Of a stretch of DNA of 64,000 nucleotides, positions 1 to 64,000 are shown piece after piece. This DNA is from Euprymna scolopes (lineage: Eukaryota): assembly GCA_053919585.1 (NCBI GenBank), contig CM132816.1. One strand, given 5' to 3'. The notes under the pieces are model-generated. The model was not told where the DNA came from, did no database searches, and saw nothing but the letters and a program-made list of their open reading frames with translations. Numbering within the stretch: position 1 is the stretch's first letter; every line of letters begins with the position of its first letter. A program made the position numbers and the translations under genes.

Positions 1-610
1 AACAAACAAACTACTTATGATTTCCGCGTCATTTAAAAAAATATTTATGAGAACGAGAGCGCAACAAATTAATTGCAAAAAAAAAAAAAAAAAAAAAAAA
101 AAAACGATACACAATAGTTGCTTTTGATTTTCACTTTATCAGTTTTCGTAAATTCTGTGGGTAAATTTTTTACTTTTTTCCCACTTTAACACCCATCTTT
201 AAAGTGACGACTTTTATAGATTTATTGACCTTCACTCCTGATTTGAAATGGAACGAATATCACATTTAAAGTAGTTTTCCGGATATTAAAATCTTTATTA
301 TACTATGTAATCCCTTATGTTTTTCACTAGTAGCCATGTTTGTACGCGCATGCGCACATACATTTTTGATGAGCATGCATATATGTGTGAATGAAACTGC
401 AAGAAACAAATCAAATGACATAGCAATCAATTTTTCCAATTGAACAAGTACTTTTCGGTATGTTTTACAATCTACAGCGATTCGAAAAAGTGGTTAAAAA
501 TCTACAACGAAATGGAGTTTCATTCTATATTCAAAAGCAACTTTATTTGCCATCCTCGTTAATAGCATGTACAAGAGAGAAACAGGTTAGTAACTGGAAA
601 TGTTCTTATG

Positions 611-1097
611 TGTAAAGATAGATTTAATATTATGCCGGCTTGTTGAAGAAGAGAATAGTTCAGTTTACATGTGTTTATAGCCATCGTTAGGACGAAAAAG
701 GCCGGTTAAAGGAGAAAGAAAGAGCAAAGTCTTCAATGTGTTTGGATGTTGTAATGGGTACTAGGAGTGTGTGTCGGTGTATCGACAAGACCAATTCTGC
801 AGCATGATGAAGAAAGTTTGTGTGAGTACTGCACGTGGAAATAAGTGGGTATTTGAAGGTCGCCATGTTGGCTTGTTATACTCACGTTAGCCTAGGGCCA
901 AAGGTCCAGGCGAATGTCTGCTGCCAGCAGTAACCAGGGAGATAGAGGAGGAAGAGTTGCTGAATCGCGTTTTATGTACTCAGTCACGTGATTGAGAGCT
1001 GGCCTTTGGTTGGATAAGCCAGGGAGACGATTGATTTAAATCTCAAGCCGTGAGATTTCACCTCTGCCTGTTGTTGTTGCAAGTTTTGACTGCTACA
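611..1097 (-). mobile_element. Possible solo LTR
   Basis: TGTA...TACA ends; on the minus strand an E-box, TATA-like tacataaaa and ATTAAA near the end; no TSD found. Confidence 0.25.
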
Positions 1098-1481
1098 AAT
1101 CAAATATAAAAACAACTAAATGTTACCATAGCCAATAAAAGTTACTTTGCAATCCACTTTAGTCATTTTTTGGTGTTTTGACAGTAGTTTTAAGTGCCTT
1201 TTATTTCATCTCAAATATTAACTCTTTTTACAGCTTTTAAATGCCCAATCAAGATGGCTGCAGTTTTCCCATTCTTTTTTTCTTTTTATAGTCTAGCCGG
1301 CCTTGTTTTAAAATTTCACTACCCCTTCCCATCCTCATGTTCCTGCCCCCAAATTAGATTATAAACGAGACCAAAAGAAAAAAAAAAGAGGGAGATTTAA
1401 ATCCCCCCCCCCTTAATAAAGCAAGAAATAAAAATGACTCCCCCCATCATCTAAAAAATAAAAACTTGAACAGAAATCAGA

Positions 1482-1897
1482 AGCTCATAGTATTAATGCT
1501 GGTGTCCCTCAAGATTCCATCCTTGGCCCAACTCTCTTCTTGATCTTTATTAATGATCTCACAAATAACATTCTTAGATCATTCGTAAACATTTATGTAG
1601 ACAACACCACAATCTTTGGCAATACTTTTTTAAATCACCAAGATTTTTCTGATTTTCTCTCTTCTGATCTTGAGCATGTGGTGCAATGGGGAAAAAGGTG
1701 GCTGATTAATTTTAATATATCTAAAACCAAGCTTCTCTATTTTCATCATTATTGCTTCGACCCCGTCTGGCATTAACTGAAATGAATGGCTCTCACCTTG
1801 CGGAAGCACCATGTTTTGATAAGCTTCTGGGATTGACCTTCACTCCTGATCTGAAATGGAATACATACATCAAATCTGTTGCTAAGACTGCTGGAAG
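1482..1897 (+). mobile_element. CR1/Jockey-group LINE RT fragment (family A)
   Basis: INAGVPQ..LGPTLFLIFINDL..KLLGLTFTPDLKWNTYI; homologous to 35340-36427. Confidence 0.88.
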
Positions 1898-2282
1898 AAC
1901 GGCTTTTGAAATAGACACCCTCCTCCCAACCTCCTCATGTTAAGGACCCCTTCCAGAATAGACACCTCAACCTCTCCATGTTAAGAACAGCAATAAGCAC
2001 CCCATTTTTTTTTTTTTGCAGAGGCGGAGAGGAATATATGCCCCAAATTTAACTGAGATTTTCTTATTCAGCATAGTTGAAAGCCTCTAATTAGTAGTCA
2101 TTTTAAAGATAATTGTAGAGGTGGACCTACTGTAAAAATTTACCAAAAAATTATCCGTGCATCTAAATTAAAAATGTAAGTAAATAAATAAATTAAAAAT
2201 GTTATTCCGCACATGCGCTAGCCTTTGTAAGGGAGCGGCTATTAAATAAATATGTTGGCCGCCATGGAACTCAACACCCAAG

Positions 2283-2550
2283 GGGTCCTGGATATGACCT
2301 TAAACTATATCCAGTGATGAGGTCCCAGCTTGCAGGCTTTGGGAAGTGTGGAGCCACCCTTTAAATGCTATTGCTCCCAGGTCCACTCTGACCCGGAGTG
2401 GTAGTACCTGTTAGAGTCCCAACTATGGGTTAAATAGAAACCGACTTGAAAACAAAAAATATTCTATTAAAAGATTTTCCTTCAAAATCTTTGGATTCGG
2501 TATTAAATGACCTAAAAAGAGTTGATATGCCGTAAAACAAAAACAACCCA
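2283..2550 (+). repeat. Dispersed SINE-like repeat ending in a stem-loop plus AAAC tail
   Basis: Reverse-complement copy at 36635-36755; tail shared with six other sites. Confidence 0.6.
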
Positions 2551-2719
2551 CCATCAAGGGGTACCAAGTTTTTGTTTGAATTGATTCGAGTGGTAGAGAA
2601 AATAAAAATTTACCTTAACCCTTTTTTTTTTAACAGGAATATTCACCGGTCACGTGAGAGAGATAGCCAAAAAGTAGTTGTTCGGTAAAACTTGCGGAGA
2701 ACGCTCTGTTTTATGGTTG

Positions 2720-4796
2720 AGCGCTTATGTCAACGCCTCATCAAATCTAAGGGAGATAACTAGCATAGACATAGCAAAAATAAGCATATTTTGCAAGATA
2801 TAATTTGGGACGCTGAAAAAGCAGGACAATGAAAGAATGTTAAATCAAAAAAAAAATTATTACACGATTACTGTAGCCGAGTTCCGGAAATTGCTGAAAC
2901 AGTTTACGAAAAGGAAACAAGTTAGCGAAGTTAATCAACGTACTTAACATATAACAGTGTTAAGTAACAAAAGAAACTTATTACTTAACATACACAAAAC
3001 AAAAACCGTCATTTTAATTTTTTTTAAAACGAAAATAAAAAAATAATAAAGATAAGGAATTTGTTTTTCTTTATTTTAGATAATTAGCGTCAGGATGATT
3101 AAAATTTTTGGAAGGAGATTTTGAAGTATTTAAACCCTCAATTTCTGGCTATGATTCAAGTTTCATTTATTTATTTATTACTATTTTGTAGTTTCATTTT
3201 GCAAGGTATAATTTGGGGCGCATAATAATTAACGTACACAAAACAACGAAAATAGAAAACATTTTCGAAGGAGTTTGTTTGAAGTATTTAAACCGGCAAT
3301 GTAATATTTTTAAAACGAAAATAAAAAAATAAGAAATTTGTTTTTCTTTATCTTAGGTAACCAGTCATTTCTGCCTATGATTACAGCCGTTTTTTTTTAT
3401 TTTTATTTTTTTATTTTTTTTTTTTACATTATTTAAAAAATAAAAAATAACGTTAAAAAATTCTGCACAAGGTAAAGTGTTCAGTTTTTTTTTTTTTTTT
3501 TTTTTTTTAATAAGGGAAGCATTTTCCAAACTTCTTGATTGTTGGCTATACAAAAAATAAAAAAAACTTTTTAATTGGCTATAGGAATTTAATTTTTTTA
3601 ATTGCTTTCGGCTACAGAATCATTACAAAGATTTCTTAGAATAGATAGCATGTCTAATTTAGGACGCTCCCGCGTTTATAAAGAACGTATAGTGGACCAT
3701 TCACTACACGAGAAATAAGTGAGTTAAATTGGACATTTAGTTCAATTTTACCCAAAATAACAGAGGAGGATGATATTCAGTTTGCAGCTTCCATTGAATT
3801 GATAGAGAATTCTAGCCCTTGTTTAGCATGTGAAATCCCTAGAATGTTTACTAAAAGAAGTAAACTATCAGACGGATGGTATTGGGTATGCCGGAGCTGT
3901 AGGTCAGTTGTTAGCATGCGAAAGGGGTCGTTTTTTGAAAAAAGCCGTCTGCGAATAATTATGCTTATTTTTTGTTGGAGTATAGATATGAAGCAAACTG
4001 CAATTGAGAAAGAAGTCGGCATTGCATCCCATGTCATTGTAGATTGGAAACAATTTATTAGAGAAGTTTGTGAGCAGGATATTTTAAGCAAACCAATATT
4101 GCTGGGAGGGTTAACTTTAGAATAACACCCCAAAAGAAGTAGAAATTGATGAATCCTTCTTTAAACGAAAATACAACAGAGGTAGATTTAGAGACAGAGT
4201 CTGGGTCTTTGAAGCAGTAGAAAGAAAAAACAATAAATGTAATGTAACTGTAGAAAGGAAAGATAGAGAAACATTGTTCCCAATAATTCGATCATGGATT
4301 TTGCCGAAAATGCGTATCATATCTGATAGTTGGGCTGCGTATGATACTTTAGGCGAGTATGAAAACGGCATCTATGAACATGCCACAATAATCCATGATA
4401 CTAACTTCGTCATTCGTATTGCCATCAGGGAGCAATATGTGATATAATTTTCATTTCCATTAATTAACAAGTTTATTTAATTTTTGTTGTTGATTAATTA
4501 ACATTCATGCTTTGTGTATATTAATTAATAAGTTTCTTTTGTTACTTAACATTGTTATATTTTAAGTTCGTTGATTAACTTGTTTTCTTTTTGTTCAACT
4601 TCACCCGGCGCTTGCAGGTATAGTATTCGTGTAACCTTATTTTGCTTCTCTTTTTTTTTTTTTTTCATTAAATATTCTTACATTGTTCTACTGATTATTT
4701 CAGCGTCACAAATTATAACTTGCAAAATATGCTTATTTTTGCTATGTCTATGCTAGTTATCTCCCTTAGATTTGATGAGGCGTTGACGTAAGCGCC
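2720..4796 (+). mobile_element. Merlin (IS1595/ISXO2-like DDE) DNA transposon, decayed
   Basis: TIRs of about 110-130 bp (2720-2845 vs 4670-4796); degenerate 8-bp TSD tatggttg/tacagttg; internal transposase remnant. Confidence 0.88.
3650..4410 (+). pseudogene. Merlin/ISXO2-like transposase pseudogene
   Basis: Zn ribbon CLAC..CRSC, RKGSFF, then a frameshift near 4125 into VEIDESFFKRKYNRGR..WVF..TLFPII..ISDSWAAY..HDTNFV; ends before the last catalytic Glu. Confidence 0.88.
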
Positions 4797-5689
4797 TACA
4801 GTTGTTTTAAAAAATGGAACGAAAACTTAAATTTCGTCCGCTTTAATTTTTTTTAAATTGCGCATGCACCCCAAAAATAGTTTTATATATAAACAGAAAA
4901 AAAAAAAAAAATGTTCTTTTGTAAAATAAATTTTTATTAACAAAAACGAAATAATTTAATTTTGAAACGAAAAAAGTCTTTTTTTTTTTTAATTTTTTTA
5001 CATAAGTGTCCAACTCCAACTCACCGTTTACATTGGAAATGTCGCTCTTAAAGGTTTTTGGGCATGCTTACAACGATTAAACACCATAACCTCCTCATGT
5101 TAAGAACGCCTTTAGAATCTCCCTATGTTAATAACGGCTTTTGGAATTTGGCACTTCGGATATATGATCGTTTTGAGCAATACTCCAGGTGTTCAATGAG
5201 AAACTTCCTACTTAAATCTTCTTGTTCCCAAAATTTTACTATTGCATAGATATTCTTATATTTGCAACTTGTGCACATATCGATGGCCGTGCTTTGAATT
5301 TTTAACTTAATTTTTATTATTTTATCAATTACTTTCGATTTTGGGGTGCATGCGCAATTAAAAAAAAAATTGAAACGAAATTTAAATTTCTGTTCCATTT
5401 TTTTTTAAAACAACCGTAAAACAGAACGTTCCCCGCAAGTTTTACGATATTTTTAAAAATCTGAAACGTAAGTTTGTAATCGATGAGATTAACGTGAAAA
5501 AAAAAAATGTGTAAATTGTAGAATTTAAACGTTCGCTAAGCTTAATTTTTGTAAAAAATATATAAAAAAAAAAAATTCGAAACTTTTACATTTTTCTTTT
5601 ACGCCAATTTGATTACTTATTTTTTGACTAAAACGGGAAATCCGGTTTAGTAGGCCGAACATTTTTGAATAAATGCGATTTTTTTTTTT

Positions 5690-5815
5690 ATCACACCGTT
5701 TGCTGCGGAGCCCGGAGCCGCCTGTTTGTTTACAAATTAAATTTTTGCGAGATTTGAAAAAATCTCGCGTGACTACACTCTTTGCAGATACAACATGGCG
5801 TCCAGCACGTGTTTA
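5690..5815 (+). promoter_or_regulatory. Putative SPATA5 promoter (CpG-rich patch)
   Basis: Local CpG enrichment; TCTCGCG, TTTGAA, YY1-like CAACATGGCG (5791) and E-box CACGTG about 300 bp upstream of the ATG. Confidence 0.5.
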
Positions 5816-6116
5816 TAACTTAAACTATATTCCTGATTTTCTCACCACCAACAACAATAACAACAACCAACTTCTTAATTCCTGAAGCATCTAGCATCAT
5901 TCTTTTCTCGATTCATTAAAAAAAAAAAAAAAAAAACTCTGTCTTTTATTTAGTTTTAAAAAACAATTAATAACTTCAAACTCGATTTTTTTTGTATTTG
6001 TAAATCTGAATTATTGTCGTCAATCAAGAAAGACTCCCTCTCCCCAATCATTCAAATATGGTGAGATTTTTATTTTTATTTTTTTGCTTTACGTAAATAA
6101 AAACTAAAGATAAAAT

Positions 6117-6318
6117 ATGTCGATGAAGTCAAAGTCGTCATTGTCAGATTGGTGTGAATGTATCCGCTGTAAGAAAATTGTTAATTCCCGACACGTGGGT
6201 AAACATGAGGCCGAATGTGCGTCCCTGTCAGCTGAAGACGATGTTTTGTCACATGGCTACATTTACGGAGGAATCCTGCACGGATTCGTGGCGAGTGTAT
6301 CGGATGGAGAACTTCAAG
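6117..6318 (+). CDS. AFG2A: SPATA5 exon 1 (MSMKSKSS...DGELQ; carries a C-x2-C-x11-H-x3-C motif)
   Basis: ATG 6117; donor G|gtaaat at 6319; phase 1 fits exon 2; CpG-rich promoter-like sequence upstream. Confidence 0.8.
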
Positions 6319-6471
6319 GTAAATAATTCTTTGTTGTCTGTGTTGATTTTGTTAAAATTCAGCAGCCCCATTTAATAATGATTGTTTTGGTTTGCAAGGC
6401 TGTTTTCAATAATTGTCACAATTTCAGTTCTTCGTTTATATTGTCAGCTCAGCTGCTTATTCAGATACAGA

Positions 6472-6542
6472 AAAATCTTTATGATGTACGTACTCGGCGT
6501 GGAACGAAGATGTCGTATTCCAAAAATGGCGTAACTTGATCG

Positions 6543-6583
<41 letters not shown>

Positions 6584-6815
6584 GGAAATCTAATTTATGA
6601 CGAAGTGAAGTGTAAAGTTTAATAAATAAAAGGGAGATAACTCATTTCGAACTCCCGAGATCAAAAATATAATATATAATGGATACAAATTAGTATTAAA
6701 ATCGCTAAAAATCATAAATTTTGATTTTCTTAAATAAAACTATTTGATCAATTTACGTAATTTTTGGAATATGACATCTTCGTTCGGGGATGAGTACGTA
6801 CATTATAAAGATTTT
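6472..6815. mobile_element. Foldback MITE (about 75-bp inverted repeats)
   Basis: 6472-6548 inverted to 6740-6815; related copy near 25421-25830. Confidence 0.72.
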
Positions 6816-6830
6816 GAAAATAAATAATTG

Positions 6831-7416
6831 GGGTTTGTATTACTGTACACATTCGAAAAAGTTGTCAAAAAACAAATATATAACAAATAGATGTTATCAA
6901 AGGCAAGATAAGTTACTTTTCTACCAAACTGGATATAATTTTCGTGTTTTTATTCAATTTAACATGTTTATTCAGCTCGAAAAGCATACAGTGTTTACCG
7001 ATGTATTCGAAAATTCAAGATGGCGGCCGATTCGCTCTTTAACACGGTAAGTTCGGGAAAAGGTGTTATAAATAATAAACTATACAAAATACTATTAAAA
7101 ACCACCGAACATATGTCAAGTTATGTCACGGTAACATATATTGAGCGAATTTCTAACAGTGTTTTGTCTAGTTTATTATTTATTACACCTTTTTCCAAAC
7201 GTACCGTGTTAAAGAGAGAATCGGCCGCCATCCAATACATATCGCTAAACACTGTATGCTTTTCGAGCTGAATAAACATGTTAAATTGAATAAAAACACG
7301 AAAATTATATCCAGTTTGGTAGAAAAGTAACTTATCTTGCCTTTGATAACATTTATTTGTTATATATTTGTTTTTTGACAACGTTTTCGAATCTATGTGT
7401 ACAGTAATACAAACCC
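6831..7416. mobile_element. Near-perfect palindromic foldback MITE (about 270-bp arms)
   Basis: gggtttgtattactgtacaca... / ...tgtgtacagtaatacaaaccc; produces the mirror ORFs 6790+ and 7121-. Confidence 0.88.
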
Positions 7417-7749
7417 GATAAATTACTCTTCTACCTACCTGGATAAGTTTATTTGTGTTTTAAATTTTTTTGTTCAAAACAAACCTAGTGTCCAGTTAGA
7501 AAAAAAAAAGAAGCAAATAAATAAATAAAAATTAGAAAAAAAAAAACAAAAAAAAAACAAACAAACAAACATGGCTACCCTTGTACGAGAACCTTTGATA
7601 ATCAAAATGAAAAAATTGAAAATTAAACAAAATATTGGAGGAAAATGTCACCAATCGTGCGAAAATGTGATATTCAAATTTCGAAAATGTGAAGTTCAAA
7701 TATCGAAAATGTGATGTTAATTTTCGAATTTGGAGCGATTACACTGGTC

Positions 7750-7970
7750 AACAACAAATTTGGATGCTAGTGCAGAGAGTGATCCGCGCTATTTTTTTAA
7801 ATCGTATTTTCAAGTTTAATTAAAGTTTTATGATATGTTTTCTTTTATTCAATTGTAAGGTTGAAGTATAGAATAGATACAAAACACCCTCCCCTCCCCA
7901 TGTTTTTAAATAATAACGTTATTATTTCAGCACGGATCACACTCTGCACTAGTACCTAAATTTATTGTTT
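7750..7970. mobile_element. Small MITE/foldback
   Basis: ctagtgcagagagtgatccgcgct vs agcacggatcacactctgcactag. Confidence 0.6.
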
Positions 7971-8318
7971 GCGTTCTTTTTTTTTCTTCTTTTTTTTTAA
8001 AGCATATATTAGGACGATGCGATGCGCTGAATCCAAAAATCACATTCAATTCCTGAAAACTCTTTGAAAACTTGTTTTATTAATTTTCTACCTTATCATT
8101 TTTCGTAATTTTTTAATATTTTACTAATTTCGACATGCCAATTTAGTAGATGCCATTGGTTTTAATTGAAATTCAATGTTTCAATTGTGTTCCTGTGAGC
8201 GGGAAATACAAATGACGTGTTATTTCCCTTGCATTTAGCTTGCATGCCGGAAACAAATATCGCTGTACTTTGTATAGTGAAATCATGAAAATACATGGTT
8301 TATGCAATATTACAGTAA

Positions 8319-9259
8319 TCTATATATCTATATATCTATAAAAGTAAAAATGTCTGTGTGTGTACATTTCCATACCAAATAACTGTCAATTTTCGGTCTA
8401 GAGACTCAAGATTTGACATATGGAGTATTGAGATTTAGGAAAATCTTTTTAATCGGTTTTTGGCCAGAAATTTGGCTGTCAAGGGCTCAAAGTTAAATGA
8501 TTTGACCTTTGAAAACTTTATCAAACTACTCCACCAATTTTGGATCTAAACACTTGAAATTTTTAATGTAGGTTATTTGGACATAGATCAAGCTTTATAA
8601 TTTGATTTAAGCCCAAAAAGATAAATGTTAAGGGGTCAAAATTGGGGTTAAAGAAAAAGAAAATTGACCTCTGTGGGCTCTACCAAATTACTCAGCCAAT
8701 TTTTGGTCTAAACATTTGAAATTTTACATAAAGGGTATTCAAAGATAGGGCAAACTTTTTAATCAGTTTGGATAAAAAATTTGAGCTGCCAAGAGGTTAA
8801 AGTTCAAAAGATTTTACCTTTGCAGTGTCTAGCAAACTACTCAGCCAATTTTGGGTCTAAACATTCAAAATTTATACATAACGAGTATTCAGACATGCGG
8901 CAAGCATTTTCATCAGTTTTGGGCGAAAATTTGGCTGCCAAAAGGTCAAAGTTGAAAGAGTTGACCTTTGCAGATTCTACCAAATTCCTCCTTCAATTTT
9001 GGGTCTAAAGACTTGAAATTATAGATGTAGGTAACTTGGACATGGGTAAAACTTTGTATTTTGATTTTAGATCAAAATAGTAAATGTTAAGGAGTCAAAA
9101 TTGGGGTCAAAGTTAAAAAAATTGACCTCTGTGGTCTCTACGAAATTACTCAGACAAATTTTGGTCTAAACATTTGAAATCTTACAAAAAGTGTATTCAC
9201 ATGTAGGGCAAGTTATGAACAGTACATAGGGCCCGAGCAAAGCTGGGTTGAACTGCTAG
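8319..9259 (+). mobile_element. Non-autonomous Helitron with internal ~150-165-bp tandem units
   Basis: 5' A|TCTATATA; 3' hairpin gcccgagcaaagctgggt then CTAG|T; about 5.5 internal units. Confidence 0.82.
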
Positions 9260-10439
9260 TATTTAATTAATTGTGACAATTAAGTAGACAACATTGCTTT
9301 TAGTTGAAATTGACATAAAAAGTTGTTTTTAATAAAAATTCAATTTTTTCAGCTTTCATTCTAATATTGAAGCACCAAATTTAAACAAGAAAAAAATGTT
9401 AATATTTATTTATAGTAGAATCTTGCTTTTTTTCTTTAAGGAAAGGTCAAATCGCTATGTCTTTATATCCTTATTTTTCCCAATTTGGCTTGATTTTATT
9501 TCTGTCTCTTTTATTGTTTTTTTTTCTCTTTTCTTCTTTTTCTCTTCCCCGTCTGAAAATGTTAATTTAGTCATACTTCAATAAGATGGCCACAAAGAAG
9601 GGAGAAGACTTTTGTTTTATCAATGAATAATTTTTGTCTCCCTTAAAGCATATCAATTGACATTTTCAGTATGGCAAAAAGGTATTAGAGATTAAGACCC
9701 TCTGCTAAATCACCCCTCTCCCAAACAGAGATTCTACATTTTTTTAATAAGCAATTATGAGTAAACACCCTGGCTCTCCAGGTTAGAAAATTGGTAGGAG
9801 CTGTAGCCCCTAAATTGAGAAGTTTGGCACTTGCTTGTTACTGTTATTTTGGACAAATTTTTTTGTTTTCATTTTATTTAGAACTCCTTAAAAAGGGAAA
9901 CAAATCCAAATCGAGAAGACTATGTGAAAAAAAATCAAAGTTTCACGTAACTTTTAGTTAAAAACAAAACAAATACACCAAGGCAATAAAATAACACAAA
10001 ATAAAACATTGATTATCGGAATATTTTAAATTTTGTAAAACAAAAATAAAAAAAAATCACATGCATTTCAATAATGACTGTTCAAAACTATTTATAAATT
10101 TTAAGTCATACATGTTTTATTTTGTGTTATTGTATTACTTTAATGTTTTTTTGTTTTTAACTAAAAGTTACATGAAACTTTAATATTTTTGGATAGGATC
10201 TTCTTGAATTATCTCCCCCTGTAAGGAATTCTTCCAAAAGGCAAACAAAAATATTGTCCAAACTAACAATAATACACAAGTGCCTAAAGTTCATCATGAT
10301 TTTAGATTTTACCATTGGCTGTTTACATTTAGTGGAATCCCATGCAAATTCCACATTGCTTTCCACATCAATCTATAATTTACTGCTAAAAATAATATGT
10401 CTGTATTTTTTCAATTATTGCTCCCATTTTGGATGGGTT

Positions 10440-10700
10440 TTTTTTACCACTTAGGCCAAAGACTCAAGAATAAAGATTAATGAATGTAAGGCCATAGCGT
10501 AGTAATCGTTAATTATGTAAATTGGGTAGAATTTGATTATTTATGGGGATGGCTAAACAGGAACTTGTTTACATTGGATTTGAAGGCTACCATGTTGTAT
10601 TCAACCGAGAAGCAAATCAGTGGAATAGTGTTCCACAGGTGGGAAGTTCTAGGAAAGAAACTTTGTTCATGGAATCTGCATTTAGATTTAGGCACAGTGT
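10440..10700 (-). mobile_element. LINE family A 3' fragment
   Basis: PKSKCRFHEQSFFPRTSHLWN...FKSNVNKFL plus the shared 3' UTR. Confidence 0.75.
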
Positions 10701-10842
10701 TTTGGTAGATGTACTCTCCGACCTTCTTTAGCTCCATTTTGTCAAATCTATGGAAGTTTGAACTGCTACACATCCAACTTTTAACCTTTTTTTTTAAATT
10801 TTTGTTCATTTTTATTGCATTTATTTGTTTTTCTTTTTCCAG

Positions 10843-11122
10843 TTGACCAGGTTGTTTCCAAGTTATCAGCCGCCACACAAAGAAATCTTGTATACATCCA
10901 CCCTTCCTGCTTGGCGCTGTGCAATTTAAGCATAGGTCAGCCATGTGTTGTAGATAGAGAGTATGTCCAGACCGTTTGGCCATGCCCCTTAGCCAATCCA
11001 AGTATGGTGGGACTCTCAGCTGAAATCCAAGAGAAGCTTCGCAAAAAATCAAAGGATCCGGTCTGCATCAGTCCTTTAGATCAACCTCAACGTCAAGCGG
11101 CTGCTATTCAGATCCAATCTCG
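10843..11122 (+). CDS. AFG2A: SPATA5 exon 2 (N-domain: NLVYIHPSCLALCNLSIGQPCVV...VWP...VGLS)
   Basis: Acceptor ttccag; donor CG|gtatga; resembles the SPATA5/Cdc48-type N-domain. Confidence 0.87.
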
Positions 11123-11586
11123 GTATGACGTCTTCTTTTTCCAGATTTCAGTAAATATTCTTAAGAATGTGTTGTCTGTGTTCCTTTTTATTTAGCTCCC
11201 AACGAGAGCAAAGTTAGATATAGGTTTTTTTTTTAAATGTAGGTAAAATGCAGTTTTCCCTAATAATGCTGGATTCAGATCCCAAAATAATTTCTTTTTA
11301 GAAAGGGTTCTCCTTACTGAAGAGAGATGCTTTCCACCCCCGAGATGTAACTTTGGTATGACCCATTCTTGAGCATGCCATCCAATTAACACATCCTTAT
11401 CTACAAAAAGATATTGCTGTACACTTGAATCATATTTAATGGTTCACAACGAGATTCTTTGCACTAACTTTGAAAGCCAATTAAGTATATTTTGATTTCG
11501 CATCAAAAGGTTAACAGAATAAAAAACAGATAAATAAATGTCAACCACTCCCTCACGCAACTAATTCTGTTCTTCTTGTTGTTGAC

Positions 11587-12221
11587 GGTTTACCCTGAAA
11601 GAATGAATATTACAAAAAAAAGTCGTCATTCTGGCATGTTTTTCAAGACCTTTCATTTTTTCATTACTTCCCCTGTTTTCTAAACGGTGATAGATGATTT
11701 GGTGTCCCCGACGAAACATCTTCCGACAGATATTTTAACTGAAGAAATCTATAACATTCTTAGACAAATTATTAGTCTTATTATTATTGTTATTGTTGTT
11801 ATTATTAGTAGTGGTATTTGTATTATTAGAAGTAGTTTGGCATAAGAATGATACTTTTCTGTAAGAAAAAAATGTTTTACTTTTAAGAATGTTTCACATA
11901 AAAAGAAAGTTAACTTAATTACAAGAAAGAAATATTACATATTTTTTAAATAAAAGTAAGAATTGTTCACATTTTTCCACTTATTTTCATATAAAATGCT
12001 AATAATAAATAATATTACATATTATGTATTATATAATACATAATATCTGTTGTAAGATGTTTCGTTGGGGACACCAAATCATCTATCACCGTCTAGAAAA
12101 CAGGGGAAGTAAGGCAACAATGAAATGTTTCGAGAAATATGCGGGAATGTCAAAAAGTCTGTATTCTGTCTAAGGCAATCCTGAAAAAATATAATTTTTA
12201 TGGATGTATCTTGGGTAAACT
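11587..12221. mobile_element. MITE with GGTTTACCC-type termini
   Basis: About 60-bp inverted block 11665-11722 vs 12054-12111; termini ggtttaccc / gggtaaact. Confidence 0.68.
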
Positions 12222-12303
12222 TTTTACTTTTTGCTAGGCACACACGCACACACACACACACACGCACATACACACTCACACACAACTTTCCTTTATATCA
12301 TAA

Positions 12304-13480
12304 ACTAGCAGGACTACACGGTATTGCCTGGGGATCATAAAAAAATAGAAGAGGTTAAAAAGTCTTTATATTGAAACTTCAGTATCTCTTTCAATTCATA
12401 CATCTTTCTTTCTTTCCAACTTCATTGTTTTTCCACTACCTCTCTCACCTCTGCGCATTCCTCCTGTTTTAATGTAGTGAAAATATTGTTTTAATGTAGT
12501 GAAAATAATGTTTTAATGTAGTGAAAATATTGTTTTAATGTAGTGAAAATAATGTTTTAATGTAGTGAAAATAATGTTTTAATGTAGTGAAAATATTGTT
12601 TTAATGTAGTGAAAATATTGTTTTAATGTAGTGAAAATAATAATATAAATCATTCACCTTTCTTTTATATAATAGACTAGCAAAGTGACCTGACGTTGCC
12701 CGAGATTGAATGATGATCAACGAATGTTTCACACTCTCATATTTTTATTGTCATCAATATCCGTGAAATCGACCAATTTTAATCGATTGATTGCTCGCTT
12801 TAATTGGGGACCCATCGTGGTGCACCAGGAGGAAGCTCACATACCTCTTGCTGTGGCTTAGTTCACAATACATTGTGCACTGGCGAGAATCTTCTGTTGA
12901 TTTTATAAAAATATTTTTTATAATGGCTTGAATTTTGAAGTTTGAAATGCAAAAGTTAAATAACATGCTTCAATTGTACTCTAAACAGAAACATTCATTT
13001 CGAATGCACTTCTGTCATATCAAAGAACCTACTGTTGATTTTTATATGCCTGGCCTTATTGCTTGTGCAGTGATAATGACTTGAATTGAAGTTTAAAATT
13101 AAAAAGTTAAGTATTGTAGTTCAATGGTGCTTTAAACAGAAACATTCATTTTGAATGTGCCTCTGTCATATCAAAGAACCTACTGTTGATTTAAAATGAT
13201 GGGCTTTGGGCTTTTGTGGTAATAAAACTACTTAAATGCACTTGTAATGTTAGGCTGTGTAAGATGTTAACCTTGGTCAAAATCACCTGTTCCTTCTTTC
13301 ATTGGATTATTTTGATTATCGACTATCGATACTTATTGAAGGCATTCTGACACAAAACCTATTTAAGAACACTGCCAGGCACATAAAGTACTTTCATGAA
13401 AAATTTCATAAAAATTGGCCAAGCCATTTTGGAGTCCATAGAGAACGAACTCACAGACACATAGACAAAGTTTGTTTAAG
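12304..13480 (-). mobile_element. Head-to-tail non-autonomous Helitrons
   Basis: 3' ends (ctagca... plus hairpin) at 12305 and 12677; minus-strand junction CTAG|TCTATTATATA near 12676. Confidence 0.65.
12466..12640. repeat. 22-bp minisatellite (tgttttaatgtagtgaaaatat), about 8 copies
   Basis: Tandem copies visible directly. Confidence 0.95.
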
Positions 13481-13709
13481 TAAAGATAACATTGGCTATA
13501 GCTGAAAAACCGACTCCACCCCTCTAACAAAACATGTCCCAATTGACCCCAAAGAATGAATGATTATTTTTAATTTTAGATATTATTCATCCAGGGCAAA
13601 ACTGATCAAGAATATATGGATGTTTGTTTTGTAGTTTTTGACTTTTAACTGGAATATGTGCATATATTTTTGAAATTTCTGTTCAATTCTTTCTTTTGAT
13701 TTATTAATT

Positions 13710-14162
13710 TCTATAAAATGTATAATATAAATCTCACCTGTCTGTTTAAATGTATGTATGTATGTCTGCCTAAAACTTTCAACAGAGGCAATGGATTTTC
13801 ATGAGATCGATATCATTTTGAAACTCAACCCTTCGGACGACAAATATTAAAAAATTGGCCAAACACATTAATTCCTTCACCCTAAACTAAGCACTTTTCT
13901 ACAAGTAGAGGTCGCTTGTTTTGCCAATATTTTTGAAAGTCATCCCCTCTTTTCGATTGCGTAGCCTTAATTCAAACCTATGTCACTTCTGGCTTGGCGA
14001 TGGGGACAACAGCAAAGATGTCAGGGTTTTTTTTTTCACATTCTTTTCTTCTTTCACTCGCAGGTTCGAGCCTGCCTACCTACTACCACTTTTTTTTTTT
14101 TTTTTTTTTTTTTTGCTCAACACACCTCCAAACACCTGGACAACGCCGGGCATCCAGGCTAG
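13710..14162 (+). mobile_element. Non-autonomous Helitron
   Basis: TCTATA start, (tgta)n, hairpin cctggacaacgccggg, CTAG|T end. Confidence 0.68.
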
Positions 14163-14287
14163 TTTCAAATAAAATATTTATGGAAAATTGATAAAATATT
14201 TATGGAAAATTAATAAAATATTTTCTTTCTATCCATATTTATGTTCATATGATTTTATTATCAAATAATCATTTTTTTTTTTTTCAG

Positions 14288-14346
14288 CAATAAGAAAGAT
14301 TTTTATTCAAATGAAGAATTTTCTGAATTTTTGCAAAACGAACTTG
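14288..14346 (+). CDS. AFG2A: SPATA5 exon 3 (NKKDFYSNEEFSEFLQNEL)
   Basis: Poly-T cag acceptor; G|gtaagt donor; bridges phase 2 to phase 1. Confidence 0.83.
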
Positions 14347-14703
14347 GTAAGTGTCTTTGAATGAATCTCTGACTTTTGTGGTAGATATCAATAAATTCAC
14401 AGGTTGACAAATAAGGAAAAATAAAAAGCAAATAATGGTAAAACTAATAGCTTATTAAAAATATCACATGAAGATTATGTCTTATTGTTTTATATGGAAT
14501 TGTTAATATTGGTTAATATTAATCAGTTAATAATATATTACGAGGCACATTCCAACAGTAATGCCTCATATAAGAAGTATGTCGTTTTTTGTTTGAAGCA
14601 TTGTTTAACAGATTAAAGGTGTTTTTGAAGACTTTTTCAATGCAGGAATTATACAGTCATTTCAAGCAAATAAATAATAATAATAATTCAATAATAAGCA
14701 ACT

Positions 14704-15217
14704 AGACATGCAACTCACACACACCAGTACAACATCAAGACATGCAACTCACACACACCAGTACAACATCAAGACATGCAACTCACACACACCAGTACAA
14801 CATCAAGACATGCAACTCACACACACCAGTACAACATCAAGACATGCAACTCACACACACCAGTACAACATCAAGACATGCAACTCACACACACCAGTAC
14901 AACATCAAGACATGCAACTCACACACACCAGTACAACATCAAGACATGCAACTCACATACACCAGTACATCATCAAGACATGCAACTCACACACACCAGT
15001 ACAACATCAAGACATGCAACTCACACACACCAGTACAACATCAAGACATGCAACTCACACACACCAGTACAACATCAAGACATGCAACTCACACACACCA
15101 GTACAACATCAAGACATGCAACTCACACACACCAGTACAACATCAAGACATGCAACTCACACACACCAGTACAACATCAAGACATGCAACTCACACACAC
15201 CAGTACAACATCAAGAC
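14704..15217. repeat. 34-bp minisatellite (agacatgcaactcacacacaccagtacaacatca), about 15 copies
   Basis: Near-identical tandem units; ORF starts offset by 34 nt. Confidence 0.97.
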
Positions 15218-15699
15218 AACACATATCTAAAACCAAAACCTAAGAAAAAACCATGCTCATTATCTAACTGTTTAGATTCTGTCAAGCAAAAAATCTGACT
15301 TTTTATGCTGCCACCTTGAACTCCCAACAGCGCCTAAATTTGCACAATTTGTATTATTCTTGTGTCTGAAGGGTTCCAGGTCCATTCAACACTGCTTCCC
15401 TACAACAGGCACATGCAAACCGTGGTTGCTTATTGTTATGTCTCTGCATACCGTTATTGCATTTGAGGTGAGAATTCTTTGGTGTTGCACTCACTGAATC
15501 AAACAAAAAACGTTTGACTGGCACAAGTGAGACGATCTTGACTAGTGACTGTTCTTAATAATAATAACCTGATATTAATACTGATATTAATACTGATACA
15601 AAAGAAGTCAAAACCTGGGGACTGAATCATCACCAAAAAATATAGGTTGAGACCATTGTCATCCAAAAATCTTCTGTATTTAGTTTTCTCCTTTTTACT

Positions 15700-16345
15700 T
15701 TTTTTTTTTTTTTTAAACTCAACTTCACCCCAAACAAGACACATTACCCCTTGGACGTTGGAGGTGCTACTAATCGAGACGCTGCCTAAGAAAGAGTAAG
15801 TGCTGGTTTACATTGCATTTGAACTTCTGCACATCAGTACAGTTTGGGAAACAAGCAGCAGGAAGAGAATTCCAAAGTAAAGCTGTTTTAAGGAAGAAGC
15901 TACTTAGTAGAAAACTTTCTAACATTTAGGGACCTCAACAGTGAAGGGGTGTGATTTTGTTGCCAAGCAGATTTACGGGGGATATGTACGTCGAGGGGGC
16001 ACACGTGCAATGAGTTCATCAGAGCACATTCTATTAAAACACTTGTAAAACAGGTACAGGAATGAAACATTGCAGTGATGAGATGGGAGTTGGAGCTTAG
16101 TTGACAAAGTGGGACCTGTTAGATTGAAGACCCTTTTTTAGACCCCATCCAAGAGGGAGAGACCATCGGGTTGGATGCATCAGCCCAGATGTGGCAACAA
16201 TACTCCATGCATGAGCGATTGGTGGCCTTCTAGAGGTACAGGATACTCTCAGGTGTGAGCAGTTCTCTAGCACAATAGAGGGAACCCACCTTCCTTGCAG
16301 CAGCCTTTGCAATGTCCTCAATGTATTTATTTCAGTTCTAATTAT
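15700..16345 (-). mobile_element. LINE family B 3' fragment
   Basis: Degenerate EYCCHIWAD / FYKCFNRMCSDELIA; poly-A tail seen as poly-T at 15700. Confidence 0.75.
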
Positions 16346-16349
16346 GTTT

Positions 16350-16860
16350 TCTGCTTTGGCAGGGTACAAAACCAGTTTTGAAATCTAGTGGGTGAAGCCT
16401 CATTTTCCATAGTATTTGCTCTTTCTCACAGAAGACATAGTGAGTCTATCTCTGTTCTATCTATATTTTCATGGCAGGTGCTCAAATGAGCTTTTCTTTA
16501 GGATCCTTCTCATCCGGTAGAACATTTGCAGCAGACACTCCTCTAGCTAGAACAAATACCAACAATTTTCCATGTCTATTTATGCCTAAATGTAAATTCC
16601 ATAAGCAGTTTCTTTCCTAGAACTGCCTGTCTGTGGAATACAATATACGGGGTTGCTTCCCTGCTGACTATAACATAGCCATTTTAAAGTCTAATGAGAA
16701 CAAGTTCCTGTTGAGCCATCCTCTTAAATAAATAAACACTACCAAAGTTCCACTATTACTGATCATCATTGTGTTGTCTCACCAGTCACCTGACAATCAT
16801 TAACCCTTATCCTCTAGTAGCCTTTAGGCCTTGATAAGTGGTACTCCTCCTCATAAAGAA
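16350..16860 (+). mobile_element. LINE family A 3' fragment
   Basis: Shared 3' UTR taacccttatcc..ggccttgataagtgg. Confidence 0.75.
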
Positions 16861-16912
16861 AAGATTTTTTTATCTTTGTATTGATTTTTTTTTTTTTTTT
16901 TTTCAATTTCAG

Positions 16913-17614
16913 ATGGAAATTATTTTGCTAAAGACAATTCTTTTTCTTTTTATTATTTTGGTCAACTTTGTTCGTTTGATGTGACCAAAATAGAAGGTTT
17001 TTCTGATCACATAGAATTGTCCATTGCAAATGTCTCCAATTCCGAAGATTCCTTAGCAGAAAAGTTTGGAAAAATAAAGATCACCGGAACACCCACAGCA
17101 GCAAACCAGCGACACGCTCTTTCTGAATCGCTCCCCAAAGCCAAGGATGAACCTGATTCTTCTTTATCCTTAAACACGACGTCGTTTTCAGAAACAACAA
17201 ATTCAGATATCGCTTCCACTAAAAGAACGACGGAAGATTGTTTACCAGCAACGCCAAATTCAAATACACGTGTAAACAGACATTTTTTATCAAATAATTC
17301 TTTCAGTAAAGACTTGCCTTTAGATTCGTCCACCCCGGTGAAAGTGCCAGCAACAAACATTCCGGGATTCCAAACCCCTACTATAGGTGATGTCAAATCC
17401 CAAGTACCCTTTTCGGGAAGGAATTTTTATAAAATTACTTCCCATACAAAAATCGATGTGAATTCTTCTGAAAAAGAAAAGAAAGAAAAGAAAAATCGTG
17501 AGGATTCTTTATCAGTGACCTTGGAATCGGTGGGTGGCTTGAAAGAACAGATTGAAACGCTGAAAGAAATGATCGAGTTACCTTTGATGTCTCCTCAAAT
17601 TTTGAGCTCTTACG
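16913..17614 (+). CDS. AFG2A: SPATA5 exon 4 (end of N-domain, S/T-rich linker, start of D1: VGGLKEQIETLKEMIELPL)
   Basis: Acceptor tttcag; donor G|gtaagt; open 702 nt. Confidence 0.92.
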
Positions 17615-18789
17615 GTAAGTTGACATTTTTCATTTTTAATTTAAAAAATAATTTGGTGACTCAGAAAAACTGCAGCAAACAGTGTCAGACAAAAAATTAT
17701 TCTATTACGACTGAATTTGTAAGAAATGGTGGTTGTAAGCTACATTAGATAGTGGCTGTCAGGGTAGATGTATTAAATTTTTATGTGGCATCTGCTGTTG
17801 CAAACCTACAATACTTTGGTCCAGAGGGGAATTTCGGCTGCCATTTTATTATAGAGGAGATTATATTTGATCTAATATATAGAAATGATTTAAAAAGTTA
17901 AAAAAAAAAAAAAAAATGACTCATGGGCCACCACCGAGAATCAAAACCAAAATGTTTAGCTTACGATTTACTTTTTCCTTTAATGTTAATGCCTGAGCTA
18001 TGAAGACACGTTTGCTGCATGGCTGAAAATTAAAACATGAACCAACAGCTATTACAATACGCATGCATATTCATAATGCTGTCGTTCGACGTTCACCTGG
18101 TAAATTCGATTTTTTTAATTTTGGCACTTTTGCACCAATTTTCCCCGGCTAAAACTCAAATATAAAATTTCGCATGGGTTTGAATATCCTATATATTAAG
18201 TTTCATGCTTGTAGACCAAAAACTGATAGTTTTTTAAAGAAATATATATATATGCATACATAAATATATATAGAAAGAGGTTTGTGTTTACTATAACCTT
18301 TTTCATGCAAATATTATGCAAGTATAAATCATGTAGAATATCTGCATGAATATAATTACACGTAATAGTTAACTAAAGATGATCATCCCATAAGAAAACC
18401 AAAAAAATAATAGGGAATTAATTAAAAATGAATTTTTAAAAGAATATGCAAACTTAGCTAGATCTTTTGCAGATGAATGCAATTCCCCAACCGATATATA
18501 ACAAAGTTGTATTCTCTTTTTAAATAAATAGAAAAAAGGGTTTTTAATATGAATATCAATACACACACACACACACACACACAATTTATAGGTTCTATGG
18601 TTAGAATTTTATGACAATTGGTAAAAAAGAATCTATATTTTCAAACCAATTTTGCTTACATTTGTATATATAGTGTCCTGGCTGGCCAACATCTTTGGGC
18701 AGCTGCTTTGGGATGAATTTTGCTTTGGGTTTTTTTTGCTTGATTGTCTCCCCTTTGGCCTTAAATATGCACACACACATATATATATA

Positions 18790-19514
18790 CTAGCAAAAGT
18801 ACCCGTCGTTGACGCCTACAGAAAATGGACTCTGATTTATGAAAGTATGATAGGTTATGAAAAGGAAGGGTTGTAAAGAGATAGCTTCGAATTTGAGGGT
18901 ATCAAAACCAAAGCAAAATATTATGAAAGTAAAAATAAAATGGATAAACCTCATAATTTATTATACCATACCTGTTCACACTGAAACATATTCTGTGGAT
19001 CTATATTAAAAAACCTTCCTTAAATTTCCATTCTATGGAGGTCAGGCGCGAACGAACACCCCATAATTTTATTATACCATATTTCTTCAAACTGAAACAT
19101 AATTATCAAAATATACTTACGCAGATAGATATGAAAAGTCTTTATTAAAGTTTGTGCCTATTTCCATTCTATGGAGGCCAGGCGCAAACACAGACCCCAC
19201 AATTTTATTATACCATCCCTATTTTAGTTAAAACATACTTATCAAAGTATTATTATGTACATCTATATCAAAAACACTTGTAAACGTTTTTTTTTTAAAT
19301 TTTTAAATTTTTTATTTCCATACTTTGTGGACCAGGTGCATACGCAGACCCCACAATTTTAATGAATCATCATTATGCCGGATCAAACATACCCATTCCT
19401 GTGTCTCGATACATCTTCTATCATTATATGTGATCAGTTTTCTATAATAGTCAACCATATAGGAGCCTATTTGTGACCAGACACACACACAGATGTTCAG
19501 CTTTATATTATAGA
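18790..19514 (-). mobile_element. Non-autonomous Helitron with ~120-bp internal repeats
   Basis: ctagcaaaagtacccgtcgttgacg at the left end, tatattataga at the right; repeated cataattttattataccat units. Confidence 0.65.
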
Positions 19515-20168
19515 TATATATATACATACACACATATATGTATATTTTCTCTCTCTCTCTCTCTTTCTTCCCTTTTCTCTCTTTCCCCTTTTTACATTAA
19601 TATAAAACCAGTAATAATACTTGCTTTAATTTCTATTATTTCAGTTGTAAAATTTTCTTTAATCCATCAAAATTTTAATTTAAAACTTCGCCCATTTGCC
19701 ATTGCTTTGCAATTTACTTTTTATTCCGTAACTCCAAATCATTGAAATAAAATTATTCAACTAAAAAAATCCAAACAAATCTCTAAGACACAAGTAATCT
19801 TTGCTCATAAAAATTTGATTATTATTTCCTGTTTTTTTTTATTATCAGTTATTTTTTAGATTAAGCCTTCCTATCTTTGCTCATAAAATCAAATTTACGT
19901 ACATGATTATTTATGGCTGTAAGTGCCAAAAATAGGCTTTGGATGATGAATGATCTCCTTAATGTGTGACCTTAAGGGCAAATGTCACATAGTCCACTAC
20001 ACAATTCAGGTCATTACCTTTCCAACGAGCCTTCACGATTATTCACACTGCAAAGCGAACCACCATCTCATCTGTTTACTTTTATTATACTGATTAGATT
20101 TTTATGTTAAATACACAGTTTGAATGAATCTGTTTTTTTTTTGCTAACTTTCTTCAAATTCTTTACAG

Positions 20169-20298
20169 GACTGACATTTCCGAAAGGCATCTTATTGTAC
20201 GGCCCTTCTGGATGTGGGAAAACCTTTCTTATGAAGGCCATCGCCAATCAAATGGGTTGCTATGTTACAAAAATTACGGGTCCAAGCATTTGGAGCAA
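20169..20298 (+). CDS. AFG2A: SPATA5 exon 5 (D1 Walker A GPSGCGKT)
   Basis: ttacag / AA|gtaagt; [15 protein letters not shown]. Confidence 0.95.
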
Positions 20299-20377
20299 GT
20301 AAGTTTTTTTGTTTTTTTTTTTACACTTTTTTTTAGCATTAAAAAAAAAATGCATTTTAGAACTTTTTCTCTGGTGC

Positions 20378-20658
20378 TAACAAATCAGGCTGTGTGAAGA
20401 TATTGGCTTCCTGACTTCAATACACCAAACATTAATGTTACTGTTTTTTTTTCCTTTCACTTTGTAAAACTCAATAATGTTCTGCAAAGCAAAAAACAAA
20501 AACAATTTCCCTCTACAAAACAAACTAACCACCATGAATAAATGTTTCAAGATATAAATAATTTGAAGCATGAAAACTTTTGTCATAATGATTGAACCGT
20601 AAAAAAAAAAAAAACCCTAAAAAAAACAAAGCAAACACCATGAATAAATAATTGAAGA
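20378..20658 (+). repeat. Unclassified dispersed repeat family (other copies near 21540-21760, 24370-24520, 36500-36625 reversed, 45515-45630)
   Basis: Shared agatcaggctgtctgaagatactggcttcctgac...ctgcaaa core. Confidence 0.7.
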
Positions 20659-21377
20659 TTAGCTGGACCTGTGAAAATTCCACAGGAGACTCATTCATAT
20701 GTAATATATTGATGTTGGCATTCTGTAGATGTTCATTGTAAACGGAGATGCTCTGATATTATTGTAGCTTTTTTGATAAAACTGCAAAAGTATTTATTTA
20801 AGCTAGCAGGGATGCCCGGTGTAGCCTGGTCATAAAGTACGCTTAAATATATTTTAATTCTTGCAGATTTTGTATATATTATAGAGTTAATGTTCTATCG
20901 ATTTTTATATATTATAAAGTTGTGATTTCAAAAATAAAAAATATATCCATATGACTTGGGTGCATTAGCTTGAATTGAAACCAAAATCAAAACTTATGAA
21001 AAAAATATATATAACTTGAGTTCCTTCAGCTATAATTGAAACCAAAACTTATGAAATAATAATTGAAACCAAAACTTATGAAATAATAATCAAAACCTTT
21101 GAAGAATTCTTGATAAGATTATAAAACAAATAGATTACTGGCATGCCATCAGCTATAACCAAAACCAAAACTTATAAAGAATTTTTGGTAAAATTGCTTA
21201 TAAAAAAAATAGATGACATCAGCTATAATTGAAACTATAACCAAAACTTATGAAGAATTCTTGGTAGAAATATTTATTACAAAAAATGGAAGTCCATAAC
21301 AATTAAACAACAGTCACTCGAATGTAAGCGTGACACACAAAATAAATAACACACACGCTATCGTATTAATATATAGA
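20659..21377 (-). mobile_element. Composite Helitron, copy 1
   Basis: Minus-strand TC...CTAA inserted between A and T; paralogous empty site near 21748. Confidence 0.78.
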
Positions 21378-21909
21378 TTTAAAGAATTCAAAGCATAAAA
21401 TTTTTACAAAAATTATTGCCATTAAATAACCTAAGAACTGTTGGTCTGCCATGAAACAAAAAAACGTTTCGGATGATATAAGTCTGAAGAATCTAAATAA
21501 TATGAATAACCAATCCTTATTTCAAACATTTAAAAACGTAATTATTTTTTCCATTCTCTTTGTAAAACTCAATCAAATTCTGCAAAGCCAAAAACAAAAA
21601 AAAAAAACAATTTTCCTCTACAAAACAAACTAACCACCATGAATAAATATTTAAAGATGTAAAGAATTTGAAACATGAAAATTTTGCCATAATGATTAAA
21701 CCGTAAAAGAAAAAACAGCCAAACCAAACATCATGAATAAATAATTGAAGATATAAAGAATTTGATGCAGGAAAATTTATTTCCAAAATGATCAAATTTG
21801 GCATTAAATAACACTAAAAAAGTTGATATACCGTAAAATCTTCTGATGCTAAAAGTCGTACGATAGATGGTAAGTTATGTTTCTGAATTTTTTAGATGAG
21901 GATTGGTTA

Positions 21910-22509
21910 TCTATATATTAATATGATGTGTTATTTTGTGTGTCATGTTTACATCCGGGTCGTTTAATTGTTATGTACTTCCATTTCTTGTTATAAATAA
22001 TTTTACCAAGAATTCTTCATAAGTTTTGGTTTCAGTTTCGACTATAGCTGACTTATAGATTTCTGACCTATATAAATAATTTTTACAAGAATTCTTCATA
22101 AGTTTTGGTTTCGGTTTCGATTATGGCTGAAGGAACTCAAGTTATATATATATATATACATTTTTTTCATAAGTTTTTATTTCGGTTTCGATTCAAGCTA
22201 ATGCACCCAAGTCATACGGATAAATTTTTTTATTTTTGAAATTGGAACTTTATAACATATAAAAATCGATAGAACATTAACTCTATAATAATATATACGA
22301 AATCTGCAAGAATTAAAATATCATATTTAAGCATACTTTAGGACCAGGCTTTGTCAGGTGTTCGTGCTAGCTTAGATAAATACTTTTGCAGTTTTAACAA
22401 AAAATGCTACAATAATATCAGAGCGTCTCCATTTACACTGAACATCTACAGAATGGCAACATCAATATATTACATATGAATGGAATGGAATTTTCACAGG
22501 TCCTGCTAG
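21910..22509 (+). mobile_element. Composite Helitron, copy 2 (inverted relative to copy 1)
   Basis: A|TCTATATATT...CTAG|T; colinear reverse complement of 20659-21377. Confidence 0.78.
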
Positions 22510-23097
22510 TTAGTATTATTTGGATTACTGTTCTCATCTTCAGTGTTATTTTTATAGCATTTTGCTTGATGTAATTTTCAACCTTCTTTGAATGTATCTT
22601 GTTAAACTCTGGAGTTTGACAGAAAGATTTCGAGAGTTTAACAATGAACACTTGAAGGTCAGAGAGTACATTGACCGAAATATTATAAAAATAAAATTCA
22701 AGATGAAAACAGTAGTCCGAAAAAGGTTGATATGCCGTAAATATGACTTTTTAAGTGAATAGTTTGGTACTAACGTATCATGTTGAGCGATAGACTTCTT
22801 GGAATTCCGAGTTACTAAAATAAACTTTGTGTATTTTATGTCATCTGTAAGGTTTATTTTCGTTTGTGTATTCATTGTCTGACCTATCTGCTGGTGAGAG
22901 AGAAAAGAGGTTGACTGTACATTTGTTCTCTTTTTTTCCCCAAAACTGTACCAACTGATACCACACTATTGACACTGCAATCAGTGTCAAAATCAAGCAA
23001 CAACTTTAAATTTATTCATTATAACAATTTAAATCATTTTTAAAATAGTCTTTCTTTTCTAGGTAAAAATAATTGTCAACTAAATATTTTTTAAATA

Positions 23098-23300
23098 CAG
23101 TAGAAACCCGGGATACAGTGGCCCTAGGATATGGTTTTTCTGATTATGATGTATAATACAATGTTTTTCTGGCCTCTTGTTACGGTATTTGTCCTTCCCT
23201 ACGGTGTTATTTATAATGTTATTTGATTATATACATGTGTATTATATACCGTACTGTATTTTATTACTAATTTTTAATGCCGTATCCTGGGATTCTACTG
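23098..23300. mobile_element. Tc1/pogo-type MITE
   Basis: TA|CAGTAGAAACCCGGGATAC ... GTATCCTGGGATTCTACTG|TA. Confidence 0.82.
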
Positions 23301-24589
23301 TACATAAAACTAATGTTACTCTTGCAAATTATCTGTTAAAATTAAAGCAATTAGATGTGAATTAAAATTACATTAAAATAAAAATAAGTTTTTAAAATAA
23401 CAGATGATAGAATTCAGGTTTGAAAGAATTCAGTTTAAAATTGAAGTCGGAAGGTAATTGTTAAGATGGAGTAAAAAGATTGATTTTTTTTTTAAATATC
23501 GTTTTAAGCAAAAACAATATTTCCATACTTAATCGTCATATTGAAAGCAGTAATATATCCAAAAATTATAAAAATTCATTGAGTAGAAAGTTATTTACAG
23601 TTAAAAGTAATTTTTACAGAAAATTTGGTAAAATTGCATTTTTCTTAGATGCTATAGAGGGTGATGAGTTCACACTCAAGGGACATAACTTAGAACCCAA
23701 AATTTAGATTACACCGTAATGACTTCTGACATTTGTAGCCTAGAGCGATAAACTTATTTTACTAAAAACGCAATAGTAGTTATTCTACTCAAATTTTCGT
23801 AATTTTTGGATATATTAATATTTTCAACATGACAAGTACGTAATATTGTTTTTGCTTAAAATGACATATTTAAAAAAATCGATTTGTTGACTTTATCTTA
23901 ACAAGCACTAGTCAGAATTTTTTAACCTTAGCAACACTTGTTCTTGTCATTTATTTGCATATTTCATCTTTAATGATTGGATGATCATTTTTTTTAACAA
24001 GGGTGGAAGGTGATAACGTACATAGTAAAAAATATTTTTCAAGTAAAAATGATTGCTGTTCTTCATCTACTAGACTACCTAAAAGTAAAGATCTAGAGAT
24101 CAGTATCGATCACATGAAAGAGAGGAGGACAAGATCCATAGTCCCCCTCATCCTTTCCATTAACTTCAACTTTTATCGATATATGTGCAGCACAAAGGTA
24201 TGGTTATACAAATCATAGCTATTGTCGGATTAGTAAGCCCAAGAATTCTGGCTGCCTTGTTAGTGGCACCACAAATTCACTTTGGCTAGACAGGATATCA
24301 GAGAGGATAAATTCGACAGTTATGTCAAACTCTAGTATCTATAAGCTATTTCCCACCTGTCTTCTTCAATTGGTACTTCCAGATAAGGCTGTCTGAAAAT
24401 ACTGGCTTGCTGACCAAAATTGCACCAAACATTGAGGTTATTTTTTTTTTTATCCCTTTGCAAAACTCAATCGTGTTCTGCAAAATCAAAAATAAAAGCA
24501 ACAATTTTCTTCTACAAAACTGTTGAATCATTAATTGACTTTTTTTTTTTACTAAAGTTTTAATTAACATTTATTTTTTTTCATTCTAG

Positions 24590-24646
24590 ATATTATGGTG
24601 AGACAGAATCTCGTCTCAGGGATATTTTCAAAACTGCTCAAGAAAG
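24590..24646 (+). CDS. AFG2A: SPATA5 exon 6 (YYGETESRLRDIFKTAQE, D1 pore loop)
   Basis: ttctag / AG|gtatat; conserved AAA motif. Confidence 0.93.
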
Positions 24647-26511
24647 GTATATATTTAAAAAATTTTTTTTAGTTTACAACAGAAATATTTGTACACTAAA
24701 TATTTGACCTGTTAGAAATATGCAAAAGTTATCACCCATTGACTTAGAATAAGTGCTTTATGCCAAACTTCTAGAGTAAATGTGGTATTATGATGACTAA
24801 TCCCCATTAATCCATAATTGAAGAATGGATAACATAATACTTAGTTTGATGCACCTTATCATAACAAAGGTCCATGCAAAATTTTAGCGAGATCACTTCA
24901 ATAGTTTCTGAGAAAAAGTGGAATGAACAAAGAAATACAAGGATTGATCGAAGAGTAAAATCTCCTATTTTTTTAACTCAAAAAGTGAAGAGTTACAAAG
25001 ATGGAAGTAATACCATTAAAATGAGCAACGTTTTGTGCTCCTGAATTTTTTTTCTACATAGTCACTACCATTTTCTATGCACTTTAACCAGGAATTTGAT
25101 GACGGGGGTTGTTTTCTTAGCGTCTCACGCAGTCAGTATTAGGAGCAGAGAGATGAAGCTTTCAAATCATGAATGCATAAGTTCAGTCATCATAACAATG
25201 CAATTTACAATCCATTCAGACTGAATAAAGATAGGAGGCATTAATTTTTGGAATGCTTTCGTATAATATAGATGTTCAGCACCATATCTCCAAGCACGAC
25301 TGTCCATGCGTAAACAAAGATCGAACCCTTCATGAGGTAACCCTGTGAATGTATATTGGCATAGTTTGAATCCAGTGGATCTACAAAAGTTTAATCTTTA
25401 TAAAAAAAATCCCTGTTCTTGTCCATCCAGAATTCTCCATAATATTAAAAAACAAAAATAAAGAAAAATCTGTATTACAAAACAAAGATATCATATTCCA
25501 AAAGTTACGTAAATTATCAAGTAGGTTTATTTTTATATAAGAAAATTAAATTTTATAAGTATCTAAGAAGTGGTTATCTCACTATTTATAATAAATGTCA
25601 AGAAATAAAGGGAAATAATTCAACAATAATTTATACTTCTTAGATTTATGTTGTAATGCCTACGAATTCCTATTAATCACTTAAAAATGATTTTCCATAA
25701 AAATAAAACTATTTGATCAAAAATGAAAACTACATGATCAATTTACGTGATTTTTGGAATATGATATTTTCATTTCTTCACAGTGTACATTTTCTTTTTT
25801 GATTTTTAATATGGAGGAGTTCTGGACAAAAACAAAATTTTATTTACAAAACATTTTTAAATTTTGAAAATTTATAAAAGAATTAAAAAAATACATAATT
25901 TATTTACAAAATTTGTTTTTAAGCAAAATATTTAAACAAATAAAGCAGACAAATATTTAAAAAACATTAAAATAAAAATATGTTGTGCCAAGATTTTTTC
26001 ACATAATTTGAGAAAAATAATTAAATTGTATTAAGAAAATATTTTTTTAATATTGAATTTAATTTTGCTAAATTGGCCCAAAATTTTCAGTTTTCCGAAA
26101 AAAAATTACCTCCCTTTTCTTATGATTCAAACTCTTCGGTTTCTTTTTGCAAAATTTATTTTCACTAATAATTTTTGAAAACTATTTTCATTAATAATTA
26201 ATTTTCTACCTTATCGTTTTTAAGAATTTTTGGATATGTTCATTACTGTGACCTGACAATTCAGTAGATATGGTTAGTTTCACTTGAAATTTAATTTTTC
26301 AATTTTCGAATTTTGCTACAATAATGAAGACGAACAAGATTTTTTTCAATAAAAATCTTTATCATAAATGATAAAACCACAAGTACGAAATTAGTGTTAA
26401 GACAAAATATTTCCCTTCCGTTGTTGCTCATTTTGGGGTGCCTCAACGTGATTTGATCTTTTCTTGCTTAATAGTCATATTTGCTAATTGTTGTTTGCTG
26501 TTCTTTTTAAG

Positions 26512-26635
26512 ATCTCCCAGTCTCATAATTATGGATGAAGTCGACACGCTCTGCCCTAAACGGCAGGGCAGTAACAGTGAATTGGAGAAACGTGTTGTTT
26601 CAACACTGCTGGCTCTCATGGATGGACTTAACAAT
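26512..26635 (+). CDS. AFG2A: SPATA5 exon 7 (D1 Walker B IIMDEVD...LLALMDG)
   Basis: tttaag acceptor / AAT|gtaagg. Confidence 0.93.
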
Positions 26636-26737
26636 GTAAGGCTTATTTCAGTGTTTGTCCAGAACTCCCCCTCTTCCTCCGCCCTCACATGAAATAAACA
26701 AACACATTTGTAAGAGGTTAATGTAGATTGCTTAAAA

Positions 26738-27115
26738 CAGATGTTCTCAACCAGAGGTAAATTTAGGGTGCAAAAAATTATATAGTCGGAGGTAAATAAT
26801 TGAAGAACCTGACAATTTAAAAATAAGCATTTCTTTTCAGATTGTGTCATGTTTAAGAAACAAATTAACTTTGTAATTTTCTATTTAGAAAAAACGTTTG
26901 ATTTTCTTTATTTTTGTGATACAAATCTATAAAACTATTTTTTATACAAAACCTAAAGTTCTAAACAATAAAAAAGGTTCTTTTTGACCTTGTTTTTTTT
27001 TTTTTTTTTTTTTTGTCACTTTATGATGACAATGAATATTTTTTGTATGGGGGTAGGGGTAAATGGAGAAATACATAAAGTCAAGAGGTCAATGATGAAG
27101 AAAAAGTTGAGAATG
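26738..27115. mobile_element. Old hAT-like MITE
   Basis: CAGATGTTCTCAACC ... GTTGAGAA; possible TSD gcttaaaa/gcttgaag. Confidence 0.45.
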
Positions 27116-27164
27116 GCTTGAAGCATTATTTGGTGTGTATAAAAAAGTTAATTTATAGTTTTTT

Positions 27165-27475
27165 TGTTTTTTTTTACATAGAAGTTACCACTTATCAAGG
27201 CCCGGAGGCCACTCAAGGATAAGGGTTAATGAGTGTACAGTAGTTAAAAGTAGTAATCGTTAGCAATGGAAATTTGGTAAATTGGATTACTTAACGGGAT
27301 AGTTCAACAAGAATTTTGTTATGTTGGACTTGAAGCCAACCAAATTGTAGTCAGCTGGAAAGCAGGCAAACTGAAGAGAGTTCCACAAGTGTGCAGTTCT
27401 AAAAAAAGAAGCTTCCTTTATGGAATCTACGTTTAGGTTCAAACACAGATAATCTCCGCTTAGGTTTAGGCACAG
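27165..27475 (-). mobile_element. LINE family A 3' end
   Basis: SFFRTAHLWNSL..CFPADYNLVGFKSN; shared 3' UTR; poly-A. Confidence 0.8.
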
Positions 27476-28850
27476 TGGGGAAATTATTGAGCGGTTTATG
27501 TCGAATAGATTCCACTTTACCAGTATATAAAAAGATAGGAAAAAAAAATCAATATAAAAAGATTTGTCAGTGACCCGATCCCCCATTTTGGAACCAGTCA
27601 AGATTTGAAGAGCAAATTTCACGAATTTGGGCATTTTAAGCTGCTTGGCCATTTTTTAAACTTTTCTTTTTTCATTTTTCAGCAGAGTATCATCGTTTGG
27701 ACAGCAATCCAGCAGATTATATAAAAAAATCAATATTAAAAGATTTATAAGTTGTGCTCAATTAGTAAATCGATCTCGATCGATAGAATGCAGAGGTGTA
27801 ATGGATTCTATCAAACTGAATCAAATTAAGACGTACGATGATAGAACGAGCAGATTCACCTTTTATTGATGCATTTTGTTTTTGTACTTTCAACATTGTA
27901 TCGTGTACATTAGTATGGCCTGATCAAAGTTCTGTATTATATGGTGTTTTAGGCATTTCCCTTCCTCAGATATGTGTTCGACTTTGTTTCAAACGTGCAT
28001 ACGGGGGAGGGGGCTATTGTAAACGTGAACAGTTTCATGGTAATTGAATTGGACTTGAGATTAATTTTATTTTGTTTTAAGCAAATTTGAGTTTTTTTCC
28101 AATATGTCCCCACTCCATATGTTTAGACTGACTTTCTTAAAATCTCGCAAAAATTTGAATTATGTAGAGTTATCTCCCTTATCCCTTTGGACTGTTTTGT
28201 TTGTGGTTTAACCATAGAATTTGATTTTCTTATTTAAAAAATAAAACTATTTGATATGTTTACACGAGTTTTGGTGTACAATATTTTTGTTTGTTCATAG
28301 CGGTGGGAGGGGGGAGGGTGTACAAGCACCCTGATTTCAATTTTGTATTGGATTTTGAATTGTAATGCTTAGAAGAAAAATCATGTTTATTGTTGAGATG
28401 ATATTGAACGCTCACACATTTTCATGATCATTTGTACTAGTTGACTTTGCAGTTCCACTATCGTTCGGCAAAGTTCATCATTTGAAAAATATTTTAATTA
28501 TAAACATTTCATTCAAAAACAAAAACATGTGAGAAAAACTTTTGCATTTATTCATATTTCTGCTATTATATATGTATGCCACCTTGTAGGTGTGTGAATT
28601 CCTTCCTTATACGTTCCGAAACGGCTGAGCTTATCTTTTGCAAATTTCACACACAGGTAATTTATGTCTGGCAGTGTTCCTAGATATGTTTTATACAGAA
28701 ATTCATCTGATAAGTAGTGAAAATCAAAAAAATCCAATCCTAAAAATAGTTTTTTTTCTTATAGATAACAAATAATTTTTATAGGGGAATTTTTATATGT
28801 TAGACCGACAAGGGAAATGAGAAAATCTTAATGATTTCTTATTTACATCT

Positions 28851-28926
28851 GGAGATATACCTCAGTTGTAGCGCATTCAACTGCAGATTGAATGATCCCA
28901 TGTTCAAGGCAGAGTCTACCTCACCA
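28851..28926 (+). pseudogene. tRNA-Cys(GCA)-derived pseudogene
   Basis: Anticodon arm ttcaa-CTGCAGA-ttgaa; A-box-like tacctcagttgtag; B-box-like gttcaagg; T-arm and acceptor stem degenerate. Confidence 0.7.
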
Positions 28927-29697
28927 TTTTATTTTATTTTATTCTTATTGATGAGTTCAATTTACAATAATAATACATATGCAATCTGCATAAATTAAAA
29001 CATGTTTAATCATATTGCATGACTGGGCAACACTGGGTGTCCAGCTAGTAAATTGATAAACATTTACATATTGATAATTATATATATATATAATAATAAT
29101 AATAATAATATATATAAACAAGAAAAAATGGCAATTTTCATGAACCGTGTTCATGCAATTAACATTGTTCAAAATGGTGTTTTTTCTAATTTTTTTAAGC
29201 TAAATATCTAATAAGTATGTGACAGCAAAGACATATTTGCAGACGTATTGTAATGGCTACCTTTTGAAAAGTAATAAATGACCAATTGAGAAAAATTGAT
29301 CTTTTGAATTTAGAGAATTATTATATTAGACTATATATTAGTCAACGATTCCAATATTTTTCTGACTCTGATACAATTACTGATTCCAATCTAAACATTT
29401 AACTATAGAGTAGTTATTTTTTTCCGATTACTGTAAAAACACGTTAAATGTGCAGATATTTTATCCAGTTAGAAATACACTATAGATTTTAGTTTTACTG
29501 ATAGTTTAAAAGCAATAAATATTTATTATTTTATTATTACCACTAGCAGTAGAAGACTTTGTATTTAAACAAAATCAAAATAAAAAGACAATTATAAGAA
29601 TCGTTTTGAGCATCGAGAAATAGGCATAACTTTTTCTCATTTTGATATTCTGAAAATTTTCGATTTTTTTTTCCATTCCAATTAAGCATCCCAGCAC

Positions 29698-29736
<39 letters not shown>

Positions 29737-29742
29737 CAATGA

Positions 29743-29970
<228 letters not shown>

Positions 29971-30550
29971 TGAACAAATTGTGAAAACTTATGATTTTAT
30001 TTTGTTCAAATCTTTTATTCAAAAATGTCTTGAATTTCAAACCATATTTTCAAAATTTAACTAAAAAATTGCATTTTAAAGATTGAATCTCAAATTTTCT
30101 CAAGGGATTTATCTTACAAAGAATTTAATTAAAGTTATCAAACTGGAGCAATTTCTAAATAAAACAATAAAACATCCGAATTTTGAATCTTCTTTTTTAT
30201 TTTATAATGGATTCACTAAAAACTAATTGGAAATATGGAGGCGTAAAAGGAATGAATTCTAATGTTATAAATGTGAAGTAGTGAATAGCTTTAATATAAA
30301 AAAAAAATCTACATAAAATTTGTTTCGTTTCAGATAATAAAAAAAAATGTCTCTAGATGATTTTTATGTATTCACTAAAAACTAAGATTTTTAATTTGAA
30401 ATATAAAAGCCTACAATCTTTTCATAATGTTACTTCGTCCAAACATTTCAATTATACATGTTTTATTTTATTATTTAAAAAAAAACATTTCAATTATAAA
30501 AATATTTTATTTGATTATTTAAAAAACATTTCGACATTTATTTGGGATTA

Positions 30551-30660
30551 GGTCTTTATCTAAGGGAGATAACTAACATTTACTATATGTTATTTTGTTG
30601 CGGATAATTTAGAGCCGCTTTAGGACGCTGAAATGATCAGCAGAACAATGGAACAATTTT
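30551..30660. mobile_element. Isolated TIR related to the Merlin element
   Basis: atctaagggagataacta...ggacgctgaa...cagaacaatg resembles 2745-2832. Confidence 0.5.
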
Positions 30661-31507
30661 TTTTTTATTTGATACAAAGAAACTTCATTATTTTATAGAA
30701 ATCTAATATATACTGACAAATTCATTTTGTCAGGACACTGAAAAGGAAGATTTTAAAATAAATTATAAAATTCATCTTTCAAACCACTAATTATGCAGAG
30801 TTGTTTTTCGATTAGCCAAAGAAAATTTTTTTTTTTTTTAAAAAAGCAAAAAACTTCATTTATGCTGAACGTGTTTTTCCGTATTTAATAAAGAAAATTA
30901 AGAATAAACAAAATTCCTAAATTTTATTTTTTTAATAAGAAAAATACTTAATTAAAATAAAATATTTTGTCATTAGAAAAAAATTACAATTTATTTACTT
31001 ATTTTCTCTTTTTGCGAAAGAAACAAAAAAGTGTTGCATTTTCTTGGTCCCTGCTGTATATATTAAAGAAAATTAGAAATAATAAAAATTTTCGGATATA
31101 ATTTTTTTAATATGAAAAATAATTAAAATGAAACATTTTGTAATTAGAAATAAAGGTAAATTTTTACTTGGTTTCCACCTGAACATTTTCCTTAAAAATG
31201 ACAACTTGTGCAGGTTATTGAGTATGCTAAAAACGAATATCGCATTTAAATTTCCCGCAAATTAGTAGTTTTACAGATATTAAACAATGTAATTCCTTAT
31301 GTTAAAAGTGGTGGCTATTATTGTACGTGCAAGTGTGCACATATTTTTGGCTTACATTTACAAAGATTTAGTATCACCTCAAACATGCTATGGTAGAAAC
31401 AAAAACATTTTCAATGAAATTAAAACATTTTATTTAATGACACTCAAATTTTAAAATGTTTTAATTTCAATGAAATTAAAAGAAATCATTTTTAATTTTC
31501 TGTTTAG

Positions 31508-31625
31508 ATACTTCAGAAAATGTTGCAGAAAATTCCAAATACAATTTTGCCTGAAGAATTGAAAGAAATTTCTGATGCTGCTCATGGGTTTGTTGGCGCT
31601 GATTTATTGGCTGTCTGTAAAGAAG
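31508..31625 (+). CDS. AFG2A: SPATA5 exon 9 (ILQKML...AHGFVGADLLAVCKE, D1 lid)
   Basis: gtttag / G|gtaaga. Confidence 0.93.
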
Positions 31626-33539
31626 GTAAGAATTGTAAATTTCTTAAATGTATCTGCGTTAAAAGCGTTGTCATCATCATCATCAAACTATAAACAATGT
31701 CTTTGTAAGTTATAATTTTTATCAGTCCAAAAAGAAATCATTGCAATAAACACGTTTGCCACTTTTCAGAGAAAGTTTACTTCAATTGGATGGAATTCTG
31801 ACATCCAAGATTCCTAAATTTATTTTTTAAACCTATTTTGAAATGAAATTGTTTCCTTTATTCTTAACTAGCAGGGCCTGGGGCAAAAGTGTAACATATT
31901 TCTGTCAATTCTATCTCTCTCTCTCTCTCTCATATATATATATCTCAGCTTTGTGGGTATTTGTTTTGTAGTTGTTTTTTTTTACTTTTAGCTGGACATA
32001 CACACACTTTGTATAATAGAAGATACACTATCATTATTTAGCATTGCTTTGTGTTACAATATGAAGGTGAGGTATTTTTGTTCTGCGGAAATGTTCCCTT
32101 GTGCAGAATCTTATGACTCTACAAGCCTAACAGTATCTCCCTACATTCTTGTAACATATTAATAAAAAAAAACAATAAATAGCAAAGAAATATATGTCAA
32201 CCATATGACACATTGTCTTAGTTCAGATCAGCATTGTCATGAAATAACCAAGTGAAGCATATGGACGGCAAAATGAAAGAAAACAACAACTGATATAAAA
32301 TAATTTTATTACACAATAACATTTAATCTCCCCATTACAAAATCATCATGCAGTCCTTAATAAGCAGAGAGTGTGGCGACCAAAAAGAATTTGTAAATAA
32401 AATAAAAGAAATATCTTTCTTTTTTTTTTTTTTTGTTCTTCTCTATAAGAAAGGATTATCCAGTTTAAAAAGAACATGAAGATTAATAACAAGAAGGTTA
32501 TATGAATCATCTGAACTGTCCAATGGAGAGAGGGCTTGGAGAGGGGGGATATAAATTTTAAAATACTTAGTTGAATAATATGTGCGATATCTAAAGAGAA
32601 AGTTCATCCAAAGGAAATAATAATCCAATTTCAAAGGATTTTGAAAAGTCAGTAGGCACCATGTAGTCTGGATATAAATCCACATGTCTTGCCAGTGTCT
32701 TCTTCAGCGATATCAGCATTGTCTCTCTCTTTTGTCGACAAGTAACTCCATGGCAGATCGGGAGATCAGTAACCCCACTTCACATCTCTTTATTAAACTT
32801 GTTTACTTTTCCAGCAAATATTTCCGCAAACTCTTCTTCAATAAGTAGTTATCCATGGAATATCAGGAGATTGCTTCCTTTATCTTGTACAAGATAATCC
32901 TTCTTTTTGCATCCTTAACACAACATGGTGACACCTCTTTTGATATTCTTGTGTCATACATTATCAGTTCTTTGCACCACTGTGCAAGGTGGTCAAGTCT
33001 GCATTTAATTCACCTGACTTTGTCTATTCCAGTCCTATGGATTGGTTTGGACACATGGTACATGAGCAGTTTTTATCATAGTTTGATCACAGCACAATGG
33101 CGTGGGGGATGCCAGCCTCTTTGCATCTTCACTGTAGGCTGTGAATTATTCCTATATTCTTTTAACCACGTACTTGGTTTTTGTGCTAAAATATTCCTTG
33201 AATTACTTTCTTTTTCTCTCTCATTACCTTCAGGAGGAAAAAGGGTGTAAAAAAAAAGAGAGGGGAAGGAATGGAGTCATATCGGGTTAGGAGGCGTTGT
33301 GGGGTTGATCCTGTCTGGACTGTTTCAGGTTTAGGTTTTTAAAACCGTGGACGTTCTGAAGAAGGCTTGTCCAGTGATCAAAAAAGAAATAAGTAAAAAC
33401 AAAATGAGAAAAGGGTTCTCCTACTCCCTCGCATTATAGCTTAGTTGTCATCCTGCGTCACATTTGTAACATGGATAAAAAAGAGAGTGCAACATTTTTT
33501 AAAGCCTCTCTCCAAAAATGGTTTTCGGTTTAGTCTAGC

Positions 33540-33965
33540 GATCTGAGGGAAGAAACCTCAGAGTAGAAGGTTTTCAGGAATCTAGGGTCCTTAACAATAA
33601 AGGGGTGGGATTTTGCTAGTTGTTAGATTAGTCGGCAGTGTGTACATCAAGGAGGCGCAAGTGCTATGAGTTCTTCAGAGTACATTCCATTAAAGTACTT
33701 GCAAAACAGGTACAGGAATGCAACACTGTGTTGATGGGACAGATGTTCGAGGTTGACCGATAGTGCAGAATCTATTAGGTTTAAGATTTTTTTGGACCCT
33801 ATCTAAGAGTGAGAGACTAGGAGCAGATGCACCAGCCAAGATGTTGTAACAATATCCATGTGCAAATAGTTGCTTTATAGAGATACAGGATATTCTGTGG
33901 GGTGAGTAATTTCTAGCACGATAAAGAGAGTTCACCTTCTCTGCAGCAGCTTTGTCAGTGTCCTC
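33540..33965 (-). mobile_element. LINE family B fragment
   Basis: NSLYRARNY..LAGASAPSLSLLDRVQK. Confidence 0.75.
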
Positions 33966-34069
33966 AGTTGTGCCATTGATTTACTTTTGGACATTCTTCT
34001 TGCCCAAAAAATTTCCTGCATGTGTTTTTACTTATTGTTTTCCTTTCTGAAAATTCTATTTTTCTGCAG

Positions 34070-34194
34070 CAAATCTGCAAGCAATTAAAACCAAAGACAA
34101 ATCGCAAATTACATTATCTGCAAGCCATTTAACTTACGGCCTAAATATGGTTCAACCGAGTGCAATGCGACAAGTTCAGCTTGAAGTACCTAAG
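34070..34194 (+). CDS. AFG2A: SPATA5 exon 10 (...VQPSAMRQVQLEVPK, D1-D2 linker)
   Basis: ctgcag / AAG|gtaaga. Confidence 0.92.
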
Positions 34195-34271
34195 GTAAGA
34201 AATCGTATTTACATCTGATTTGTACGTTTCTTAGATGCAAAATGTTTGAAAAAAAGTGACAGTAATAAATA

Positions 34272-35135
34272 TGTGGTGCCTTCAGTAAGTTTGCAGACTT
34301 TTTTTGCATGGGAAGTAATGTCTTGCAGCTGCAATGCACTTGTTGGAAGGCCCCATGGAAGTCCTCTTTCGTGAGCGTGTCAATGACCCTTGTCACAGCC
34401 TCTAAGGTTTTCCTTAAGCTTAGGGAATAACCAAAAGTTACAAAGGAGCAAGGTCTGGACTATAGGGAGAGTGAGGAACTGTCTTGATGTCCATCTTGGT
34501 CAAATAGTCTGTGACAAGGATGGAGTTCTCTGAGCAACTTCACATAAATCTTCTGCATCTTCAGTTCCTTAGGAATAATTGTGTGTACAGTTCCCAAACT
34601 GACATCAAACTGTGCATTTATTGTCTCTATAGACACACCACAGTCCTTATCCATGAAATTCTTTATTTGACCAATCAACTCCGGTATTCTGATTTCCTTA
34701 CTCCTCCCACATCTCTCATCCCTCATAGACTCCCTGCCTTCCTTGAATCTCTTATACCACTCAAAACCTGATACTTGATTCATGCAAGATGGTCCAAAAA
34801 TAATCTGAAGCATTTTTTTTTACATTTCTGCAGCATTTTTTTTTCAAGTTTAAAACAGAATTTTATTGCATAGTGTTCTTCTAAAGTTCACACAGGAAAC
34901 TCTAGTCCTTTTCAAAATACTCTCACGTATAGATTGCATTTTTGAAATTCACCAGCTGTGACCATCAGGCTTTAGTTGGATGTATTCCAATTCCTGCTGT
35001 AGCTGTCCATTTGAATAGGAATCATAAAAATTGGTCAGTTATCTCATAACGTATAGCAAAAACATACTGAATTTTCAGAAGTCTACGAGAATTTTAATGT
35101 ACAAAAAAGTCTGGAAACTTATTGAAGGAACCGTG
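34272..35135 (-). mobile_element. Mariner element, internally deleted
   Basis: TA-flanked TIRs (gtggtgccttcagtaagtttgcagac / gtctggaaacttattgaaggaaccgtg); HTH remnant FEWYKRFKEGRES. Confidence 0.85.
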
Positions 35136-35339
35136 TACAATGACTAGAAAGGCAATAGATATAAATTGTGAAGAAAAGAACCCTTTATTTAATCTACAGG
35201 GATTTTGTTCAAAATTCCAAATAATATAAATTATCAATTTTCATCTCCAAAATTCAGAAACATAAAAAAATGTAATTTAATGAACACATTTTTAAAATTA
35301 TTTTATTTTAGATTTTTTTAAAAAGATTTTTTTTCTAAT

Positions 35340-36427
35340 TTTTTTTTTTTTTTTACATGGTCATCACCACTTATCAAGGCCAAAAGGCCACTCGAGGATA
35401 AGGGTTAAAGTGTGTACAGTAGAAGTTGAACAATATAGTAATCATTAGTAATGGAAATTCGTTAAATTTGTTAACAAGTGGAATGGCTCATTAAGAACTT
35501 GTTTACGTTAGACTTGAAGACAACCATATTGTAGACAGCTGGAAAGCAGGAAAATGGTAGACAGTTTCACAGGCATGCAGTTCTAAGAAAGAAGTTTTGT
35601 TCATGGAATCTACGTTTAGGTTTAGGCACAAATAAAGAGTGGGGAGAATTATTGATAGTGTTTTCAGCTAGAGGAGTGTTTCTTGTGAAAGTTTGGCGAG
35701 GGGGGACCATAGACTGAAGCTGTTGAACACTTTCCATGAAAATAATGATACAGCAGAGACAAACTTGTAACATCTCTTCTGTGAGACAGAGGTTGCAGGA
35801 AGAGAAAAGGACATCTCCTACGAGGCTACGAAGTCTATTTTGAACTCTATCAAGGCAGGACAAGTCCTTTCTAGCAGCTCCTGCCCAGATGTGGCAACAG
35901 TATTCCATCCTTGGACGTACCTGGCTCTTATATAGATAGAGAATAGCATCAGCAGTGAGATATTTACCGGATCGATAGAAAGATCCCACCATTTTTCCAG
36001 CGGCCTTGGCAACAGATTTGATGTACGTGTTCCATTTAAGATCAGGAGTAAAGGTCAAGCCCAGAAGCTTGTCAAAACTTGAGGCCTCCTGAAGACGAGA
36101 GCCATTCATTTCAATTGATGCCAAATGTGGATTAGAATGTTGATGATGTAAAGAGAGAAGCTTGGTTTTAGATGCATTAAAAGTAACCAGCCACTCCTTT
36201 CCCCATTGTACCACGTGCTCAAGATCAGAGGAGAGAGAATCGGAGAGAACTTGGTCGTTTACTGTCTTAGATGTGTTACCATAGATGGTAATGTCATCAG
36301 CATAAATGTCTACAAATGATGTAAGGATGTGATGTGGAGGATCATTAATGTAGATCAGGAAGAGAGTTGGGCCCAGGATGGACCCCTGAGGGACTCCAGC
36401 ATTAATACTGTGAGCATCGATCATCAT
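35340..36427 (-). mobile_element. CR1/Jockey-group LINE (family A), 5'-truncated, RT C-half to poly-A
   Basis: ORF 35567-36427: GVPQGSILGPTLFLIYIND..YADD..RPRMEYCCHIWAG; 3' UTR and poly-A. Confidence 0.93.
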
Positions 36428-37086
36428 ATTGCAAATGATATTCTTTTTTAGTTTGTTATATATGTATTGATTTCATAAAAATTTTAAAGCAGAAAATTAT
36501 AGCTTTTGTTTTTGCAGAAAATGATTGAGTTTTTCAAAGAGAAAGGAAAAAACAATAACCTCAATGTTTGATGCATTTTTGGTTAGGAAGCTAGTATCTT
36601 CAGACAGCCTGATCTGGTAGCAGCATATGCTTTAACAAGTATTACCACTCTTGAACCAAGTGAACCTGAGAGCAATGATAACTAAAGGGCAACTCAACAT
36701 TCCACACATAGGCTCTGACAATTACGTGTCTTTTCTAAGATCATATACAGGACTCATATTTTATTTTTAATATTTTTTAAGTTATTTTTTTATAATTTCA
36801 GCATAAATTATCATATTTACATAATAATTTCATAAAAAATTTCATAAAAATATAGTTTTGTTACTAAAAAAATTTTTTCCAATTGAAATTTATGTAAAAT
36901 TCAAAGTTCAAATATCATCAAAATCAACAACTGCGTTCTTTTTTTAAGTTAAAATTTTCAGTAAACTTCACATAATCCCCGTTTTAATCCCAAATATTTT
37001 CAATATTTTTTATAGAAATTGAAACCAAGCAATATTACAATTTTAACATGAATAAAATCATTTAACATTTTAATTTTGATTTTTAC

Positions 37087-37206
37087 TAGCGTGAGGCACC
37101 TGGTCTTTCCTGATCATAAAATATGCTTAAATATATTTGAATTGATGCAGATTTCATATTAATTATTATAAAGCCAATCCTCTATTAAATATTATATTGT
37201 ATCTAT
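37087..37206 (-). mobile_element. Helitron 3' fragment related to the 20803 family
   Basis: ctagcg...tcataaaatatgcttaaatatatt matches 20803-20860. Confidence 0.55.
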
Positions 37207-38441
37207 TATATAGTAATGATTTCTAAAAATATATAGTAATGATTTCTAAAAATATATAGTAATGATTTCTAAAAATATATAGTAATGATTTCTAAAAATA
37301 TATAGTAATGATTTCTAAAAATATATAGTAATGATTTCTAAAAATATATAGTAATGATTTCTAAAAATATATAGTAATGATTTCTAAAAATATATAGTAA
37401 TGATTTCAAAAAATATATAGTAATGATTTCAAAAAATATATAGTAATGATTTCAAAAAATATATATAGTAATGGTTTCAAAAAATATATATAGTAATGGT
37501 TTCAAAATATATATAATAATGATTTCAAAATATATATATATAATAATGATTTCAAAATATATATATAGTAATGATTTAAAAAAATATATAGTAATGATTT
37601 AAAAAAATATATAGTAATGATTTAAAAAAATATATAGTAATGATTTAAAAAAATATATAGTAATGATTTAAAAAAATATATAGTAATGATTTAAAAAGAT
37701 ATATAGTAATGATTTAAAAAGATATATAGTAAGGATTTCAAAATATATATAGTAAGGATTTCAAAAAATATATAGTAAGGATTTCAAAAAATATATAGTA
37801 ATGATTTCAAAAAATATATAGTAATGATTTCAAAAAATATATAGTAATGATTTCAAAAAATATATAGTAATGATTTCAAAATATATATAGTAATGATTTC
37901 AAAATATATATAGTAATGATTTAAAAATATGTATATAGTAATGATTTAAAAATATGTATATAGTAATGATTTAAAAAATATATATATATATATATAGAAA
38001 TGATTTAAAAAAATAAATAGTAATGATTTAAAAAAATATATAGTAATGATTTCAAAAAATATATATAGTAATGATTTCAAAAAATATATATAGTAATGAT
38101 TTCAAAAAATATATATAGTAATGATTTCAAAAAATATATATAGTAATGATTTCAAAAAATATATATAGTAATGATTTCAAAAAATATATATAGTAATGAT
38201 TTCAAAAAATATATATAGTAATGATTTCAAAAAATATATATAGTAATGATTTCAAAAAAAATATATAGTAATGATTTCAAAAAATATATATAGTAATGAT
38301 TTAAAAAAAATATATATAGTAATGATTTAAAAAAATATATATATAGTAATGATTTAAAAAATATATATATAGTAATGATTTAAAAAATATATATATAGTA
38401 ATGATTTAAAAAAATATATAGTAATGATTTCAAAAAAATAT
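37207..38441. repeat. AT-rich ~22-26-bp satellite (atatatagtaatgatttcaaaaa), about 50 copies
   Basis: Tandem array with blocks of variants. Confidence 0.96.
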
Positions 38442-38841
38442 GGTTGCTTGGCAATATGAAATGACATCTTCCGGGGCCTGCAACTATTGATCAAAGGTGG
38501 AGATATTCATCTTGTATAAAGTTGTAAGGCACAGCCGCTTGAGGATGTTTTGTTTACTTAATTTATTCATTTCTTTTTCTTCCAATATTTTCCCCAAAGA
38601 TCGTTTGATCCTTTGCCATGCATTGATTGGCTGATTGGTGTCTTAAGTCAGATTACAGTCAAACCTGAGCGTATGACATCATGTTCCAAGCAAAGCCAAG
38701 CGGACAGTTCAAATTCTGAACAAGTACTGTTTCAGCATATAAAAATAAAATAAAGTAATGATTTTATTCATTTTAAAATTGCATCATTTTTGGTTTCAAT
38801 TTCTTTTCTAAATATTCATACATGTATGATACTTCATAAGA

Positions 38842-39083
38842 TAAACATTTCTTTATAAACATTTCTTTATAAACATTTCTTTAAAAACATTTCTTTATAA
38901 ACATTTCTTTATAAACGTTTCTTTATAAACGTTTCTTTACAAACGTTTCTTTACAAACGTTTCTTTACAAACGTTTCTTTATAAACGTTTCTTTATAAAC
39001 ATTTCTTCATAAACATTTCTTCATAAACATTTCTTCATAAACATTTCTTCATAAACATTTCTTCATAAACATTTCTTTATAAA
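38842..39083. repeat. 14-bp minisatellite (taaacatttcttta), about 17 copies
   Basis: Tandem copies visible directly. Confidence 0.95.
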
Positions 39084-39996
39084 TATATTCTTTATATAAT
39101 AATCACAGCCAAAAGAAACTAGGAACTCATGATTTCTGAAAAATTTATAACAGTTTAGTAAATAATGGTCAATTTACAACCCTCTCTATCCAACAACCAT
39201 GAGATTGTTTGCACAGCAATGAAAAAGGCTAACCTCTAACCTGGCAGCATGCTTCCAACTCCACTTTAGATCCAACAGCAAGTAATCTCTGACGATCGCC
39301 TGTATGATTCCTAATGAGTAAAGAAAAAAATAAAATATTTTTCTTTTTAAAATTTCATCATCGTTTAATTTCAATTTCTTTTAAAAATATTCATACGCAT
39401 GCGTGATGCTTCCTAAGCTGTGAACATTTCTTTAAAATGTTTTCAATTTTTTTTTTTTAAATCTCACTTGGAAATAATTGCATTGTTGCAGAGTCATTAA
39501 AAATGCCATGTCAAGGGTCATTTAAAACACGATCATGAGTTGTTGAAGGATAGATTATACCCTTAGGTGTAAAAATAATTTTCATGACAATTTTTTTCAA
39601 ATGAATTCAGTGGCTATTACAATATGTCAAAGGGTGTGTGACACCAACATATTTAAGGTAAAGAAATGACATAGCTAACAAGAAATTGATAGGATATGTG
39701 CCAGAGAAATAGAAAGCTACAGACGTTGTCTTAGGTTTGCCTAAGACATCAAAAGAAGTTATGATCTTTTGAAGTTGAACGTCAAAAAACAACATTATTT
39801 TTGCGCCAACCTAATATAATGTACAAGCACTATAATGGTAACTAAGGTGTTACTCTAACCCTAATCCCAAAATTTCAAGTTTGAGTTGTCAATACTGGAT
39901 GCACTTTGAGGCCCAACTCAAGAAGTGTATAAAATTATGCTAGTTAGGAAGAAAAGCTGATGAATACGATTTTGTAAGCGTGTTTTATGTTTTCAG

Positions 39997-40206
39997 GTCC
40001 ACTGGTGTGATATCGGAGGTCAAGTGGAAGTAAAACAAAAGCTGAAACAAGCAATAGAATGGCCGTTAAAACACCCGGAGGTTTTTATCCGAATGGGTGT
40101 CCAACCTCCGAAAGGGATTTTACTTTATGGACCTCCTGGATGTTCAAAGACGATGATTGCTAAGGCGTTGGCAACTGAAAGTGGACTCAACTTCATTGCA
40201 ATTAAG
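39997..40206 (+). CDS. AFG2A: SPATA5 exon 11 (WCDIGGQ...GPPGCSKT...FIAIK, D2 Walker A)
   Basis: tttcag / AAG|gtgagt. Confidence 0.96.
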
Positions 40207-40544
40207 GTGAGTTTTATGGCTTCAATTTTTTTTTTGAAGCATAGTGGAATTACACATTGAGACAGGATGACCATTTGCTAACAAAGTAGCTTTGTGGTAA
40301 ACGATGAAAAAAGAAAAACAGGTTTTGATTTCAAGTTGTTCATCGTTCGTCTAGGATACTATTGACATGCCCCCCCCCCTTGAGTTTTAGGGAATAACTA
40401 AAAATAGGAAACAAGTTTTATGGAGAGAAAGTTGTTCACCAAGGTACACAAAAGAAAGCTGACATGGAATTGTCAAAGTGTGGCGATCAAAACACTGGAC
40501 ATAAACGTAGATATATTTAGTTTACGAGCAGTTTTAGGTGTATT

Positions 40545-40960
40545 TATATTTTAAATGTATTCAATGTGTTGTATTTTAAATGTATTAAATGTATTATATT
40601 TTAAATGTATTCAATGTGTTGTATTTTAAATGTATTCAATGTGTTATATTTTAAATGTATTCAATGTGTTGTATGCATTATATATTTAGTTTTAGGTGTA
40701 TTTATATTTTAAATGTATTCAATGTGTTGTATTTTAAATGTATTCAATGTGTTGTATTTTAAATGTATTCAATGTGTTATATTTTAAATGTATTCAATGT
40801 ATTTATATTTTAAATGTATTCAATGTGTTATATTTTAAATGTATTCAATGTGTTGTATTTTAAATGTATTCAATGTGTTATATTTTAAATGTATTCAATG
40901 TGTTGTATTTTAAATGTATTCAATGTGTTGTATTTTAAATGTATTCAATGTATTGTAAAT
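40545..40960. repeat. 25-bp minisatellite (tattttaaatgtattcaatgtgttg), about 15 copies
   Basis: Tandem copies with one interruption. Confidence 0.93.
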
Positions 40961-43001
40961 GTTTTAGATGCATTATATATTTAGTTTTAGGTGTGGCCAT
41001 GAATTTTGTAAAAGTTTTTACAACCATTATGGACAGTTTATGGACAGTTTTGGGTTTGTGACGGTTGAAGACAGTTGCAAGTTGGGTACAGTCGAACACA
41101 GGCTGTGGCTTGGACCAGATAGAGAGAGGTGACATCAACTAACGAACACAGCCTTGGCAGAACGTAGATGTGGACGTTAGCATGTAGAGGGTTGATGGTG
41201 TCATACGCACACAACTGATATTTCCAGAATGTGTATTTTTTTTTATATACTCGTGAACCTGCCAAGATGAAAGATGACGACACGGCAAGAAGAGAAGATG
41301 ATAGAAACATCATTGGAGTTAGTGATGTTATCAAGTGGGGGAATGTGTGGTTTTACATATCTGCCTTTTTAAAATTTTCAGTCTAAATCTAATATATAAA
41401 GTAGTATTGGTACGATTAATTGAAATCAGGAAGCAGAAAATCAGAACTTTTTGGAAAATCTCATGGAATCAAAAAAATTTGTGCCTAGTATGTGATGCTA
41501 AAAATTATTGAACTTTTTTCTTTGTTTGGGTTATAATCAGGTATGTTTAGAAATTTGGCCTAAAACCGTCAAGTGGTTCTAAAATGGATGATTGATTTAC
41601 AAAAACGTTGCATTAGAAACTGAGCACCCGTACAAATATTTAAATATTGACTTTTTTTTCATTCTTTTGGATAGTCTGGTCGACTAGTGTCTATTTGACA
41701 AAAATCTGCAGAAAAAAATTGGAAAGATAAAAATAAAAAAAATAGAGTGGGGGGCGATTCTTCAGATCTGCCAAAAAAAAAAAAATAAACTCCATAACTA
41801 AATATTTAGAGGTTATAAAAGAATTAGTGTTGGGGGTAAAATATTGGAGTTGGAGTAAAATATTGGAATTGTCCCATCAGTGATGAAAATAAAAGCAGCC
41901 ATTTTCTTAATTCACTTTCTTAGGAAATAATTTATTATAATTTAACTCTTTTAAAAATATTGTACTTACCCATTCTAAAATAGCAACTTGTATTCAACTA
42001 ATTGTTTACTGTAATTCATTTTTAAAGAGTGTTGTTTCAGTATTAAATAGACCCCAAACCAAAACAGAAACCTATCATCAAATATATTTGGTAAATACAC
42101 TGAGTTTGGGGTGATCAATGATGGCCACAAACATTTCTCAAAAATGTGACATCATACGATGCATCACATTGCAAATTCTTTCGTTTAATCCAGTTGAGAT
42201 TCAGCCCATGTTTTTCAATTGTAGGTGTGTCCCTTTTCGTTCTGAGATTCTAATGGATGGCTCTGTTCTTGAAAAATTGACTCGGAAACTTCTTGGTCTT
42301 TTGTTCTCATCAAATCTTTTCTACATTTGATCCTTTGCTCTTTCTGATTCTTGTAAAGTCGGTTCTTTTTATCGCTCTAAACAATTACTAACACATGAGG
42401 CTGTTTTCTATCTCTACAAATCTATTGTATGGTGTATTCTGTCACCAGCCTGCCAAAAAAAACAAAAAAAAACACATGATGAATGAATCAATATAAAAGA
42501 TTGATACATAATCAAGGCCATACATCATTTTTTTTCACAATTTTACAAAATTTTAATCAATCTAAAACTTCTTGGTCTTTCCTTCTCATCAAATCATTCT
42601 TGGAGTCTATACGTTAGATTCATTGCTTTTTCTGCTTCTTGTAAAAAGTGGTTTTCTTTGTTGCTCTAAACATTTACTCACACCTGAGCATATTCTCTAT
42701 CTCTACAAATTTACTATCAGACCATGTATGGCGTATTGTTTTGTTTTTTGCATTTTTGATTTTTCAGGGAGAGCGTAGTTATGGATTGTGTCATCGTTTA
42801 AAATTTTATTTAACAGAGATTTGAAACAATAAACGCTAAAACGGCAAAATAAAAATAAAAAAGAATCGTAAAACATTGACATATTTTTAAACAAACACTA
42901 AAATATTTTTTTTTTACTTTATTAAAATGATAAAATTATCAAAGAATTTTTTTTTATAATGGTAAAACTTTTTATTTTATGAAAAAACATTCCAAACTTA
43001 C

Positions 43002-43100
43002 TGCTCCTGCTACATCGACATCAGCATGTTTGGAAAGTAAGATTTTGATGACATCCGAATGGCCACCCTTGACGGCATGTATCAAAATTGTGTCACCAGC
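43002..43100 (-). pseudogene. Orphan 99-nt ankyrin-repeat exon, KIDINS220/ARMS-like
   Basis: tttttttggcag|AGDTILIHAVKGGHSDVIKILLSKHADVDVAGA|gtaagt; no neighbouring exons seen. Confidence 0.72.
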
Positions 43101-43258
43101 CTGCCAAAAAAAACAAAAAAAAACATGATGAATGAATCAATATAAAAGATTGATACATAATCAAGGCCATACATCATTTTTTTTCACAATTTTACAAAAT
43201 TTTAATCAATTTAAAACTTCTTGGTCTTTCTTTCTCATCAAATCTTTCTTGGAGTCCA

Positions 43259-43533
43259 TGACCTTGCACCCTCTGACTTTCACCTCTTCCCAGCCATGAA
43301 GTTGTTTTTGAAAGGAAAGCGTTTCCCAGATGATGCAGCCTTGATTTCTGAAGTCACGTCATGGTTGGAGGACCAACCTGGGGTGTTCTACAAAAACGGT
43401 CTCCAGAGCTGCATCAAATGATGCGAGAAATGCATAACTCTGGGTGGTTCCTAAGACTAATAACTGTGCCAAGTTTCGTTGCTCTACTGCTATGGGAAGT
43501 GGGTCAGGGGCATTACTTATTGCACACCCCTCG
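43259..43533 (+). mobile_element. Mariner transposase 3' end plus right TIR
   Basis: DLAPSDFHLFPAMK..GKRF motif; ends ttattgcacacccctcg|TA; empty site near 42608. Confidence 0.88.
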
Positions 43534-44256
43534 TACGTTAGATTCATTGCTTTTTCTGCTTCTTGTAAAATCGGTTTTCTTTGTTGCTCCAAACACTTTC
43601 TCACACCTGAGTCTATTGTCTATCTCTACAAATCTACTATCAGACCATGTATGGCATATTGCTGTAATGTAATGTATGGAGTACTGATGTGATGTTTAGA
43701 CTGGTGAATTTCCATCTTATTTGAGGGTTTGTGATGAGGTGCAGAAACGTATCTGTAATTTGATTGGTCCAATCTTTTTTCATCTTTGCAACCTCGCTCA
43801 CTGCTAGTCTCAGTCTTTTCTATAAATACTATTATGTCATGTGTTCTTCAGAATTGTCTAATCTATTATCTGCTTCTTTGTTCCAGCTCATTTGACTTGT
43901 GTTCTACATCAATTCACTACATCAATACCTCGTTATACCTCGTAATATAACTTCCAATTCCAGTAGCTTCTTTCCAAGAACTGCAGACTTGTAGAATTCT
44001 CTTCCTGCTGTTTATTTTTCTCTTACCTATTGACCTTAGTCTTTTCAAGACTAAAGTCAATAGGCATCTCCTTTCATTGCAAAAAATCATCTTTCATTCT
44101 CGTTGGCTCCTTACAGCTATGTGACTTCATGTCTTGTCTGGAGCAATTTCTATTAAAAAATGATCTGACAAAAAAAAAAAAAATTAGTAGATTGTATTTG
44201 ATTTGAGTGCTCAGCATTTATTCAAATAAAAACTTTCTAAATTACATTTCTTTTAA

Positions 44257-44424
<168 letters not shown>

Positions 44425-45692
44425 TGAGATACAAATAGATTGTAATGACTCTTACATATCAGGGACCCTAATAGCAATTAAGTTAACTAATGCAGATTTT
44501 GACAAGAGTCACATTTAGTGCATGTCATGATAATTCAAATCTGCAAAACAGAATCATTCCCAGGGCTAAATCAAAGATGGGTGACATGTAAGATCAAAGC
44601 ACAAACAGCATCGACAAACGAAAGGTATGAGTTGACACGACGAATGATGTCACATTTTTTGAGTTGAAAGAAAGCAAAGATTTTCAAATCAGTCTTTCTG
44701 TGGATGCAGATAAAAGACACATTGCCTGTAATGCTGTAAGAAACTTTCATAATTGTTAAGCACGAAATGTTACTTCAATATTGATGTTTGCATGTCACTC
44801 ATTTCAGTTTATAAGTTAACTAATGAACAAAATAATTAGTTAAGAGAACATTCGTTTTTTTTTTCTCTCTCTCTCTCCTGAGTCAATTCTCTTGAAAATA
44901 AAATCTTGAAGAAAACTCAGCAAACGTCTCCTTGTGTCTTTCCTGCATGAAAAGTAACCACTAGATAAAATGACAACAATGAAAAGAAACAGAAGCCACA
45001 TAAAAAGAAGACTGAGAATAAAAGCGGAATGAGAATAAAAGAGACCCGTGTATAAAATATTTTTTCAAGTTATCTTCAGTTGAAGCAATATTTAGATATG
45101 GCTATGTTGTGTAGTTGTTTCGCAGTAGTGAGATACAAATATGTAGAAATAAAATGGATGAAAATGATTCTCTGCAGATCAACAATAATGAATGATTTAT
45201 CAAACAATTTACAACTGAGAGAATTACTATTAAAATGCAGACGTTTGCTAAGTATTTTTGTTTTAATCTTTTTCAGATCCAAGGATAGATAACCCATGCT
45301 TCCAAATGATTTTGGCAAGAGAAATAACTTTAGTGTACGAGAGTTATTTTCCTTTAAATATAAAACTGTTGAAAGTATTATTAGTATTATTTATTGGCAT
45401 GTAAAAAATAAACTTCAAATCTGAAATATCCACATACAGTAGAAAATGGAATTTTCAATGAAGAGTTTCATTTTCTATAATCACATTGATACACTGATTT
45501 TCATTAGATCACTCTGGTGCAACCAGATCAGGCTCTCTGAAGACACTGGCTTCTTGACCTAAAATTCACCAAACATTAGTGACATTGTGTTTTTGCAAAG
45601 CCAAAATCAAAAACAACAAGCCAAATTTACCAGATGGGCCATTAAATAACCCCAAAAAGGTTGATATACCTTAAACCAACCAAACCAAAAAC

Positions 45693-46138
45693 CATGGTAG
45701 GTCCTGAACTGTCAGCTAAACTTCAGCCTCTGTGCTATCGACGAAATGTTGCATCCCTCTGCCTGTTCTACAAGTACTTTAACGGTGAACGCTCTGACGA
45801 ACTGCAAGCACTTGTGCCCCCTCGACGTAAATACCCCCGACAAATCTAACAAGCAGCTAAATCCCACCCCTTCACAATAGAGATCTCTAGATGCAAGAGA
45901 GCCTTTTACTCTAGTAGTTTCTTCCCCAGAACAGCTAGACTTTGGAATTCCCTTCCGGGTCCCTGCTTCCCCGACTGTACTGACATGCAGAAGTTCAAGT
46001 GCAACATGGACCGACATCTTGCTGCCCAACTTCCTACATAGTACCCCTGATGCTTATGCCTCTGATAGTAGCCCCCTACAACAAAGTGGCAATGTTCCTT
46101 GTTTGGGGTGAAAATGTAAAAAAAAAAAAAAAAAAAAT
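45693..46138 (+). mobile_element. LINE family B 3' end
   Basis: GPELSAKLQPLCYRRNVASLCLFYKYFNG; 3' tgtttggggtgaaa plus poly-A. Confidence 0.85.
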
Positions 46139-46519
46139 GAATATTTAAAGATATAAACAACTTGAAGCATAGAAACTTTTTTCAAAATGTCCGCATTCGG
46201 CATTAATAACCCAAAAAAGGTTCACATGCCGTAAAACAAAACAACCAACCCAAACACTTTGAATAAATATCTGAAGACATAAAAAAAAACTTCTACAAGG
46301 GTTGATAGACCGTGAAACCAAACCAAACCAAACTATCCAAACCAAACATGGACAGATTTCCAAATGTTTCTTGACAAGGGAAATAACTGTAGTGTACAAG
46401 AGTTATTTCCCTTTAAATATCAAAAACATTGACAGTATTATTAGGTGGTATAGTCTGAAATTTCTTCGTAATGTTAAAATTAAATTGAGGTTGAAATTTT
46501 TCATTAGGAGGTAAATCTT

Positions 46520-46635
46520 ATATACAGCATAATCACACTAGCATACTGGTTTTGATTAGATCACTTAAGTTAGGCACCATCCAAAATGGTTAGTACAAGA
46601 TGGGTGACCATTTCGGAATACCAGGTGCTGTATGT
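46520..46635 (+). pseudogene. 5S rRNA-derived pseudogene/SINE3-like copy
   Basis: gatcacttaagttaggca..ggttagtac..gatgggtgacc..ggaataccaggtgctgta follows the 5S consensus with many substitutions. Confidence 0.8.
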
Positions 46636-47214
46636 GGGAGGACAAAAACACCTCTTTGCTAAAACTAAAATAAACAATGAACTGACAATCACAATTTATG
46701 GTTATCCTCTATAACATTGTTAATGTACTGAATGGAGGTGTTGACATATTATAACTATTAATGCTTTGCAGAATATTATGCTGAAGACAAATATTTGCAT
46801 GTATGTGTGTAGCACATGAATGACAAAAAGTAGTGGACGAAATGAGGAAATGACTTGATGTTGAGATTTTATTTACAAGGAAATAACACAAATTGCATTT
46901 ATCAGTCTTAGTCTGATATTACTTGAGTTCGTGTGTCATATCTACCATGGACTAGAGTAACATATCTCTATTGTCATATCTACCATGGACTAGAGTAACA
47001 TATCTCTATTGTCATTTACCAGGATTCAGAGTCATCCTTCTATTGCCACCTGCCAGCATCTGTCTTGTTTGATTCTCGCATCTCCACACAAGAATTCATA
47101 TAGCAAAAGTAAAAGGGAGAATGTAACTCTGCCTGAAACGGAAAAAAGAGGTAGTTCCCCATTCTCTTAGTTAAATATTTTTCAATTACAACAAGCCTAT
47201 TATTTGTATCCATT

Positions 47215-47742
47215 GAAAACATGCAACAAATGTAAACATGCAACAGATGTATATAAACATGGAACAGATGTAAAAACATGCAATGAATGTAAACATGCAA
47301 CAGATGTATATAAACATGCAACAGATGTAAAAATGCAACAAATGTAAAAATGCAACAAATGTAAAAATGCAACAGATGTAAAAACATGCAACAGATGTAA
47401 AACTCTATATCTGTGCCTAAATCAAAACGCGGATTCCATGAACAAAGCTTCTTTCTTAGAACTGCACGCCTGTGGAACTCTGTTCCATCTGCCTGCTTCC
47501 CACCGGACTACAACTTGGATGTGTTCAAGTCCAACGTTAACAAATTCCTAATGAACCGCCCCCTTAAGTAAACACTTCATCAAATCTCCACACTAACGTA
47601 ATGTACTTGCAATAACCCTTATCCCTGAGTGGCTTCCGGGCCTTGATAAGTGGTGATCACTGTGTAAAAAAAAACAAACAAAAAAACATGCAACAAATGT
47701 AAACATGCAACAGATGTAAAAACATGCAACAGATGTAAACAT
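47215..47742. repeat. ~17-21-bp minisatellite (aaacatgcaacagatgt) interrupted by a LINE 3' end
   Basis: Units at 47215-47403 and 47683-47742. Confidence 0.88.
47405..47675 (+). mobile_element. LINE family A 3' end
   Basis: RGFHEQSFFLRTARLWN..; shared 3' UTR; poly-A. Confidence 0.82.
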
Positions 47743-48185
47743 ATAACTGTCTAGTGCATGTTTACACAACTATCCAGATAATCTGCAAGGATTGATGAAT
47801 CTGTTTCCCACATTGATTTTGACGATAATTACATAATTAGAATTTTAACAGTTGAAACTCAAAGAAATTTTTATTGTATCCTAAAAATATATGATCTTAA
47901 TTGAACGATAGGAAGTTCAAAAATATTTTCATACATTGGGTATGAAGGATGAAGAATAAAATTAAATCTCTAAGAACTTTCTGTGACCAACAATGTCTGC
48001 CTTGTCTTCAAGTTGCAAATTCACCAAACAGTGGTACATGACTAATAGCCTTACTATCAAATAAGTAAAATATTAAACAATTAATTAATATGTATACCAT
48101 TCGGTATGGACCCAACCATGGAAGATCAGATAATAAATAAACGTGGATTTATAAGACCAAAAAATTCAACCTTGATTGCCCGTCA

Positions 48186-48490
48186 GGGCCCGTGGCGCAG
48201 TGGATAGAGACGTTGAATCTCTACGGTTCCATGTGTGAATTGTCTGAAGATAGCAGTTTCAATCCTACCCAAAGCCGGTCAGAGGCTTACTTGGCCAAAA
48301 CGTGGTGAGACGACAATAACTACGGAAGGCAGTAATTGCTGAGAATGCAATTAGGAGATTGGAGTTCCTATCCTGTCGCGGTTACCACCTGACGAAGGCC
48401 AAAGGAATAGTTGGCCAAAACATTGTGAAACAACAAGTAAAAAAGATGAGGAAAATAGTCCGCAATAAATAAATTAATAAATACTTATCT
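48186..48490 (+). mobile_element. tRNA-Arg-derived retroposon with decayed hammerhead motifs
   Basis: A box TGGCGCAGTGG at 48193; B-box-like agtttcaatcc at 48255; CTGACGA-stem-AAAA at 48389-48420. Confidence 0.62.
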
Positions 48491-48590
48491 CAATAATGAA
48501 TTCCAATTAAATAATATATTCAAGGTTGTTGTTCAGTAGAAGAAAGCGAGTATCATTGTAAGAACCCTCAAAATTACAACTTTGTTACTT

Positions 48591-49305
48591 GTTTCATAGT
48601 CAGCTAACGTACTTCCTAACTTTTGGCGTAGTGCTACCAGAAGTGGTAACGAGGCAAATTAGTTCTTTTGCTTTTTTTCTACGCCTATATCTCCCCTGTG
48701 CATGTACTCTTTTTTTATTACGTTTTTCCGATCATTCCTTTTTTTTTTTTTTTTTTTTTTTTTTAATAATCATTGAAAACATTTTTCAATCTTATTTTAA
48801 TTAAGAATTATTGAAATTATTTTTTTTTTTTTTAGAGAATTATTGAAAACACTTTTAAAATCTTTTAAAACTATTTTGGGAATATTATATATTGGATACG
48901 TTTCTTTTTATGATGTTTGAAATCTTGCTATTTTGATTTCAATAATTTTATTTTTTTACTTACATAAACATATATTTATTATATAAATTAAAATAAAAAC
49001 TTTCATTTTTAAAATAAATAAAAGAATAACATTTTATAATTTCATAAACATGTTTCTTATAAAATTTCAAATAAAATGAAAACTTATTTTTTAATTAGGT
49101 TATTAAAAACGCAAATAAAGATTAATTTTGTTAATTTTGATTGTATACTTTTCAATAATGTCGTTTTCTTGTATTTTATTTCAATAAATTGCTTCACAAT
49201 AGAAATACTGAAGAACAATAAAAGTGAAAAAAACTAATTTGTCTTGTCACTGCTTCCGGTAGCAGACACACCAGAAGTTAGGAAGCACGTTAGTTGATTA
49301 TAACC
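48591..49305. mobile_element. MITE (GGTTATAATCAGCTAAC TIR), copy 1
   Basis: TIRs of about 70 bp; full-length homolog at 51739-52516 in opposite orientation. Confidence 0.82.
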
Positions 49306-49631
49306 CTTGTTTTAAACTTGAGTTGTAATTTGGATGGAGAACCATTCTGTTGCAGCAATGACAGAGACCACACAATTTAAACTGCGACTAATGTCAAAAT
49401 TGAGCAATGATTTTAGACTAGCATAATGGATAGACTATCATGGCCTGTGCAATCAATTGGAATAATCTAAATTTAAAACTTTACTCAATTTTTATTCTGT
49501 ACACTCTTTTAAAATTTTTACCATTTTTTTTACCTAAAATATGAGTTAGAGGTCAAAAGGATCACAATTTGATCTTTTTTTTTCTTCCTTGAAATAAAAT
49601 TTATACCATTTTTCTTTTCTTTTATCTAAAC

Positions 49632-49782
49632 CAGTCATTCCCAATGTGGGGCGCGGCAATATTTTGGTGGGGCATGGGCAGGACGTGCACCCTTGGGCTT
49701 ACTATACCAAAGACTATAGGGCTATTTGAGAATGAGTTATTTTTTTCATTATTATTATTATTATTATTATTATTACTACTAC

Positions 49783-49814
<32 letters not shown>

Positions 49815-49976
49815 TAACAGTGAATTGTTTCATAGTGAATCTTAATGGCCTTTTAAGCTTACTTCATTGAATAACAGGGATTTTTAATAACAAAAATTAA
49901 ATATCACAAAGGGGAGGCATCAGGATTTTAGAAATGCCTAGGTGGGGCATGGCCCAAAATAGGTTGGGAACCACGG
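49632..49976. mobile_element. hAT (Charlie-like) MITE
   Basis: CAGTCATTCCCAA...TTGGGAACCACGG with a perfect 8-bp TSD atctaaac. Confidence 0.88.
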
Positions 49977-50115
49977 ATCTAAACTATCTATGAATAAAAA
50001 GCAAGTAAATTTGTTAATGTGTACAATTTGTAAACTAAATTTGTTAATGTGTGCAAACTTGTAAATCCAATCTTCAAATGATGTTTATTTAATTTCATTA
50101 TTTTTTTCTATCCAG

Positions 50116-50242
50116 TTCTTCGGGAAGCAGCAATGTCGAAGATAGAGTATTGGCTCAACTTTTGACAGAGTTGGATGGTGTCGAGTCACTACGGGACGTC
50201 ACTGTCGTAGCTGCCACTAACAGACCAGATATGATTGACAAA
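50116..50242 (+). CDS. AFG2A: SPATA5 exon 13 ([13 protein letters not shown]...[11 protein letters not shown])
   Basis: atccag / AAA|gtaagc. Confidence 0.96.
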
Positions 50243-50896
50243 GTAAGCTTTAGTGGAACACATTACAGATTTTAAATCGATAATTTTGTTCAATTTTTTT
50301 AAATCTCATTTTAGTTAGCTGCAATAACAATTGTGTGAAAGACTTGACCAATTTTTTTGTTTTTCTTAAAATTTAGCAATTTTATAATTATGATCTTTTT
50401 TTTTTTTTTTTTTTTTTGCACTCAATTGTTCTTGCTCGCAGATTGATTGATATGTTGTCTGGTCAAAACACTTGTCCAGAATTCCTCATATATTAAAAAA
50501 CTAAAAAAAAGAAAAATCTTTATTATGCTTGTACCCATAACAAAACAAAAATATTGTATTCGAAAAATGATGTACATTGGTAAAATAGTTTTATTAAAAA
50601 AAACAATTATGAGTAACTGAAGAATGGCTGCCTTGTCTGCCATTTTGAAAACAATCTAAAAAAGGGTAGATAACTCAACAATGATTCAAACTTGTGAAAT
50701 GTATGTTGTAATGCCTATGAATTCCAATTAATTATTTGTAAAAATTAATGTGAAATTAATTTTAAATAGGTGTTAGTCACAGCTTTTTAAAGCATAAAGT
50801 TCAATTTACCAAATTTTACAAAACCGATTTTTAACATTAATTCACTTGTTTTATTTTGTGAAGAGTTTTCACACCATTTTTTTTTTTTTTTTTCAG

Positions 50897-51061
50897 GCAC
50901 TTCTACGACCTGGTCGTATTGATCGTATCATGCATGTTCCACTGCCAGACCGAATGACCCGTGAAGAAATTTTCCATATAAAATTGAAGAAGATGCCAAT
51001 TGCTGATGATATTGACATCCAAAATCTGGCTGAGACGACAGAAAGATATTCTGGGGCTGAG
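50897..51061 (+). CDS. AFG2A: SPATA5 exon 14 (ALLRPGRIDRIMHVPLPD...YSGAE)
   Basis: tttcag / GAG|gtgagg. Confidence 0.96.
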
Positions 51062-51134
51062 GTGAGGATTCTCTTGAACTTTTCACCAATTGTTGAAAAC
51101 CTAAACTTTTCACCAATTGTTGAAAACATATAAG

Positions 51135-51643
51135 GAGGAGCTGCTCAGAGTACTCTTTCCTGCTTTGACACGATACAAAACCGTCTTCGAAATCTAGTGG
51201 GTTGCATGTCTTTTTGCCTCACTACTTCCTCTTTCTCACAGAAGAGATATTTGCTCTATCATTATTTTCATGGCAAGTACTCGACTGAGCTTCAATCCCC
51301 TGCAAAACATTCACAACAAATACTAATCTAACTACAGCAACTGCCATTTATTTCCTTTACTTTCTATCTGTGCCTAAACGAAAATTCCATGAGCAAAGTT
51401 TCTTTCCTAGAAATTTTTTTCTGTGGAACACAAAACTGTGGGACTACTTCCCAGCTGACTATAACATGATTGTTTTAAAATCTAATGTAAATAAGTTCTT
51501 GTTGAGCCATCCTTTTAAATAATCAAATTCTACTCAAGTTCCACCACTACTGATCATCACAGTGTATTCCCAGTCTACACAACACTCATTATCCTCAAGT
51601 AACCCTTGGGCCTTGATAAATGGTGAGCTCTTAGTAAAAAAAT
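51135..51643 (+). mobile_element. LINE family A 3' fragment
   Basis: Homologous to 16350-16860; shared 3' UTR. Confidence 0.75.
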
Positions 51644-51738
51644 AATTATATAAACATGGTGTGCATATTATGATTTACCAGTATTTTTTCACTTGCTACT
51701 TATCTAAATATATTACTAAAATATTTATATAAAATCTC

Positions 51739-52516
51739 GGTTATAATCAGCTAACATACTTCCTATACTTCCTAATTTTCTGTGGAGCACTATCAGAAAT
51801 GAAGACAAGGCAAATCAGTTCTTTACTTTTATTGTTCTTCAGTATTTCTATTGTGAAACGATTTATTGAAATAAAATAAAAGGCCATTGCTGAAAAGTAT
51901 ACAATAAAAATTAACAAAATTATAAAAAAGATAAAAATAACACAATTAGTCTTTATTTACACTGTTAATAACAAAATAAAAAAAGTTTTTAGTTTATTTG
52001 AAATTTTATAAGAAATAAAGTTTATGAAATTATAAAAATTAAAGTTTTTTATTTGAATTCTAAAAATAAGTTTATTATTAGAATTTATATAATAAATATA
52101 TGTCAATGAAAGTATAAAAATAAAATTATTGAAATCATAATAAAATTTAAAACATCATAAAAAAATCATATCCAATACATAATATTCCCAAAATAGTTTT
52201 AAAAGATTTTATAGTGTTTTCAATAATTCTTATAAAAAAAGTACAAAAAGTGTTTTCAATAATTCTTTAAAAAAATAAAAATAAAACTAATTTCAATAAT
52301 TCTTTAAAAAAATAAAACTAATTTCAATAATTCTTTAGAGGACCAAAAAATCTTTTCAATGATTAATAAAAAAAAAAAAAGAAAGCGCAGAAAAACATAA
52401 AAAAGAGTATGTGCACAGGGAAAATATCGATGTGAGAGAAAAAAGCGAAGGAACTGATTTGTCTTGTCCGGTAGCGTTACGCTGGAAGTTAGGAAGTATG
52501 TTAGCTGACTATAACC
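51739..52516. mobile_element. MITE (GGTTATAATCAGCTAAC TIR), copy 2; Merlin-type ends
   Basis: GG..CC termini; 8-bp flanks aaaatctc/aaaattcc. Confidence 0.82.
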
Positions 52517-53029
52517 AAAATTCCTTTTGTTAACTTTCATTAAAATCCTCTGCTTTTCGCTAGGAGTAAAGTGTAGTATCAGTTCTCATACTATACTTCA
52601 TTTTTTCTGTCCCAAGTCAGTAAAAGAGAAATCATTCTAGATTGTAACAATCATTAATTTTATCCCAATACAAAATACCATTTTTTCGGAGCTGGGTTTT
52701 TCTCTCCCCTTACAAACAAACATTGAGTCTAACTCTACTTTTGTGGCAAGGTATTACGGCATTTCATTTCACCTATTGACCATCTGTAGCCTCAATGAAA
52801 ATTTCTTAGTGATCAATCTTTTATAGTTTTTGGAAAATTTGAGATTGTATCCTCTTGTTCTGGTTGCGGTGAGAGGTAGTAATCTTCACCTTGCATCAGG
52901 ATCTTGTTTTACTCACATTCACCCCAAACGAGGCATATCGTCACTTGAACGTAAGGGACTACTATTTGGGACTATGCCTATGAAAGAAAAAATAATGTTG
53001 GTTGACGTTACATTTTAATTTTTGCATAT

Positions 53030-53655
53030 CAGTATAGTCAGGGAAGCAGGTAACAGGAAGGGAATTCCAAAGTCCAGTTGTTCGAGGGAAGAAACTTTCT
53101 GGCATTTAAGGACCTCAACAGTGAAGGGGTGAGATTTTATTGCTAAACGGGTTTGTGGGGATATTTATGCCGAAGGGGCACAAGTGCAACGAGTTCATCA
53201 GAACACATTCCATTAAAATATATGTAAAACAAGCACAGAGATGCAACATTACGATGACGGGACAGGGGTTGGAGCTTAATTGACAAAGTGGGACAGGGGT
53301 TGGAGCTTAGTTGTCAAAGTGGGACAGGGGTTGGAGCTTAGTTGTCAAAGTGGGACAGGGGTTGGAGCTTAGTTGTCAAAGTGGGACAGGGGTTGGAGCT
53401 TAGTTGTCAAAGTGGGACAGGGGTTGGAGCTTAGTTGTCAAAGTGGGACAGGGGTTGGAGCTTAGTTGTCAAAGTGGGACAGGGGTTGGAGCTTAGTTGT
53501 CAAAGTGGGACAGGGGTTGGAGCTTAGTTGTCAAAGTGGGACAGGGGTTGGAGCTTAGTTGTCAAAGTGGGACAGGGGTTGGAGCTTAGTTGTCAAAGTG
53601 GGACAGGGGTTGGAGCTTAGTTGTCAAAGTGGGACAGGGGTTGGAGCTTAGTTGT
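53030..53655 (-). mobile_element. LINE family B fragment ending in a 31-bp tandem array
   Basis: Homologous to 15850-16120. Confidence 0.8.
53259..53655. repeat. 31-bp G-rich minisatellite (gggacaggggttggagcttagttgtcaaagt), about 12.8 copies
   Basis: Near-identical tandem units. Confidence 0.97.
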
Positions 53656-53879
53656 AGACTTGAATCACATCATCTTGATCACACATTGAGGCATTGCTTT
53701 CAATTTCTTCTCGTAGAGTAGAGCCTGTAGTGTCACACACATCTTGGTAGCTCTGGAACGGTCCATTAAAAAGGCACCAATATTCATGGTTTAATCTCAT
53801 CATTCGCATATTGGGTTCATTATGCATGTTAGCATGAGTTTGACATCTTGAAGTAATTGACTTCAAACTAACCTGTTTC

Positions 53880-54250
53880 TAGCCAGATCTTTATTGACCC
53901 CTTTTTCTCTCAAATATATCCTTATTATTTCTCCCCATGCAACGCATATCCTCAACCCTCACTGGCCAGATTTCACTTCCATACATCATCACTAGGGCTA
54001 TGACGAGAGAATATTATTTTCATTATTTTGATTCTCAATTATATATCCGTTGATATCTTATATGTTTTTAGATAGAGTAATGTGGTTCTCGATTGATCAA
54101 CTGTGTCTCGAGAGTCAAAACAATAAGAATGTTCTCTTGTCATAGCCCTAATCATCATACTGCATTCACATGACTGATAGACTCTTTTCTTGGTTAATAA
54201 TGGTTATGCTCTGCTGGTTAGTAATGGCAGAAGTTCCATGAACTTAATGC
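53880..54250 (-). mobile_element. RTE-type LINE fragment
   Basis: Minus strand KFMELLPLLTSR ... MMYGSEIWPVRVEDM, split by a hAT MITE. Confidence 0.65.
53993..54150. mobile_element. hAT MITE inserted in the RTE fragment
   Basis: TAGGGCTATGACGAGAGAA / TTCTCTTGTCATAGCCCTA; 8-bp TSD atcatcac/atcatcat. Confidence 0.85.
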
Positions 54251-54367
54251 ATTCATCATCATGCAATCTAACTTGCACCTGCTCCACTCCACAAATTGGT
54301 TATCGTTTCTCAACCTACCAGGAATTCCATTGAATTTCTTGCATATTTAATTTTTTATTGTTTTTTT

Positions 54368-54995
54368 TCTCACCCTAAACAAGGCACAGTGGCACTAAAT
54401 CATAAGGGGTTACTATTTGAGACCAGATTGGCAGTGATACTATGTAGGGATTGGGCTGCGAGATGTCTATTCACATTATACTTGAACTTTTGCATGTCAG
54501 TACAATCAGGAAAGCAGGGGCCCTGGAAGGGAATTCCAAAGACTAGCAGTATGAGGAAAGAAGCTATTTGAGTAGGAGTCTTTACAGCATTTAGGGATCT
54601 CTACTGTGTAGGGGTGGGATTTTGCTGTTTGTCGGGGTAATTATGTTGAGAAGGTACTAGTTCTTTATGTTCATCCGAGCACTTTCCACTAAAATACTTG
54701 TAAAACAGGCATGAGGGTGGCACATTTCGGCGATGAGACAGAGGTTGGTGTTTAGCCGACAGTGCAGGACCTATTAGGTTGGCGACTCTTTTGAACATGG
54801 TTTAGGAGTGAGAAACTAGTGGCAGATGCACCAGCCCAGATGTGGCAACAATATTCCATGCATGGGTGAATAGTGGCTTTGTAGAGATACAGGATTATCT
54901 TGGGTGTGAGTAACTTTCTAGCACGGTATAGAGAGCCCACCCTCCTCACAGCAGCGTTGACAATTACCTCAATGTATTCGTTCCAATTCATGTGG
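54368..54995 (-). mobile_element. LINE family B 3' fragment
   Basis: VGSLYRARKLLTP..PCMEYCCHIWAGAS..PLSHRRNV. Confidence 0.87.
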
Positions 54996-55204
54996 GTCTA
55001 GGAAGTTGAGAGAAGTACTTTCAGGTTGTGCATCATAAACCATGAAATGGTTTCTTGTAATTATTAAACGAAATAAGCTTAGTCTTGGTGAGTTTCAAGT
55101 ACATTGAAAGATTGAATTTAATTGATTCGATTTAGACAAAAAAAAAAAGAAGGCAGATGAATGCTGGGGATGAATTGGAATAAAAATGTTTTTCTCTTTT
55201 TCAG

Positions 55205-55381
55205 ATATCCGCTGTTTGCCACGAAGCTGCTTTGTTTGCGATGCAAGAAGACATTAACATTGATAAAATTCAACAAAGACATTTTCAGAAATCGCTCAAA
55301 GTTGTTCAACCTCGAATTACAGATTCTTTATTGGAATTTTATAAAAATTATGAACAAAAAAGCAGTTTACATCCTGTGTAA
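55205..55381 (+). CDS. AFG2A: SPATA5 exon 15 (ISAVCHEAALFAMQED...LHPV*)
   Basis: tttcag acceptor; TAA 55379-55381. Confidence 0.94.
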   Translation: MSAVCHEAALFAMQEDINIDKIQQRHFQKSLKVVQPRITDSLLEFYKNYEQKSSLHPV

Positions 55382-55409
55382 TGTAAATTTTTAAAAAAAA
55401 AATTAGTAA

Positions 55410-55428
55410 AATAAATATTTAAAATAAA
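55410..55428 (+). promoter_or_regulatory. Candidate polyadenylation signals (AATAAA x2)
   Basis: AATAAA at 55410 and 55423 just after the stop, followed by a T/G-rich tract. Confidence 0.5.
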
Positions 55429-55582
55429 ATATTTGTTGTTTCTTTACAATAACCCCACCATGAAAAAAAATGGTATAGAATTTTTTTTTAAATCGTCCAA
55501 TTTTTGGTCTTCATTCTTTAATAGTTCTTAATTCTGACAATATTATTGGATAAAAAAAAAGTTGATGTAAAACGTTGGTTTT

Positions 55583-56130
55583 CTGAAAGAAAAAAAAAAT
55601 GTAACACAATTAATGAAGTATGAAAGAAAAAAAAAAATGTAACACAATTAATGAAGTACGAAAGAAAAAAAAAATGTAACACAATTAATGAAGTACGGAA
55701 GAAAAAAAAATGTAACACAATTAATGAAGTACGAAAAAAAAAAAAGTAACACAATTAATGAAGTACGAAAGAAAAAAAAAGTAACACAATTAATGAAGTA
55801 CGAAAGAAAAAAAAAAGTAACACAATTAATGAAGTACGAAAGAAAAAAAAAAGTAACACAATTAATGAAGTACGAAAGAAAAAAAAATGTAACACAATTA
55901 ATGAAGTACGAAAGAAAAAAAAATGTAACACAATTAATGAAGTACGAAAGAAAAAAAAATGTAACACAATTAATGAAGTACGAAAAAAAATGTAACACAA
56001 TTAATGAAGTATGAAAGAAAAAAAAAATGTAACACAATTAATGAAGTACGAAAGAAAAAAATAATGTAACACAATTAATGAAGTATGAAAGAAAAAAATG
56101 TTACATAATTAATGAAGTACGAAAGAAAAA
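55583..56130. repeat. ~36-38-bp minisatellite (gaaagAn-tgtaacacaattaatgaagtac), about 15 copies
   Basis: Tandem units differing in A-run length. Confidence 0.95.
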
Positions 56131-56740
56131 AGAATTACTTTTCCTCATGTGGATAGAAAATTTAGTCAACAAACAATTTGGCTGACCTTATAACTGGCAT
56201 AGGTCACCTAAGGTGAGCAGACAGCAATGGTTGATATTTTACCCAGAGTTTGGGGAAACTGAAATATATTTCATTTCAGTACCAGAGGAGAATCTTACCT
56301 TCCACCTCCACCCCTGAGATTGCAATGCAAGAGAGATGATTTAATAATTTGATACATTAAGAGAGGAGAATCTCTCCTGAAGTAACAAAAAGAGAGAGTT
56401 TAGAAGGAACCGGACAATACAAGATTGCCTTATTGAATTCTCGATACAATATAATTAGCTGCATTTAGTAGCTAAGAGACTCCATTTTTGCTTGCCACTG
56501 GTTTCTATGTTGTATTAAAACAGATCTCAAACTTAAAAACCAAGTCGCCCAGACTTGATAATGCAGTCAGTTCAAAGACACTAATTAATTAATTTCTAAT
56601 TAAAAAAAGTGCATTTAGATGTTTTTCTTTTTGTTTTTCGAGATATGAAACTCCTAATTATTAAATTTTTGATCTTCATAAATAAGGCTGGTTCATTACT
56701 TTTTTTGGTACTTGTGCAGAATTGGCACCAGATGTAATTA

Positions 56741-56818
56741 TTAGGTTGGTGCAAAATTAATGCTGTTTTTTTCATATGAAGTTGAACGTCAAAAAACATT
56801 ATTTTTGCACCAACCTAA
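56741..56818. mobile_element. 78-bp mariner MITE, MADE1-like
   Basis: TA|TTAGGTTGGTGCAAAA...TTTTGCACCAACCTAA|TA; a second right end at 39770-39814. Confidence 0.88.
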
Positions 56819-57757
56819 TAATTGGCAGCTTGGCTTTCCTTGGAATATGACGTCAACCATCGGCTTTTGCCGAATGTTGCCGATTATCCAAGCGTAATAG
56901 TGCTACTCAAGGAAAATACAGGAGAAAACATTTAAATCAATAGAAAAAAAACGGAAAAAAAAAAAAAAAAAAACGAAACTAAAAAAAAAAACAATTTCTA
57001 TTTTATTCTTGTAACAATTTTTAAACATGAAAAAGAAAAATAAATAAGCATTTTTCCAGAATGGATTGAGTCAACTCCATCCATATGTGCCACTGCATCC
57101 CTCATGAAGACTGACCAAACCAACGATTGGGTAATCTCCAGTCACTCACTGCACCAACAACAAACACCTTAGATTCAGAGGTTCACATAGGAGTTTCAGA
57201 TCAGATTTAATTGTTGTAAAACAGATTATTTTTTTGTCTACTCCATCATTTTTTTCAACCCTCTAGGATAGCTGAAGCAATTACTCCAATTACGGGCAAA
57301 TGGCATCACTCAGCCAGCATAGACATCTTGTGAGGATGACTTGTGTGAAGGAGTTAATTTTGTAGGAGAAACATACCGTGTTGTTTGCAAGGAAATGCTG
57401 CCATTGGACATAAGATCACAAGTTTCCAACCTTGAAGCATAACAATCGTGATTTCATACATTTTCAATTTGTCAAATAAATCAAAATTCTGGCAAGACAT
57501 GCAAAATTAATGCTAACCTTGAATTCCTCATAAAAGTTTACTTAGTTGAACGGTTTTGTTGTCAATTATATGAAAAAGTAGATGGTCATAAAGAGAGGAA
57601 AATATCTAAATGTGCGAGGCACAAAAAAGTTATAACTTCTTTATTTTTAATAAGTTTTAAAATTAAAAAAACAAAAATTCTTTCTTGGATCATCAAGCTT
57701 TTTCTATGTATGCCATTATTGAGATATTTTAAGCCAATTAAATTTTTTTCATATGTA

Positions 57758-58992
57758 GGATGAACCGGGGGGGGGGGGGGATTCCACCTCCTTTACATAT
57801 AATGGGAAGTAACTGCTGTCAGGAGTGCTGTTTCATCCCTAACTTGAGTCGTCCATTTAATAGAGTTGCTTCCCTTGAATAGCATTTCCTTTCCAGAAGG
57901 CATTTTGGTGGGAAATTTGGCTTCTTCAAGCGTGAAAACATCATGCTACTCCATCCATCAAGAAAGAACACCTTTCGCACGTTTTTATGATGATAGTGTC
58001 AAGATGTTGCTTTCTTAATCTGACACATTTTATACTAATTTGTTATCCTTTTTTTTTTTTCACTTTGAAACACTCGATCTTTCTATTTCGGGCTGAGTAT
58101 AGTCAACAGATGGGTTTTATCATCTATGCTTCTTGGGGTAAATCCACCCCCTAGTGAGGTGGAATTTCCCAATAGTCATTCTGTGGAGTCCTGAAGGATT
58201 ATGCTAGCAAAAACAGTAGCCAGGATATATGGGGAGAGTCTGACATCTGCTGAATTTATTCAGAGGATGGCACAAGAAGAGAAAGAAAGGCAGCCTAAAA
58301 GAGCAAAACTCGGGCCAGCTAAAAAGAGGGAGGGAAAGGAAAGAGGGAAGTGAAAAGGAAAGGGGAAGAAATCAAGAGTGGAAATATTTGCTGAGCTCGA
58401 GTTCAATTGTGATGAAAGTCATGAAGATTGGCAGCCAAAATGGTCAGCCTGAGTTGGCAACAATGATGAAGATGAAAATTTCTCAGCAAGAAAGCAGAAA
58501 GTAAAGAGAAAGGGAAAGAAAGAACATGCTACCATCTCTGATGACGATTCACAAATCGGGGACAGCGATGAGAGCTGGTCAAACCAGTCACCTCATGGTG
58601 ATGATTACGACAATAATGAACAAACTCCGTCAACCCGGTCAAGAAACCTCTTTGAAAACTTTTCAGTCAAACAATAGGCTAGGCTACCTTGTGTGGGTGT
58701 AGAGCTGGCTTTGTTTGTGTTAGGTGCCTTTGAAAAGACACTGTAGGGCAATTATATTGTTACTTATATTTTTGATGCTCAAAGAAAGCAAAGGAAATGG
58801 AAGGAAGAGGGGGGTGGAATTGCCCCTTTTTTTTTTTCGTAAATATTGAAATTGATTTAAAACATGTTACATAAGTTCAATTTTTTTTTTTTTTACATAA
58901 TTACATATTAAACTGTTTTGTTAACTTTTCTTTTAGTAAAAACTATTATTTTGTCTTTGGCAAGTTGGGGGTGGAATTACCCCGGTTCACCC
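57758..58992 (+). mobile_element. Deleted pogo/Tc1-like DNA transposon
   Basis: TA-flanked TIRs ggatgaaccggg..attccacc / ggtggaattacccggttcaccc; subterminal ggtggaatt repeats; remnant GESLTSAEFIQRMAQEEKER plus a basic tract. Confidence 0.62.
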
Positions 58993-59089
58993 TATTGCTA
59001 TTTTTAAACTATTATCAGTTGTTCTTAGATGGCAGATCAAGGTTGAATTGCCTTTGAAAAGCAAGTTGTACTATAAAAACGGATTTTGT

Positions 59090-60253
59090 TTTTTTGCAGT
59101 TTGTAATAATGTTGTTATTATTTTTTATTTTTTGCAGTTTGTAATAATGTTGTTATTTTTTATTTTTTGCAGTTTGTAATAATGTTGTTATTATTTTTTA
59201 TTTTTTGCAGTTTGTAATAATGTTGTTATTATTTTTTATTTTTTGCAGTTTGTAATAATGTTGTTATTATTTTTTATTTTTTGCAGTTTGTAATAATGTT
59301 GTTATTATTTTTTATTTTTTGCAGTTTGTAATAATGTTGTTATTATTTTTTATTTTTTGCAGTTTGTAATAATGTTGTTATTATTTTTTATTTTTTGCAG
59401 TTTGTAATAATGTTTTTATTATTTTTTATTTTTTGCAGTTTGTAATAATGTTGTTATTATTTTTTATTTTTTGCAGTTTGTAATAATGTTTTTATTATTT
59501 TTTATTTTTTGCAGTTTGTAATAATGTTGTTATTATTTTTTATTTTTTGCAGTTTGTAATAATGTTGTTATTATTTTTTATTTTTTGCAGTTTGTAATAA
59601 TGTTGTTATTATTTTTTATTTTTTGCAGTTTGTAATAATGTTGTTATTATTTTTTATTTTTTGCAGTTTGTAATAATGTTGTTATTATTTTTTATTTTTT
59701 GCAGTTTGTAATAATGTTGTTATTATTTTTTATTTTTTGCAGTTTGTAATAATGTTGTTATTATTTTTTATTTTTTGCAGTTTGTAATAATGTTTTTATT
59801 ATTTTTTATTTTTTGCAGTTTGTAATAATGTTGTTATTATTTTTTATTTTTTGCAGTTTGTAATAATGTTTTTATTATTTTTTATTTTTTGCAGTTTGTA
59901 ATAATGTTATTATTTTTTATTTTTTGCAGTTTGTAATAATGTTGTTATTATTTTTTATTTTTTGCAGTTTGTAATAATGTTGTTATTATTTTTTATTTTT
60001 TGCAGTTTGTAATAATGTTGTTATTATTTTTTATTTTTTGCAGTTTGTAATAATGTTGTTATTATTTTTTATTTTTTGCAGTTTGTAATAATGTTGTTAT
60101 TATTTTTTATTTTTTGCAGTTTGTAATAATGTTGTTATTATTTTTTATTTTTTGCAGTTTGTAATAATGTTGTTATTATTTTTTATTTTTTGCAGTTTGT
60201 AATAATGTTGTTATTTTTTTTTTATTTTTTGCAGTTTGTAATAATGTTTTTAT
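59090..60253. repeat. 38-bp satellite (ttttgcagtttgtaataatgttgttattattttttatt), about 30 copies
   Basis: Highly homogeneous tandem array. Confidence 0.97.
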
Positions 60254-61323
60254 TGAAAAAGTTCCATATGTGTACTACTCGCTTAATTCTGTTTTTAGTT
60301 CTTTGCATGGACATTAATTCTTTTGTATTATTTATCCATTTATTTATTGTGGACTAAATTTATTGCACAATAAATGAATAAATAATACAAATTACTCATC
60401 TCAATAAGAATTTCAATTAATTATATAATTCTTTTGTGCTTCTCTTTTGTTTATCACTGATAAATGTCCATCATAATTGTGTATGTGTATGATGCTATCA
60501 GTGTGTATGATGCGATCAGTGTGTTCCCTCCGCCCTAAAATGTTGGGAAATGGGAGAAAAAAGGAGGAAACAATATAGCAAATGAAGAGGAAATAGATTT
60601 ATCAGTAGAACAAAGGCGTATGAAATTGTTCATCTATACACACAAAAGGAAGCTGAAATAATATTGTTAAGCAAGGTGTGGCTGTTATTTTAAGACAAAG
60701 GACTGAACAAGGGATCAGTCGCTATATTTCAGAGATGGTTTTAGGAGTTGTGATGGGTTTTGTGACAGTTGGAGACAGATTACAGCAAGAGCAAGAGAAC
60801 GCTGACAAACTTGGTTTTGATAACAAAACTAAGATATGGACGTTAGCACTCAGAGAGTAGTTTTTTATGATACTGTCACAAATGCACACCCAGAGTGCAA
60901 CTGATATTCATAGAAAGTGTTGGAGTGTTTTATTTTACGTTTTTTACACATTGTGAGCTAGCGCATGCCCCTTCGATGTCCGCCGCTGTGAGATGATATC
61001 GACATGGCCAGAAAAAAGACTACAGAAATAGTGTTGGGGTCAGTGATTTTGCCAAGCAGGGGTACACATAGTTTTGTCATGTGCATACGAACCTTTACCT
61101 ATTATCCTTTTCCTTCATTTCTCCGTTTCCTTTTTCTCATCGGCCACATTGATTCTTATGTTTGGTGGTACTCATTCGATGCATAAATCAAACTTATTTC
61201 GTACAGCGAGAAAATTACAAGGAATTTTAGAGAGTTTTTAGAATTTATTCCGAAGCGAAATATTTGTTTGACAATTATAAAATCACTTTGCAGGGGATAA
61301 ACACAATACTGTACACTAAATTA

Positions 61324-61551
61324 GTGGGGTAGGTTATCTCAATATTCCATCAGAATCTTTCACTTAGTAATACAAGCACCAAAATTGGCACAAATGACGT
61401 TTAGAACATGCATTTTAAGAAAAGAACATTAGCCATCAGAAAATTGAAGATGGCTGCCACTTTTCAAGATGGCTGCAGAAGTAAACCTGACAAGTTTCAA
61501 TTTTGATGCTTGTATTACCAAGTGAAAAATTGTTTCAGCAATCTACCCCAC
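61324..61551. mobile_element. TA-flanked MITE
   Basis: gtggggtag / ctaccccac ends; inner inverted block gtaatacaagcaccaaaattg / caattttgatgcttgtattac. Confidence 0.68.
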
Positions 61552-61690
61552 TACTTATTTATATCTGTATTACAGACGACTAGGACAACATCAGTACCAC
61601 CGGTTTCAAATCCAAACAAAGGGGACCTATAATTGGTCTCCTTTACCAAACTAGATTAAATGTATTTTTTAATAAAAAAATGGCAATCCA

Positions 61691-63403
61691 GTGGATGAAA
61701 AACGTGAAATATTACCTAGCATCTTAATCGATCACAATGAAAATATTAATAACGACGACAATTACAGTACTTCTGACGAAAATAGTAACCAGACACGTCG
61801 ATACCCAATAAGGGAGCGAAAAAGGCCAGACTTCTTACAAATTGAAAAGATACAACATTATGCTGTTGATTACTGTTATTCGTTGAACAGCGCACCGGAA
61901 AGTTATAATGAGGCAATTAATTCAGAAAATCACCAAGAATGGGAACAAGCTATGGTATCCGAATTGAAAGCTTTATCTGAAAATAACACATACGAAATAG
62001 TGGCCAAACCAACAGATAAAAATATAATTTCTTCATGCTGGGTTTTTTTCCAAAAAAATCACAGCTTCTGGCAGTGAAACTTTGTAAGCAAGATTTGTGG
62101 CAAAAGGTTTTTCACAAATTTCTAGAGTGGAATATTTTGCAACATTTTCACCAATGACAAATTTAATGACAATTAGAATTTTATTACAACTCGCCACTCA
62201 ATACAATTTAAAAATACATCAAATGGATGTAAAAAATGCTTATTTAAATGCTTCGATTGACTGTGAAATCTACATTTACCCTCCAGAGGGATTTAAAATG
62301 AAAAATAAAAATTGGGTGTGGAAACAAAGTGCACACAATTGGAATTTAACACTCAATAATTATTTAATAGAAGAGAAATTCAAACTATGTCCCGTAGATG
62401 CGTGCATGTGTACCAAAAATGTAGGTAATATTGTTGATTTTGTTTTTTTGGGTTGACGATATATTACTTGCCTCAAACTGTGACAACACTTTAAAAGATG
62501 TTAAAAATTAATTAAATAAAAAATTTAAAATGGCCGATCTTGGACGACTGTCATGGTTCCTTGGTATAAAATTTACCTGTGAAAATGAAACTATAATTAT
62601 GAACCAATCACGATACATTGAAAAAATTCTGCTCAAGTTCGGAAAGCAAGATTGTAAGCCACGTTCAACTCCCGTCGAAATGGACAAAAATAAAAATATA
62701 GGGACCGAAACAAAATTCATAGATAACCGAATATACAGGGAAATGGTAGGGAGCCTCATCTACTTGATGACCGCAACAAGGTCTGACATATGTTACACTG
62801 TAACAAAGCTATCTCAAAACTTATCGAAACCGACAATTAAAGACCTTAATCGTGCAAAACAAATCCTTCGTTACCTAAAAGGAACCAAGGAACAATCTTT
62901 AAGATTTTAAAAAATCTACATATCCTCTAAATTTAGAAGGCTTTTCGGATTCAGATTGGGCTAACTCTGAGGATAGAAAGAGTATAGCGGGCTATTGTTT
63001 TAGACTGTCAAAGACTGGACCTATGATCTCTTGGAAAACTAAAAAGCAACAAATTGTTGCCCTTTCTACTTGTGAAGCAGAATATGTGGCTCTTACTCAT
63101 TCCGCGCAGGAGGCAATTTTTCTGAAACCCCTTCTAAAATCTATCTTAAAACCAGATCTAAGTAAAAAACCTATAGTAATTCATTGTGATAATCAGAGCA
63201 GTATCTTATTAGCAAATAATTTTATGATTTATCAAAGGTCGAAGCATATTGATATCAGATATCATTTTATAAGGGATGAAATAAGAAAAAAATCTATTAC
63301 TCTTACTTATGTGACGTCTGAAAATAATATAGCTGATATTTTCACTAAACTTATAAAAAGAATAAAATTAAGACATTTTATAACAGAACGTTTTGGAATC
63401 TAA
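61691..63403 (+). mobile_element. Ty1/Copia pol remnant (RT plus RNase H) with stops and frameshifts
   Basis: ARFVAKGFSQ, IHQMDVKNAYLN, (W)VDD, YREMVGSLIYL, SDSDWA, ISWKTKKQQIVALSTCEAEY, RSKHIDIRYHFIRD, NIADIFTK; no LTR seen. Confidence 0.93.
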
Positions 63404-64000
63404 TTATGAATAAATCTCTTTTCAGAAACCCAAAAGGAGAAGCATGAACAGTCAAAATCACAAAAAAAAAAAATTTGTAAATTGTCCCGGGCACAATGTT
63501 AAACCGCGACCATTTCTACCTTACTAACAAAATTAACCAATACCTAACATAATGTTTCCTGTTTTTGTTACAAAAAAAAAATAAATAAAAATAAAAAAGC
63601 CACTTGTTAAAACCCTTTTGTAAACTTCCTATTTGTTAAATAATTCCTTTCGTATCTCTTTTTTTTGGCAAACATTTGTTAAAACAAAACAAAAAATGTA
63701 TATTTGTGAATTTTTGTGCATGCTTATATATATTTGAAAAAGTGTTTATTTTTATGTATAAAATAATAATAATAAAAAAAAGGCTTCTTTTTGCACACAT
63801 TATACCAATATATTAATAATTCTTTTTGACCAATGAGAATAAAGACAAATTCCCCCAAAACCAGAAGAAAAAAAACAAAAAACAAAATTATTTTATTGGT
63901 TTATTTTTCTTTGTTCATTTATTTTTTTTATTTATTTATTTTTCTTTCCTTTTCTCAAGTGAAACCAAAATTGAATCCGAAAGGTTTTTCCATCATATCA

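Follow-up and report, generated by a model that had tools for sequence, protein, structure and literature searches.

A copied ankyrin exon of KIDINS220 in transposon debris within an intron of a SPATA5-like gene of Euprymna scolopes

How did a single, cleanly bounded ankyrin-repeat exon come to lie antisense in an intron of another gene, and is it used there? The question is raised by a 64,000-nucleotide stretch of the Euprymna scolopes genome (hereafter the window), which corresponds to C34:22878001-22942000 in the 5.9-Gb assembly. Read on the minus strand, positions 43100..43002 form 99 nt that are free of stop codons, in phase 0/0, and translate as AGDTILIHAVKGGHSDVIKILLSKHADVDVAGA. This translation matches the Pfam family Ank (PF00023) with 28.9 bits (E=1.3e-6), above the curated cut-off of 21.1 bits, and residues 2-30 of its 33 are covered. 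A six-frame motif scan of the 64-kb window revealed no second ankyrin or KIDINS220-like piece. Likewise, a tblastn search of the window with a KIDINS220 orthologue (P0001) gave a single match, at 43103-43002, corresponding to residues 270-303.

The pseudo-exon is antisense to its host, about 1.2 kb upstream of a host exon in the AAA+ D2 Walker B region. RNA contigs on 44284-44423 have loose ends at both borders, and their reads are host-sense. The best PDB matches of exon 44284-44421 are yeast Afg2 and human AFG2A (SPATA5), with E ~2e-30 versus 1e-23 for VCP; another host exon is closer to CDC48/VCP. The host is predicted to be a two-ring AAA+ ATPase of the SPATA5/AFG2A-like type, a name that rests on one exon. 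The 3' end of the resident LINE lies only ~100-125 bp upstream of the acceptor of this constitutive host exon (44165-44290), and an effect on its splicing is not visible in the RNA examined.

When the whole genome was searched with 42740-43215, one other locus only was returned, C34:24429857-24430550, at 91-93% identity (E=6e-122), along with a short repeat nearby that covers the first 129 nt of the query. The exon is far beyond a chance occurrence, given such a match of exon and flanks to a second place on its chromosome and only three differences in the 99 nt. The donor locus is 1.49 Mb away and in the opposite orientation to the copy. It belongs to a gene in which at least 11 ankyrin exons of 99 nt each stand in succession, the collinear row spanning C34:24394678-24436392, with KAP_NTPase exons after them; about 11 N-terminal ankyrin repeats and then a KAP-family P-loop NTPase is the architecture of KIDINS220. 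Relatives of the donor KAP exon, sought among 1.8 billion representatives, are full-length proteins of 1500-1900 residues. The best match, at 87% identity, is a ‘kinase D-interacting substrate of 220 kDa-like’ protein of Argonauta hians, and the other names are KIDINS220 of amphioxus and of a mammal. The parent exon translates as AGDTILMHAVKGGHSDVVKILLSKHADVDVAGA. The exon corresponds to residues 271-303 of the Argonauta protein, its ninth 33-residue repeat, and can be aligned to mammalian KIDINS220 too. Judged by its sequence, we assign the donor gene as the KIDINS220 orthologue.

The initial annotation had described a clean 99-nt phase-0/0 ankyrin exon with splice signals, had found no other ankyrin exon in the window and had likened it to a repeat of KIDINS220. 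Sequence and Pfam bear out its coordinates and description, motif scan and tblastn agree on its solitude, and the proposed identity proved correct, given the orthologue alignments and a donor gene that carries a KAP NTPase. The genome comparison that it had proposed for 42740-43215 located the donor. The copy resembles the ninth repeat of KIDINS220/ARMS in being a 99-nt phase-0/0 exon that aligns to residues ~269-303 of molluscan, amphioxus and mammalian orthologues. A KIDINS220 gene would contain more than one exon in order, spliced into mRNA. In contrast, the window copy represents one exon of at least 18, with neither neighbouring exons nor a KAP NTPase part nor spliced RNA: it is a fragment, neither a gene nor a paralogue.

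To define the extent of copying, we compared the full window with 70 kb from the donor gene. Donor-specific homology is confined to 24429682-24430550, and the other matches between window and donor are shared transposons. The main copy, of ~0.67 kb, comprises the ninth ankyrin exon with its intron flanks, which agrees with the earlier view of a captured genomic fragment with its own intron context. A second, partial copy of 0.3 kb stops after 10 nt of the exon. The features of both loci are collected in Table 1.

Table 1. Features of the copied exon, its surroundings in the window and the donor gene. Positions are those of the window unless given on C34.
Feature	Position	Strand	Remarks
Copied ankyrin exon (pseudo-exon)	43002..43100	-	from ninth ankyrin exon of KIDINS220
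Inherited 3' splice site	43101..43123	-	poly-pyrimidine tract and CAG; T-run shorter than in parent
Inherited 5' splice site	42996..43001	-	GTAAGT, identical to parent
Parent-derived tract 1	42739..43259	-	equals parent 24429813-24430548, without the parent's 196-bp repeat
Parent-derived tract 2	42440..42738	-	equals parent 24429682-24429996, 96% identity
Resident old LINE X fragment	42175..42439	+	78% to parent's LINE
Mariner remnant, 5'-truncated	43260..43533 (274 bp)	+	last 53 transposase codons and terminal inverted repeat abutting TA
LINE X segment, 130 nt	43534..43663	+	92.8% to parent's LINE versus 80-89% for other copies
Resident old LINE X 3' part	43664..44165	+	ends in short A-run; 70-82% to parent's LINE, the family background
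Host exon, AAA+ D2 Walker B region	44290..44423	+	translated from 44284; spliced in RNA
Parent exon	C34:24429986-24430084	+	ninth in row of 99-nt ankyrin exons
Donor 99-nt phase-0 ankyrin exons	C34: 24394678, 24398730, 24404111, 24407858, 24414626, 24417792, 24420316, 24429986, 24431328, 24436294	+	collinear
Donor KAP-family P-loop NTPase exons	C34:24442826, 24456788	+	PF07693 (90 bits); downstream of ankyrin exons

The copied patch is a mosaic. Tract 1 comprises 47 nt of the 5'-truncated LINE of the parent and the exon together with intron on its upstream and downstream sides; in tract 2, LINE sequence and upstream intron are accompanied by the splice acceptor, and of the exon only the first 10 nt (42449..42440) are present. 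Both tracts span a junction specific to the donor, where the 5'-truncated LINE meets unique intron, and the LINE family that flanks the patch also adjoins the donor exon. The resident LINE fragment on the low-coordinate side ends at the very LINE coordinate (CAATAC/GAATAC) at which tract 2 starts. On the other side, the LINE coordinate of tract 1 is carried on across the mariner remnant into 43534-43663. In this segment, the window has about eight family-like states where tract 2 and the parent have derived states in common, and the segment may be resident rather than copied. At 43663/43664, identity to the LINE of the parent falls from 92.8% to 70.6%. The junctions of the patch share 3-5 nt (ATGG, AAA and ACA/CAAT), and no target-site duplication or poly-A tail is recognisable around it (42175; 44165-44200). 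The statement that the exon sits inside a broken LINE is roughly right, with LINE sequence at 42175-42439 and 43534-44165 and the mariner remnant at 43260-43533. Some DNA runs of other species contain as much as 0.29 of the words of 42400-43700, a share for which the transposon parts could account.

The mariner remnant is absent from the parent and is joined to tract 1 via the shared ATGG. A Pfam search of its 53-codon piece and of the open reading frame at 34460-34813 gave no match, and the family was identified only via a fuller copy (PF01359, E=5.9e-24). RNA reads from other mariner copies diverge from the window at 43259 and 43535. The family is young and very abundant, with at least 2060 candidates at 94-97% identity and strong RNA-seq depth on both strands, and some copies (for example L027:1090-1662) retain a 190-residue transposase reading frame with PF01359.

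We consider it probable, at about 0.8, that the pseudo-exon is a non-functional, unprocessed one-exon fragment of KIDINS220 that was copied within the chromosome into transposon debris of the host intron, and that it arose as a templated patch. We infer the following course of events. The resident LINE would have suffered a break, perhaps where the mariner element lies, and its homologue in the KIDINS220 intron would have served as template for the repair. DNA synthesis would then have overrun that LINE and gone on into the adjoining unique intron and exon of the donor, with two template switches at 3-5 nt microhomologies before the new strand rejoined the resident LINE. Such an event could be classed as a templated insertion, or as ectopic gene conversion that overshot the shared repeat. 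The product would be a pseudo-exon with neither promoter nor partner exons, transcribed only within the intron RNA of its host.

Patches at double-strand breaks that are templated from distant loci form a described class, the class 2 templated sequence insertions (PMC5110952). The window patch resembles them in being short and derived from a distant locus, in the microhomology at its junctions, in the lack of a target-site duplication or poly-A and in having more than one tract from one source. Those described in humans are said to derive from RNA templates and to be largely exonic (PMC5110952). In contrast, the window patch includes intron, its entry was apparently guided by a shared LINE, and its assignment to repair is our interpretation. 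Pointing against the repair model, two template switches fall at one LINE coordinate, a coincidence for which the model does not account.

Repeated restarts at one coordinate look like the template jumps of a reverse transcriptase, which brings an origin at the RNA level into consideration. In this case, the LINE reverse transcriptase would have copied a LINE-sense transcript, antisense to KIDINS220, from the intron into a truncated LINE, by transduction of the 5' flank or by template jumping, and the exon would have been carried unspliced because its splice sites sit on the opposite strand. The position of the copied unique DNA, on the 5' side of a LINE with a normal 3' end and an A-run, and the transfer of the exon with intact intron flanks are compatible with such a course; however, the 3' part of the LINE (43664-44165) is no nearer to the LINE of the donor, at 70-82%, than unrelated copies are, and the LINE of the donor does not have stretches that are present in that of the window. 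Moreover, no target-site duplication was found, and the required antisense donor transcript was not observed. We regard an RNA-level origin as unlikely.

Two further ways in which the LINE might have moved the exon were rejected. LINE-mediated transduction, such as L1 3' transduction, is a route to exon shuffling, and the window shares with it an exon that moved along with an adjacent LINE. L1 3' transduction involves DNA downstream of the 3' end of a LINE on the same strand, poly-A and target-site duplications. In contrast, the copied exon is on the 5' side of the LINE and on the opposite strand, the 3' part of the LINE is not derived from the donor, and there is no poly-A or target-site duplication. 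Duplication of the whole LINE and its flank as one block was discarded on the grounds that the 3' part of the LINE is at background identity and that the donor is without stretches of the window LINE.

Location on one chromosome, 1.49 Mb apart and inverted, is also what would be left by a segmental duplication that had taken in the KIDINS220 region and inverted it within the chromosome, and the copy might be the eroded remnant of such a duplication. Yet at 3-4% divergence the neighbouring sequences should still align, and outside 24429682-24430550 only transposons match. The window holds no further KIDINS220 exon, and homology ends sharply, with microhomology at the ends. A larger duplication is thus very unlikely, and we return to the templated patch as the preferred origin of the copy.

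How old is the patch, and has the exon been under constraint? Copy and parent exon differ at 3 of 99 nt (97% DNA identity): two of the changes are non-synonymous (I/M at position 7 and I/V at position 18) and one is synonymous. The flanks show 16 substitutions in 418 aligned sites, a rate indistinguishable from that of the exon (Fisher p=1.0). Because exon and flanks diverge alike, the exon evolves without sign of constraint; with only three changes, the comparison has low power to detect slower divergence than in the intron or a deficit of non-synonymous changes. At about 3-4% substitutions, the copy is young by sequence divergence, and it is only because of this youth that the reading frame and splice signals are still kept.

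The two replacements can be given a direction. Ile at position 7 and Val at position 18 are nearly universal among orthologues, and by this comparison I7M is derived in the parent, the working gene, and V18I in the copy. The parent codon 7 (C34:24430006) is accordingly ATG for Met, and at 43080 the copy encodes Ile, as in nearly all orthologues. A further difference is the 196-bp stretch found in the parent only, which belongs to a repeat family. Since the copies of this family are 94-98% alike, the repeat entered the parent after copying; a deletion in the copy was rejected in favour of insertion of a young repeat into the parent. At C34:24430157-24430352, the KIDINS220 intron carries this young, probably SINE-like repeat of ~179 bp, for which at least 211 candidates exist, 94-98% identical.

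In several respects, the copy behaves as unprocessed partial pseudogenes and duplicated gene fragments do: it consists of genomic DNA with intron flanks, is intrachromosomal, neutral and unspliced. Unlike them, it is unusually short, at one exon, still fully open and equipped with intact splice signals. The open frame and the intact signals are again explained by the youth of the copy.

Intact signals raise the question of whether the exon is spliced. We compared RNA over 42000-45000, from two raw poly-A runs (X23 and X24, with 12-13% of each run read) and two sets of RNA-library contigs. Three sites on the plus strand distinguish copy from parent (copy/parent: 43026 A/G, 43049 T/C and 43080 T/C). 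At these sites, in the order given, parent letters were found in 9/9, 11/11 and 10/10 raw reads of X23 and in 6/6, 5/5 and 5/5 of X24. The long mRNA contigs, of 5033 nt and 3503 nt, whose ends coincide with the exon borders have the parent letter at each of the three sites as well. Contigs that stop at the exon borders are KIDINS220 mRNA cross-mapping onto the copy. Reads of that mRNA are clipped at the borders of the pseudo-exon and so mimic a spliced antisense exon, and only the letters at 43026, 43049 and 43080 betray their origin.

Copy-type RNA occurs only in short contigs of low depth, record 3 of X1 and records 8 and 9 of X4, at depths of ~5 versus 48 in X1 and ~21 versus 1292 in X4. 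In X1 record 3 and X4 record 9, the exon continues unspliced into the intron, and X4 record 8 covers the downstream flank alone, at low depth. Strand was calibrated internally: KIDINS220 mRNA has its first mate on the plus strand and host exon 44290-44423 on the minus strand. Few reads fall in the flanks of the copy, and most of these have their first mate on the minus strand, which is the orientation of host pre-mRNA. X1 record 3 (42440-42592 and 42915-43090) joins the copy exon to upstream intron sequence that is closer to tract 2 than to tract 1; it could be an allelic variant, the result of gene conversion between the tracts or a chimeric contig.

Across the two raw poly-A runs and the two contig sets, no copy-type RNA was spliced at 43101/43001. 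The initial annotation had called the exon an orphan, and that term holds, with two loci genome-wide, a single exon in the window and no spliced copy-type RNA. It had considered an exon of an overlapping antisense gene less likely and had suggested looking for minus-strand spliced reads at these borders; none of copy type turned up there, no other minus-strand coding exons lie nearby, and we rejected such a gene. It had also spoken of a symmetric exon available for exon shuffling: the phase is indeed symmetric, but the RNA of these runs and contig sets gives no sign of use.

Two readings nonetheless give the exon a role. By the first, exon capture is in progress: repair guided by the repeat delivered a symmetric and splice-competent exon that may be included in some tissue or stage, as part of an antisense RNA or, once a local inversion has occurred, of host mRNA, and that may be polymorphic. 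We rate this as highly improbable. By the second, the exon is already functional: splicing would include it in an antisense transcript or in a rare isoform of the host, as a first step of exon shuffling. Its open frame, its symmetric phase and a splice donor that is intact and identical to that of the parent would suit this reading, as would the presence of the region in RNA libraries at low depth. But raw poly-A reads show no copy-type letters at the diagnostic sites, copy-type contigs are unspliced, flank reads are host-sense, exon and flanks diverge at the same pace and, on the coding strand of the host, the sequence is antisense. We consider a present function extremely improbable.

Finally, the probability that a KIDINS220 read or contig was misplaced into the SPATA5-like intron is negligible: partial duplications in local tandem are places where assemblers tend to err, with nothing specific to indicate an error here, but misassembly is unlikely because the copy has diverged from the parent (~4%, indels and the 196-bp repeat) and because independent RNA-library contigs from other studies (records 3, 8 and 9) carry copy-type letters, reproducing 42738-43090 without the 196-bp insert.

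Other repeats were noted in the window. A second LINE family is present at 35327-36427 on the minus strand, with a 286-residue reverse-transcriptase reading frame (PF00078). Since a copy in the KIDINS220 gene (C34:24424499-24425592) is 93% identical, this family is young. At 14708-15298 on the plus strand, a minisatellite-like tandem repeat has a 102-nt unit in which three overlapping frames are open (MQLTHTSTTSRHATHTHQYNIKTCNSHTPVQHQD repeated). A minisatellite at 55648-56037 is open on both strands, encoding repeated FINCVTFFFLSY and KKVTQLMKYERK. By eye, a string of open reading frames at 61691-63403 on the plus strand resembles copia-type pol (reverse transcriptase/RNase H).

The functional weight of the copied exon is small: it is a neutral gene scrap, an ordinary pseudo-exon from a gene fragment. 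The instance is new, and its kind, a young, neutral and unspliced one-exon gene fragment, is already known. The locus is a trap for annotation, in that cross-mapped KIDINS220 reads could lead a gene predictor or junction caller to invent an antisense gene in the SPATA5-like intron. If exon capture were in progress after all and the copy polymorphic, the first step of exon shuffling would be open to direct study. For the KIDINS220 gene itself, the copy is of value as a record of the ancestral state, keeping at position 7 of the repeat the Ile that has since become Met in the working gene. For the mechanism, it offers a tidy case in which a transposon shared by two loci would have guided how the exon beside it was copied from one to the other.
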